Positions 1 to 64,000 of a stretch of DNA of 64,000 bases are shown here, one piece after another. Position 1 is the first letter of the stretch, and the number at the start of each line of letters is the position of its first letter. The notes beneath the pieces are model-generated. The model saw only the letters and a list, made by a program, of their open reading frames with translations. It was not told where the DNA came from and searched no databases. This DNA comes from Acidimicrobiia bacterium (GTDB lineage: Bacteria; Actinomycetota; Acidimicrobiia; Spongiisociales; Spongiisociaceae), in contig VXMP01000022.1 of the NCBI GenBank assembly GCA_009841075.1, positions 10,782-74,781 of the forward strand, given 5' to 3'. The position numbers and the translations under genes are program-made.

Positions 1-128
1 GGGAACCCGCTGCGTATAGGCGATCAGGTCGATCATGGTGGATCCCACGACTACCACGGTCGGTTGATGGTCTTGATCGGTTGCTATAACTACCTCCCCT
101 TCACCCCTCTAGCTTAAATACGCCGACG

Positions 129-1196
129 GTGACCGACTGTCCCGCCCATATAATTGACCGGGATATGTCAACCTCCTCCGCCCGCCCCAAAACCAAGCTT
201 TGGCTGGATGTTGACACCGGCATCGACGACTCCTTTGCTCTGCTGTATGCGGCCGCTTCCCCCGAGGCCGAGCTGATCGGGGTCAGTTGTGTGGCCGGAA
301 ATGTGCCGGTTGAAGAAGTAACCGTCAACACCGCCGCCGTACTGGACCTGGCCGGTTTGAACCGGGTGGAGGTAGCCCGGGGTGCGGATCGACCGATTGA
401 ACGGCCCCTGGTCACCACCCCCGAAACCCATGGGCCGTCCGGCACCGGCTACAGCATCCTTAAGGCCCCGCCCGGACGGATTTCGGAGCGAGACGGGGTT
501 GATCTGATCGTGGAGAAGGTTCGGAACCATCCCGGCGAGTTGACCCTGGTGGCGGTGGGACCGTTAACCAACATCGCCCTAGCCCTAGATCAGGAACCTG
601 ACCTGCTGGAAATGCTGGGGCGTTTGGTAATCATGGGAGGTTGCTTCACCGTGACCGGCAACACCGCACCCCGGGCGGAGTGGAACATACATGTTGATCC
701 CGAAGCGGCCCGAAAGGTAATGGCCGCCGCCGGTAAAGGCACCCGTAACCTGCCGCTGTTCGTGCCGCTCGACGTCACCGAACAGGTCCTGCTCCGGCCC
801 GATCATGTCGCCCGGATCGCCGAATCGGCCGGCCGACCTCTGCGCTCGGCTCAGCCCTTGCACGCCGACGAAGGCAACCCCTTGCTGGATTTCATGGCGG
901 ACGCCCTCCGCTTCTACATGGAGTTCCACTTCGGATACGACGGCATCTACGGTGCCTTCATGCATGATCCGTTTGCCGTGGCCGCCGCCTTGGATCCGAC
1001 TCTGGTCGAAACGGTAGAGACCACGGTGGACGTAGAAACCAAGGGGGAGCTGACCACGGCCGAAACCGTGGCCGATCTACGCAACGCCTGGGGTCGCCCA
1101 CCCAACGCCGCCATCGCCCTTCAGGGACGCACCGACCTTTTTCTCGACCGGTTCGTCACCAGGCTGGGGGCTTTGGCGAGGGCGGATCTCCTTTAG
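129..1196 (+). CDS. nucleoside hydrolase (inosine/uridine-preferring IUNH family)
   Basis: 355-aa ORF with the N-terminal Asp cluster LWLDVDTGIDDSFAL (DxDxxxDD). The true start may be the ATG near 165. Confidence 0.85.
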   Translation: MTDCPAHIIDRDMSTSSARPKTKLWLDVDTGIDDSFALLYAAASPEAELIGVSCVAGNVPVEEVTVNTAAVLDLAGLNRVEVARGADRPIERPLVTTPETHGPSGTGYSILKAPPGRISERDGVDLIVEKVRNHPGELTLVAVGPLTNIALALDQEPDLLEMLGRLVIMGGCFTVTGNTAPRAEWNIHVDPEAARKVMAAAGKGTRNLPLFVPLDVTEQVLLRPDHVARIAESAGRPLRSAQPLHADEGNPLLDFMADALRFYMEFHFGYDGIYGAFMHDPFAVAAALDPTLVETVETTVDVETKGELTTAETVADLRNAWGRPPNAAIALQGRTDLFLDRFVTRLGALARADLL

Positions 1197-2008
1197 GGTA
1201 TTTCGGCGGCCGGATAGGTACCCAACACCTGTAGGGCCGCCAGGGTGGCCGGACGGGGCTCCAACACCTCTCTGACCCCCTCCGGGCCGGGAGGATGGAT
1301 CATGTCGGCGTAGAAACGATACTTCCAGGCCTGGTCGGCAGGTCTTGATTGGAGATGGGTGAGGTTGGCCCCCCTTAAGCCCAGCTCGGTCAGGGCCAGG
1401 GCCAACGCCCCCGGTGAGTGGGCGGTTTCGAAGACCATCGAGGTCTTGTTGGCGTTTTCGGCGATCCGGCCACCGTTCGGGGCCAGCACTACAAACCGGG
1501 TGGTGTTGTGGTCCCTATCCAGGAAATCCTTGATCAGAACCTTTGCTCCGTGGAGTGTGGCGGTGTGTTGGGGAGCAAGGGCCGCCACCGAGGGGTCGCC
1601 TTGTTCGACCACTACCCGCACCGCCCCGGCCGTGTCGTGGGTGGGAATCGTTTCCCAACCGGCCTTTTCGATTCGGTCATCCGCCTGGGCCAGCGCCTGA
1701 GGGTGGGACCTCACCTTCCTGATCCCTTCGATGGTCGCCTCGGCCAGGCCTACCAGGGCGTGGCGAACCTGAACCAGATGCTCACCGGTGATCGAAACCG
1801 GAAACCGAGCCAGGCGATCCAGTACCGGCAGCACGCTTCCGATCGTGGAGTTTTCGATGGGGACCACCAACCGATCCACCTCCTGGTTGGCCAGCGCCTG
1901 AAAAGCACCCGCAAAGCTCCCGAAGCCCACCCGTTCCGCCTCCGGAAATAGATGGATGGTCGCCTGGTCCGAATATGAAAGACCTTCGCCCTGATAACCG
2001 ACTCTCAT
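1193..2008 (-). CDS. pheA: prephenate dehydratase
   Basis: PDT domain (VPIENSTIGSV, NTTRFVVL) followed by a C-terminal ACT-like segment (SPGALALALTELGLRGANLTHLQSRP). Confidence 0.9.
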   Translation of the reverse strand: MRVGYQGEGLSYSDQATIHLFPEAERVGFGSFAGAFQALANQEVDRLVVPIENSTIGSVLPVLDRLARFPVSITGEHLVQVRHALVGLAEATIEGIRKVRSHPQALAQADDRIEKAGWETIPTHDTAGAVRVVVEQGDPSVAALAPQHTATLHGAKVLIKDFLDRDHNTTRFVVLAPNGGRIAENANKTSMVFETAHSPGALALALTELGLRGANLTHLQSRPADQAWKYRFYADMIHPPGPEGVREVLEPRPATLAALQVLGTYPAAEIP

Positions 2009-2095
2009 AAACCCAACAGGCTACCTGGAATTGACCTCTCCACAACACATACTCGGAATCCGGGCCCTTTGTTCTCCTCAAGTCAGAGCCCTTTA

Positions 2096-2142
2096 GTAAA
2101 GTAAATACCGAATCGCTTTACTTATTTCCCGGAGTGGTAAAG
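2096..2142. promoter_or_regulatory. operator-like triple GTAAAG motif upstream of the Fic gene
   Basis: GTAAAG (2096), CTTTAC (2116) and GTAAAG (2137) spaced about 20 bp apart in a locally AT-richer stretch 36-80 nt upstream of the Fic start. Confidence 0.3.
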
Positions 2143-2177
2143 CGGGCTTTCCTAAAACGACCCTGAAGGGGGATGGT

Positions 2178-3350
2178 GTGAGGCCGGAGTCATTCCAATC
2201 CACAGAGCGCGGAAAGGTTCGCCGGACTTTGGAGGGTTATCGGGCTTTCTATCCCGAACCCATCCCCCGGCATCTGGATATGGACGCCGAGACGGTGGTT
2301 CTGCTGGATGAGGCCACCGCCGCCCTTAACCGACTCGGCGGGATAGGGTTGCACCTTCCCAACCCCCACCTGCTCATCGGTACTTACCTACGGCTGGAAG
2401 CGGTACTCAGCTCCAGAATCGAAGGAACCAGTACTGAGATTCCGGAGCTGCTGCGCCACGAGACCGGTCAACCACTCGCTCCCGCGCAATTATCAGACGC
2501 TCGGGAGGTGGCCAATTACATTGTCTCCCTGGAGCACGGGATCAAGAGGGTCCGAAACGGGTTCCCGATCTCGATCCGACTGATGCGTGAGATGCACGAA
2601 CGTCTTCTGTCGGGAGTCCGTGGACGTTATCGGGATCCGGGGGAACTGCGCAGGAGTCCGGTATGGATCGGAGGTTCTTCTCTCCGGGACGCCGTCTTCG
2701 TGCCTCCCCCACCAGAGGCGATGAACCCCGCCCTCGACGACCTGGAGCTCTTCCTGCACGAGAGGTCGATGCCTTTGCTGACCTGGCTGGCGCTTATGCA
2801 CTACCAGTTCGAGGTCATCCACCCTTTCTTGGACGGGAACGGTCGACTGGGTCGAATGCTTATCCCACTGCTTCTCGTGGAACGCCGGGTTCTGCCCGAG
2901 CCCTTGCTCTATATGTCGGCCTATTTTGAGCAAAACCGCAGCAAATACTACGACCTGCTACTTCGAACCAGCCAACAGGGTGACCTGATGCCTTGGATTC
3001 GGTTCTTCTTGGTGGGGGTGCGCCATCAGGCCCAGGATGCCGAACGGCGCACCCATCGACTCGTCTCCCTCCAAGCCCGCCTGCGCGATCGGTTACTCAC
3101 CGAAGGTAGTACCGGCTCGGTTCTTCGCCTGGCAGATTATCTCTTCTCCCGGCCAATGGTCACCGCCTCTATGGTGGCGAAGGGCCTTCAGGTATCCGTA
3201 CCAACCGCCAACGCCGCCCTAGGCTCTCTGGTCGAAAGGGGCGATCTTGAGGAGATAAGCGGCAAGCAACGCCATCGGCTCTACCAGGCCAATGAGATAT
3301 TAGAAGCCGCCTATGGGCCGGTAGAACCCGAAGAACCGGACGGGCGCTAA
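2178..3350 (+). CDS. Fic family protein (class II, probable AMPylase) with C-terminal winged-helix-like tail
   Basis: Canonical Fic motif HPFLDGNGRLGR. N-terminal inhibitory-helix motif SSRIEG (S/TxxxEG/N). GTG start preceded by GAAGGGGGA. Confidence 0.9.
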   Translation: MRPESFQSTERGKVRRTLEGYRAFYPEPIPRHLDMDAETVVLLDEATAALNRLGGIGLHLPNPHLLIGTYLRLEAVLSSRIEGTSTEIPELLRHETGQPLAPAQLSDAREVANYIVSLEHGIKRVRNGFPISIRLMREMHERLLSGVRGRYRDPGELRRSPVWIGGSSLRDAVFVPPPPEAMNPALDDLELFLHERSMPLLTWLALMHYQFEVIHPFLDGNGRLGRMLIPLLLVERRVLPEPLLYMSAYFEQNRSKYYDLLLRTSQQGDLMPWIRFFLVGVRHQAQDAERRTHRLVSLQARLRDRLLTEGSTGSVLRLADYLFSRPMVTASMVAKGLQVSVPTANAALGSLVERGDLEEISGKQRHRLYQANEILEAAYGPVEPEEPDGR

Positions 3351-3639
3351 ACGACCCGACCAAAGGTAATCCTCGCCACCCCCTTTACCTTGCTTGGTGG
3401 CTCTGATGGGCGAGTTATCGGAGCTGGTTGCTCGCTGCGGAAGGGGTAGGGCTTTTTCCCCTTGTCAGTTAGATGACCTGGGAGTGTTGCCACCCGCCCC
3501 CGCCGAACTCGCCCCACCGGTCGAAAACACTCGGCCCAACTGCGCACTACTTGGTCCCAACCGGCGCATTTCTCGACACCGTATTACTTTGAGCCCCGCT
3601 CCCAAATGGCGCACGACTTGAGCCCCGCGCCTTCCTCGG

Positions 3640-3880
3640 GCCGCATTACAGAGAACGCGAAAATCGCGGAAAACGGGCTTCGCCCGTTGGGCCCGCCCCC
3701 ACCTCCACCTCCGCCGGTCGGGACGCGTGCCTCTAAGCCCTTACGGGTGGCGTCCCGAGAAATGACCAACAGCCGGGCGACGTCCATTACCAGTGGCTGT
3801 ATTGGTGTTTGGTAGATGTCAACGTATAACAAGCCTGAGACAAAAAGCGGTGGTCCGGACCAGAACGCGAAAAAACCTCG
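3640..3880 (+). repeat. divergent member of the structured intergenic repeat family (see 32190 and 47405)
   Basis: AGAACGCGAAAA occurs twice (about 3651 and 3862). A hairpin ACGGGC-ttc-GCCCGT, a CCCGCCCCCACCTCC tract and an 8-bp stem CGGGACGC(3719)/GCGTCCCG(3750) are present. The architecture matches the other copies. Confidence 0.4.
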
Positions 3881-3928
3881 GATTGAAAGGGGATTTGAGA
3901 AGGGATCATCCCCCTATTCGGTTCTGAT

Positions 3929-6082
3929 TTAAGAAGGTTCCTGGTCCAAAACCGAGTCGGCCAGGATCATGGAGATGTCTCGAACGGCCACCGCATCCTC
4001 CTGGCCAAGTTCCCGCACCCCGTCGTCCAGCATGATGTAGCAGAAGGGGCAGGCAACCGCCACCTCGTCGGCACCGGTTTCCACCGCCTCCTCGGCCCGA
4101 TCGATGCTTACCTTCTTGCCCACCCGTTCTTCCATCCACATCTGGGCACCTCCGGCACCGCAGCAGAACGAACGGGTACCGGAACGGCCCATTTCGACCA
4201 CGTTGATCCCTCCTATAGACGCCACCACCCCTCTGGGTGCCATATACACGCCGTTATACCGTCCCAGGTAGCAGGAATCGTGGTAGGTGACGGTCTTGGA
4301 CTGCCCGTTCTTGGGCTGGAGCAAACCCATCTCCACCAGCTCCGACAGCAGCTGGCTGTGGTGGATCACCTCGTAGTTCCCTCCGAATTGAGGGTATTCG
4401 TTCCGCAAGGTGTTGAAGCAGTGAGGACACTGGGTGATGACCTTCTTAACCCCGCGATCCTCCAGGGTTTCGATGTTTTGGATAGCCAGCATCTGGAAGA
4501 CGAACTCGTTGCCCGACCGCCGGGCCGGATCGCCGGTACACAGCTCGGCCGGTCCGAGAATGGCGAAGCTGACACCCGCTTCGTTAAGCAGGCGGGCGGT
4601 CGCCACCGTAACCTTCTGGTTGCGGTCATCGAAAGAACCGGCGCATCCCACCCAGTACAGATATTCGGCCGACTCGACATCCTGTCCGAGGATCGGGACA
4701 TCGAAATCCAGCTTGTCGGTCCAGCTGCTCCGTTCCGCCTGGGCCATGCCGTAGGGGTTGGAAGAGTTCTCCATCGACAGAAAGGCCTTACCCAGCTCGG
4801 AGGGGAAATCGGCTTCCATCAAGGCCAGATAGCGGCGCATGTCCAGGATCTTGTCCAGGATTTCGATATCGACCGGGCAGATCTCGTCGCAGGCCTTGCA
4901 GGAGGTGCAGGCCCACAGCTCTTCGGGCGTTATCCGCTCGAACACGTTCTCTGCCGACACGGTGATGGCCTGGTCGACCGAGACCGGAGGGGTGACGGCG
5001 GGGTCGGCTGTCCGAGCGGCCACCTCGCCGAGCTTGAGGACTATTTCGCGTGGATCAAGCGGCTTGCCGGTGGCGTTGGCCGGACAAACCGAGGTGCATC
5101 TCCCGCAGACGGTGCAGGCGTCGGTGTCGAGGAGTTGTTTCCAGGTGAACTCCCCCACCAGGGATGCGCCCACCGTTTCGATGTCTTCTACCTCCATCAG
5201 GTTGGGCATTTCCCGCATCGCCCCGGGCGGACGCTCTCTCGGACCGAGGAACATATTGACCGGCGAGGTCACCATATGACGAAGTTTGGTGGTGGGGAGA
5301 ACAACCAGAAACGCCAGGAAGGAAACCACGTGCAAAACCCAGATAATCTGGTGGATTCCGGCCGCCGACGAGTCGGGAACCAGCTGCGAGAGCGGATAGC
5401 CCACAAACGACCAAACCTCGTGGGCGGGACGGTTCTCCACCGCTATCCGAGCCGCTTCGGTCGCCAGACCGGTGATCCCGATCAAGGCGAGGGTGACCAG
5501 AATCCAAAAGTCTTCCGGACGGGTCTTGGTGCGCAACCGTTCCGGTGCCTGACCGTATCGCCGGACAAAAGCCCAGGCCAGACCGCCCAGAAAGACCAGC
5601 GCCGCCGCGTCGAGCACGAAAGAGTATCCCCGGTAGAAGTCGTCCCGCAGGAACTTGTAATCGGCCGGGAGCAGATGGTCGATCTCCAGGGTCACCGTCC
5701 CCAGAAACAGGATCAGGAATCCGTAATACACCATGGAATGCATCAGGCCCGCACCACGGTCACGCATGAGGGTTTGCATACGCAGGCCGGCCCCCATAGC
5801 CATTACCCGTTCCTTCCAGAGTCCGGTGCGCCGGTCGGGTTGTCCCCGCTGCCAGTTTTTGGCTCGCAGCGAAAACAGGTAGAAGGTGAGGAACAGGAAA
5901 CCCGCCACCGATATATAGAACATGGCCACCAGCGGGGTGGGTATGTTCCCGAAGACCTCCCGGGTGATCGGACTATCGGTATGGCCGGGGAACTGACCGA
6001 CAAACCAGCTCGCCAGGGTTCCGGCGGCCACCAACACCCCGAGAACTATTAAAACCTCGGCGGCTGAGAATCTACGGCGCAC
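3929..6082 (-). CDS. membrane-anchored (Fe-S)-binding oxidoreductase, HdrD/GlpC-like with an N-terminal polytopic domain
   Basis: Hydrophobic N-terminal third. Two 4Fe-4S motifs (CTVCGRCTSVCP, CTSCKACDEICP). Cys-rich CCG-type repeats (CPHCFN, CCGAGG). Resembles actinobacterial Rv0338c-type proteins. Confidence 0.85.
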   Translation of the reverse strand: MRRRFSAAEVLIVLGVLVAAGTLASWFVGQFPGHTDSPITREVFGNIPTPLVAMFYISVAGFLFLTFYLFSLRAKNWQRGQPDRRTGLWKERVMAMGAGLRMQTLMRDRGAGLMHSMVYYGFLILFLGTVTLEIDHLLPADYKFLRDDFYRGYSFVLDAAALVFLGGLAWAFVRRYGQAPERLRTKTRPEDFWILVTLALIGITGLATEAARIAVENRPAHEVWSFVGYPLSQLVPDSSAAGIHQIIWVLHVVSFLAFLVVLPTTKLRHMVTSPVNMFLGPRERPPGAMREMPNLMEVEDIETVGASLVGEFTWKQLLDTDACTVCGRCTSVCPANATGKPLDPREIVLKLGEVAARTADPAVTPPVSVDQAITVSAENVFERITPEELWACTSCKACDEICPVDIEILDKILDMRRYLALMEADFPSELGKAFLSMENSSNPYGMAQAERSSWTDKLDFDVPILGQDVESAEYLYWVGCAGSFDDRNQKVTVATARLLNEAGVSFAILGPAELCTGDPARRSGNEFVFQMLAIQNIETLEDRGVKKVITQCPHCFNTLRNEYPQFGGNYEVIHHSQLLSELVEMGLLQPKNGQSKTVTYHDSCYLGRYNGVYMAPRGVVASIGGINVVEMGRSGTRSFCCGAGGAQMWMEERVGKKVSIDRAEEAVETGADEVAVACPFCYIMLDDGVRELGQEDAVAVRDISMILADSVLDQEPS

Positions 6083-6101
6083 CCTCTGAGTTTAGGCGGC
6101 C

Positions 6102-6920
6102 TTACGGTTGGGCCGCGATCTTCCCCAGTTCCTTGGATCGTTCGGTGGCGGCCTCTACGGCTTGGCGAACCAGCTCCCAAAAGCCATCTCGTCCCATAAC
6201 CTCCAGGGCCGCCGCCGTGGTGCCGCCGGGGGAGGCCACCCGCTCCCGAAGTACGGTCGGGCTATCCGGCGAGGTTTCCATCATGGTCCCCGCCCCTTTA
6301 ATGGTCCGTGCCACCAGCCGCAACGCCACCTCGGGTTCCAGCCCTTGCTTCACCCCCTCGGCGATCATGGCCTCCGCCAACGCATAGGCATAGGCGGGGC
6401 CGCTGCCCGACACCGCCGTAACCGCATCCATCAAGGACTCCTCAACCTCTTCCACCAATCCAACCGCCTCCAGAACCGCCCTGGCCAAAGCCATATGTCC
6501 ACTCTCGGCGGTGCTTCCGGGTGCGCAGACAGTAACGCCCTCACCTACCAGGGCGGGAGTGTTGGGCATGGCCCGAATAATCGGCACCTCCCCCAGAGCC
6601 CGCTCGTAAACGCTGATCGGCACCCCGGCCACCAAAGCCACCAGCACCTGGTCAGCGGTCATAACCTCGGACAGCTGGGCCAGGGCCGGATGGATGTCCT
6701 GGGGTTTGACGGCCAAAACCACGATTTCCTGGCCTTCGATCCCCTCGGCGGGGGTTAGAACCGTCCGGCAACCGGAGGTTTCGGCCAGCTCCTCGGCTCT
6801 GGGTGGATGGGATTCGATCAGGGTGAGATCCGCTTGCTCCCAACCGGCTTCCAGAAGACCGGAGAACAGGGCACCACCCATAGCGCCCACCCCGACGATG
6901 GCTATAGAGGACCTGTCCAT
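6102..6920 (-). CDS. proC: pyrroline-5-carboxylate reductase
   Basis: Rossmann start IAIVGVGAMGGAL and the conserved C-terminal SPGGTTAAALEVM. Confidence 0.9.
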   Translation of the reverse strand: MDRSSIAIVGVGAMGGALFSGLLEAGWEQADLTLIESHPPRAEELAETSGCRTVLTPAEGIEGQEIVVLAVKPQDIHPALAQLSEVMTADQVLVALVAGVPISVYERALGEVPIIRAMPNTPALVGEGVTVCAPGSTAESGHMALARAVLEAVGLVEEVEESLMDAVTAVSGSGPAYAYALAEAMIAEGVKQGLEPEVALRLVARTIKGAGTMMETSPDSPTVLRERVASPGGTTAAALEVMGRDGFWELVRQAVEAATERSKELGKIAAQP

Positions 6921-6929
6921 ATATCGGGA

Positions 6930-7607
6930 TTATACGGGGTGACCTTCCAGAACCTCGCGGATAAGGGCGACCAGGGTTCCCACCGCCCGATGGTTGAATC
7001 CCCTGGGGATAATCATGTCGGCATGACGCTTGGAGGGCTCCACGAACCGTCTATGCATAGGCCTTACCGTGGCGTGATACTGGGCCACGATCGAATCGAA
7101 GGATCTGCCCCGCTCCGCCATGTCCCTTTCCATCCGCCTTATCACCCGCAGGTCGGCATCCGTGTCCACGAACACCTTCAGGTCCAGCATCTCCCGCAGC
7201 TCCGGCTCGACCAGCAACAGGATCCCTTCGATCAGGATCACCGGACCGGAAGGTATGGGAACGGTCTCGGCTCTTCGGAGATGTCTGGTGAAGTCGTAGA
7301 TCGGCTGTTCTACCGGCTTGCCTTCCCGCAGATCCTCCAGATGGGCCAGCAGCAGCTCGGTCTCCAAGGAGTCGGGATGGTCGTAGTTGACCCGGGTTCG
7401 TTCCTGGTAGGAGAGGTCGGGTCGATGGTGGTAATAGGCGTCATGGGACATCAAAGAAACTTTTTCGGTGCCCACCTGGTCGACTATCGAGCGACAGATG
7501 GTGCTCTTGCCCGACCCCGAACCTCCGGCCACGCCCACCACGAACGGGGTGCCCTCCGGCCAAATACGGTCGATATCTGTAGCCGATAGATCACCGGAAC
7601 TGCTCAA
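6930..7607 (-). CDS. udk: uridine kinase
   Basis: P-loop VGVAGGSGSGKST and udk-like length and layout (DHPDSLE, ERGRS). Confidence 0.9.
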   Translation of the reverse strand: MSSSGDLSATDIDRIWPEGTPFVVGVAGGSGSGKSTICRSIVDQVGTEKVSLMSHDAYYHHRPDLSYQERTRVNYDHPDSLETELLLAHLEDLREGKPVEQPIYDFTRHLRRAETVPIPSGPVILIEGILLLVEPELREMLDLKVFVDTDADLRVIRRMERDMAERGRSFDSIVAQYHATVRPMHRRFVEPSKRHADMIIPRGFNHRAVGTLVALIREVLEGHPV

Positions 7608-7620
7608 AGCCGCCTCCCGA

Positions 7621-8199
7621 TCAATCCTTCTTTTCGGCTTTCATCCGGGCCTTGGCCATACGGAGCGACTCGATCTGATCGAACTCGGCTATGTCGGCGA
7701 TAGAGGGCCAGTCGGCCGCCACCTTCTCCCATCCGACCGGGCCTTCCCCCAGACGTTTGCCGACTATCCCCACAAAAATACGCGCCTTGGCGTCGCCGTA
7801 TCCGGGCAATCCCTTCAGCCTCTTCAGCAGCTCGGGGCCGTCGGTGGCGGTCTCCCAGATCCGGGCCGGATTACCGTCGTAATGTTCCGAAAGGGCCTGA
7901 CAGAGCGCCTGGGTGCGGCGGGCCATGGCGTTGGGGAACCTATGCAGGGCGGGCGGGCCTCGGAAGATATTCTCCAACTCCTCCCCGTCCATTGAGGCGA
8001 TATGTCCCGCCTCCAAAGGTCGGCCCAGCCTTTCTTCTAGCAGATACGGGGAGTGAAAGGCGACCTCCATCCTCACCTGCTGATCCAGCAACATTCCGAT
8101 CATTAGGGCCAGCGGGCTCTCGGCCAGCAGGCGGTTGGCCTCCTCCGAACCGGTCCAGGGAAGGGTATTTGGCATTTCGCTTTCTCCTTTCTTATCCAT
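7621..8199 (-). CDS. HhH-GPD-type base-excision DNA repair family protein
   Basis: 192-aa ORF. The pattern LALMIGMLLDQQV...GLPGYGDAKARIF resembles the small HhH-GPD family. Confidence 0.65.
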   Translation of the reverse strand: MDKKGESEMPNTLPWTGSEEANRLLAESPLALMIGMLLDQQVRMEVAFHSPYLLEERLGRPLEAGHIASMDGEELENIFRGPPALHRFPNAMARRTQALCQALSEHYDGNPARIWETATDGPELLKRLKGLPGYGDAKARIFVGIVGKRLGEGPVGWEKVAADWPSIADIAEFDQIESLRMAKARMKAEKKD

Positions 8200-8278
8200 C
8201 GGCCCCTCTATTAAACGCTAGCGTTTCGGATAGATTCAAACCCGACTCCAGGAGCGAACCCTCCACCTACCTAAACTG

Positions 8279-9208
8279 ATGCCCGTGTCGTCAATCCTGC
8301 TGAATCCGTACTGGGAACAATCCGAATGGATGGAGATACTTTCCCGGGAACTTCCGGAACTGAGCATCCAACTCTGGCCGAAAATAGAGGACCCGGAGTC
8401 GGTCGAATACGCCGTGTTCTGGATCCATGACACCGACGATCTGCGCACCTATCCGAACCTGCGTGCCATTCTCGCCGTGACCGCCGGAGTGGAACAGTTC
8501 GTGGAGGGAGATTATCCGGACGTCCCGATCGTGAGGATGGCCGACCCGACCATGGCCGGGGAGATGGCGAGCTTTGTCGCCCACTGGGTGGTGCATTTCC
8601 ATCGGGGGTTGGACCGATACCTCGACCAACAAGCCCAAAAGGTTTGGAAAACCATCCGCACCCCTCCCCCCGGCGACTTTCCGGTAGGGGTGCTCGGCTT
8701 CGGTGCCATCGGCAGTCGGGTCGGTAGGACTATGGCCAAAATGGGCTATCCCGTCCACGCCTGGACCAGAACCGGCGGAGCGGAAGCCGAGGTCACCTAC
8801 CATCAGGGGGCATCAGGACTCCAAAACCTGGTGTCGTCTTGCGCGGCGGTCGTCAACGTCCTCCCCAAGACCCCGGACACCACCGGTCTGATCGACTACC
8901 GACTTTTTAGCCGTTTCCGGCCCGATGCGGTGTATATATCAATCGGGCGGGGAGCCACCACCGTCGAAGCCGACCTGGTTGCTGCGCTGGACGACGGCCT
9001 GCTGTCGGCGGCGGTTCTGGACGTAACCACCCAGGAACCCTTACCGGACCATTCTGCACTCTGGAATCATCCTCGGGTGCGCCTCACCCCCCACATCAGC
9101 GGGTTCACCAGGGCCTCCACCGCCGCCCCGCTAGTCGCCGCCAATATCCAGCGCATCCGGCTCGGCGAAAAACCCTTCCCGATCTTCAACCCCCGCCGTA
9201 ACTATTAA
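8279..9208 (+). CDS. D-2-hydroxyacid dehydrogenase (glyoxylate/hydroxypyruvate reductase A-like)
   Basis: NAD-binding VGVLGFGAIGSRVG, catalytic-region RLTPHISG, about 310 aa like GhrA. Confidence 0.85.
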   Translation: MPVSSILLNPYWEQSEWMEILSRELPELSIQLWPKIEDPESVEYAVFWIHDTDDLRTYPNLRAILAVTAGVEQFVEGDYPDVPIVRMADPTMAGEMASFVAHWVVHFHRGLDRYLDQQAQKVWKTIRTPPPGDFPVGVLGFGAIGSRVGRTMAKMGYPVHAWTRTGGAEAEVTYHQGASGLQNLVSSCAAVVNVLPKTPDTTGLIDYRLFSRFRPDAVYISIGRGATTVEADLVAALDDGLLSAAVLDVTTQEPLPDHSALWNHPRVRLTPHISGFTRASTAAPLVAANIQRIRLGEKPFPIFNPRRNY

Positions 9209-9230
9209 CCTCCCGAAGGATGGGGACGGT

Positions 9231-10028
9231 TTGAGCTCCCTGGCTATCGACCTCCACAAGGTGACGGTAATGAAAGGGGGCAAGCAGCTGGTCTCCGACA
9301 TCGACTGGCAGGTGGGGGTCGGGGAACGCTGGGTGTTGTTCGGCCCTAACGGGGCGGGTAAGACCACCCTCCTGCAGGTTATTTCGACCTACCAGTTCCC
9401 CGCTCGCGGAACCGCCACCATCCTGGGCGAACGGATGGGCCGAACCGACGTCCGACAGCTACGACCCAGGATTGGCTATGTCGGTCCGGCACCGGCTGCG
9501 CTGGTGAGAAGACATCTGCCCTGTAAGGACGTGGTAATCACCGGACTCCACGCCTCGTTCGTGGACACCAGATGGCATTCCTACACCTCCGCCGACCGTG
9601 AATCCTCCCGAATGCGGCTGGAGCAGATGGGCGTGGCCGACCTGGCCGATCGGGCTTTTGCCACCCTGTCGGAAGGCGAGATGAAGCGGGTGCTGATAGC
9701 CCGGGCGCTTATGGCCCAACCCGACCTTCTGCTATTGGACGAGCCCGGCACCGGCCTGGATCTGGGTGCCCGAGAGGGCCTGATCGCCTCACTTTCCGCC
9801 CTGGAGGAGCGCGAAAAGGAACTAACGGTGGTACTGGTCACCCATCACGTGGAGGAAATCCCCCGGGGCTTTGAGTCCATCCTGATCCTGTCGGAAGGAA
9901 GGGTTCGGGCGGCGGGCTCGATTCGTAAGATGCTCACCGGAGAAACCCTCTCCGAAATCTACGGTATCCCTTTGACAGTCAGCTCGCTGCAGGGCCGCTA
10001 TCAGGCGACCGGCTCAACCCTCCATTGA
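9231..10028 (+). CDS. ABC transporter ATP-binding protein (no adjacent permease)
   Basis: Walker A GPNGAGKTTLL, signature LSEGEMKRV, Walker B LLLLDEP. TTG start. Confidence 0.85.
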   Translation: MSSLAIDLHKVTVMKGGKQLVSDIDWQVGVGERWVLFGPNGAGKTTLLQVISTYQFPARGTATILGERMGRTDVRQLRPRIGYVGPAPAALVRRHLPCKDVVITGLHASFVDTRWHSYTSADRESSRMRLEQMGVADLADRAFATLSEGEMKRVLIARALMAQPDLLLLDEPGTGLDLGAREGLIASLSALEEREKELTVVLVTHHVEEIPRGFESILILSEGRVRAAGSIRKMLTGETLSEIYGIPLTVSSLQGRYQATGSTLH

Positions 10029-10031
10029 CCC

Positions 10032-10268
10032 TTAGACTTTGATGCCGCGCCTGCGGAGGTCGGCGATTACCGACTCGATCCCCTTCTTGTCGATGGTCTT
10101 GATCCCCTTGGTGCTGACCGTCAGGGTCACATAGCGGCGCTGGGAGGGAACCCAGTAGCGCTTTTTTTGAACGTTGGGGGTCCAGCGACGGTTAGCCCGC
10201 TTGTGCGAGAACGATACCTTCTTGCCAAAGGTGGGTTTCTTGCCTGTGACCATACAGATTCTGGACAT
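10032..10268 (-). CDS. rpmB: 50S ribosomal protein L28
   Basis: [29 protein letters not shown]... beginning at the internal ATG (10268) with a GGAG SD. The upstream part of ORF 10032..10394 is not L28-like. Confidence 0.9.
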
Positions 10269-10468
10269 GTCTTCTCCCCGAATACCGGCGTTGGTGGTGG
10301 GTACCAAAAATACAGAAATGCGACAGGATTGTCTCCTGCGGGGTCTGCATACTACCCGCATCCGCCGGGTTTCGGAAACTATACAGACCCCCAATACCGG
10401 TTTGGCTGCCGATCTATGCTCTATCCTTTAACCCGATCCCGCCCGCCAAACGGAAAGAGTAAGCAAAA

Positions 10469-11857
10469 ATGAACCTGTTAGCACCACTGGGAAGTCTTCG
10501 AGCGAACACCAGAATCTGGTTGGCCGGGCTGTTGACGGCGGGCTTGGTTCTGTTCCGACCGTCTATTGCGTCTGCGGCGGAGATGGCCGAAGGTGAAGTG
10601 GCCTTTATTCTGAACACCTTCTCGTTCATGATCTGGGGGGCACTGGTCATGTGGATGTGCGCCGGGTTCACCATGCTCGAATCGGGTGCGGTGCGAACCA
10701 AGAACTCCTCAATGATCTGCCTGAAGAACATCGGGATCTACTCAATATCCTGTCTGGCCTTCTACGTAATCGGCTACAACCTGATGTATGTGGACGTGGG
10801 CGGGGTCATCGGTTCCTTCCAACTGTTCTACTCCTCCTCGGCGGCCGAGATCGACCTGGTGGGCGGTAACGCCGCGGCGGTCGATTCGGTGGTTTCGAAC
10901 GGCTACAGCGTCCTCTCCGACTGGTTTTTCCAGATGGTGTTCGTGGCGACTACCTCCTCCATCGTCTCCGGGGCCATCGCCGAGCGGGCCAAACTGTTCC
11001 CCTTCTTCGGATTCACCCTGGTACTGGCCGCCTTCATCTACCCGGTGGTGGGTGCCTGGACCTGGGGTGGTGGATGGCTGGCCGAGCAGGGCTTTTCCGA
11101 CTTCGCCGGCTCCACCATCGTCCACAGCGTGGGAGGCTGGGCCGCCCTGGCCGGGGTGATCGTCATCGGCCCTCGACTCGGCAAGTTCCGTAAGGACGGG
11201 ACGGTCAAACCCACTCCCCCTTCCAACGTGGTGGCGGTAACGCTGGGGATCTTCATCCTCTGGCTGGGCTGGTTCGGGTTCAACGGCGGTTCCCAGCTGG
11301 CCTTGGGATCGGCCTTGGACGCGGTGGCCATGAGCACCGTCTTGGTCAACACCAACCTGGCCGCCTGCGCCGGTGTCCTGGCCGCCCTGGTCATCTCCAG
11401 GCCGCTGCTCGGACGGATCGACCTGTTCGCCGGACTCAACGGTGCCATCGCCGGACTGGTTTCGATCACCGCCGGCCCGACCATGGCCGACCATTACTGG
11501 GCCATCCTCATCGGGGCCATCGGCGGCATTATCTGCACCCTGGGTATCAAAGGACTGGAAAAGATCAAGGTCGACGACGTGGTGGGGGCGATCCCGGCCC
11601 ACCTCATGTGCGGCATCTGGGGAACCTTGGCCGCCGCGCTCCAGCCCGACGTGAACCTCGGAACCCAGATGATCGGCGTGCTGGCCGTGGGTGCCTTCGT
11701 GTTCGTTATCTCCTTTCTGGTCTGGACGATCCTAGACCGAACCACCGGGCTGCGGGTTTCTCCACAGGCCGAACACCTGGGCCAGGACGTGGCCGAGCTG
11801 GGAATGGAGTCCTACCCCGAGTTCGTCCTCATGCCCGACACCTTCGACGACGAATAA
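10469..11857 (+). CDS. amt: ammonium transporter
   Basis: Amt signatures GFTMLESGAVRTKN, AGSTIVHSVGGWAALAG and LGWFGFNGGS. About 11 TM segments. Confidence 0.95.
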   Translation: MNLLAPLGSLRANTRIWLAGLLTAGLVLFRPSIASAAEMAEGEVAFILNTFSFMIWGALVMWMCAGFTMLESGAVRTKNSSMICLKNIGIYSISCLAFYVIGYNLMYVDVGGVIGSFQLFYSSSAAEIDLVGGNAAAVDSVVSNGYSVLSDWFFQMVFVATTSSIVSGAIAERAKLFPFFGFTLVLAAFIYPVVGAWTWGGGWLAEQGFSDFAGSTIVHSVGGWAALAGVIVIGPRLGKFRKDGTVKPTPPSNVVAVTLGIFILWLGWFGFNGGSQLALGSALDAVAMSTVLVNTNLAACAGVLAALVISRPLLGRIDLFAGLNGAIAGLVSITAGPTMADHYWAILIGAIGGIICTLGIKGLEKIKVDDVVGAIPAHLMCGIWGTLAAALQPDVNLGTQMIGVLAVGAFVFVISFLVWTILDRTTGLRVSPQAEHLGQDVAELGMESYPEFVLMPDTFDDE

Positions 11858-11876
11858 CCCGTAAAATGGGCCGTAT

Positions 11877-12125
11877 ATGGACCACTCCCATCAATACGAG
11901 ATAGAAGCCCGGCTGGTAGAGGCCTGGCGAAGCCACCGCAAGATCCATACGGAAGCGACCATTGCGGTACGGGAAGCGTCACGAGCCGCCACCGAAGCTA
12001 TTTTTGCCGCCCATCAAGCAGGCATGAGCGCCGAGCAGATAGCCGAGGTTCTGAAGGTCGGCCTAGGAGCGATTCGTCATCGACTGCAGGACGCCCAACG
12101 AACCCTGGTGTCGGACCATGTTTGA
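11877..12125 (+). CDS. small hypothetical protein with HTH-like C-terminal half
   Basis: 82-aa ORF. GMSAEQIAEVLKVGLGAIRHRL resembles a sigma-r4/LuxR-type HTH. Overlaps the next ORF by ATGTTTGA. Confidence 0.4.
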   Translation: MDHSHQYEIEARLVEAWRSHRKIHTEATIAVREASRAATEAIFAAHQAGMSAEQIAEVLKVGLGAIRHRLQDAQRTLVSDHV

Positions 12126-12363
12126 CTGGGGTCAAGTCCCCTCCCTTGAATCCACCCCGGGGATCGCAGGAGGGGCCTGGGTGTTCAAAGGCACCCGTGT
12201 TCCCGTCCGTGCCCTAATAGCCAACCTATCCCATGCCTCCGTAGAACAATTCTGCGAGCATTACCCGAACGTAACCCGAGAACAAGCCGAACAGGTACTC
12301 CAATACATGTCAGAAAGCCTCATAGAAGACATCCGAGACATACCTGAAGGACGACAAGCCTGA
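12118..12363 (+). CDS. DUF433 domain protein (antitoxin-like)
   Basis: GGAWVFKGTRVPVRALIANL...HYPNVTREQAEQVLQY matches the DUF433 pattern. Confidence 0.7.
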   Translation: MFDWGQVPSLESTPGIAGGAWVFKGTRVPVRALIANLSHASVEQFCEHYPNVTREQAEQVLQYMSESLIEDIRDIPEGRQA

Positions 12364-12472
12364 GCCGGTCAAGAACATGTGGCTGGAGCGAGCGGGTTTC
12401 GGCAGCAAGGGAATCAGCGTCGAACCCGGAGATATTGACGAGCTCGTCTACGGCTTGTGAAGTTACCATTAG

Positions 12473-12548
12473 GGTGGAGCTGAGGGGATTTGAACCCCTG
12501 ACCCCCTCGTTGCGAACGAGGTGCTCTGCCGAACTGAGCTACAGCCCC
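12473..12548 (-). tRNA. tRNA-Ala (anticodon CGC)
   Basis: Manual cloverleaf: GGGGCTG acceptor with G3:U70, D arm GCTC/GAGC, anticodon stem CCTCG/CGAGG with loop TTCGCAA, T arm AGGGG-TTCAAAT-CCCCT, discriminator A then CC. The terminal A of CCA is not encoded. Confidence 0.9.
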
Positions 12549-12622
12549 AGGGAGTAATTCCTTAGTCTACCCGACCACAATGGACGAGAGCTTTTCAGGT
12601 GCCACGGGTGTCGGTCATGGTC

Positions 12623-13255
12623 TCACGTCAGTTGATCCAGTACCGCTCCCACGTCCTCCCGAAGGCGCTCGGTTATGAAGGCGGAGGTTAGGTCGGACCG
12701 ACTTCGTTCGGCGATGCTGCGGGCCACATCGGTCTTGCGGCGTAACCCTGCGGTCATTCCATCCGGATAGTCCAGTGCCGCCAGCAGGTCGACCACCTCG
12801 TCCATGATCTCCAGGAGGCGCTCCGCCTCGGAGAAATCCTCCCGGCGTAGATGATCGAGCAGCCGCCGTCTTAGCTCCCCTACCACCTCACCCAGTCCGT
12901 GCAGGTAGGGGATGGCTGGCATCCCCATCTCGGAGAGGGAGGGCAGGTCATCGCCCTGGGATATGGCCAGAAAGAGCCCGGCCTCGGCATACTCCTTGGC
13001 GGCATCTTCAACGATTCCGGCGTTGATGCCAGGATGGTCGGCCACGGCCTGGACGGACTCGGACAGGAAGGCTCCGGCCTGGTCCATTAATGCCACCGCT
13101 TGATCTATCTCGCCACGATGGATGGCACGAATAGCTCGGGAGGATTGGCGGATCACCTTCCGCCCGTTTTCTATAGCCAGCTCACGGGCGCTGAACATTG
13201 AATCAAGCTCATCTCGGGCCGCCGCCTCCAGAGAGGGCAGGTTCAGATCGCTCAT
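12623..13255 (-). CDS. translin/TRAX (C3PO)-like family protein
   Basis: All-helical, about 210 aa. RELAIENGRKVIRQSSRAIRAIHRG, AKEYAEAGLF (ExxE), YLHGLGEVVGELRR and GLRRKTDVAR follow the archaeal/bacterial translin pattern. Start taken at the internal ATG 13255. Confidence 0.6.
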   Translation of the reverse strand: MSDLNLPSLEAAARDELDSMFSARELAIENGRKVIRQSSRAIRAIHRGEIDQAVALMDQAGAFLSESVQAVADHPGINAGIVEDAAKEYAEAGLFLAISQGDDLPSLSEMGMPAIPYLHGLGEVVGELRRRLLDHLRREDFSEAERLLEIMDEVVDLLAALDYPDGMTAGLRRKTDVARSIAERSRSDLTSAFITERLREDVGAVLDQLT

Positions 13256-13262
13256 AGGGGGG

Positions 13263-13739
13263 CTAGCCCGCCCGCACAACCCTTACGGTCGGTTGCTGGT
13301 TGGTGGCCGGAACATATTGTTCGGGCGGATATTCGCGTAAGGCTCTTATGTTGTGCTGGAAGATTATGATCCGCCGCAGCAGCACCACAAAAAAGATCAA
13401 CAGGGCGTCAAAAATGAGGTTCAGCAGGATCATCCACAGACTGTTGAGCACGAACCAACCCAGCAGCGAGCCGATAACGCCACCCAACAAAATGGTCAGT
13501 GTCCGACGTCGCCTGGCCAGGATCGCTTCCCTGGATGAATAGGGCCGGGCCGGCGGGGGAAGCGGTCGATAGCTCTCCCGAGGGACAATCTCTGGTTCTT
13601 CCTCAACCTCGGCAGCCAGCTGAGATCCCTGCTTAAAGGCAATTTGAGCGGATCGATAGCTGGCCCGCTCCGCCCACCATCTGGGGAGTAGGAGCATCGC
13701 CCCAACCGCAGCTACTGCCAGAAAAATTGCCCAAGGCAT
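13263..13739 (-). CDS. hypothetical membrane protein
   Basis: 158-aa ORF with an N-terminal TM and two C-terminal TM segments. No recognisable motif. Confidence 0.5.
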   Translation of the reverse strand: MPWAIFLAVAAVGAMLLLPRWWAERASYRSAQIAFKQGSQLAAEVEEEPEIVPRESYRPLPPPARPYSSREAILARRRRTLTILLGGVIGSLLGWFVLNSLWMILLNLIFDALLIFFVVLLRRIIIFQHNIRALREYPPEQYVPATNQQPTVRVVRAG

Positions 13740-13894
13740 CAGGGTCTTTTACTCCCGATTTAGAAATCAGAAATAAGATATATGTTTACGAACCGAAAAC
13801 CAAGGATTTCCACCGGCTGAACCCTGTTTAACTCGGTTCACCCCTGTTTAACCCGTTGCATATGGGGATAAACGATCCCTTGATCGGTCAGCCT

Positions 13895-14386
13895 TTAACC
13901 CGCCGCCCATTCGCCGGATCGACCGCCCGATTTGTGTAGCAGGCGGATTTTTTCGATTCGTGCCCCCCGATCCACCCCCTTGATCATGTCGTAAAGTGTT
14001 AGGGACGCCACGGCGGAACCGGTCAAGGCCTCCATCTCCACCCCGGTCCGATCCGAGGTGGTAACGGTGGTTCGTACCAAGACCCCGGTCTCGGCCCTCT
14101 CCAGGTCCACCGTCACCCCCGACACGCTGATCGGATGGCACAGAGGGATCAGCTCGGGAGTCTTTTTTACTCCCATGATCCCGGCCAAACGGGCGGTCCC
14201 CAGGGCGTCGCCTTTGGGGAGTACGCCGTCAAAAATCAGGTCAAGGGTGGCGGCCGACATGACCACCAGGGCTTCGGCGATCGCCTTACGTTCGGTGACC
14301 GGCTTACCGCCCACGTCAACCATGCGGGCTCGGCCCTGATCGTCCGTATGGGTCAGACGAGGATGGGGACGCCCTTCGTCAGCCAT
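13895..14386 (-). CDS. moaC: cyclic pyranopterin monophosphate synthase
   Basis: LTHTDDQGRARMVDV...KGDALGTARLAGIMGVKKTPELIPLCHPI is a typical MoaC pattern. Confidence 0.9.
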   Translation of the reverse strand: MADEGRPHPRLTHTDDQGRARMVDVGGKPVTERKAIAEALVVMSAATLDLIFDGVLPKGDALGTARLAGIMGVKKTPELIPLCHPISVSGVTVDLERAETGVLVRTTVTTSDRTGVEMEALTGSAVASLTLYDMIKGVDRGARIEKIRLLHKSGGRSGEWAAG

Positions 14387-15623
14387 GTAGCACCTCGGCG
14401 GCGGTTCGGGTCTCGGGAGAACGGAACCACTCGATATCCACCGGGTCGCCGATTTCTACCCGGCCGGTGCCGACCGGGATAACCGCGAAGGCGTCGGCTC
14501 GGGCCAGTGCGGATAGAACATTCGACGACTGTCCTCCGCTGCTCCTACACCAGGTCACACCCCCTTCTAGCTCGCACACCACTCGAGTGAACACCACCTT
14601 GGCCGAATCGGTCCGCCACTTTTCGGCCGCCTTCGCCACGCTCCGGGCTCGGAAAATCGACCGGCATCCCATCATTTGTAACAGGGCGGGACGGGCGAAC
14701 TGCTCGAAAGCCACCATCACCGACACCGGGTTGCCGGGCAGCCCGAGCAGCGGCGTTCCTTCCACATGGCCGAAGGCGAACGGCTTGGCCGGCTTCATGG
14801 CCACCTTCCAGAACTCGATGGTGCCCAGCCGGCGGAGGACTATCTTGACCAGGTCGTATTCCCCCATCGACACCCCGCCCGAGGTGAGGATCATGTCCGC
14901 TTCGGCGGCACCTCGCTCCAAAGCATCTCGCAGCAGATATTCGTCGTCGCCCACGATCCCCAGGTCGAGAACCTGCGCCCCCAGCTCGTCCAGCATCGCC
15001 TGCAGCAAAGGCCGGTTGGTGTCACGGATCTGACCGGGGCCCAGCCGGGTGGTTTCGGGGGATAGAACCTCGTCACCGGTGGATAGAACCGCCACCACCG
15101 GTCGGCGATGGACGGTCGGGCTGATACCCAGCGAGGCCAGTACCGCCAGGTGCGGAGGGGTTAGGCGCTCCCCGGCTTCGAACACCAAGTCACCGGTTTT
15201 AAGGTCTCCACCCGCCGGGCGCACCGCCATGCCGGTTGGGGTGGCGGCCAGGATCCGCACCGCATCCGGCATCGGCTCGGTGTCCTCCACCTTTACCACA
15301 GTATCCGCCCCGTCCGGTAGCGGCGCACCGGTCATGATCTTGATGGCTGCGCCGGCCCGAACCTCTTGGCGGGCCACATGACCGGCCGGGACATCTTCAA
15401 GGAGCTGCAGCTCGACCGGTGCCGAGCCGACGTCGGATCCCAGGACCGCGTATCCGTCCATAGCGGAATTGGTGAACGGAGGGACATCGTGCGGGGCTAC
15501 CACCGGTGCCGCCAGACCCAAGCCTGTTGCCTCCCAGACCGCTACCCGGGTTTCCGGCAGAAGGGCTACCGCCGCCAGCACATCCTGTTGGGCTTTCTCC
15601 AAGGAACGCATCGGTTCGTTCAC
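14379..15623 (-). CDS. moeA: molybdopterin molybdenumtransferase
   Basis: SAMDGYAV motif, MoeA four-domain length, 8-nt overlap with moaC. Confidence 0.9.
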   Translation of the reverse strand: MNEPMRSLEKAQQDVLAAVALLPETRVAVWEATGLGLAAPVVAPHDVPPFTNSAMDGYAVLGSDVGSAPVELQLLEDVPAGHVARQEVRAGAAIKIMTGAPLPDGADTVVKVEDTEPMPDAVRILAATPTGMAVRPAGGDLKTGDLVFEAGERLTPPHLAVLASLGISPTVHRRPVVAVLSTGDEVLSPETTRLGPGQIRDTNRPLLQAMLDELGAQVLDLGIVGDDEYLLRDALERGAAEADMILTSGGVSMGEYDLVKIVLRRLGTIEFWKVAMKPAKPFAFGHVEGTPLLGLPGNPVSVMVAFEQFARPALLQMMGCRSIFRARSVAKAAEKWRTDSAKVVFTRVVCELEGGVTWCRSSGGQSSNVLSALARADAFAVIPVGTGRVEIGDPVDIEWFRSPETRTAAEVLHG

Positions 15624-16435
15624 CCCCTGATCTCATCGATTATGGCCTGATAGCCCGTCCGGTAGTTGGGGTCGTCGAGGCCGAGTACCGTGTTGGCCTG
15701 GAGAAAGCCGAGCGGGTTGCCGACGTCGAACAGATCCACTTCGGCCAGATAGGCCCGGCACCTTCCGGCCGCACCCAGCTCGGCGATGGCGTCGGTGAGC
15801 TGCACCTCCCCACCGTAGCCGGGCGACAAGCCGGCCAGATAGTCGAAAACTTCCGGCGTAAACAGATAACGACCATGGATCGCATAGTTGGAAGGGGCCG
15901 CCAAGTGACCGGGTTTTTCAACCGCTCCGCTGATGTTCATGACGGAGGGGCTGACCCATTCCCCGGTTTCGACCACCCCCTTGGCCCCCAGCAGCCGGTC
16001 GGAAACCTTACGCACATAAACCGCCGAACGGTCAGGGTGGGCGGCTCGGGCCAAACCGGTGAGAATGTCGTCCGATGGGCGGATCAGGTCGTCGGCCAGA
16101 AGCACGAAGAAGGGTCGAAGCCCGATCTCCTCCTGACCGGTAAGCACGGCATGACCCAGCCCTTTGGCCTCGGCCTGGACAATGGTGCGAACCTTGACAT
16201 CGGCAACCGAGGGCAGATAGAGGGACTCCTCGAAGTGGCGGTAGATGATATCGCCGCCGTCGGGATCGACCACCACCACCACCTCGGTTACGCCCGCCCG
16301 GGCGGCCTCTTCGACCACCCATTGGATACCGGGGCGGTCTACCACGGTCAGCAGGGCCTTGGGGATGGCGTTGGTCGCAGGCCGCATCCTGGTTCCCCGG
16401 CCGGCGGCCGGTATCAGCGCTACCTCTACGTTCAT
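15620..16435 (-). CDS. galU: UTP--glucose-1-phosphate uridylyltransferase
   Basis: N-terminal LIPAAGRGTRMRPATNAIPKALL nucleotidyltransferase motif. 4-nt overlap with moeA. Confidence 0.9.
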   Translation of the reverse strand: MNVEVALIPAAGRGTRMRPATNAIPKALLTVVDRPGIQWVVEEAARAGVTEVVVVVDPDGGDIIYRHFEESLYLPSVADVKVRTIVQAEAKGLGHAVLTGQEEIGLRPFFVLLADDLIRPSDDILTGLARAAHPDRSAVYVRKVSDRLLGAKGVVETGEWVSPSVMNISGAVEKPGHLAAPSNYAIHGRYLFTPEVFDYLAGLSPGYGGEVQLTDAIAELGAAGRCRAYLAEVDLFDVGNPLGFLQANTVLGLDDPNYRTGYQAIIDEIRG

Positions 16436-16442
16436 GGTTTCA

Positions 16443-17021
16443 TCAGAATCGGTTCTCGGTGCCCGAGCTTATCCGGCTCAGGTTGGAACGATGCCGGTAG
16501 ATGATGAGCAGCATCATCGAGGTAAACCAGGCCACCGTGGCACCCTCCTGTCCGGTTATCCACAGAGCAGGAATTGACACTACCGCCACAACCAGGGACC
16601 CGACCGCCGATATTTTCCATAGCTTCAGCGTAATGGCGTAAACCAGCACCATGATCAGCATCACCGGAGGCGAAACGGCTAGAAGGGCACCCCCTGCGGT
16701 AGCTACTCCCTTACCTCCTCGGAACCGGTGATAGATCGGATAGCAGTGCCCGATCACCGCCCCCAAACCGGCTACGGCCCCGGCCTCGGAGGACCATATC
16801 AACAGGCCGACCAAGGCCGGAACAAACCCTTTCAGCAGGTCGAGCAGATACACGGTTGCCGCCGGACCCTTCCCCAGCGCCCGCAGCACGTTGGAAGCAC
16901 CCGGGTTGCCACTACCCACCTCTCGGATGTCCACCCCTCGGAAGCGGGCCACCATCAGGGCCGGATTGACGCTGCCCAACAGATAGGCTCCGACCAGCAG
17001 TACGGCGATACCAACAAACAT
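16443..17021 (-). CDS. plsY: glycerol-3-phosphate acyltransferase PlsY
   Basis: GSGNPGASNVLR and FRGGKGVAT motifs. Polytopic membrane protein. Confidence 0.9.
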   Translation of the reverse strand: MFVGIAVLLVGAYLLGSVNPALMVARFRGVDIREVGSGNPGASNVLRALGKGPAATVYLLDLLKGFVPALVGLLIWSSEAGAVAGLGAVIGHCYPIYHRFRGGKGVATAGGALLAVSPPVMLIMVLVYAITLKLWKISAVGSLVVAVVSIPALWITGQEGATVAWFTSMMLLIIYRHRSNLSRISSGTENRF

Positions 17022-17145
17022 AAGGCTCTGAGTTTATCCGCGTGCCATGCCGATCCATTCGGACAGTTGTCGGTCGGCGGTGTTAATATCCGTATGGCCC
17101 GGCTCTCTTACGGGCTTCTCCCCTACCCAAACGGAGTTTCTGCGA

Positions 17146-17463
17146 ATGCCCACGTATGTATATCAGTGCAAGGAATGCGGGCACCGATTCGAAATCTTCC
17201 AGAGCTTCCGAGCCGAACCACTGACCACCTGTCCCGAATGCCAAGAATCCGCCCTGAGAAAGGTGCTGTTCCCGGCCGGGGTAGTCTTCAAAGGGTCGGG
17301 TTTCTACGTCACCGACTCCCGCACCTCTAAAACCTCGTCCTCTTCATCCTCCAAGGAAACCAAGTCGGACGGGGCGGGCACAAAAAAGGAAAAGTCCGAT
17401 TCGGCGGGTTCAAAAACCCCCAAGAAGGAGCCGGCCCGCTCCGGTGCCAAAACAGACGACTAA
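17146..17463 (+). CDS. FmdB-family zinc-ribbon regulatory protein
   Basis: MPTYVYQCKECGHRFE...CPEC zinc ribbon at the internal ATG 17146 with an upstream GGAG. Ser/Lys-rich tail. Confidence 0.85.
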   Translation: MPTYVYQCKECGHRFEIFQSFRAEPLTTCPECQESALRKVLFPAGVVFKGSGFYVTDSRTSKTSSSSSSKETKSDGAGTKKEKSDSAGSKTPKKEPARSGAKTDD

Positions 17464-17536
17464 ACCGGGCAAGGTTCCACCCTCGGTTCGTCTGAGCACC
17501 GGACCCGGCGTGGTTGCTCCGGAGGGCCTTGTTTAG

Positions 17537-18121
17537 ATGAGAGGCCCGGTCGGTGTGATCCTGGCGGGTGGAAAATCCAGCCGGATGGGCTCGGATAAGG
17601 CCCTCGTCGAGCTGGCGGGGCGTCCGATGATCGAATGGGTGGCGGAGGCCATGTCCGGTTTCGACCAGGTGGTAGTGGTGGGACGTAGGCCGGGTTGGGC
17701 GGGCTTGGAGGCGATACCTGACCTCCAGCCGGACGCGGCCGGGCCTTTGAGCGGACTCCAAACCGCCCTGGCCGCCTTCCAACGCCCGCTGGTGGTAACC
17801 GCGGTCGATCAGCCGCTGGTCCGCCCCGAAACCCTCCGTCGACTGGCCGAATGGGCTATGGATAACCGGACCGCCCTCTGCCTGGACGGGCTGCCTCAGG
17901 TGACCTGCGCCGCCTATTCTTCGGATTGCCTTGACCAGGCCATCCAAGAACTAGGTTCCTCGGGTTCCATCCAACGGATGCTCGAATCGGTGCCCTGGAC
18001 CCGGATTGAACCGGAGGTCTGGTCCGGCTGGGGCGAGGACGGACGTTCTTGGTACTCAATGGATTCCTGGGACGACATCCTGGCCGCCGAGCATCGCTTT
18101 CGGGTCAACCTGGCCGGTTAA
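17537..18121 (+). CDS. mobA: molybdenum cofactor guanylyltransferase (MobA-like nucleotidyltransferase)
   Basis: GVILAGGKSSRMGSDKALVELAGRPMI N-terminal motif. Confidence 0.8.
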   Translation: MRGPVGVILAGGKSSRMGSDKALVELAGRPMIEWVAEAMSGFDQVVVVGRRPGWAGLEAIPDLQPDAAGPLSGLQTALAAFQRPLVVTAVDQPLVRPETLRRLAEWAMDNRTALCLDGLPQVTCAAYSSDCLDQAIQELGSSGSIQRMLESVPWTRIEPEVWSGWGEDGRSWYSMDSWDDILAAEHRFRVNLAG

Positions 18122-18192
18122 ATAACGCGACCCCTTATACGTGCCTTAAAACTCAAACAACCCCCTAGCCGGTCCGGGCTTTTCGATATACG

Positions 18193-18753
18193 TTGGGAGG
18201 CATGCTCTGGTTAACCCGCCCCCCCTATCTGCGCTGGGCAATGGTCGGCTTGCTGGTGGTAGTCAGCCTTTGGATAGAAATCCGACCGACCTCCCAGGTT
18301 TCGCATCCGTTCATCGTCCATGACCTGGCCCGAGGAGAACCGGTAGAAGGTGCCCTCGAATGGCGGGACATACCGGAAGACGTGCTCGAGCCGGTCTACG
18401 GTATAGGATTCGCCGATCGTGACCTTCCTGCCGGCCATCCTCTTCTGCCTGGAGACACTACCGACACCCCGATCGAGGTTCCGCCCGGTTGGTGGCTGCT
18501 GGACGTGGCCGTACCCGCCGACACCACCGCCGGAATGACCGTTCAGCTGGTGATCCTGCCCGGCTTGGGAGATCAGCCCGTTGCGCCGATCGGCGGGGTG
18601 GTAGCGGGCGTCCGGCCCTCCGAGTATGCCAACGAAGGCCTGATCGGCTCGGTTGCCTTTCCACCCGATCAGGCCGCCACCGCAGCCGTGGCTATCGCCG
18701 AAGACCAGGTGTCGGTTTTGATCGAAGCCCACCCGACCCGAACAACCGGATAG
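18193..18753 (+). CDS. hypothetical membrane-anchored protein (SAF-domain-like)
   Basis: One N-terminal TM. Its position next to the FmdB/galU/moeA genes matches the conserved actinobacterial neighbourhood. Confidence 0.45.
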   Translation: MGGMLWLTRPPYLRWAMVGLLVVVSLWIEIRPTSQVSHPFIVHDLARGEPVEGALEWRDIPEDVLEPVYGIGFADRDLPAGHPLLPGDTTDTPIEVPPGWWLLDVAVPADTTAGMTVQLVILPGLGDQPVAPIGGVVAGVRPSEYANEGLIGSVAFPPDQAATAAVAIAEDQVSVLIEAHPTRTTG

Positions 18754-18762
18754 CGTTAGGGG

Positions 18763-19527
18763 ATGCTCGAAGCAATCCTCTGGGGACTGGTGCAGGGAAT
18801 AACCGAATTCCTACCGGTCTCCTCCAGCGGCCACCTCCGGGTGATCCCCGACCTGTTGGGGATGGAACCGCCCGACCTTTCCACTTCCGCCGTACTACAT
18901 ATCGGCACCTTGGTGGCGGTAATGGCCTACTACCGGCGGGACATTGCCTGGATGCTGGGCGGGCTGGGCCGAGATCGGACCGCTACCTCTATGGTGGTCA
19001 AGTTGGCGGTAGCTACCGTCCCCGCCGCTTTGGTCGGGTTTACGCTGGCTTCGGCGGTGGACCGATTCCAGGATTCGGCACCGGCGGTGGGGGTGGCCCT
19101 GATGGTTACCGGCTTGGTTTTGCTGTTCGGTGGATCCGGATCGGTTAAGAGGGCCGCGGCGGAGGACCTGTCTCTCCAAGACGCCTTGATTATCGGGATG
19201 GTTCAGGCGGTGGCGCTGCTCCCCGGGATATCCCGGTCAGGTGTGGTTATAACCGCCGCCAACCGACGGGGCCTATCTCCGCAGGAATCGGGAAGATTCG
19301 GATTCCTTATGGCTATCCCGGTGATCGCCGGGGCCGGGCTGGGCGAGTTCATGGATATGGGATCCGGTGCCGATCTTTCCCTTGAATTGGTGGTGGGAAC
19401 CGTGGTGGCGGGCGTTGCCGGATTCTGGGCGATCAAGTTCCTGATCGATCGGTTGGCCCGCTCCGGGCTTAGACCGTTCGGCTTCTACTGCATCGGGATC
19501 GGTCTGGTGGCCATGTTCTTCCTTTGA
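18763..19527 (+). CDS. uppP: undecaprenyl-diphosphate phosphatase
   Basis: GITEFLPVSSSGHL and LLPGISRSG BacA/UppP motifs. Confidence 0.9.
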   Translation: MLEAILWGLVQGITEFLPVSSSGHLRVIPDLLGMEPPDLSTSAVLHIGTLVAVMAYYRRDIAWMLGGLGRDRTATSMVVKLAVATVPAALVGFTLASAVDRFQDSAPAVGVALMVTGLVLLFGGSGSVKRAAAEDLSLQDALIIGMVQAVALLPGISRSGVVITAANRRGLSPQESGRFGFLMAIPVIAGAGLGEFMDMGSGADLSLELVVGTVVAGVAGFWAIKFLIDRLARSGLRPFGFYCIGIGLVAMFFL

Positions 19528-19571
19528 TGGGGGAACCTCTCCGACCCTCCGCAGCGTCGGGAGGGCTCGGG

Positions 19572-20663
19572 TCAACCGATCCGCAGCTCGGGATGGGTTC
19601 TGATCTTGGGTCGGGTTTGGATCAGCTTTCGGGCCAGATCATCAAAGGCGTGGGCCGCTTCGCTGCCGGGTGCCGCCACCGTCACCGGCTCTCCTCGGTC
19701 GGCACCGGATCGCATGGCCGGGAGGATGGGAATCTGGGCCAGCAGGTCGGTTCCGGTGTCCTCGGCCAGATCGGCACCCCCACCGGAGCCGAAAATCTCA
19801 TAATGTTTCCCGTCGTCCCCCACGAACCAGCTCATATTCTCGACCACGCCGATGACCTTCTGATCAACCCGATCGGCCATTCGAGCCGCTCGAGAGGCCA
19901 CCCGGCTGGCAGTGGGCTGGGGAGTGGTGACCAGCAGAACCCGGGCTCGGGGCACGAACTGGGAGATCGAAATGGCAATATCTCCGGTTCCGGGCGGCAT
20001 GTCGATCAACAGGAACTCCGGATCGTCCCAGAACACATCGGTTAGGAACTGCTCCAAGGCCTTGTGGAGCATGGGGCCACGCCAGACCACCGCCTGGCCG
20101 TCCGGAACAAAGTAGTCGATGGAGATAACCGACACACCGTAGGCCCGCAACGGGATAATCGAGTCGGCTATCACCGCCGGTGCACCCTCTGCTCCCAACA
20201 TCTTGGGGATGGAATACCCCCAGACATCGGCGTCGATCACCCCCACCGTGTGGCCGAGCGAGGCCAGGCTCACCGCCAGGTTGGTGGTAACCGATGACTT
20301 GCCGACCCCTCCCTTGCCGGAGGACACTGCGATCACATAGGTGGATGAACCGGCGCTCCCGACCGGCTTTTTCTCTCCTCTCACCTGCTCCATCAGCTCG
20401 GCCCGCTGTTCGTCTGTCATCAGCTCATGCTGTATCTGGACCGAACGCACCCCGTCCACCTGCTGCGCGGCAGTGGTGACGGCCTCTATAACGGCGTGGC
20501 CGGGCGGTCCCGGAACGGGAAGCAATACCCCAATCGAAGCCGAACCCAACCGTTTGACTCGGGCGGAGGTGACATAACCCAGCTCGGATAGGGGCCGCAC
20601 CAGGATGGGGTCGATGGTCTGGGCAAGGGCGGTAGTGAGCGCTTCGGTCTTGGAATCTGTCAT
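19572..20663 (-). CDS. mrp: Mrp/NBP35-family Fe-S cluster carrier ATPase (ApbC) with N-terminal DUF59
   Basis: Deviant Walker A AVSSGKGGVGKSS and a CxxC-less Mrp layout. Start placed at ATG 20663 (MTDSKTEAL...), which is uncertain. Confidence 0.88.
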   Translation of the reverse strand: MTDSKTEALTTALAQTIDPILVRPLSELGYVTSARVKRLGSASIGVLLPVPGPPGHAVIEAVTTAAQQVDGVRSVQIQHELMTDEQRAELMEQVRGEKKPVGSAGSSTYVIAVSSGKGGVGKSSVTTNLAVSLASLGHTVGVIDADVWGYSIPKMLGAEGAPAVIADSIIPLRAYGVSVISIDYFVPDGQAVVWRGPMLHKALEQFLTDVFWDDPEFLLIDMPPGTGDIAISISQFVPRARVLLVTTPQPTASRVASRAARMADRVDQKVIGVVENMSWFVGDDGKHYEIFGSGGGADLAEDTGTDLLAQIPILPAMRSGADRGEPVTVAAPGSEAAHAFDDLARKLIQTRPKIRTHPELRIG

Positions 20664-20860
20664 AGCTACCCGGCGGACATAGGAGAAGATGGGCCTCCGA
20701 TGCATTGTAGTTTTATCTAGTGAGTTAAAACTTCGGGCCGGAAAAACCACCGGAGTCCGGTAAACGCCGCGAGCGGCCACCCGTTTATCATCCTGGTATG
20801 TCTGGGCGTGACCAGACGTATTTGATCTAAAAGCCATCGGGCCAGGAGGCTTGACCGACC

Positions 20861-23536
20861 ATGAACAACACCCCCCACCCTTTCAGCGCCGCCCGGGAAA
20901 TAGAAACCCCGCTGGGAAGACGAACCGTCTACGCATTGGACTCGGTCAGAGACCACGGTGACGTGAACTCGCTCCCCTATTCGATCAAAGTTCTGCTGGA
21001 ATCGGCTCTGCGTAAATGTGATGGGCGGGTGGTGACCGAAGAAGACGTGATCGCCCTGGCCTCCTACAACGCCATCAAGGTGCCGGAATCCGAAATCCCC
21101 TTCTCGCCCGGTCGGGTAGTGCTGCAGGACTTCACCGGTGTGCCCGCCATCGTAGATCTGGCCGCCATGAGGGACGCCATCGTTCGTATGACCGGCGATC
21201 CGGACGCGGCCCGGCGGGTCAACCCGCAAGTTCCCTGCGACCTGGTGATCGATCATTCCATCCAGGTGGACACCTTCAACTCCAAGGATGCGCTGCGAAT
21301 CAACTCCCGGCACGAGTTCGAGCGCAACCGGGAACGATACGAGTTCCTCAAATGGGGCCGGTCGGCGTTCGATAACTTCCGGGTGGTACCGCCCGCCACC
21401 GGGATCGTCCACCAGGTCAACCTGGAATACCTGGCCAAAGTGGTTTGGGATGACGGAGCCACCCTTTATCCTGATTCGCTGGTGGGAACCGACTCGCATA
21501 CCACCATGATCAACGGTCTGGGCGTGCTCGGCTGGGGGGTGGGCGGTATCGAAGCGGAAGCCGCCATGGTCGGACAGCCCATCTTCATGCTGGCACCCGA
21601 AGTAGTGGGGGTTCGTCTGACCGGCCGGCTCCCCGAAGGCACCACCGCCACCGACCTGGTGCTGCGGATAACCGAGATCCTGCGGGAGCAGGGGGTGGTG
21701 GGACGCTTTGTCGAGTTCCATGGGCCCGGTCTGGACGCCATGCCGCTCGCTACTCGGGCCACCATCGCCAACATGGCCCCTGAGTACGGTGCCACCTGCG
21801 GTTTCTTCCCCATCGATCAGCATACTCTTGACTATCTGAAGCTGACCGGGCGCTCCCGTGAGCTGATCGAAACCGTCGAACAGTACGCCCTCCTTCAGGG
21901 GCTGTGGCGAGACAACCGCCACGAAATCGTCTATACGGACCTGGTTGATCTGGATATGGGCTCTATCGAGTCCTCCCTGGCCGGCCCCAGGCGACCCCAG
22001 GATCGGATCGCCCTCGGCGCGATGAAAACCCAATGGGCAGAGGACCGGGCCACCACTTTCGCCGGACACGGGCTTGCGGACGGTGCCGAGAACGTGACAG
22101 GCGAAGGCACCACCTTCGACCTGGAAAACGGTGCGGTGGTTATCGCCGCCATCACCAGCTGCACCAACACCTCCAACCCGGAGGTAATGATCGGGGCCGG
22201 GCTGCTGGCCCGCAAGGCCCGACAACTGGGTTTGACCCGCCGGCCCTGGGTTAAAACCTCCCTGGCACCCGGCTCGCGAGTGGTCACCGACTACCTGGAC
22301 CGGTCCGGCCTGACCGAATATCTGGAGGCGCTGGGTTTCTTCAACGTGGGCTACGGATGCACCACCTGCATCGGCAACTCCGGCCCCCTTCCCGAGCCGA
22401 TCGCCCAAGCCATCGAAAGCCACGATCTGGTGGTGGCCTCGGTCCTGTCCGGCAATCGCAATTTCGAAGGTCGGATCAGCCCGCACATCCGGGCCAACTA
22501 TCTGGCCTCCCCACCCCTGGTGGTGGCCTACGCTCTGGCCGGTACGGTGGATATCGACCTGACCGCCGAACCGCTCGGCCAGGACGATTCCGGCCACGAT
22601 GTTTATCTAAGAGATATCTGGCCCTCGCCGAACGAGATAGCCGAGATCGCCTCCCGTTCTATCTCCGCCGACCAATTCACCCGACAGTATGCGACCGTGT
22701 TCGACGGATCCGCCGAATGGCAGGCGATCACCACCGAGTCCTCCAGCCTGTTCAACTGGGATTCCTCCAGCACCTATATCCAAGCCCCTCCCTTCTTCGA
22801 CGGCTTGACCATGGAGCCGGACGAAATCGAACCGATCCATGGTGCCCGGGTGCTGGTGATGGTGGGCGATTCGGTCACTACCGACCATATTTCCCCGGCC
22901 GGTTCCATACCCTCCGACACCCCGGCGGGCCGCTTCCTGACCGAAGCCGGGGTGCCTACCCTGGCCTTCAACAGCTACGGCTCCCGGCGAGGCAATGACC
23001 GGATCATGGCCCGGGGAACCTTCGCCAACCTGCGGGTCAAGAACCGTTTGGCCCCGGGAACCGAAGGCGGCTGGACTACCGACTTCACCGACGGACAGGT
23101 CAAAACCATCTTTGAGGCCTCGCTCAGCTACCGAGCCGCCGGCACCCCCTCCATCGTGATCGCCGGGATCGATTACGGAATGGGGTCCAGTCGGGACTGG
23201 GCGGCCAAAGGCCCGTTCCTGTTGGGGGTGAAGGCCGTGATCGCCGAAAGCTACGAACGGATCCATCGATCCAACTTGGTAGGCATGGGGATACTCCCCC
23301 TGGAGTTCATGCCAGGAGACAACGCCGATTCCCTCGGCCTGGACGGCACGGAAACCTTCGACATCCAAGTAGACAACTCCATGCGTCCTAGACAAGAGGT
23401 AAGGGTGACGGCTAGAAAAGCGGACGGCACACAGGTGGACATTACGACCATGTCCCGAGTGGACACCCCGGTAGAAGTCGACTACTACCGCAACGGCGGC
23501 ATCCTCCACACCGTCCTGAAGGAGATGGCCGGCTAG
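20861..23536 (+). CDS. acnA: aconitate hydratase A
   Basis: 891 aa. Aconitase blocks [41 protein letters not shown] and NFEGR. Confidence 0.95.
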
Positions 23537-23545
23537 CGCCTTCCT

Positions 23546-24445
23546 ATGGTTCCTCGGTTCGCATTCCTGGTTGTCATCGCCATCATTTTGTTGACCGCCT
23601 GCTTCAGCAGCGCGACTGACCCCTTACCCACCACCAGCCGCCCCAGACCTACCATCACAACCACCACCCACCCGGAACCCACCACGACCACTACCGACCG
23701 GACTACTACTACTACCACCCGACCGACCACAACCACCGTGGCGGCCGTTACCACCGTTGGAACCGTCGCGACCTCAACCACCTCCACCGTTGCCACCACC
23801 CTGCCCCCGACTACCACGGTTCCGGCCAATCCCGGTGATGCTGTCTCCTGTGTGGACTTTGACACCTGGGAGGCGGCTCAGACCTGGTTCGACACCTACT
23901 CACCCCATTACGGTGACATTGCCTACCTGGACACCAACGAAAACGGAGTGGCCTGCGAGAAGCTACTACCCGAAGGGGTAACTGCCGCAAACGTCGCCAC
24001 CACCACAACCACCAGGTTGACAACTACCACCACCGCCCAACCGGCCACAACCACCACGACCCGGCCGGCTACTACTACCACCCGACGAACCACTACCACC
24101 ACACGTGCTCCGGCCCGGTCTCCGTTCACATACAACGAAATGGAATTCATCAACGAGAGCTTGGTTTTCCTGGGCCTGGGCGGAGGTGGGTTCTACCGTG
24201 ACGGCATAGATACCACCGGAGACGGCCGCGCAGACACAGCCTGGGACGATCCTGCCGCGAGAATATACATCACCGACGCCCGCGAGGCCATTCGCGAAAC
24301 ACGGACCATATGTGAATCCATCAAAACCGGAGCGGCCGAGATTGGATGGACCGCAGAGGAAGCTTTGCGTTACGGACTGGAAACCGGCCGCCTAACAGAG
24401 ATCGAATACCTGGTCGGTTCTCTAGCAGTTGCCTACCTCTGTTGA
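23546..24445 (+). CDS. lipoprotein with Excalibur calcium-binding domain flanked by Thr/Pro-rich linkers
   Basis: Signal peptide with lipobox LLTAC. CVDFDTWEAAQTWF...LDTNENGVACE matches the Excalibur DxDxDGxxCE-type loop. Two long poly-Thr tracts. Confidence 0.75.
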   Translation: MVPRFAFLVVIAIILLTACFSSATDPLPTTSRPRPTITTTTHPEPTTTTTDRTTTTTTRPTTTTVAAVTTVGTVATSTTSTVATTLPPTTTVPANPGDAVSCVDFDTWEAAQTWFDTYSPHYGDIAYLDTNENGVACEKLLPEGVTAANVATTTTTRLTTTTTAQPATTTTTRPATTTTRRTTTTTRAPARSPFTYNEMEFINESLVFLGLGGGGFYRDGIDTTGDGRADTAWDDPAARIYITDAREAIRETRTICESIKTGAAEIGWTAEEALRYGLETGRLTEIEYLVGSLAVAYLC

Positions 24446-24687
24446 TCTGTCAGGTACTTCAATAAACGTTTTGTCGTCGGTAGCAGTTAGCCACGCTAAA
24501 TGCCCGCTGCCCTCCAGGGTTACCAGCCCACGTGGATCCCGTGGGGCACCTTCTACGACACAAGTCCCAAGTGCCTGCTTTTGGTTTCAATGACAGAATC
24601 ATTCCGTTATGACATAATCATTCAGGCCCTAAACCGGTGTGCGCGATAATGTCATATCTTATGTTTCGCCAGGTAAACCCCATGCGA

Positions 24688-25926
24688 TCAAGCTGCTTTG
24701 GCTGCCCCGGCCACCTTTCTGATGTCCGTCTTGCCGGTGGCGCGTAGGGGCATCCAGCTAACCACCTTCTTGAATCCCTCGTTGACCAAGAAGAAGGTCG
24801 TAAGAGAATAGAGTGCCACGAAGAACGCCACTATCAAGAGGCGGGCCGTGTTGGTTTCCTGTACCGCCCGGTCGGCCAGGTAACCCAAACCGGCAGAGAA
24901 ACCCAGGAACTCGGCGACGATCGCCAGCGACCAACTACCTCCTATGGCGAGCAGTAGGGCGGTGCGCAGTTCCGGAATCGACCCCGGCACTATCACCTTG
25001 TAATAGGTGTGCAGCCGGGAGGCACCCAGGGTACGGGCGCTTTCGATGTAGCGATCGGGCACGTTGGCTACCGCATTCATAGTGGCCACCACCAGGATGG
25101 TCCACACTCCGAAGGCGATATAGATGGTGATCCCCAAGAAGTTGGCACCCAGTACCAGCTGCAACCAGGGTGCCGCCACCAGCAGGGGGATCATCCGCAG
25201 GAAGTTCATGGGTGCCCACGCCGTCTTGCGCACCGCCGGCCAGTAGGGAAGCGCCAGACCGGTCAGGAGACCCAGCGTCATGCCGACCACTATGCCGGAC
25301 AACAGCCTGAGCAGGGTCACAACGGAGTGGAAGGCGATGGCGAGGAAAGCCCCCGTCCAGGTGGGTTCTCCACGGAAGATGGGAAGGGGTGCCAGCCTTT
25401 CGAAATTGAAGGCAACGAAGCCGAAGTCGGCACCACTGACCGTCCAGAACCTGGACATTCCGAAGAGGGTGTCACCGAACACATAATCCCATCCTGGTAC
25501 CAGAGGATGCTCAAGAGTTCCGTGGGGCACTACATAAGAGGCCACCTGCCACGCCACCATCAACCCCACCCAGGCGACGAAAAAGAGCGGGCTGCGGCGC
25601 ATGCCTACCCACAGCATCGACGGCACCCTCCCTATTCCCCGTCCCGCCCTGAGCAGACCGTTCTTGACCCGGGTGGTACGGAAAGCCACCGGCCAGACCC
25701 AGAACAATACCGACCCCAAAACAATGTAAGACCAGGTGACGTGGGTCACCCCCTCGCGATGGGTCCAGGTAACCAAAGGAAGGCTTTCGGGCAACCGGAT
25801 GAGCAACCACAGGATGAGTACGGCCCAGATCGGCCAGGCGATCCAAAACAGGCTGCGGAGGAGAACCGGTCGATTCCAACCATGGTCGCCCCCGCTTCGG
25901 CCTTCAGTTGACATAGTCCACCCCAC
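24688..25926 (-). CDS. ABC transporter permease (NitT/TauT-like) with an N-terminal extension of about 150 aa
   Basis: Binding-protein-dependent transport (BPD) permease signature ESARTLGASRLHTYYKVIVPGSIPEL. Extra N-terminal TM segments. Confidence 0.8.
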   Translation of the reverse strand: MGWTMSTEGRSGGDHGWNRPVLLRSLFWIAWPIWAVLILWLLIRLPESLPLVTWTHREGVTHVTWSYIVLGSVLFWVWPVAFRTTRVKNGLLRAGRGIGRVPSMLWVGMRRSPLFFVAWVGLMVAWQVASYVVPHGTLEHPLVPGWDYVFGDTLFGMSRFWTVSGADFGFVAFNFERLAPLPIFRGEPTWTGAFLAIAFHSVVTLLRLLSGIVVGMTLGLLTGLALPYWPAVRKTAWAPMNFLRMIPLLVAAPWLQLVLGANFLGITIYIAFGVWTILVVATMNAVANVPDRYIESARTLGASRLHTYYKVIVPGSIPELRTALLLAIGGSWSLAIVAEFLGFSAGLGYLADRAVQETNTARLLIVAFFVALYSLTTFFLVNEGFKKVVSWMPLRATGKTDIRKVAGAAKAA

Positions 25927-26877
25927 CTACAAACCCAGTTGGCGGCCGCCCTCGGACCATCTGGTGAAAGAGCGTATAACCACTACCAGTAGCACATCGA
26001 CTACCACAGCCAACACGCCGAAGAACAGAATCAGACCAACCACCGCAGTCGCCCCCTCCGAGCGGCCAACCACGTAGCTGAACATGCGAATCAGGAATCC
26101 TCCCCCCATCTGCGGTCCCAGCACCTCCACCAGCGTCCCCAAACCCCAGGCACCTCCCAAGGCGATCCGAAAACCTCCCGCGATCTCCGGAACCGTTCCC
26201 CGCAGGTACACCCACCGGAATATGGTACGGCGGTCGCCCCCCAGGGTGAGGGCTGATTCGATGATCCCCGCCGGTATGTTCTCGGCCGCCCGGCGGGTGA
26301 AAAAATACATAAGAAGGGTGGTGTAGAAGGCAACCACCCCGATGGTGGTCAAGAGGGGATAGTCGATCCCGAACCAGATCACGAAAAAGGGGGCCACAAT
26401 AAAGATGGGGGTAGTACCGAAGAAACCGGCTACCGGCGTGACCAAATCGGCAATCCACGGTATAAGCAGGGTGCTCAGCCCGACTCCCAGGCCGATCACC
26501 GTGCCCAAACCCACTGCGATCAGGATATTGCGGGTGGTGTGCAACAGATGGAGGATGTACCCGAAACAGTAATCGGGCAGACTGGAAAGCCTCCCCCTTC
26601 GGAACTCCAATCCGGCCGCCAGATCAGGACAGGCATGCACAAACCTATCCCTCATCGGCTCGCTGAAAATCAGGTTGTCCAGGAAGTGGTTGACCGCCTC
26701 GATCGGCGAAGGAATAAGAGAGGAAAGGGGCGAAAAGGGGGCGGCCCACAGCTGCCAGACCAGAAGAAACAGCACCATCCCCAAAACCAGATGGAAGAGG
26801 TGGGAAACCCGATGCCGCCGCCTGTTACGGCGCGCCGCCGCCCTAACTTCCAGAACATCGGTGCTGGTGGTGGTCAC
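25927..26877 (-). CDS. ABC transporter permease (NitT/TauT-like)
   Basis: ESALTLGGDRRTIFRWVYLRGTVPEI EAA-loop region. GTG start. Abuts the next permease with no gap. Confidence 0.8.
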   Translation of the reverse strand: MTTTSTDVLEVRAAARRNRRRHRVSHLFHLVLGMVLFLLVWQLWAAPFSPLSSLIPSPIEAVNHFLDNLIFSEPMRDRFVHACPDLAAGLEFRRGRLSSLPDYCFGYILHLLHTTRNILIAVGLGTVIGLGVGLSTLLIPWIADLVTPVAGFFGTTPIFIVAPFFVIWFGIDYPLLTTIGVVAFYTTLLMYFFTRRAAENIPAGIIESALTLGGDRRTIFRWVYLRGTVPEIAGGFRIALGGAWGLGTLVEVLGPQMGGGFLIRMFSYVVGRSEGATAVVGLILFFGVLAVVVDVLLVVVIRSFTRWSEGGRQLGL

Positions 26878-26995
26878 GGTACTTCTAAGCCGTCCTCCTG
26901 ATCTTTGGGGTGGAACTGGTCTCGGACGCTAGGCCCGGAGGGTGTTTTAATCGACCCTAGAGCCGACAACCCTTACCAAAATACCCGGATTGTTT

Positions 26996-27214
26996 TCAGT
27001 GACCGTGGTGCTCGTGGGTATCGCACTCATGCATATCATGAACATGGCCAAACTCATCACCATGATGCTCATGCGTGTCGCACTCGTGCGCGTCATGCTC
27101 GTGCTCATCGGCATGGTGCTCATGGCCATCGCACTCGTGCATATCATGAACGTGGCCTTCTTCGTGGCCATGGTGTTCGTGAGTGTCGCACTCGTGCGTG
27201 TCGTGCATTTTCAT
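26996..27214 (-). CDS. small His/Cys/Asp/Glu-rich repeat protein (putative metal-binding)
   Basis: 72 aa with 25 His, 4 Cys and 23 Asp/Glu, arranged as 4x HECD(T/G)HEHH. AAGGAGG lies 5 nt upstream of the ATG. Confidence 0.7.
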   Translation of the reverse strand: MKMHDTHECDTHEHHGHEEGHVHDMHECDGHEHHADEHEHDAHECDTHEHHGDEFGHVHDMHECDTHEHHGH

Positions 27215-27324
27215 CCGGGCCTCCTTTCGGTGCCAACGGACCTCTAACCAAGATCGGTCTCTTAATGCGGTGCTTGATCAAAGGTTGGGTTCCAAGTTTA
27301 ACAGACACCGGTCCGGTTGACCTT

Positions 27325-28092
27325 TCAGCAAACCTGGTTGACGAGAAAAACCCCTCCTGCGAAGTCCGCCGCCACGATCATGTCGCCCAGCGGGGTGGTG
27401 AACGGCCCGTTCATGACGGCGCCGCCCAGTTCTTCCACCTTGGAAGCGGTTTCTTTTACGTCCGCCGTAGCGAAATAGGTGCACCAAGAAGGCGGGACGT
27501 TTTCGGGTGGTGTCATGACACCGGCGACTATCTCTCCGGCGGCTTTGAGCAAGGTATATGACATCGGACCCATGTCGGTCGGTTCGGAATCCAAACCGAA
27601 TACGGTCGCCAAGAACTGAGTCGCCGACCCGACATCGGGCACATATAGTTCGCTCCAGCTCAAAGACCCAGGTTCTTTGATGAGCTGCGCACCGCGGTGG
27701 TCTCCCGCCTGCCATATTCCGAACGCAGCACCCTGGTTGTCCAAAATATAGGCCATCCGCCCGGCGTTCATCACCTCTTCCGGTTCCATCAGACCGGTTC
27801 CCCCACACTCGATCGCCCTTTTATAGACCTCGTCTACCGAATCGGCCGCCAGGTAGGTGTTCCAGACCGACCGAAGGCCCATGTCCAAAATCTCCTGGGG
27901 AGCCGGTCCCAGACCCGCCACTGTGTGGCCGTCTTTTTGGGCCATCGAGTAGGTGAAGCCCTGCCGGGTGGGCACTTCCTCCCAGGTCCAACCGAACAGC
28001 CCTCCATAAAAGGCTTGGGCACCCGCTATATCTGCGGCGCTCAGGTCAACCCAGCAGGGCTCCCCTTGGGTATATCCGTCTCGGTGCGGCAT
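27325..28092 (-). CDS. VOC (glyoxalase/bleomycin-resistance) family protein, two-domain
   Basis: GEPCWVDLSAADIAGAQAFYGGLFGW and a second repeat GSLSWSELYVPDVGSATQFLATVFG. Confidence 0.8.
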   Translation of the reverse strand: MPHRDGYTQGEPCWVDLSAADIAGAQAFYGGLFGWTWEEVPTRQGFTYSMAQKDGHTVAGLGPAPQEILDMGLRSVWNTYLAADSVDEVYKRAIECGGTGLMEPEEVMNAGRMAYILDNQGAAFGIWQAGDHRGAQLIKEPGSLSWSELYVPDVGSATQFLATVFGLDSEPTDMGPMSYTLLKAAGEIVAGVMTPPENVPPSWCTYFATADVKETASKVEELGGAVMNGPFTTPLGDMIVAADFAGGVFLVNQVC

Positions 28093-28199
28093 CTTCTATA
28101 TCCCTCCGAATTGTCTTTGAAGTCCGAATAGATCAGCAGACCGGTCCGGGATTCGACACCTGTTCCTAACCGGATACTGAACCGAACTAGCCTAGTCTC

Positions 28200-39126: not shown

Positions 39127-39623
39127 GGCAAGGCTTCCCTGATGAGGCGGAGGCGCTCCTGATAGTCGGTATCCCTAAGGTCGTGCGCCCACATGATCAA
39201 GGCGTCCTCGTCCTGGTAGAAGCCCTTGCGTATTCCTACCGGGGCCAGCCCGAACTTGCGGTAGAACTCCTGTGCCTTCCAATTGGAGGACCGCACCTCT
39301 AGGGAAAGATGCTCGGCCCCTCCCAGCAACCCTTCCTCCACCAGCCTCAGCATGACCCGAGAACCGAGGGCGGGTACCGGTGCGGGCCGAATGGTAGCAA
39401 GGGTGTTGATGTGGGCATCCTTATCCACCAGCATCAGCCCACCGAATCCGACCACCCTGCCCTGGTAGTCGGCTACCCAATAGGATCGACCGGGCGCAAC
39501 CAGCTCGTTCTCGAAGACTCGACGCGGCCAGGGCGTAAGGAAGGTGGCTTCTTCGATTTCCATCACCTGATCAAGGTCACCCGCCAGCATAGGCCGGACG
39601 ACCACCTCGGGTTTTACTCCCAC
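39123..39623 (-). CDS. rimI: ribosomal-protein-alanine N-acetyltransferase
   Basis: GNAT fold in the tsaB-rimI-tsaD context. GTG start at 39623 preceded by GGGAGGG and overlapping the tsaB stop. Confidence 0.8.
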   Translation of the reverse strand: MGVKPEVVVRPMLAGDLDQVMEIEEATFLTPWPRRVFENELVAPGRSYWVADYQGRVVGFGGLMLVDKDAHINTLATIRPAPVPALGSRVMLRLVEEGLLGGAEHLSLEVRSSNWKAQEFYRKFGLAPVGIRKGFYQDEDALIMWAHDLRDTDYQERLRLIREALP

Positions 39624-40318
39624 AGGCCGCCCTCCCGAAGATGGGCCGACCCCAGGGTTACGTCGGGTTCCCGCATGTATAGTGGTCTTACCTCGTTGGG
39701 GTGATAGAACTCCCCTCTTTCTGCCTTCGGCCATGCCAGCTCGATCAGCGCCTCGGCCGCCGGGTAACGGGGAATCCCGGTGACCACTCCCCGCAGACCC
39801 CGCAGCACAAAACCGGGCAGGGCCTTCCAGTCCCCTACCACCAGAATCTGTCGGTCATCGGATTCCAAGATTCCTCGGAACTGCTTATAGTCGACCAACT
39901 CGGGAAGTGCGTCCAGTGCGGCCCCTCCCGGAACCGGGAGGTATCCGGCCACCGCCACCTCACCGCGCCGCACGTCCACCACCGACCATATATATCTGTG
40001 GCGGGTGGTGGCCCGCAGCGCCAGGGCATCCAACGAGGAGACGCCCAGGATGGGAACCCCCAACATGGTGGCCATGCCCTGGGCGGAGGCGATTCCCACC
40101 CTAAGGCCCGTGAACAGGCCGGGGCCTACGTCCACCACCACGGCATCCAGGTCCTCGGGTCTCCATCCGGCCTGATCGAAGCAGAAATCGACCGCCGGGA
40201 TCAGGAAACCGTCATGTCCTCGAGCCCCCATCCGGGCGGCGGAGGCAACCAGCTGTCGAGACTCCATCAGCGCCACCGAGGAAAGATTGGTCGCCGTATC
40301 GATGCCTAGAACCTTCAT
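39614..40318 (-). CDS. tsaB: tRNA threonylcarbamoyladenosine biosynthesis protein TsaB
   Basis: MKVLGIDTATNLSSVAL start and context. Confidence 0.85.
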   Translation of the reverse strand: MKVLGIDTATNLSSVALMESRQLVASAARMGARGHDGFLIPAVDFCFDQAGWRPEDLDAVVVDVGPGLFTGLRVGIASAQGMATMLGVPILGVSSLDALALRATTRHRYIWSVVDVRRGEVAVAGYLPVPGGAALDALPELVDYKQFRGILESDDRQILVVGDWKALPGFVLRGLRGVVTGIPRYPAAEALIELAWPKAERGEFYHPNEVRPLYMREPDVTLGSAHLREGGLWE

Positions 40319-40779
40319 AGGTTGACCACTATCGCCGGCTCAATAGGTCGGCCCAGCCAGGAGCCCGAAGGAACAAAGCTAATGGTTCGGGGTTCCGAGC
40401 CGGCCCCTTTGATCTCCACGGTCAGACGGGAATCCGCTAAACGGGAGGCGATCATTTCTCCCCATTCGATTACCAGCACCCCGGCTCGGGCTTCTTCTAG
40501 AAGATCGAGGTCTTCGAACTCTCCGGACGATCCCACCCGGTAGAGGTCGGCGTGATAGAGCGGCATAAACCCCTCGAGGTAGGAACGGGCCAGTACAAAA
40601 CTCGGCGATGTCAAGGGCTCATCAACCCCCAAGCCTTCGGCCATGCCGGCCGCCAAAACGGTCTTGCCCGCCCCTAAGGGCCCGGAGAGGAGAATGACGT
40701 CGCCCGGTTGGGTCAGACCGGCCAGGGCGCGCCCGATCCGGCGGGTGTCGGAAGCGGTGGGAGCTTGAACGACTATCAC
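40315..40779 (-). CDS. tsaE: tRNA threonylcarbamoyladenosine biosynthesis ATPase TsaE
   Basis: P-loop LSGPLGAGKT, SPSFVL and LYHADLYR motifs. Confidence 0.85.
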   Translation of the reverse strand: MIVVQAPTASDTRRIGRALAGLTQPGDVILLSGPLGAGKTVLAAGMAEGLGVDEPLTSPSFVLARSYLEGFMPLYHADLYRVGSSGEFEDLDLLEEARAGVLVIEWGEMIASRLADSRLTVEIKGAGSEPRTISFVPSGSWLGRPIEPAIVVNL

Positions 40780-41447
40780 TCGAAAAGCCCGAGTTGACCG
40801 GCGACTTCCTCTTGTAACGCTTCTCCGATATCCGATAGGGGTTCGGGTTGGGGGTCGGCCGCCCGTTGTTCTTGGATCGTCTGCACGGCCAGCTCAAGGT
40901 CGGACCTGATGAGATCTTCCATAGCCGGACCGCTCCGCAGCGCCGCCGCCGGATGAAAGGTGGGTACCACCACCCTTCCCCACCAGGGATAAACCTGTCC
41001 CCTGGTGCGGGTTATGCCGACCGAGGTTTTGAGTAGGAGTTTGGTGGCGAAATTACCCATGGTCATAACCACCTTTGGGTCGATCAGGCGGAGCTGGTCG
41101 ACCAGAAAATGCTTACAGGCCTCGATCTCGTCGGGGCGGGGGTCACGGTTGTTGGGGGGACGGCATTTCACCACGTTGGCTATGTAAACCTGATGACGCT
41201 CCAATCCGACCTGACCGAGCAGCCGATCCAACAATTGACCGGCCCGGCCGACAAACGGCAGCCCCTGTCGGTCTTCGTGATTTCCGGGTCCTTCTCCGAT
41301 CAACATCAGATCCGCCTCCGCGGAACCGTCCGCAAAAACCGCCTGGGTCCTCCCCTCATGAAGACGACAGGCGGTGCACTCGGCAGCCTGGGACGCCAGA
41401 ACCTTCAGCCGTTCTCGGATTTCGGACGGGGTCAAGATTCTTTCCAT
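40776..41447 (-). CDS. uracil-DNA glycosylase, family 4
   Basis: CTACRLHEGRTQAVF, LMLIGEGPGNHEDRQGLPFVGRAGQLL, HPAAALR. Confidence 0.85.
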   Translation of the reverse strand: MERILTPSEIRERLKVLASQAAECTACRLHEGRTQAVFADGSAEADLMLIGEGPGNHEDRQGLPFVGRAGQLLDRLLGQVGLERHQVYIANVVKCRPPNNRDPRPDEIEACKHFLVDQLRLIDPKVVMTMGNFATKLLLKTSVGITRTRGQVYPWWGRVVVPTFHPAAALRSGPAMEDLIRSDLELAVQTIQEQRAADPQPEPLSDIGEALQEEVAGQLGLFE

Positions 41448-41449
41448 GA

Positions 41450-42358
41450 TTAAACGGGTTGTTCGGGGCGGGCACAGGCAACGGCGGAGGCGATAGCCCG
41501 GCCGGTGGCTTCGAAGGCGGCCTCACCCAACCCATCGGGATCGCCTGAACCTAGGCCGCAGGAAACCGCGAAAACCGTGTCGCCATCATATCGGGTGTGG
41601 GAGGGTCGGATACACACCGCCACCGCGTCCTGGGCGCGAACACACAGCCGAAACAGTTCGTTCCTGGTTAGGCGGGCATCCGTGGCGATCGCCACCAGGG
41701 TGGTATTGGTGTGGGCTTGTAGCGCGACCGGGGTGGGTAAGGGGACGACAAACCCGCCGGTAAGAGGCTCGCCTTCCAGGGTGAAAACGTCCCCTACCGA
41801 GTTCACCACCGCCAGTGCCCCCACCGTGGCTTCCCCTACGTCTACCCGGGCGGAACCGAGTCCGGAAGGCTGCACCGCCGAGACCCCCCGCCACTGCGAG
41901 GTGGTAGCGCCCCTACCGGCCCCGCATCGACCTTCTTCCACCGGTCGGGCCGATCGGTTACGAAAGGCCTGCGCCCCTTGGGAGGCACCCGGATGGAAAG
42001 CCGAGGGTCGGTCCAGGTCGTAGATCACGGCGGCGGGAACTATCGGGACGGGCCCGTTGCGGGTGGGATGCCCTCGACCCATAGCCGCCAGCTCCCTGAC
42101 CACCCCGTCCGCCGTTGCCAACCCGAACGCCGATCCGCCGGTGAAAACCAGGGCCTGGATCTGCTGAATCCGCATCTCCGGGCCGAGCAAAGCGGTCTCC
42201 CGACTGCCCGGAGCGGCCCCCCGGAACTCCGCTGCGGCCACGTTGGGTTCGGGGAAAACCATTACCGTCACCCCGGTCTGATCCTCATCCGAGGTCCAGT
42301 GACCCACCTCCACCCCCGGCACGGCGGTCAGGGTGGGGTTGTTCGCCGACCCTTTCAC
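41450..42358 (-). CDS. P1 (DmpA/S58) family aminopeptidase
   Basis: GVEVGHWT...QTGVTVM, and GSAFGL/NT patterns. GTG start at 42358 with a GGGAGG SD, overlapping the upstream stop as GTGA. Confidence 0.8.
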   Translation of the reverse strand: MKGSANNPTLTAVPGVEVGHWTSDEDQTGVTVMVFPEPNVAAAEFRGAAPGSRETALLGPEMRIQQIQALVFTGGSAFGLATADGVVRELAAMGRGHPTRNGPVPIVPAAVIYDLDRPSAFHPGASQGAQAFRNRSARPVEEGRCGAGRGATTSQWRGVSAVQPSGLGSARVDVGEATVGALAVVNSVGDVFTLEGEPLTGGFVVPLPTPVALQAHTNTTLVAIATDARLTRNELFRLCVRAQDAVAVCIRPSHTRYDGDTVFAVSCGLGSGDPDGLGEAAFEATGRAIASAVACARPEQPV

Positions 42359-43488
42359 GAGGCCTCCCGGCGGATCACATAGCTCTCGTTTTGGAACCAC
42401 ACCCCGCCGTAACGCTGCATAACCGACCGGGTTCCGTCGTGATAGGCCCCGAACGCCACCGCATCCTCCATCCTTTTTTCATCGATCTGGGACACATAGG
42501 CGGCGGCATTCCAGGCGGCCAGGATCGAAGAGGTACCGATGTGCTCCTTGGATTCCACCGGCATGGCGCGCATTTCGTAACGAAAGATCGACTCGGCATC
42601 GTCTCTTTCCTCCATCACCAGGTTGCGGTCGGAAGGGTCGTTTAACCGACGAGCGACTTCGGCCAGCAGGGAGCGCCGGTCGGTATGGAAGGGTTCCTCA
42701 TCCGGCCAAAGGGTGTGGATGATCTCCATTCCCGGGTCTTTACCGTAGGCATGGATACCCAGCAGACGCCCTCCCGGGGCCAGCGAACGGGCCAGGGGGA
42801 CGATTACGGTTCGGGCCTTGTGCTCGGTTGAAGTGCGGGCCCGGTAGGGCTGAGAAGCTATGACCAGGTCATATGCGGCCTGGTAGGTGTTCGGATCAGG
42901 AAGAATCCGCCGGAGTATGAACTCCCGATCCTTTCGGTAGATGATGTGCACCGCAGGACGCACATAGATCGGGTTGCCGGTTTGGGGGCTGGTGACCACC
43001 TGCCAGTCCTCCACCACGGTGTCGTTCAGGTTGCGTATCTGTTGGGCAAACTCGAAGGTGGTCGATCCTTCCAGGGCGGTATGTCGCCAATTAAGAGGCC
43101 CTTTACCAGGCCCCGGCCGGAGGTTGGTGGCCTCCCCGTAGGTCATGTTGGACACCACAAACACCATCTCCGGATGCTCCAGGAAACGGTCCGGCAGGCG
43201 ATCAAGGGCGATCCGAACGTCTTCGAGGCTTATTTCCTTGCCCACCACCAGCCAAGGGACGTGGGGGTGTAAGGAGTGGAGGCTGCGCATCACCTCGACC
43301 AGAACGGTGGCGTCCCCCAGACCGGCATCGAAAATCCGCAGGGCATCCGGGCCCGGCTTAATCTTTCTGGCCTCCTGCACGATCCTGGCCGCCACCTGGG
43401 ACTTTTCGGTGGTAGTGGTGATGAACATCATGTAGGCCGCTCGGGTGTCGAAGAATCGAGGGGCACGGTCGGAGCTGGTTACGGCCAT
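42355..43488 (-). CDS. hypothetical protein, possibly a split class I SAM-methyltransferase fold
   Basis: 377-aa ORF with good codon-usage appearance. IFDAGLGDATVL resembles motif I. No other motif recognised. Confidence 0.45.
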   Translation of the reverse strand: MAVTSSDRAPRFFDTRAAYMMFITTTTEKSQVAARIVQEARKIKPGPDALRIFDAGLGDATVLVEVMRSLHSLHPHVPWLVVGKEISLEDVRIALDRLPDRFLEHPEMVFVVSNMTYGEATNLRPGPGKGPLNWRHTALEGSTTFEFAQQIRNLNDTVVEDWQVVTSPQTGNPIYVRPAVHIIYRKDREFILRRILPDPNTYQAAYDLVIASQPYRARTSTEHKARTVIVPLARSLAPGGRLLGIHAYGKDPGMEIIHTLWPDEEPFHTDRRSLLAEVARRLNDPSDRNLVMEERDDAESIFRYEMRAMPVESKEHIGTSSILAAWNAAAYVSQIDEKRMEDAVAFGAYHDGTRSVMQRYGGVWFQNESYVIRREAS

Positions 43489-43532
43489 TTTTCTATCTAC
43501 TCTCTTGAGACCCTACTGTACGCTTCCACCCG

Positions 43533-44675
43533 ATGAAATCGATCACGAATCAGCCCATAGCCCGGCCCACCTATGTGGAGGTTGACCTGGACCGGCTTAA
43601 AACCAACTATCAGGCTATCAAACAAGCAGTGGGGCGGAGGGGGATTATTCCGGTGGTCAAGGCCAATGCCTACGGTCATGGGCTCAAGGAAGTGGCTCGA
43701 TTATTCGAAGCACTGCGACCCCCGGGCCTGGCAGTGGCATTTCTTGAAGAGGGTGTAGCGCTACGGGAGGCCGGAATCAGCGTTCCCGTCCTGGTTATGG
43801 GAGGGCTGGATCACGCCCAGATCGACGGTTTCCTGGATTACAACCTGACCATGACCGTCTCGTCCTTGGATTCCCCGGTCGAGATAGAAACCGCCGCCGC
43901 CCGCCGGGAACGGACGGTCCGGCTGCAGGTCAAGGTCGATACCGGAATGGGTCGGATGGGGATTCGACCGGAAGAAGCCATTCAATTGTTCGAAGCGATA
44001 ACAGCTTCTCCGTTCCTGGAAATCGTGGCCGTCTACAGCCACTTCGCCACCGCCGACGAACCGGACCGAACCCAAACGGAAGACCAGATCCAAACCTTTC
44101 GTGAGGTGGTCTCCTACTTCAGGCGGGCGGGCCTTCCCACCCCCACCCTTCATTTCGCCAACTCGGGTGCCATCCTGCAACATAGTGCCTCCTACTTCGA
44201 TCAGGTACGCCCCGGCATCATGCTCTACGGGGTTTACCCGACCGAACAGGTGGATAAAACGGTGGAGATCGTGCCGGCCCTCACCTGGAAGTCGAAGGTG
44301 GTTTTGACCAAGCGCCAACCGGCCGGCTGCCCGGTCTCGTACGGAGCGACCTGGGCACCCGATCATGACACCCGCATAGCAACCATCCCGATGGGCTACG
44401 GAGACGGCTATCCACGCCGGTTGTCCAATCGGGGTCAAGTGCTGATAAGGGGTAGTCGCTACCCGATTGTGGGACGGGTTTGCATGGATCAATTCGTGGT
44501 CGAAATCGGCCCTAATGCCGACGTGGAGACCGGCGACGAAGTGGTCATCATCGGCACCCAAGGAGACGAGACGATCACCGCCGACCAGGTGTCCGGATGG
44601 GCCCGAACCATCCCCTACGAAATCCTCTCCGGCATCGGAGAGCGCGTCCCCCGCCGTTACACCAACCAAACCTAG
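43533..44675 (+). CDS. alr: alanine racemase
   Basis: PLP-lysine motif VVKANAYGHG and alr length. Confidence 0.93.
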   Translation: MKSITNQPIARPTYVEVDLDRLKTNYQAIKQAVGRRGIIPVVKANAYGHGLKEVARLFEALRPPGLAVAFLEEGVALREAGISVPVLVMGGLDHAQIDGFLDYNLTMTVSSLDSPVEIETAAARRERTVRLQVKVDTGMGRMGIRPEEAIQLFEAITASPFLEIVAVYSHFATADEPDRTQTEDQIQTFREVVSYFRRAGLPTPTLHFANSGAILQHSASYFDQVRPGIMLYGVYPTEQVDKTVEIVPALTWKSKVVLTKRQPAGCPVSYGATWAPDHDTRIATIPMGYGDGYPRRLSNRGQVLIRGSRYPIVGRVCMDQFVVEIGPNADVETGDEVVIIGTQGDETITADQVSGWARTIPYEILSGIGERVPRRYTNQT

Positions 44676-44746
44676 GGTGCGGAACAGGATCGGATCAAGT
44701 ACCGGGGCGACACATCAACCGCCGGTCGATAGGCGGGTGCCGTCCT

Positions 44747-45244
44747 TCACTCTCGCTTGTACAGGCCCATCAGGGCGGCTTTCTCCAGCGTGTTGAAGTG
44801 CAACATGAAACCGACCACCGCCGGCATGGTGTCCGCATCCACCGGCAAGGCCTCTACCGCCACGGCGTGGACGGTAAACAAATAGCGGTGGGGATGGTCG
44901 CCTTCGGGAGGACAGGGGCCGCCATATCCGGGGGTGCCGAAATCGGTTCGGGTTTGCCAGGTACCGGTTGGTATACCGCCCCCATCTCCCGCCCCGGCCT
45001 TCAATTCGGTCGTATCTGCCGGGATATTCACCACCACCCAATGCCAGAAGCCCGAACCGGTAGGGGCGTCCGGGTCGTAGCAGGTGAGGGTGTAACTAGC
45101 CGTGCCTTCGGGAGCACCCGACCACGAAAGCTGCGGCGACCGGTTGCCTCCACCGCATCCGAAGCCGTACTCTTCGGAAAGCACATGATCGATACCCAGG
45201 TAGTCACCGTCCGCAAAGTCGGTGGAAGTAAGCTTCAACGCCAT
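44747..45244 (-). CDS. YbhB/YbcL (PEBP) family protein
   Basis: LSWSGAPEGTASYTLTCYDPDAP...FWHWVVVNIP. Start at ATG 45244 with an AAAGGGGAG SD. Confidence 0.85.
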   Translation of the reverse strand: MALKLTSTDFADGDYLGIDHVLSEEYGFGCGGGNRSPQLSWSGAPEGTASYTLTCYDPDAPTGSGFWHWVVVNIPADTTELKAGAGDGGGIPTGTWQTRTDFGTPGYGGPCPPEGDHPHRYLFTVHAVAVEALPVDADTMPAVVGFMLHFNTLEKAALMGLYKRE

Positions 45245-45356
45245 AAGGGACTCCCCTTTCTTCGGTTTCAATGGCCGAGCCTAATAGCCGCTCCAACTAC
45301 CTTAGAGAGTAGGTTTGTTGACCATTATCCGGCACTTTTGACAAGATCGTTCTGAG

Positions 45357-46376
45357 GTGAACCCGACCATCAAGGGAGTGCTCTGGGCGGTCGCAGCGGT
45401 CGCAATCGGCTCCTGGCTACCCCTCTTCTACCTCTTCAGCCATATCAGCGACGACCCGTTCGCCTGGAGGTCATGGCTATTGGTGTTCCAGGTGGTGACG
45501 CTCCTACCGGCGTTTTTCCTGATCCCGACTGATAACAAGCGGTGGGCGGATAAGGCTCGGGGGCTCCTCTACTACTGGAATCGAGACGGGGAACCCGCCC
45601 GGATAAGCAACCTGTGGGATATGGTCCGGTCCCCCGCCTTCTGGATGGTGGTCTCCTTTGCGCTTGACCTGGCCTTCTGGGTGTGGGCGGCTACTCTGAT
45701 CGACCCGCTGGTGGTGACCATAATCTTCCAGCTGGTGTTGATCGGAATGGTGTGGATGGCCGCCCGGCTGGGCAAGAAAATCGCCGACGAAGACCATCCG
45801 GCCCCTCATTTCATCGGAGCTAAACATTGGACGCTGATGGTCTTTTCCTTCATCGGTGCGGCCCTGGTCATCTGGTCGGAAACCGGCGAAGTCAGTACCC
45901 TGAACTGGGCCGGCATCGTAGTTGCACTGGTGGGGGCCATTACCGCCACCGGCAGCCTCTGGGGAACCGTCTCCACGGGACGCATCATGGGATGGCCTGG
46001 AGGTGGTGCCAACGATCTGGTCTGGAACGCTACTTTTTCGGCGGTAGCCGGAAGAGTTTTCGCCCTTCCCCTCACCATCTTGGGAAGCATCCTGTTCTTC
46101 CCCCCTTCTGAGGACAGCTTCCGGCTGACCTGGAACATGGTGGGTCTGCTCAGCCTGATAGGGGTGTTCAACGCGGCCGGGGCCATGAGCCACCGTTACT
46201 CCCTGTTCGTGACCCCTAGTCTGAGCATCCAGCGGATAATGTTCTTCTCCCCGGTACTGCAGATGGTTTGGTTGTGGAGGTTTGCCGACGTGGCTATAGC
46301 CAATCCTCCGGCCCTTTTGATGGGTACCGCCATCGTGCTGCTCGCCAACCTGGGATGGCAGGGCAAGGCGCTGTGA
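45357..46376 (+). CDS. polytopic membrane protein (DMT/EamA-like?)
   Basis: About 10 predicted TM segments. No diagnostic motif. Confidence 0.5.
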   Translation: MNPTIKGVLWAVAAVAIGSWLPLFYLFSHISDDPFAWRSWLLVFQVVTLLPAFFLIPTDNKRWADKARGLLYYWNRDGEPARISNLWDMVRSPAFWMVVSFALDLAFWVWAATLIDPLVVTIIFQLVLIGMVWMAARLGKKIADEDHPAPHFIGAKHWTLMVFSFIGAALVIWSETGEVSTLNWAGIVVALVGAITATGSLWGTVSTGRIMGWPGGGANDLVWNATFSAVAGRVFALPLTILGSILFFPPSEDSFRLTWNMVGLLSLIGVFNAAGAMSHRYSLFVTPSLSIQRIMFFSPVLQMVWLWRFADVAIANPPALLMGTAIVLLANLGWQGKAL

Positions 46377-46438
46377 CCCGATAAGGCCAACCCACCTAAT
46401 ATCTTTACCCAAACGAATGGCGACCGGGGATCTTCCAA

Positions 46439-47383
46439 TTGACTCCTATACCTTCTGAAGTACCCGACAAGGTCAGGGCTTTCAACAACTGGATAGTCGA
46501 ACAGACCCGAGATGCGGTGCCGGTGTGGGAGGTGGGTGCCCAGGCCGGTCGTCAGGCCAGGGAGGAGGGCAAATCCCTGCTCGGGCCTCCCCGCCTTTCG
46601 TCCCGAGCTTCGGTGCACACCATCGAAGGGCCGGAAACCCCCCTCAAGCTGCGGGTTATCGAGCCGCAAGACCGCCCGGCCCGGGGGCTGTTCCTCCATA
46701 TTCACGGCGGCGGTTGGACCTGGGGCGGACCGCATCATCATGACCCCCAGATGACCGCCCTGGCCGATTCCACCGGCCTGATCACGGTATCCACTTCCTA
46801 CCGACTGGCCCCCGAGCACCCCTATCCGGCCGGCCCGGACGATTGTGAAGCAGCTGCATTGTGGCTTTATCACCACGGCACCGAAGCCTTCGGGCAGGAG
46901 CTGGTGGCAATCGGAGGGGAATCGGCCGGAGGCCATCTTACGGCGGTTACCTGCCTGCGCCTCCGTGACCGGCACGGTCTGACCCCCTTCCGGGCGGCGT
47001 TACTCACCTACGGGATATATGACCTGCGAGGTACGCCTTCGATGAGAGCCTTCGGCGACCAACCGCTCATTTTGAACACCTCGTCAACCGACTGGTTCGT
47101 CCGTCTGTTCGCCGGTGACCACAACCTGGCGGATCCCGACCTCTCCCCTATTTGGGCCGACCTGCAAGACATGCCTCCGGCGCTGTTCACCGCGGGAACG
47201 CTGGATCCGCTGCTGGACGACACCCTGTTCATGGCGGCCCGATGGAAAGCCGCCGGCAACCAAGCTCAACAGGACATTTGGCCGGGCGGGGTGCACGCCT
47301 TTGATCTGTACGACAATGCTTACGGTCGCTCGGCCCGCAACCGAATGCACGAGTTCCTCAACTCCACCCTAAGGCAAACCTAA
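46439..47383 (+). CDS. alpha/beta hydrolase (hormone-sensitive-lipase-type esterase)
   Basis: Oxyanion HGGGW and nucleophile elbow GESAGG. Confidence 0.85.
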   Translation: MTPIPSEVPDKVRAFNNWIVEQTRDAVPVWEVGAQAGRQAREEGKSLLGPPRLSSRASVHTIEGPETPLKLRVIEPQDRPARGLFLHIHGGGWTWGGPHHHDPQMTALADSTGLITVSTSYRLAPEHPYPAGPDDCEAAALWLYHHGTEAFGQELVAIGGESAGGHLTAVTCLRLRDRHGLTPFRAALLTYGIYDLRGTPSMRAFGDQPLILNTSSTDWFVRLFAGDHNLADPDLSPIWADLQDMPPALFTAGTLDPLLDDTLFMAARWKAAGNQAQQDIWPGGVHAFDLYDNAYGRSARNRMHEFLNSTLRQT

Positions 47384-47404
47384 AGCCCGAATCCACCGAT
47401 AGGG

Positions 47405-47815
47405 AAGGGCGGTTCAAGCTACTTGGGGAACGTTTTTTCGCCTTCTCAAAATTAGGGGTTGAAAAACCCGGAAAGCCATGATACGTAGAGGGTTGCCAAG
47501 CACCGAAGGCCGGGCAAGAGGAGTGGAACCCCGATCGAATCCCCGGCAACTCAGGGAACATAAACGTATGGAGCGAAAGCCAAACAGTAGTCTCCCGGCT
47601 TCAGTCCGGGCATGGCTCACCACGCTCCTTCTTCGGAGGCGGTGGCGGGGGCTGGGGCCCGGCGTAGCCGGGTGAGGTGTGCCGTTTTTCGCTTCCTGTG
47701 AGCGTTTTCCCCAGTTTATAGGGCGTTTTCTATGACCCAGATTAGGGCTTCTCAATGAACTTTTAGGTGAGGCTTACTGGTGACCGGTGAACTATAGGTT
47801 CGGAACGTTGTTGGT
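47405..47815 (-). repeat. structured intergenic repeat / candidate ncRNA, copy B
   Basis: The reverse complement aligns by eye with 32190..32560, including the bracket motifs and hairpins. Carries an extra insertion of about 40 nt near 47705..47750. Confidence 0.6.
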
Positions 47816-47828
47816 CAGGCTGCGACCC

Positions 47829-50108
47829 TTAGGGTCGTGGAAGTGAGCGGGCGATCCGGCGTACCCGCTCGGGAGAAAGCGGTAGGCAGCTCACCTCTTC
47901 CGAGCCTCCCAGGGCGTCGGCTACCGCATTGGCTATGGCCGCTCCGGCCGCGGTGATACCGCCCTCCCCGGCCCCCTTCACCCCTAACGGGTTGAGCGGG
48001 CTGGGGGCATCCTCACATAACAGCACCTCCACCTCAGGAACCTCCACCACCGTGGGCATCAGATAATCCATAAAACTAGAAGTCAAGGGCTGACCCGACT
48101 CGTCATAGGCGAAGTCCTCGAGCAGGGCACCTCCGATCCCCTGCGCCGCTCCCCCGGCGATTTGGCCCTCCACCAGCTTCGGGTTCACCGCCCGCCCGAT
48201 CTCGTAGGCAACCACGAACCTTTCCACCGTCACCTCACCCGATTCGGGATCAACCCGAACTACTGCGCAGTGGATACCGTATGGATAGGTCATATGGTCG
48301 ACCTCGAACCAGCCCTCGGCCGTCAAGCCGGGTGTTCCCTCGGCCTGGCCGGGCCGGAGCCGGGCGGCCACCTCACCCAGCATCACCGAAGGACCGTCCG
48401 GCGAACCCTGGACGAAAACCCTACCCCGGTCGATAGTCAGATCCTGAGGAGCGGCTTCCAACATGCCGGAGGCGGTCTCCAATGCCCGTTCCCGCACCTG
48501 GCCGGCGGCCAGCAGGGTGGCTGACCCCGACATAACCGTTACCCGGCTGGCGAACGCCCCCATCCCGTAGGCGATTTCGTCGGTTTGTCCGTGGCGTACC
48601 CGAACCGATTCCGCCTCCACGCCCAGGGTGTCGGCACAAACCTGGGCTAAAACGGTTTCTACCCCTTGGCCGACCGAAGCCACACCGGTAGTCACCACCA
48701 CCTCGCCTGCCTCGTCGACAGTAACCCTCACCCCGTCAAACGGGCCCAGCCCGCTTTTTTCCACGAAGAAGCCCATCCCCAGGCCGACCACTTCGCCCTC
48801 AGACCGGCGGCGGGCCAGCGCAGCGGTTAGGTCTTCGTAGTCCAAAAACTCGAGGGTACGGTCCAGCAGCAGGTGATAGTCGCCGGAGTCATAGGTCACC
48901 TCGGTTCCGAGGGCTTCTATTTCCCGGTGGAAGGGCATCTGGTCGGCCGGAATCAGGTTGCGCCTCCGTACCCCTACCGAATCCATCTCCAGCCGATCGG
49001 AGATCAGGTCGATCAGCCGCTCTCTGACGAAGGTGGTCTCGAAGCGGCCGGGTGCCCGGTAGGTACCGCAGGGGGTCTTGTTGCTGAGCATCACATGAGC
49101 CCGAGACCGATAAGCAGGCCAAACATAGGGGCCGGGCAAAAGGGAGGTGGTCAGCTCGGTCACGGTTACCTGATGGGTTCGCAGGTAGGCCCCCTGATCG
49201 ACCCAGCACTCGTCGTCGACACCGCGGATCCACCCATCTCGGTCGACCGCAGCCCGAATCCGATGGACCTGATCTCGGGAGTGATTGGCGGCCAGCAAAT
49301 GTTCTTTACGATCCTCTATCCAGCGGATCGGGCGTCCCAACCTTAGGGCCGCCAGACATACCAGTACGTCCTCGGGATACAGCTCACCCCGAATACCGAA
49401 ACCTCCGCCCACATGGCCTTCACGAAGGAGAACCGAACCCAGCGGGAGGCCCAGCATGGACGCTATCGCCGCCCGGTTATGGTGGGGCACCTTGGCGGCC
49501 CCAAACATCTCTACCACCGAACGGAGCGGGTCGTACCAGGCCTGAGCGCCTCGGGTCTCCATCGGCACTCCCGTATGCCGGCCCACCCTTAACTCCATTT
49601 CTACGATCTCGGCCGCCCCTTCGAAAGCCTCCTCCAGGTCGCCGTAACCCTTCTCTACCAAAGTCGTCTCCACGGCTTCCCCGGGCTCGGGTTGATAGGG
49701 ATCGACCACCGGTTGCAGATCTTCGTATTCGACATAAACCAGCTCGGCCGCATCCTCGGCCAGATAGGGGTCTTCCGCCAGCACCACCGCCAAAGGTTCG
49801 CCTACATAGCGGGTTATCCCGGCGGCCAGGATGGGCTGACGGAAGGGCTCTAATCCATCCACCCAGGCCATCCGAAAATCGATCGGAGGAATATCCTGAA
49901 CGTCTTGATGCGTCCAGACCGCCTCCACACCGTCTAAGGCGAGCGCATCTGAGGTGTCGATCTCGACCAGGCGACCATGGGCGACCGAAGACCGAACCAC
50001 CCGCATTTGCAGCTGGTCGGGAAGCGAGAGATCGGCTGCGAATCGGCCTTCACCTGTTAAAAGTGGCCGGTCCTCGATCCGGAGGACCGAGCTACCGATA
50101 TAGTTCAT
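47829..50108 (-). CDS. molybdopterin-binding large subunit, xanthine dehydrogenase/CoxL family (L1)
   Basis: RIEDRPLLTGEGRF, GGGFG, GTYRAPGRFE and C-terminal GAGEGG motifs. Confidence 0.9.
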   Translation of the reverse strand: MNYIGSSVLRIEDRPLLTGEGRFAADLSLPDQLQMRVVRSSVAHGRLVEIDTSDALALDGVEAVWTHQDVQDIPPIDFRMAWVDGLEPFRQPILAAGITRYVGEPLAVVLAEDPYLAEDAAELVYVEYEDLQPVVDPYQPEPGEAVETTLVEKGYGDLEEAFEGAAEIVEMELRVGRHTGVPMETRGAQAWYDPLRSVVEMFGAAKVPHHNRAAIASMLGLPLGSVLLREGHVGGGFGIRGELYPEDVLVCLAALRLGRPIRWIEDRKEHLLAANHSRDQVHRIRAAVDRDGWIRGVDDECWVDQGAYLRTHQVTVTELTTSLLPGPYVWPAYRSRAHVMLSNKTPCGTYRAPGRFETTFVRERLIDLISDRLEMDSVGVRRRNLIPADQMPFHREIEALGTEVTYDSGDYHLLLDRTLEFLDYEDLTAALARRRSEGEVVGLGMGFFVEKSGLGPFDGVRVTVDEAGEVVVTTGVASVGQGVETVLAQVCADTLGVEAESVRVRHGQTDEIAYGMGAFASRVTVMSGSATLLAAGQVRERALETASGMLEAAPQDLTIDRGRVFVQGSPDGPSVMLGEVAARLRPGQAEGTPGLTAEGWFEVDHMTYPYGIHCAVVRVDPESGEVTVERFVVAYEIGRAVNPKLVEGQIAGGAAQGIGGALLEDFAYDESGQPLTSSFMDYLMPTVVEVPEVEVLLCEDAPSPLNPLGVKGAGEGGITAAGAAIANAVADALGGSEEVSCLPLSPERVRRIARSLPRP

Positions 50109-50587
50109 CCCCGCATTTCCGCAGCGGCCTGTTTAACCGCTTTCAAGATATTCTGGTATCCGGTGCACCGGCAGAGGTTGGAGGAGAGCATCTCTTTCAG
50201 CTCCTCCTCGTCTGGTTCCGGACGTTGCTCCAGGTATCCGGTCGCCAGCATCAGAAAACCGGGCGTGCAGAAGCCGCATTGCAGGCCGTGGTTCTCCCAG
50301 AAGGCCTGCTGGAGGGGATGAAGCCGGTCGCCGTCGGCCAAGCCTTCCACAGTTCGAAGCTCCATACCCTCACATTGCACGGCAAACATCAGGCAGGCTC
50401 GTACCGGCTCACCGTCGGCCAGGATGGTGCAGGCCCCGCACACCCCGTGCTCACAACCCAGGTGGGTTCCGGTCAGGCCGCAGTTGTCGCGCAGGGTATC
50501 GGCCAAGGTACGGCGCGGCTCCACCCGGACCCGATAGTCCCGCCCGTTCACGTTGAGCCGGACTTCGACCTCGGTTCGATTGCTCAT
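50105..50587 (-). CDS. (2Fe-2S)-binding small subunit (CoxS-like)
   Basis: GCEHGVCGACT and CGFCTPG/CRCTGY cluster motifs. Confidence 0.92.
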   Translation of the reverse strand: MSNRTEVEVRLNVNGRDYRVRVEPRRTLADTLRDNCGLTGTHLGCEHGVCGACTILADGEPVRACLMFAVQCEGMELRTVEGLADGDRLHPLQQAFWENHGLQCGFCTPGFLMLATGYLEQRPEPDEEELKEMLSSNLCRCTGYQNILKAVKQAAAEMRG

Positions 50588-52908
50588 CCGATCACCTTAC
50601 CGCCCTCGACGCTTTTCAGAAGCCTACGCAACCGGGCCGGAGTTATCGGCAGCTCGTCGATTTCGACTTCTAGCGGCCGGAGTGCGTCAGCCACGGCATT
50701 GGCGATTGCCGCCGGTGCGCCGATCGTGCCGCCTTCGCCCAAACCCTTGGCACCGGTGATGGTCGCATCGGAAATAGTCTCCAGATGGTGGATTTCTATG
50801 TTCGGTATCTCCGCCATGGTGGGAGGTAGGAAGTCCATTAGGGAGGTGGTGAGAATGTTGCCCTCCTCGTCGTAGCGAATCTCCTCATACAAGGCCCCGG
50901 CGATGCCTTGGGTTATCCCGCCGTGCAGCTGCCCATCCACGATCATGGGGTTGATAAGCCGACCGGCGTCCTCTACCACCACAAACCGTTCTACTCGGAC
51001 GGCCCCGGTTTCCTCGTCAACCTCGACGATGGCGGCGTGACAGGCGTTGGAGAAGGTTCCGGCCGGATTGTAGGTGGCGGTGGAAGTGAGCCCGGGATCC
51101 ATTCCGGCGGAAAGGCGATGGCTGGAGTGATAGGACAGGCGGGCTATTTCGGCCACCTCCAGTCCGGTGTCGGTGCCCACCACGGTGGCCCTACCGTCTC
51201 GGACGACGATGTCTTCGGGAGCGGCCTCCAACTCGGCGGCGGCGATGGCAACCAGCTTGTCCCTGAGGAAGTCGGAGGCTAAACGGGCGGCACCGCCGGC
51301 GATCACCAGGGACCGGCTGGCGAAGGTGCCCCATCCGTAGGGGGTGCGGTCGGTGTCGCTGTGGACAATCCTTACCCGGCTCGGGTCCACACCGAGGCGG
51401 TCGCCGATCAGCTGGGCGAGCGTAGTTTCCAAACCCTGACCGTGCGGAGAAGCCCCCAGTCGGGCTTCCACGTTTCCGGACGGATCCATGGTCATGTCAA
51501 CCGTCTCGAAACCGGGGGTGACGTCCATGCTCCGGGCGGCAAACGCCGAGGTTCCGTATCCGGTTCGTTCGGAGAAAACCGAAAAACCCACCCCCAACCG
51601 GCGGCCTTGGTCTAAAGCGGCCTGCTGTCGCCGCCGAAAGTCGTCCAGATCGATCTTTTCTGCGGCCAGGTTTACCGATTCAAGGTAGGAACCCTCGTCG
51701 TAGACCAGGCCGGTAACGGATGTGTAGGGGAAATCGGCGATCAGGTTGCGGCGTCTGATCTCGACCGACTCCATCCCGAACCGAGCGGCGGCCTTGTCCA
51801 TCAGACGCTCCATGGCCAGAGTTATCACCGGACGGGAAACTCCTCTATAAGGTGCCATCGGACAGGTGTTGGTGGTGACCCCCCGGGAGCGGACCCGATA
51901 GGTTCGGAAATCGTAGGGTCCGGGGAACTCGGCCAGGGCCATCAGCGGCTCCACCCCGCAGGTAACCGGATAGCAGGAGTAGGCACCGATGTTGCAGACC
52001 AGATCGGCGTCCACCGCCAGTAGCCGGGCCTCCGAGCTGAACGCCCCCCGAATCCGATAATGATGGTCGCGACTATGGAAGGATGACATCAGGTTTTCCC
52101 GGCGATCCTCGATCCACGACACGGTGGCACGCAACCGACCGGCCACCCAGGTCGCCACCACGTCCTCGGGTGCCAGACAGAACTTCTGTCCGAAGGCACC
52201 ACCCACGTCCGGCACCACCACCCGAAGGTCCGATTCGGGCAGATCCAGCAGGTCCGCCAGGATGGTGCGAACCACGTGCGGGGATTGAACCGAGGCAATC
52301 AGGGTTATCCGTCCGGTGCGTCGGTCGTAGGAGGCGATCGAACCCCGGGCCTCCAAAGGCAGGGCATTTTGGCGCTGGGAGCGCAGATCGAACTGCACTA
52401 TTTCATCTGCCGAAGAGAACACCTCTGCAACCTGGCCGGTTTCGAAACAGGCGTCGACCACCACGTTGTGGCCTACCAGGTCATGAACCACCGGTGCGTT
52501 CGTTTCCAGGGCGGACAGGGCGTTCACCACCGGCCGGTCCGGTTGGATATCTACGTAGACCTGCTCGGCGGCGTCCTCGGCTGCTTCGGGGCTGTCGGCC
52601 ACCACCACCGCCACCGGTTCACCTACATAACGGACCTTTTGAGAGGCCAGCACCGGCTGTTCGATCGGGAGATAGTCCTCTCGATGGAGCAGGGGACGGA
52701 TGGGGGAGACCTCATGGAGGTCTTCGGCGGTGAAAGCGGTGAGATGATCGGGTATCTCGACGGAGCGGATCCGACCGTGGGCGATGGGGCTGCGCACGAA
52801 CCTGAGGAAGCGGGCCCCCTGGTTGAGGTCGGCTACAAACCTCCCGTCACCGGTCAGTAGGGGCGGGTCTTCAAAACGGGCTAGCGATCGGCCCACCCAC
52901 CGGCTCAC
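50584..52908 (-). CDS. molybdopterin-binding large subunit, CoxL-like clade (L2)
   Basis: RFEDPPLLTGDGRF, GGAFG, APYRGVSRP loop, GLGEGG. Confidence 0.9.
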   Translation of the reverse strand: MSRWVGRSLARFEDPPLLTGDGRFVADLNQGARFLRFVRSPIAHGRIRSVEIPDHLTAFTAEDLHEVSPIRPLLHREDYLPIEQPVLASQKVRYVGEPVAVVVADSPEAAEDAAEQVYVDIQPDRPVVNALSALETNAPVVHDLVGHNVVVDACFETGQVAEVFSSADEIVQFDLRSQRQNALPLEARGSIASYDRRTGRITLIASVQSPHVVRTILADLLDLPESDLRVVVPDVGGAFGQKFCLAPEDVVATWVAGRLRATVSWIEDRRENLMSSFHSRDHHYRIRGAFSSEARLLAVDADLVCNIGAYSCYPVTCGVEPLMALAEFPGPYDFRTYRVRSRGVTTNTCPMAPYRGVSRPVITLAMERLMDKAAARFGMESVEIRRRNLIADFPYTSVTGLVYDEGSYLESVNLAAEKIDLDDFRRRQQAALDQGRRLGVGFSVFSERTGYGTSAFAARSMDVTPGFETVDMTMDPSGNVEARLGASPHGQGLETTLAQLIGDRLGVDPSRVRIVHSDTDRTPYGWGTFASRSLVIAGGAARLASDFLRDKLVAIAAAELEAAPEDIVVRDGRATVVGTDTGLEVAEIARLSYHSSHRLSAGMDPGLTSTATYNPAGTFSNACHAAIVEVDEETGAVRVERFVVVEDAGRLINPMIVDGQLHGGITQGIAGALYEEIRYDEEGNILTTSLMDFLPPTMAEIPNIEIHHLETISDATITGAKGLGEGGTIGAPAAIANAVADALRPLEVEIDELPITPARLRRLLKSVEGGKVIG

Positions 52909-53765
52909 GATATGGTGATCGCCTGCTCGAAGGCTCGTCGGGTTAGGGCTCGCACCAGGTCCCGCCGGTAGGAGGCGGAGCCGTGGATATCTCCGATGGC
53001 TTCGATCTCTCGGGCGGCGGTTTCGGCGGCGGCGCGGAAGGAGGGATCGCCGGGGTCGGCACCTTCGATCATCTGCTCGGCCTCGGGTGCTCGCAACGGA
53101 CGATCGCTGACCCCTCCCAAGGCGATCCGAGGGTTCATGACCTTTCCTTCCTCGATTTGAAAGGCCACCGCCACCATGGCCAGGGCAAAATCTCCGGCCC
53201 GGCGGCTGAACTGCTGAAACCCTACCTTGGTGTCGGAAGATAACAGCGGAAGCCGAGCCTCCAACAGGAGTTCATCCGGCTCCAGGGCGGTGGTGAACAC
53301 GGTTTGGAAGAACATTTCGGCCGGTATGTGACGTCCGCCGGATGAGCTGCGGGTGACCAGATCCGCATCCAGCAACCGGGCAATCACGCACCATTCGGCA
53401 GCCGGGTCGGCATGGGCCAGACTCCCGCCGAAGGTCCCTCTTACCCGGATCGGCCAATGACCGACATGTCGGGCTGCCATCGCCAGCAAACGTCCGGTGG
53501 GACCCTGACAAACCGGTTTCTCGAAGGTGGAGTGGCGCACCAACGTCCCGATCCGGAGTCGGTGATCCGTTTCCTCCAGGTAGTCGAGCTCGCTTAAGGG
53601 GTTTATGTCGACGAGAACCGCCGGACGGGCCAAGCGGAAGTTCATCGCCGGAACCAGGCTCTGACCACCGGCCAGCACTTTGGCCTCATAACCGTGTTCT
53701 GCCAGATAGTCCAGGGCTTCCTCTAGAGAACGGGGAGCGAGATAGTCGAAGGAAGCGGGCTTCAT
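52905..53765 (-). CDS. FAD-binding medium subunit (CoxM-like)
   Basis: MKPASFDYLAP... is the usual CoxM N-terminus, so the start is taken at the internal ATG. LAGGQSL motif. Confidence 0.88.
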   Translation of the reverse strand: MKPASFDYLAPRSLEEALDYLAEHGYEAKVLAGGQSLVPAMNFRLARPAVLVDINPLSELDYLEETDHRLRIGTLVRHSTFEKPVCQGPTGRLLAMAARHVGHWPIRVRGTFGGSLAHADPAAEWCVIARLLDADLVTRSSSGGRHIPAEMFFQTVFTTALEPDELLLEARLPLLSSDTKVGFQQFSRRAGDFALAMVAVAFQIEEGKVMNPRIALGGVSDRPLRAPEAEQMIEGADPGDPSFRAAAETAAREIEAIGDIHGSASYRRDLVRALTRRAFEQAITIS

Positions 53766-53774
53766 GCAGGCCGG

Positions 53775-53784
53775 ATTGTAGTAT
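53775..53784. promoter_or_regulatory. overlapping back-to-back -10-like hexamers in a 28-bp divergent gap
   Basis: TACAAT (minus strand) and TAGTAT (plus strand) each lie 9 nt before their respective ATG. Neither side has an SD. Confidence 0.3.
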
Positions 53785-53793
53785 TGAACACCC

Positions 53794-56121
53794 ATGATTT
53801 CATATCATCAGCCCAACCCCTCCGGTGGGATAGGAGCCTCTGTGTTGCGCCATGAGGACCCTCCCCTTCTTACCGGACAAGCCCGCTATGTAGGTGATGT
53901 CCGGCTCGGCGACCAACTGAACATGGTGATAGTCCGGTCGCCGATCTCCCACGGAATCCTCTCCGGGGTGGACACCTCCGAAGCGGGCCGGATGCCGGGG
54001 GTGGAAGCGGTTTTCACCGGTAAGGACCTCCTCTATTCACTGGGCGAAATCCCCAAGATTCCTCCCCGGGTTTCGTTCGACGAAACGGTTCTCCCCTACC
54101 TTCAGCCGGTGATTTCCTCCGACCGGGTTCGGTATGTCGGGGAACCGATCGCAGTGGTCATCGCCGCCGACCGTTATCTGGCCGAAGACGCCGCCGAGCT
54201 GGTAATGGCCGACATCGAAACCCTTCCGGCGGTGACCGATGATGCCTCGGCCGAGAACCGCCTCAGACCAAACCTGTTCGAGTCGGGAAACCTGATCACC
54301 ACCTTGGAGGCCGATTTCGGTGACCTAAACCGGGAGATCGAGCGGGCCGAAGTAGTGATCGAAACTGATTTCTCTATCGGCAGACATAGCGGCGTGCCCA
54401 TGGAGACCAGGGGAATGGCGGTCGAGTTCGACCCGGCTGCGGAGAGGTTCATAATCCACGGTGCTACCAAGGTGCCGCATTGGAATCTGTCCACCACCGC
54501 CGAGTTGTTGGGGATCCCTCCCAGCCGGATTCGAATGAGGGAAACGGCGGTGGGGGGAGGTTTCGGAGTGCGGGGGGAGCTGTATCCGGAGGATATATTG
54601 GCGGTTTGGGCGGCCCGTAGTCTCCGCCGATCCATAACCTGGATAGAGGATCGCCGAGAGCATCTGCAGGCTGCCAACCATGCCCGCCGTCAACATCATA
54701 GGGCGCTGATCTGCGGTTATCGGGATGGCCGGATTTCCGCCATCTCCTCCGACTTCGTTATGGACATGGGGGCCTACGCCCGAACCCACAGCATACGAGT
54801 GGCGGACCTTACCCTTTCGATGATCCCTGGCCCCTATGATCTGGCTGCCTATCGCGGAACCGCCCGTTGTGTGGTTTCCAACACCACCCCGACCGGCACC
54901 TATCGGGCACCCGGTCGGTTCGAATCCAGTTTCGTTCGGGAACGCCTGGTTGACCTGTTCGCCGCCGAGATCGGGCGGGACCCGGTTGAGGTGCGCCGGC
55001 GTAACCTGATCAAACCGGACCAGATTCCCTATTCAAGACCGCTGTCCTCGACCGGTGAGCCCATGCTGCTCGGCGATGGCGACTTCCCCAGGGTGCTGGA
55101 CCGGCTGGTCGGCAACTTCGACCGGAAAGCCCTTGAAAATCGACGGGATCGGGGCGAGAAGGTAGGGGTGGGGGTAGCCATGTTCCTGGAAAAGTCCGGC
55201 TTGGGGCCCTGGGAGTCCGGGTCGGTGGAGGTCGATCCGGACGGCCTGGTAAGGGTACGGTCCGGATGTTCATCCGTAGGCCAGGGAATCCGAACCGTCC
55301 TGGCCCAGATCGTGGCGGATCGGCTGGGACTTGACCATGACCGGGTTCGGGTGGAGCTGCTTGACACCGACCTTACCCCCTACGGGATCGGAAGTTACGC
55401 CAGCCGATCAACTGTCACCGCCGGCAGCGCCCTGGTCCAGGCCGCGGACGAGGTGATCCGGATCGTCAAACAGGTTGCTTCCGTGGATTTTGAAGTCGAC
55501 ACCGAAGACCTGGAGTATCGCAACGGCCGGGTGTTCGTAGCGGGTTCTCCTCAGTTCAGCCTGTCGATCTTCGAGGCGGCCGCCCGACTTCATCCGGTTA
55601 CCGCCCGCCGATACGGACGATCCGAACCCGGGCTGACCGCCGATTCGATTTTTGAGGTGGGACGGGTGGTGTATCCCTGCGGGGCCAATTTGGCAGTGGT
55701 GCGGGTGGACAAGGAAACCGGTCAAGTGCTGGTTGAACAGCTGATCCTCTACTACGACATCGGTCAGGCCATCAACCCGATGCTGGTGGCCGGGCAGATG
55801 GAGGGGGGTGCCCTGCAGGCGGTGGGGGGTGCTTTATACGAAGAGTTCCGCTACGACGAGACCGGCAACCCGCTTTGCCTGTCCTTCATGGATTATCTGC
55901 TGCCCACTATCGCCGAGGCACCGGCTATAAACGCCATTGTCGGCCTACTTGACCCCACCACCACCAACCCGTTGGGCATTAAAGGAGCGGGCGAGGGGGG
56001 AGTCCCGGGGGTGGCGGCCGCTATAGCCTCCGCCGTGGAGCACGCTCTCGGGCGACCAGGCCTGATAAGCCGGCTTCCCATCCTCCCCGAACGAGTTCAA
56101 CTCGCCAATAAGGGTGGTTAA
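53794..56121 (+). CDS. molybdopterin-binding large subunit, paralog of L1 (L3)
   Basis: RHEDPPLLTGQARY, GGGFG, GTYRAPGRFE, GAGEGG. Confidence 0.9.
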   Translation: MISYHQPNPSGGIGASVLRHEDPPLLTGQARYVGDVRLGDQLNMVIVRSPISHGILSGVDTSEAGRMPGVEAVFTGKDLLYSLGEIPKIPPRVSFDETVLPYLQPVISSDRVRYVGEPIAVVIAADRYLAEDAAELVMADIETLPAVTDDASAENRLRPNLFESGNLITTLEADFGDLNREIERAEVVIETDFSIGRHSGVPMETRGMAVEFDPAAERFIIHGATKVPHWNLSTTAELLGIPPSRIRMRETAVGGGFGVRGELYPEDILAVWAARSLRRSITWIEDRREHLQAANHARRQHHRALICGYRDGRISAISSDFVMDMGAYARTHSIRVADLTLSMIPGPYDLAAYRGTARCVVSNTTPTGTYRAPGRFESSFVRERLVDLFAAEIGRDPVEVRRRNLIKPDQIPYSRPLSSTGEPMLLGDGDFPRVLDRLVGNFDRKALENRRDRGEKVGVGVAMFLEKSGLGPWESGSVEVDPDGLVRVRSGCSSVGQGIRTVLAQIVADRLGLDHDRVRVELLDTDLTPYGIGSYASRSTVTAGSALVQAADEVIRIVKQVASVDFEVDTEDLEYRNGRVFVAGSPQFSLSIFEAAARLHPVTARRYGRSEPGLTADSIFEVGRVVYPCGANLAVVRVDKETGQVLVEQLILYYDIGQAINPMLVAGQMEGGALQAVGGALYEEFRYDETGNPLCLSFMDYLLPTIAEAPAINAIVGLLDPTTTNPLGIKGAGEGGVPGVAAAIASAVEHALGRPGLISRLPILPERVQLANKGG

Positions 56122-56223
56122 TCCCTACCCCTCCAGGAGGGTGCTGAAAAAGGTACGGTTGGCCCGCTAGCAAGAAACTAAACCTCGGTTAGACGAAAAT
56201 GCGGCCCAGCATCCCTATCTTTT

Positions 56224-57204
56224 TCAGCACCCTCCCAGACTCTCTGCCGTTCCTTGGAACACCTTGTCCAGGAGGTGGTCGTCTTCCCCTTCGCCTGACC
56301 CGACCGCCTGCTTGATGTGGGCGATGGGGTCGTCGAGGCTCATCGGAAAGGGATAGTCGGTCCCGGCCGCCACCCGGTCGGCACCCACGGTGGCAATCAG
56401 ATGCCCCAGCGCCCGGGGATCATGCAGCAAGGTGTCGTAGTAGAAGGCACCCAAAATGGCATCCGGATGCTCTACCACCCGATCGAAACCGGGTGCGTTC
56501 TTGGAGGCATGTACCGCTCGCCCGGCTAAATAAGGCAGAGCACCTCCACCGTGGGCCAAGAGGATTTTGAGTCGGGGCCATCGGGCAAATATGCCGCCGA
56601 AGTAGAGCCGTAGCGCGGCCAGGGTGGTCTCGAACGGATTACCGCACACGTTGCCCAGAAAATGGGACTGCATCCGGTCGGCCCCCATAACCCGAAACGG
56701 ATGGATAAACAAGATCGCCCCCAGCGACTCCGCCGTCTCCCAGAGAGGGTCCAACCCGGCCTTATCCAGGTCGGTCCCGTTGATCTGGGTGGGAAGAGCC
56801 CCTCCCTTAAAGCCCTTCTCTGTCACGCATCGACGCAGCTCTTGGCCCGCCCTCCGTCCGTCTACCACCGGTAGGGCGGCCAACGCCAGAAAGCTCTCGT
56901 CGTCTCCTATGTCGGCGGCGGTTCCGTCGTTTAGCGCCCGACACCATTGCTCGGCTTCCCTGCCGGGAAGGTCATCGCCGGTAATGTCCATCCAGGGAGA
57001 GAGCATCTGGCGGCGGATTTCACGGTCCTTCATCCAGCGCCGTCGATCCGCCAGATCGATAAGCGCCGCCGGAACCGGGCGAGAAGAACCGGACGGAAAG
57101 CCCAGCCGCCGAGAGGTTAGGTCGTAGCGCACCGGAAGATCACCCGCTGCCGCCCGGGCCGGCACGCTGGGTGACAGGTAATGGGCGTGGAGATCGAAGA
57201 TCAA
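56224..57204 (-). CDS. amidohydrolase_2 family protein (ACMSD-like hydrolase/decarboxylase)
   Basis: The N-terminus IFDLHAHY (HxH) appears only from TTG 57204, which overlaps the upstream TGA as TTGA. The longer ORF to 57390 overlaps the upstream gene. Confidence 0.75.
   Translation of the reverse strand: MIFDLHAHYLSPSVPARAAAGDLPVRYDLTSRRLGFPSGSSRPVPAALIDLADRRRWMKDREIRRQMLSPWMDITGDDLPGREAEQWCRALNDGTAADIGDDESFLALAALPVVDGRRAGQELRRCVTEKGFKGGALPTQINGTDLDKAGLDPLWETAESLGAILFIHPFRVMGADRMQSHFLGNVCGNPFETTLAALRLYFGGIFARWPRLKILLAHGGGALPYLAGRAVHASKNAPGFDRVVEHPDAILGAFYYDTLLHDPRALGHLIATVGADRVAAGTDYPFPMSLDDPIAHIKQAVGSGEGEDDHLLDKVFQGTAESLGGC

Positions 57205-64000: not shown

Follow-up and report, generated by a model that had tools for sequence, protein, structure and literature searches.

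HECD-repeat proteins, an unannotated family of small His-rich proteins linked to CDF exporters and zinc-homeostasis genes in Dehalococcoidia and Acidimicrobiia

A 72-aa open reading frame on the minus strand of the 64-kb stretch of DNA analysed here (the window) is a real, conserved protein-coding gene under purifying selection. Its soluble, ligand-dense product consists of HECDxHEHH units and spacers, and it represents an unannotated family within a known functional kind, the small His-rich metal-binding proteins. Elsewhere, members of this family are fused to or encoded beside CDF exporters, and their genes are linked with zinc importers, Fur-family genes and a Fur-type box. The explanation towards which we lean, with only modest confidence, is that HECD proteins are disordered, high-capacity cytoplasmic Zn(II) buffers or hand-off partners of CDF exporters.

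Results

The initial annotation of the window described a minus-strand ORF encoding 72 residues, among them 25 His, 4 Cys and 23 Asp/Glu. Translation of 26996..27214 (minus strand) affords MKMHDTHECDTHEHHGHEEGHVHDMHECDGHEHHADEHEHDAHECDTHEHHGDEFGHVHDMHECDTHEHHGH, which matches this description exactly, with the acidic residues divided into 13 Glu and 10 Asp. The four HECD(T/G)HEHH units and the perfect AAGGAGG placed 5 nt before the ATG in the same annotation were likewise located, at the following positions.

26996..27214, minus strand: coding sequence of the 72-aa His/Cys/acidic repeat protein, stop codon included (from the ORF list, translation and homologs)
27170..27196, minus strand: unit 1, HECDTHEHH (residues 7-15)
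27113..27139, minus strand: unit 2, HECDGHEHH (residues 26-34)
27062..27088, minus strand: unit 3, HECDTHEHH (residues 43-51)
27005..27031, minus strand: unit 4, HECDTHEHH (residues 62-70)
27220..27226, minus strand: Shine-Dalgarno sequence AAGGAGG, with a 5-nt spacer to the ATG at 27214-27212
27215..27324, minus strand: 110-nt upstream intergenic region, from the stop of a glyoxalase/KbpA-like gene to the ATG
26878..26995, minus strand: 118-nt downstream spacer, ahead of the first ABC permease gene (25927..26877)

The window contains four copies of the HECD motif versus a mean of 0.0 over 50 shuffles. Two longer units within the protein had been called nearly identical, and the two halves indeed share 27 of 31 residues; their nucleotide identity is 79.6%, with codon position 3 accounting for 13 of 19 differences. 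Because the differences lie mostly at that position, the repeat reflects an old internal duplication under selection and not a recent repeat in the DNA. No hydrophobic stretch is present in the 72 residues, so a signal peptide or TM helix, neither of which had been seen in the initial annotation, can be excluded by inspection.

The regions flanking the gene provided few regulatory clues. The layout GAAAGGAG-N-CCCGG-ATG is common to the window gene and its nearest relatives among the matches listed, L102 and L043 (loci are designated by L numbers). Upstream of the window gene we found no inverted repeat of 6 nt or longer, and the sole promoter-like match overlaps the start codon and is not convincing. 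A terminator-like site was sought in the downstream spacer and not found, so that read-through into the permeases is possible. An Rfam scan of the 22-32 kb portion of the window at an E-value threshold returned nothing relevant and no NiCo riboswitch.

A search of protein databases recovered 36 small homologs of 39-103 aa, all of them composed of HECD repeat units and typically of the form HVHDxHECDxHEHHGDEPGHVHDxHECDxHEHH. We also scanned one-genome-per-species GTDB contigs with the back-translated DNA pattern CAYGARTGYGAYNNNCAYGARCAYCAY, which matched at least 120 stretches. Removal of duplicates and of nine unrelated loci (four Firmicutes COG0523-type loci and five chance out-of-frame matches in GC-rich genomes) left, among the matches listed, 106 unique loci with stand-alone genes. 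Candidates at L028, L045, L067, L085 and L097 (GC-rich Actinomycetota/Acidobacteriota), together with single-motif metagenome matches, were rejected as chance, out-of-context ORFs. Genes at the 106 loci among the matches listed encode two (18 loci), three (8), four (63), six (6), eight (8), nine (1) or ten (2) units. The window protein satisfies the definition of the family, namely at least two HECDxHEHH units, connected by (G)DEPGHVHDx or AxEHxHDx spacers, in a small (less than about 180 aa) soluble protein, and its unit spacing of 19/17/19 residues recurs at 23 other loci among the matches listed.

Alignment of the 24 four-unit orthologs with this spacing revealed strict conservation of protein rather than DNA. 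The H, E, C, H, E, H and H of the motif are unchanged in 24/24, and the Asp following Cys in unit 1 is retained in 22/24. CAC and CAT, GAG and GAA, and TGC and TGT nonetheless alternate beneath the invariant His, Glu and Cys. Differences at codon positions 1, 2 and 3 number 1504, 1930 and 7170, respectively, and synonymous codon differences outnumber non-synonymous ones by 5296 to 2646; this dominance of position 3 and excess of synonymous change exclude a non-coding repeat. A mirror ORF on the plus strand (26990..27247) is open, as follows automatically from a His/Asp/Glu coding strand being free of stops in that direction, and it is excluded because the variable third position would be its first. 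The preference of the initial annotation for the minus-strand frame over this hydrophobic mirror is thus borne out by the orthologs. The same annotation had named frame-breaking indels in relatives as a possible refutation; we found none, the frame being kept in more than 100 genomes and units being gained or lost only in frame across the 106 loci among the matches listed. SD-like GGAGG or AAGGAG sequences precede most homologs, and hairpin terminators lie 3′ of many of them, as judged from the Acidimicrobiia-type loci inspected.

No named family accommodates the HECD unit, which the initial annotation had likewise been unable to place. The window protein matched 0 Pfam families at E ≤ 0.01, including no metallothionein, CobW_C or CDF model, and 0 NCBIfam entries, and a sequence search of the PDB gave only a compositional match at E = 0.1 to an annelid haemoglobin linker. 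Homologs are named solely "hypothetical protein" in databases. We found no published papers containing the HECD motif strings, and no description of the family in literature on His-rich proteins, CDFs, chaperones, Dehalococcoidia or sponges. The exact window protein is absent from a collection of 15 billion proteins, and a profile search of 1.84 billion representatives yielded 33 small proteins (representative clusters) and no new architectures; taken together, these two results imply that the family has been largely missed by gene callers. The CDF fusions described below came from the DNA pattern scan and not from the profile search. Two long members of 90% clusters, P0059 and P0075, proved to be clustering artefacts, comprising an unrelated protein without a family match and an M20 peptidase. 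AF2 modelling with the 24-sequence alignment gave a pLDDT of 50.7 and predicted no secondary structure.

Among the matches listed, carriers are overwhelmingly MAGs of Dehalococcoidia or other Chloroflexota. At least nine loci belong to Acidimicrobiia (L012, L043, L059, L102, L103, L104, L116, L128 and L027, the last from Candidatus Spongiisociaceae), and two of these MAG loci, L102 and L043, are nearest to the window gene among the matches listed, with 81% nucleotide identity. This proximity agrees with the attention that the initial annotation gave to Actinomycetota, but the centre of the family lies in a different phylum. Given its residence mainly in Dehalococcoidia with a minority in Acidimicrobiia, the family is not a general feature of Actinomycetota. 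The DNA pattern was further scanned against a metagenome collection of 241 million records, in which all multi-unit matches came from MKWU01, LXNI01, LXNJ01 and four JGI data sets whose origin is not visible. The first three accessions are cited for Aplysina, Petrosia and Sarcotragus sponge metagenomes (PMC5099237, PMC5649159). From their names alone, MAG isolates designated SB066x, IRC, COS, APA, RHO and Plut look like sponge or coral bins. A mobile-element origin was considered and rejected, there being 0 matches in IMG/VR viral contigs and 0 in plasmids.

The most frequent neighbour of the small gene is a CDF exporter, encoded within 3 kb at 62 of the 106 loci among the matches listed. Sixty-three CDF genes lie no more than 500 bp from the small gene among these matches: 31 follow it on the same strand, 30 are convergent and 2 precede it. 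The neighbouring CDFs contain Cation_efflux and ZT_dimer domains and score best to ZitB (268-274 bits), with 112-115 bits to the Co/Ni exporter DmeF. An HxxxD/HxxxD quartet is typical of Zn-transporting CDFs, and the CDF of L012 possesses HxxxD in both TM2 and TM5. Every neighbour CDF among the matches listed also bears a long His/Asp-rich N-terminal tail with 15-47 His.

In addition to this proximity, at least five different CDFs carry a fused HECD module. One to three HECD units form the extreme N-terminus of CDFs at L027, L039, L055, L060 and L127, and a HECD-CDF fusion is also encoded by the metagenome contigs L133, L136 and L146, which share one identical sequence. The motif occurs inside the CDF at just three of the CDF-adjacent loci among the matches listed (L027, L039 and L127), so the linkage did not arise from the search pattern itself. 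The window protein is itself no CDF, having no hydrophobic segment and sharing only the N-terminal module of some of these exporters.

Zinc import and Fur-family genes recur nearby less frequently. Among the 106 loci of the matches listed, ABC-3/AztB-like permeases are found at 14, related ABC ATPases at 13, ZnuA/AztC-like binding proteins at 7 and Fur-family regulators at 8, the regulator of L077 lying directly upstream of the CDF. For the importers, the best-scoring references are the zinc systems AztC/AztB, and their Pfam families are ZnuA/ABC-3. One ZnuA/AztC-like protein holds an (EGHDED)n loop of about 130 aa. Recurrent neighbours of the matches listed include no urease, hydrogenase, Nik/Cbi, RcnA or copper genes. 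At least one zinc-homeostasis gene lies within 3 kb at 70 of the 106 loci among the matches listed; 19 of the 106 are uninformative, with the small gene less than 1.5 kb from the edge of an 8-kb block, and 17, including the window, are true orphans. Eight long-contig contexts of homologs were heterogeneous. Some copies of the HECD gene sit among transposases.

A CDF or other zinc-homeostasis neighbour is therefore typical but not universal among the matches listed, and the window gene has none. Across the 64-kb window we found no homologs of CDF, ZnuA, ZnuB or Fur. The initial annotation had proposed examining whether synteny with the permeases is conserved, and it is not: neither the ABC permeases nor the glyoxalase/KbpA-like gene adjoins any relative among the matches listed, and the linkage to ABC permeases is unique to the window among them. 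Functional inference gains nothing from the local context of the window copy, which is an orphan.

Upstream regions of relatives contain a palindrome, GA[TG]A[CT]N3[AG]T[AC]TC, interpretable as a 7-1-7 box of the Fur type, GATACT-N-AGTATC. Within 200 nt upstream of small genes it reaches 1.11 per kb, a 25-fold enrichment over the 0.044 per kb of all loci. In 1.0 Mb there are 44 such palindromes, of which 33 are no more than 350 nt upstream of a small (26), ZnuA-like (6) or CDF (3) gene, and none of the 44 is inside an annotated partner gene. The box precedes ZnuA-like genes by 54-92 nt. It is present at about 17 Dehalococcoidia loci and absent at the window gene, where the best match to GATACTNAGTATC within 260 nt upstream has 5 mismatches. 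An Rfam scan of 18 related loci at gathering thresholds detected nothing relevant and no NiCo riboswitch. These sites suggest that, in Dehalococcoidia, a single Zur-like regulator of the Fur family controls the small gene together with the importer and the exporter. A documented precedent is Streptomyces coelicolor, whose single Zur acts as a repressor of znuA and an activator of zitB (PMC5472717, PMC11077047). The sign of small-gene regulation cannot be read from sequence.

Discussion

The initial annotation predicted a cytoplasmic high-capacity metal buffer or metallochaperone, and the comparative evidence supports this prediction through purifying selection, the lack of a signal peptide or TM segment, the lack of a family match and genomic ties to zinc homeostasis; metal binding itself is an inference. 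The accompanying analogy to Hpn, HypB and UreE implied nickel, which gives way to Zn(II), as indicated by genomic context. In the absence of binding data, Zn(II) is the most likely metal and Co or Cd remain possible. Co(II) and Cd(II) are further substrates of ZitB/CzcD-type CDFs, so the cognate metal is not fixed, and its assignment as zinc is inferred.

If HECD proteins do act as buffers or hand-off partners, the metal-free chain would probably be intrinsically disordered, in keeping with the low AF2 score. The HECDxHEHH units, flanked by HxHD, would bind several divalent ions per chain, most likely Zn(II), with the imidazoles of His, a single Cys thiolate in each unit and Asp/Glu carboxylates as presumed ligands. 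Cytosolic zinc would be buffered in this way and probably passed on to the His/Asp-rich N-terminal tail of a ZitB-type CDF. Both this hand-off and an induction of the gene by zinc excess are inferred. The free-standing protein would represent a separate version of the module that some CDFs carry fused N-terminally, and the range of 2-10 units fits selection on capacity. With no CDF within 64 kb, the four-unit copy of the window would have to act in trans.

Several observations weigh against this explanation. Biochemical and expression data are lacking for the entire HECD family. The window gene and 16 other loci among the matches listed are orphans, and the window gene has no Fur-type box upstream. 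AlphaFold offers no confident structure (pLDDT 50.7), and hence neither site geometry nor stoichiometry. Importer genes are preceded by the same box, a placement that would fit expression under zinc starvation just as well. Finally, the CDF is convergent, and not co-transcribed, at 30 loci among the matches listed.

A more ambitious version of the exporter-partner explanation casts HECD proteins as dedicated Zn chaperones, that is, soluble twins of the CDF N-terminal module that dock on the tail and feed it Zn(II) in the manner of CopZ and CopA. On this view, horizontal transfer would have carried the chaperone-exporter pair through sponge and coral symbionts belonging to two phyla, as a niche adaptation to zinc controlled by the host. 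We regard this version as possible but doubtful.

The foremost rival makes the protein a Zur-repressed reservoir or scavenger, induced by zinc starvation, which takes zinc imported by AztABC/ZnuABC-like systems and delivers it to client proteins in the way that COG0523-type chaperones and further Zur-regulon proteins do. The identical Fur-type box ahead of small genes and ZnuA-like genes is consistent with such a role, and at L011 and L108 the box lies just upstream of a ZnuA-like gene at the same locus. At L102 and L043, the closest relatives of the window gene among the matches listed, znuA and znuB directly precede the small gene on the same strand. That Zur classically represses when zinc-loaded (PMC6103462) also counts in its favour. 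However, the exporter is the commonest partner (62 loci versus 14 with an importer permease, among the matches listed), the small gene directly precedes a same-strand CDF at 31 loci among the matches listed, and one such pair, that of L018, has the box upstream of it. Moreover, the module is fused to CDF exporters and, among the matches listed, to no importer component. On account of the commonest partner, the 31 same-strand pairs and the exporter-only fusions, we rank a starvation reservoir below the exporter-partner explanation and consider it unlikely.

A cognate metal other than zinc, with the protein serving as an Hpn-like store or chaperone of Ni(II) or Co(II), or one for Cd(II) or Cu, appears more improbable still. 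As a matter of general knowledge, His-dominated ligands with a single Cys suit Ni, Co and Cu as well as Zn, and the CDFs do score to the Co/Ni exporter DmeF. That score is the weaker one, with ZitB the best CDF match and the HxxxD/HxxxD quartet present in the CDF of L012. Importers in the neighbourhood are best matched by zinc systems, and the recurrent neighbours among the matches listed include none for urease, hydrogenase, Nik/Cbi, RcnA or copper. Nor did the Rfam scans of the 22-32 kb portion of the window and of 18 loci return a NiCo riboswitch or another relevant element.

We can attach little credence to a cis-acting leader ORF, in which a His-dense or metal-binding nascent peptide would control the downstream transporter, be it the permeases of the window or a CDF elsewhere. 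In favour of a leader, the ORF is short, transporter genes directly follow it in the window and at 31 CDF loci among the matches listed, 35% of its codons in the window encode His, and L104 has a hairpin between small gene and CDF. A leader is nevertheless difficult to reconcile with the 30 convergent CDFs and 17 orphan loci among the matches listed, with the terminator hairpins that many copies possess for themselves, or with Cys, Glu and Asp positions as invariant as His (the unit-1 Asp in 22/24). Variation from 2 to 10 units suits capacity and not attenuation, the HECD module is also a domain of mature CDFs, and the permease linkage is confined to the window among the matches listed. The notion of a non-gene, either repetitive DNA or a chance ORF whose open plus-strand mirror could be the real product, may appeal to the frequent omission of the ORF by gene callers, its exact sequence missing from 15 billion proteins and the mere 33 representative clusters, but it is effectively refuted by third-position changes around invariant H/E/C (which would be first-position Val/Met changes in the mirror) and by exclusively in-frame unit changes at the 106 loci among the matches listed, with conserved SD sites and the use of the motif as a protein domain in CDFs also against it.

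To our knowledge, no cytosolic metallochaperone or dedicated buffer has been established for bacterial CDF zinc exporters, and our reading of the literature, including a 2024 metallostasis review, found none. The HECD family offers a testable candidate for how Zn(II) reaches CDF antiporters from a tightly buffered cytosol. Its assets are a tiny, easily synthesised protein, a strict motif, a natural capacity range of 2-10 units and natural fusions to CDFs. It is also a widespread family largely missing from annotation, with 33 clusters in the profile search versus more than 100 species-level genomes in the DNA pattern scan. The family seems to be confined to Dehalococcoidia and Acidimicrobiia associated with sponges and corals, which hints at a metal physiology peculiar to the holobiont. 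Should metal binding be confirmed, a further use of the repeat could be as a compact, genetically encoded metal-binding tag.

Among characterized systems, Hpn and Hpn-2 of Helicobacter pylori, which are small cytosolic His-rich Ni-storage proteins, resemble HECD proteins in size (about 60-70 aa), cytoplasmic location and composition, with about 35-45% His, few Cys and many acidic residues. Members of both groups presumably act as metal sinks with multiple sites and little structure. In contrast, no homology to Hpn is detectable, our searches having given HECD-type proteins only and no Pfam match, and the HECD family is distinguished by a strict repeat, HECDxHEHH, that contains a single Cys in each unit. 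Its genomic setting differs as well, comprising Zn-CDF, Znu and Fur-family genes and not nickel, urease or hydrogenase genes, as do the taxa, which are sponge-associated Dehalococcoidia and Acidimicrobiia.

The metallothioneins SmtA and BmtA are, from general knowledge, small cytoplasmic zinc buffers encoded beside zinc-homeostasis genes and expected to be metal-inducible, and HECD proteins are comparable in these respects. SmtA is dominated by Cys (9 Cys, 2 His) and forms a defined Zn4 cluster in a zinc-finger-like fold, whereas the HECD protein of the window has a His:Cys ratio of 25 to 4, with a variable number of repeats in its family and no predicted fold.

The His-rich cytoplasmic tails and loops of exporters such as CzcD/ZitB, ZnT/MTP and RcnA, the last an exporter with an expanded His-rich loop (PMC11247825), are also comparable, in that the HECD module is found fused to ZitB-like CDF tails. 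The HECD protein differs in being, in the window and at 106 loci among the matches listed, the product of a separate gene with its own SD and, in many cases, its own terminator, and in having a distinct, Cys-containing repeat unlike the (G)HDHD-type sequence of the tails. The existence of one module in soluble form and, in addition, as the N-terminal part of an exporter encoded nearby is reminiscent of CopZ/Atx1 and the N-terminal metal-binding domains of CopA-type P1B ATPases, as generally known for copper, and suggests hand-off. The copper proteins, however, have a ferredoxin-like CxxC fold and deliver Cu(I) to a P-type ATPase, in contrast to disordered His repeats that presumably carry Zn(II) to a CDF antiporter, and hand-off by HECD proteins has not been demonstrated.

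A final parallel is provided by the COG0523 zinc metallochaperone GTPases (CobW/ZigA/ZagA/YeiR), a class tied to zinc allocation. The Firmicutes loci L010, L020, L074 and L165 encode proteins of this type with tandem HEC[DG]CHEHHH in a His-rich linker, a sequence that closely resembles HECDxHEHH, and a CobW_C Pfam match was obtained for L010. The same HEC[DG]CHEHHH is N-terminal in large membrane ORFs that resemble P-type ATPases, on inspection of sequence alone. The window protein lacks both the P-loop GTPase with its CxCC motif and the CobW_C domain, and the Firmicutes motif has two Cys per unit; the similarity may be convergent. Overall, the HEC..HEHH pattern recurs, possibly by convergence, in ORFs of known or presumed metal-trafficking proteins.

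A Fur-type palindrome upstream of small HECD, ZnuA-like and CDF genes

At loci related to the small HECDxHEHH-repeat gene, here given L-numbers and collected from DNA pattern scans and long contigs, a regex scan (GA[TG]A[CT]N3[AG]T[AC]TC) of 1.0 Mb of sequence returned 44 matches to a Fur-type 7-1-7 palindrome, GATACT-N-AGTATC. Three-quarters of these (33 of 44) lie no more than 350 nt upstream of small HECD, ZnuA-like or cation-diffusion-facilitator (CDF) genes, and the boxes are often paired with a spacing of 29 nt. In Dehalococcoidia, a Zur-like regulator probably uses this palindrome as its operator.

Example sites of the Fur-type palindrome
L026 6362-6403
L015 4408-4449
L018 5503-5515
L051 3891-3903
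L063 6225-6310
L011 4693-4721

All of the ZitB-like CDFs at these loci carry N-terminal tails, up to ~200 aa long, that are built from (G)HDHD-type repeats and contain 15-47 His; in several of them HECD units stand at the extreme N-terminus. We also observed a ZnuA/AztC-like zinc-binding protein at L027 (5193-6545, minus strand), in which an (EGHDED)n-repeat loop spans ~130 residues.

Examples of CDF genes adjoining the small gene
L012 5824-6903, plus strand
L040 5636-7153, plus strand
L073 5534-6931, minus strand

Other recurrent neighbours

At eight Dehalococcoidia loci, a gene that by eye resembles the VOC superfamily (PhnB-like) diverges from the small gene, and the two share the box-containing intergenic region.

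Two of the eight PhnB-like, VOC-looking genes divergent from the small gene
L015 4579-5043, plus strand
L018 4854-5423, minus strand

In Acidimicrobiia and Tepidiformaceae loci (L012, L019, L035, L084, L088, L103, L104 and L121), a gene pair recurs no more than 3 kb from the small gene; judged by eye, one member resembles a response regulator that carries a PP2C-type phosphatase domain, and its partner resembles a STAS-domain protein of the anti-sigma antagonist-like kind. On the long ENA contigs L003-L008, two-unit small genes sit amid DDE transposases, IS21-type and other mobile-element genes, and are preceded by 270-1000 nt of unannotated sequence. These mobile-element neighbours, together with the unannotated upstream stretch, suggest that some copies of the small gene move with insertion sequences.

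Gene content of the window

Window features discussed here
10469-11857, plus strand: ammonium transporter gene
23546-24445, plus strand: 299-aa Thr/Pro-rich ORF
24688-26877, minus strand: two adjacent NitT/TauT/SsuC-like BPD_transp_1 permease genes
26990-27247, plus strand: mirror ORF of 85 aa, hydrophobic and rich in Val, Met and Leu, running antisense to the His-rich gene
27325-28092, minus strand: two-domain, KbpA-like glyoxalase/VOC protein gene, upstream of the small gene

No orthology was detectable between this KbpA-like gene and the PhnB-like VOC genes of Dehalococcoidia. The first permease has 316 aa; the second, at 412 aa, carries an N-terminal extension of ~190 aa. The two genes adjoin directly, stop codon against start codon, and neither an ATPase nor a binding-protein gene lies beside the pair. 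In the 299-aa ORF, long Thr/Pro-rich tracts (TTTTT runs) flank a short Cys-containing segment. The product has the look of a low-complexity protein that is secreted or displayed on the cell surface; among known families it matches only a Pfam model, below threshold.

Substitution patterns show no selection on the mirror ORF; its frame stays open solely through the absence, on the sense strand, of the Leu and Ser codons whose complements are stops.

The window's ammonium transporter gene shares ~71% nucleotide identity over 1.2 kb with Dehalococcoidia genes that lie within ~1.5 kb of the small gene (L092, L098, L033 and L096). Genes from two different phyla are rarely so alike, and horizontal transfer between co-resident symbionts may be the reason.

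A related two-Cys motif in Firmicutes

HEC[DG]CHEHHH repeats in Firmicutes MAGs
L010 5384-5578
L020 7358-7864
L074 5746-5811
L165 84-374
L160 and L172

Tandem copies of this motif occur inside the His-rich insert of COG0523/CobW-type ORFs, and repeats are also found N-terminally in large membrane ORFs that, from a reading of the sequence alone, look like P-type ATPases. With its two Cys, HEC[DG]CHEHHH is related to the HECDxHEHH unit.
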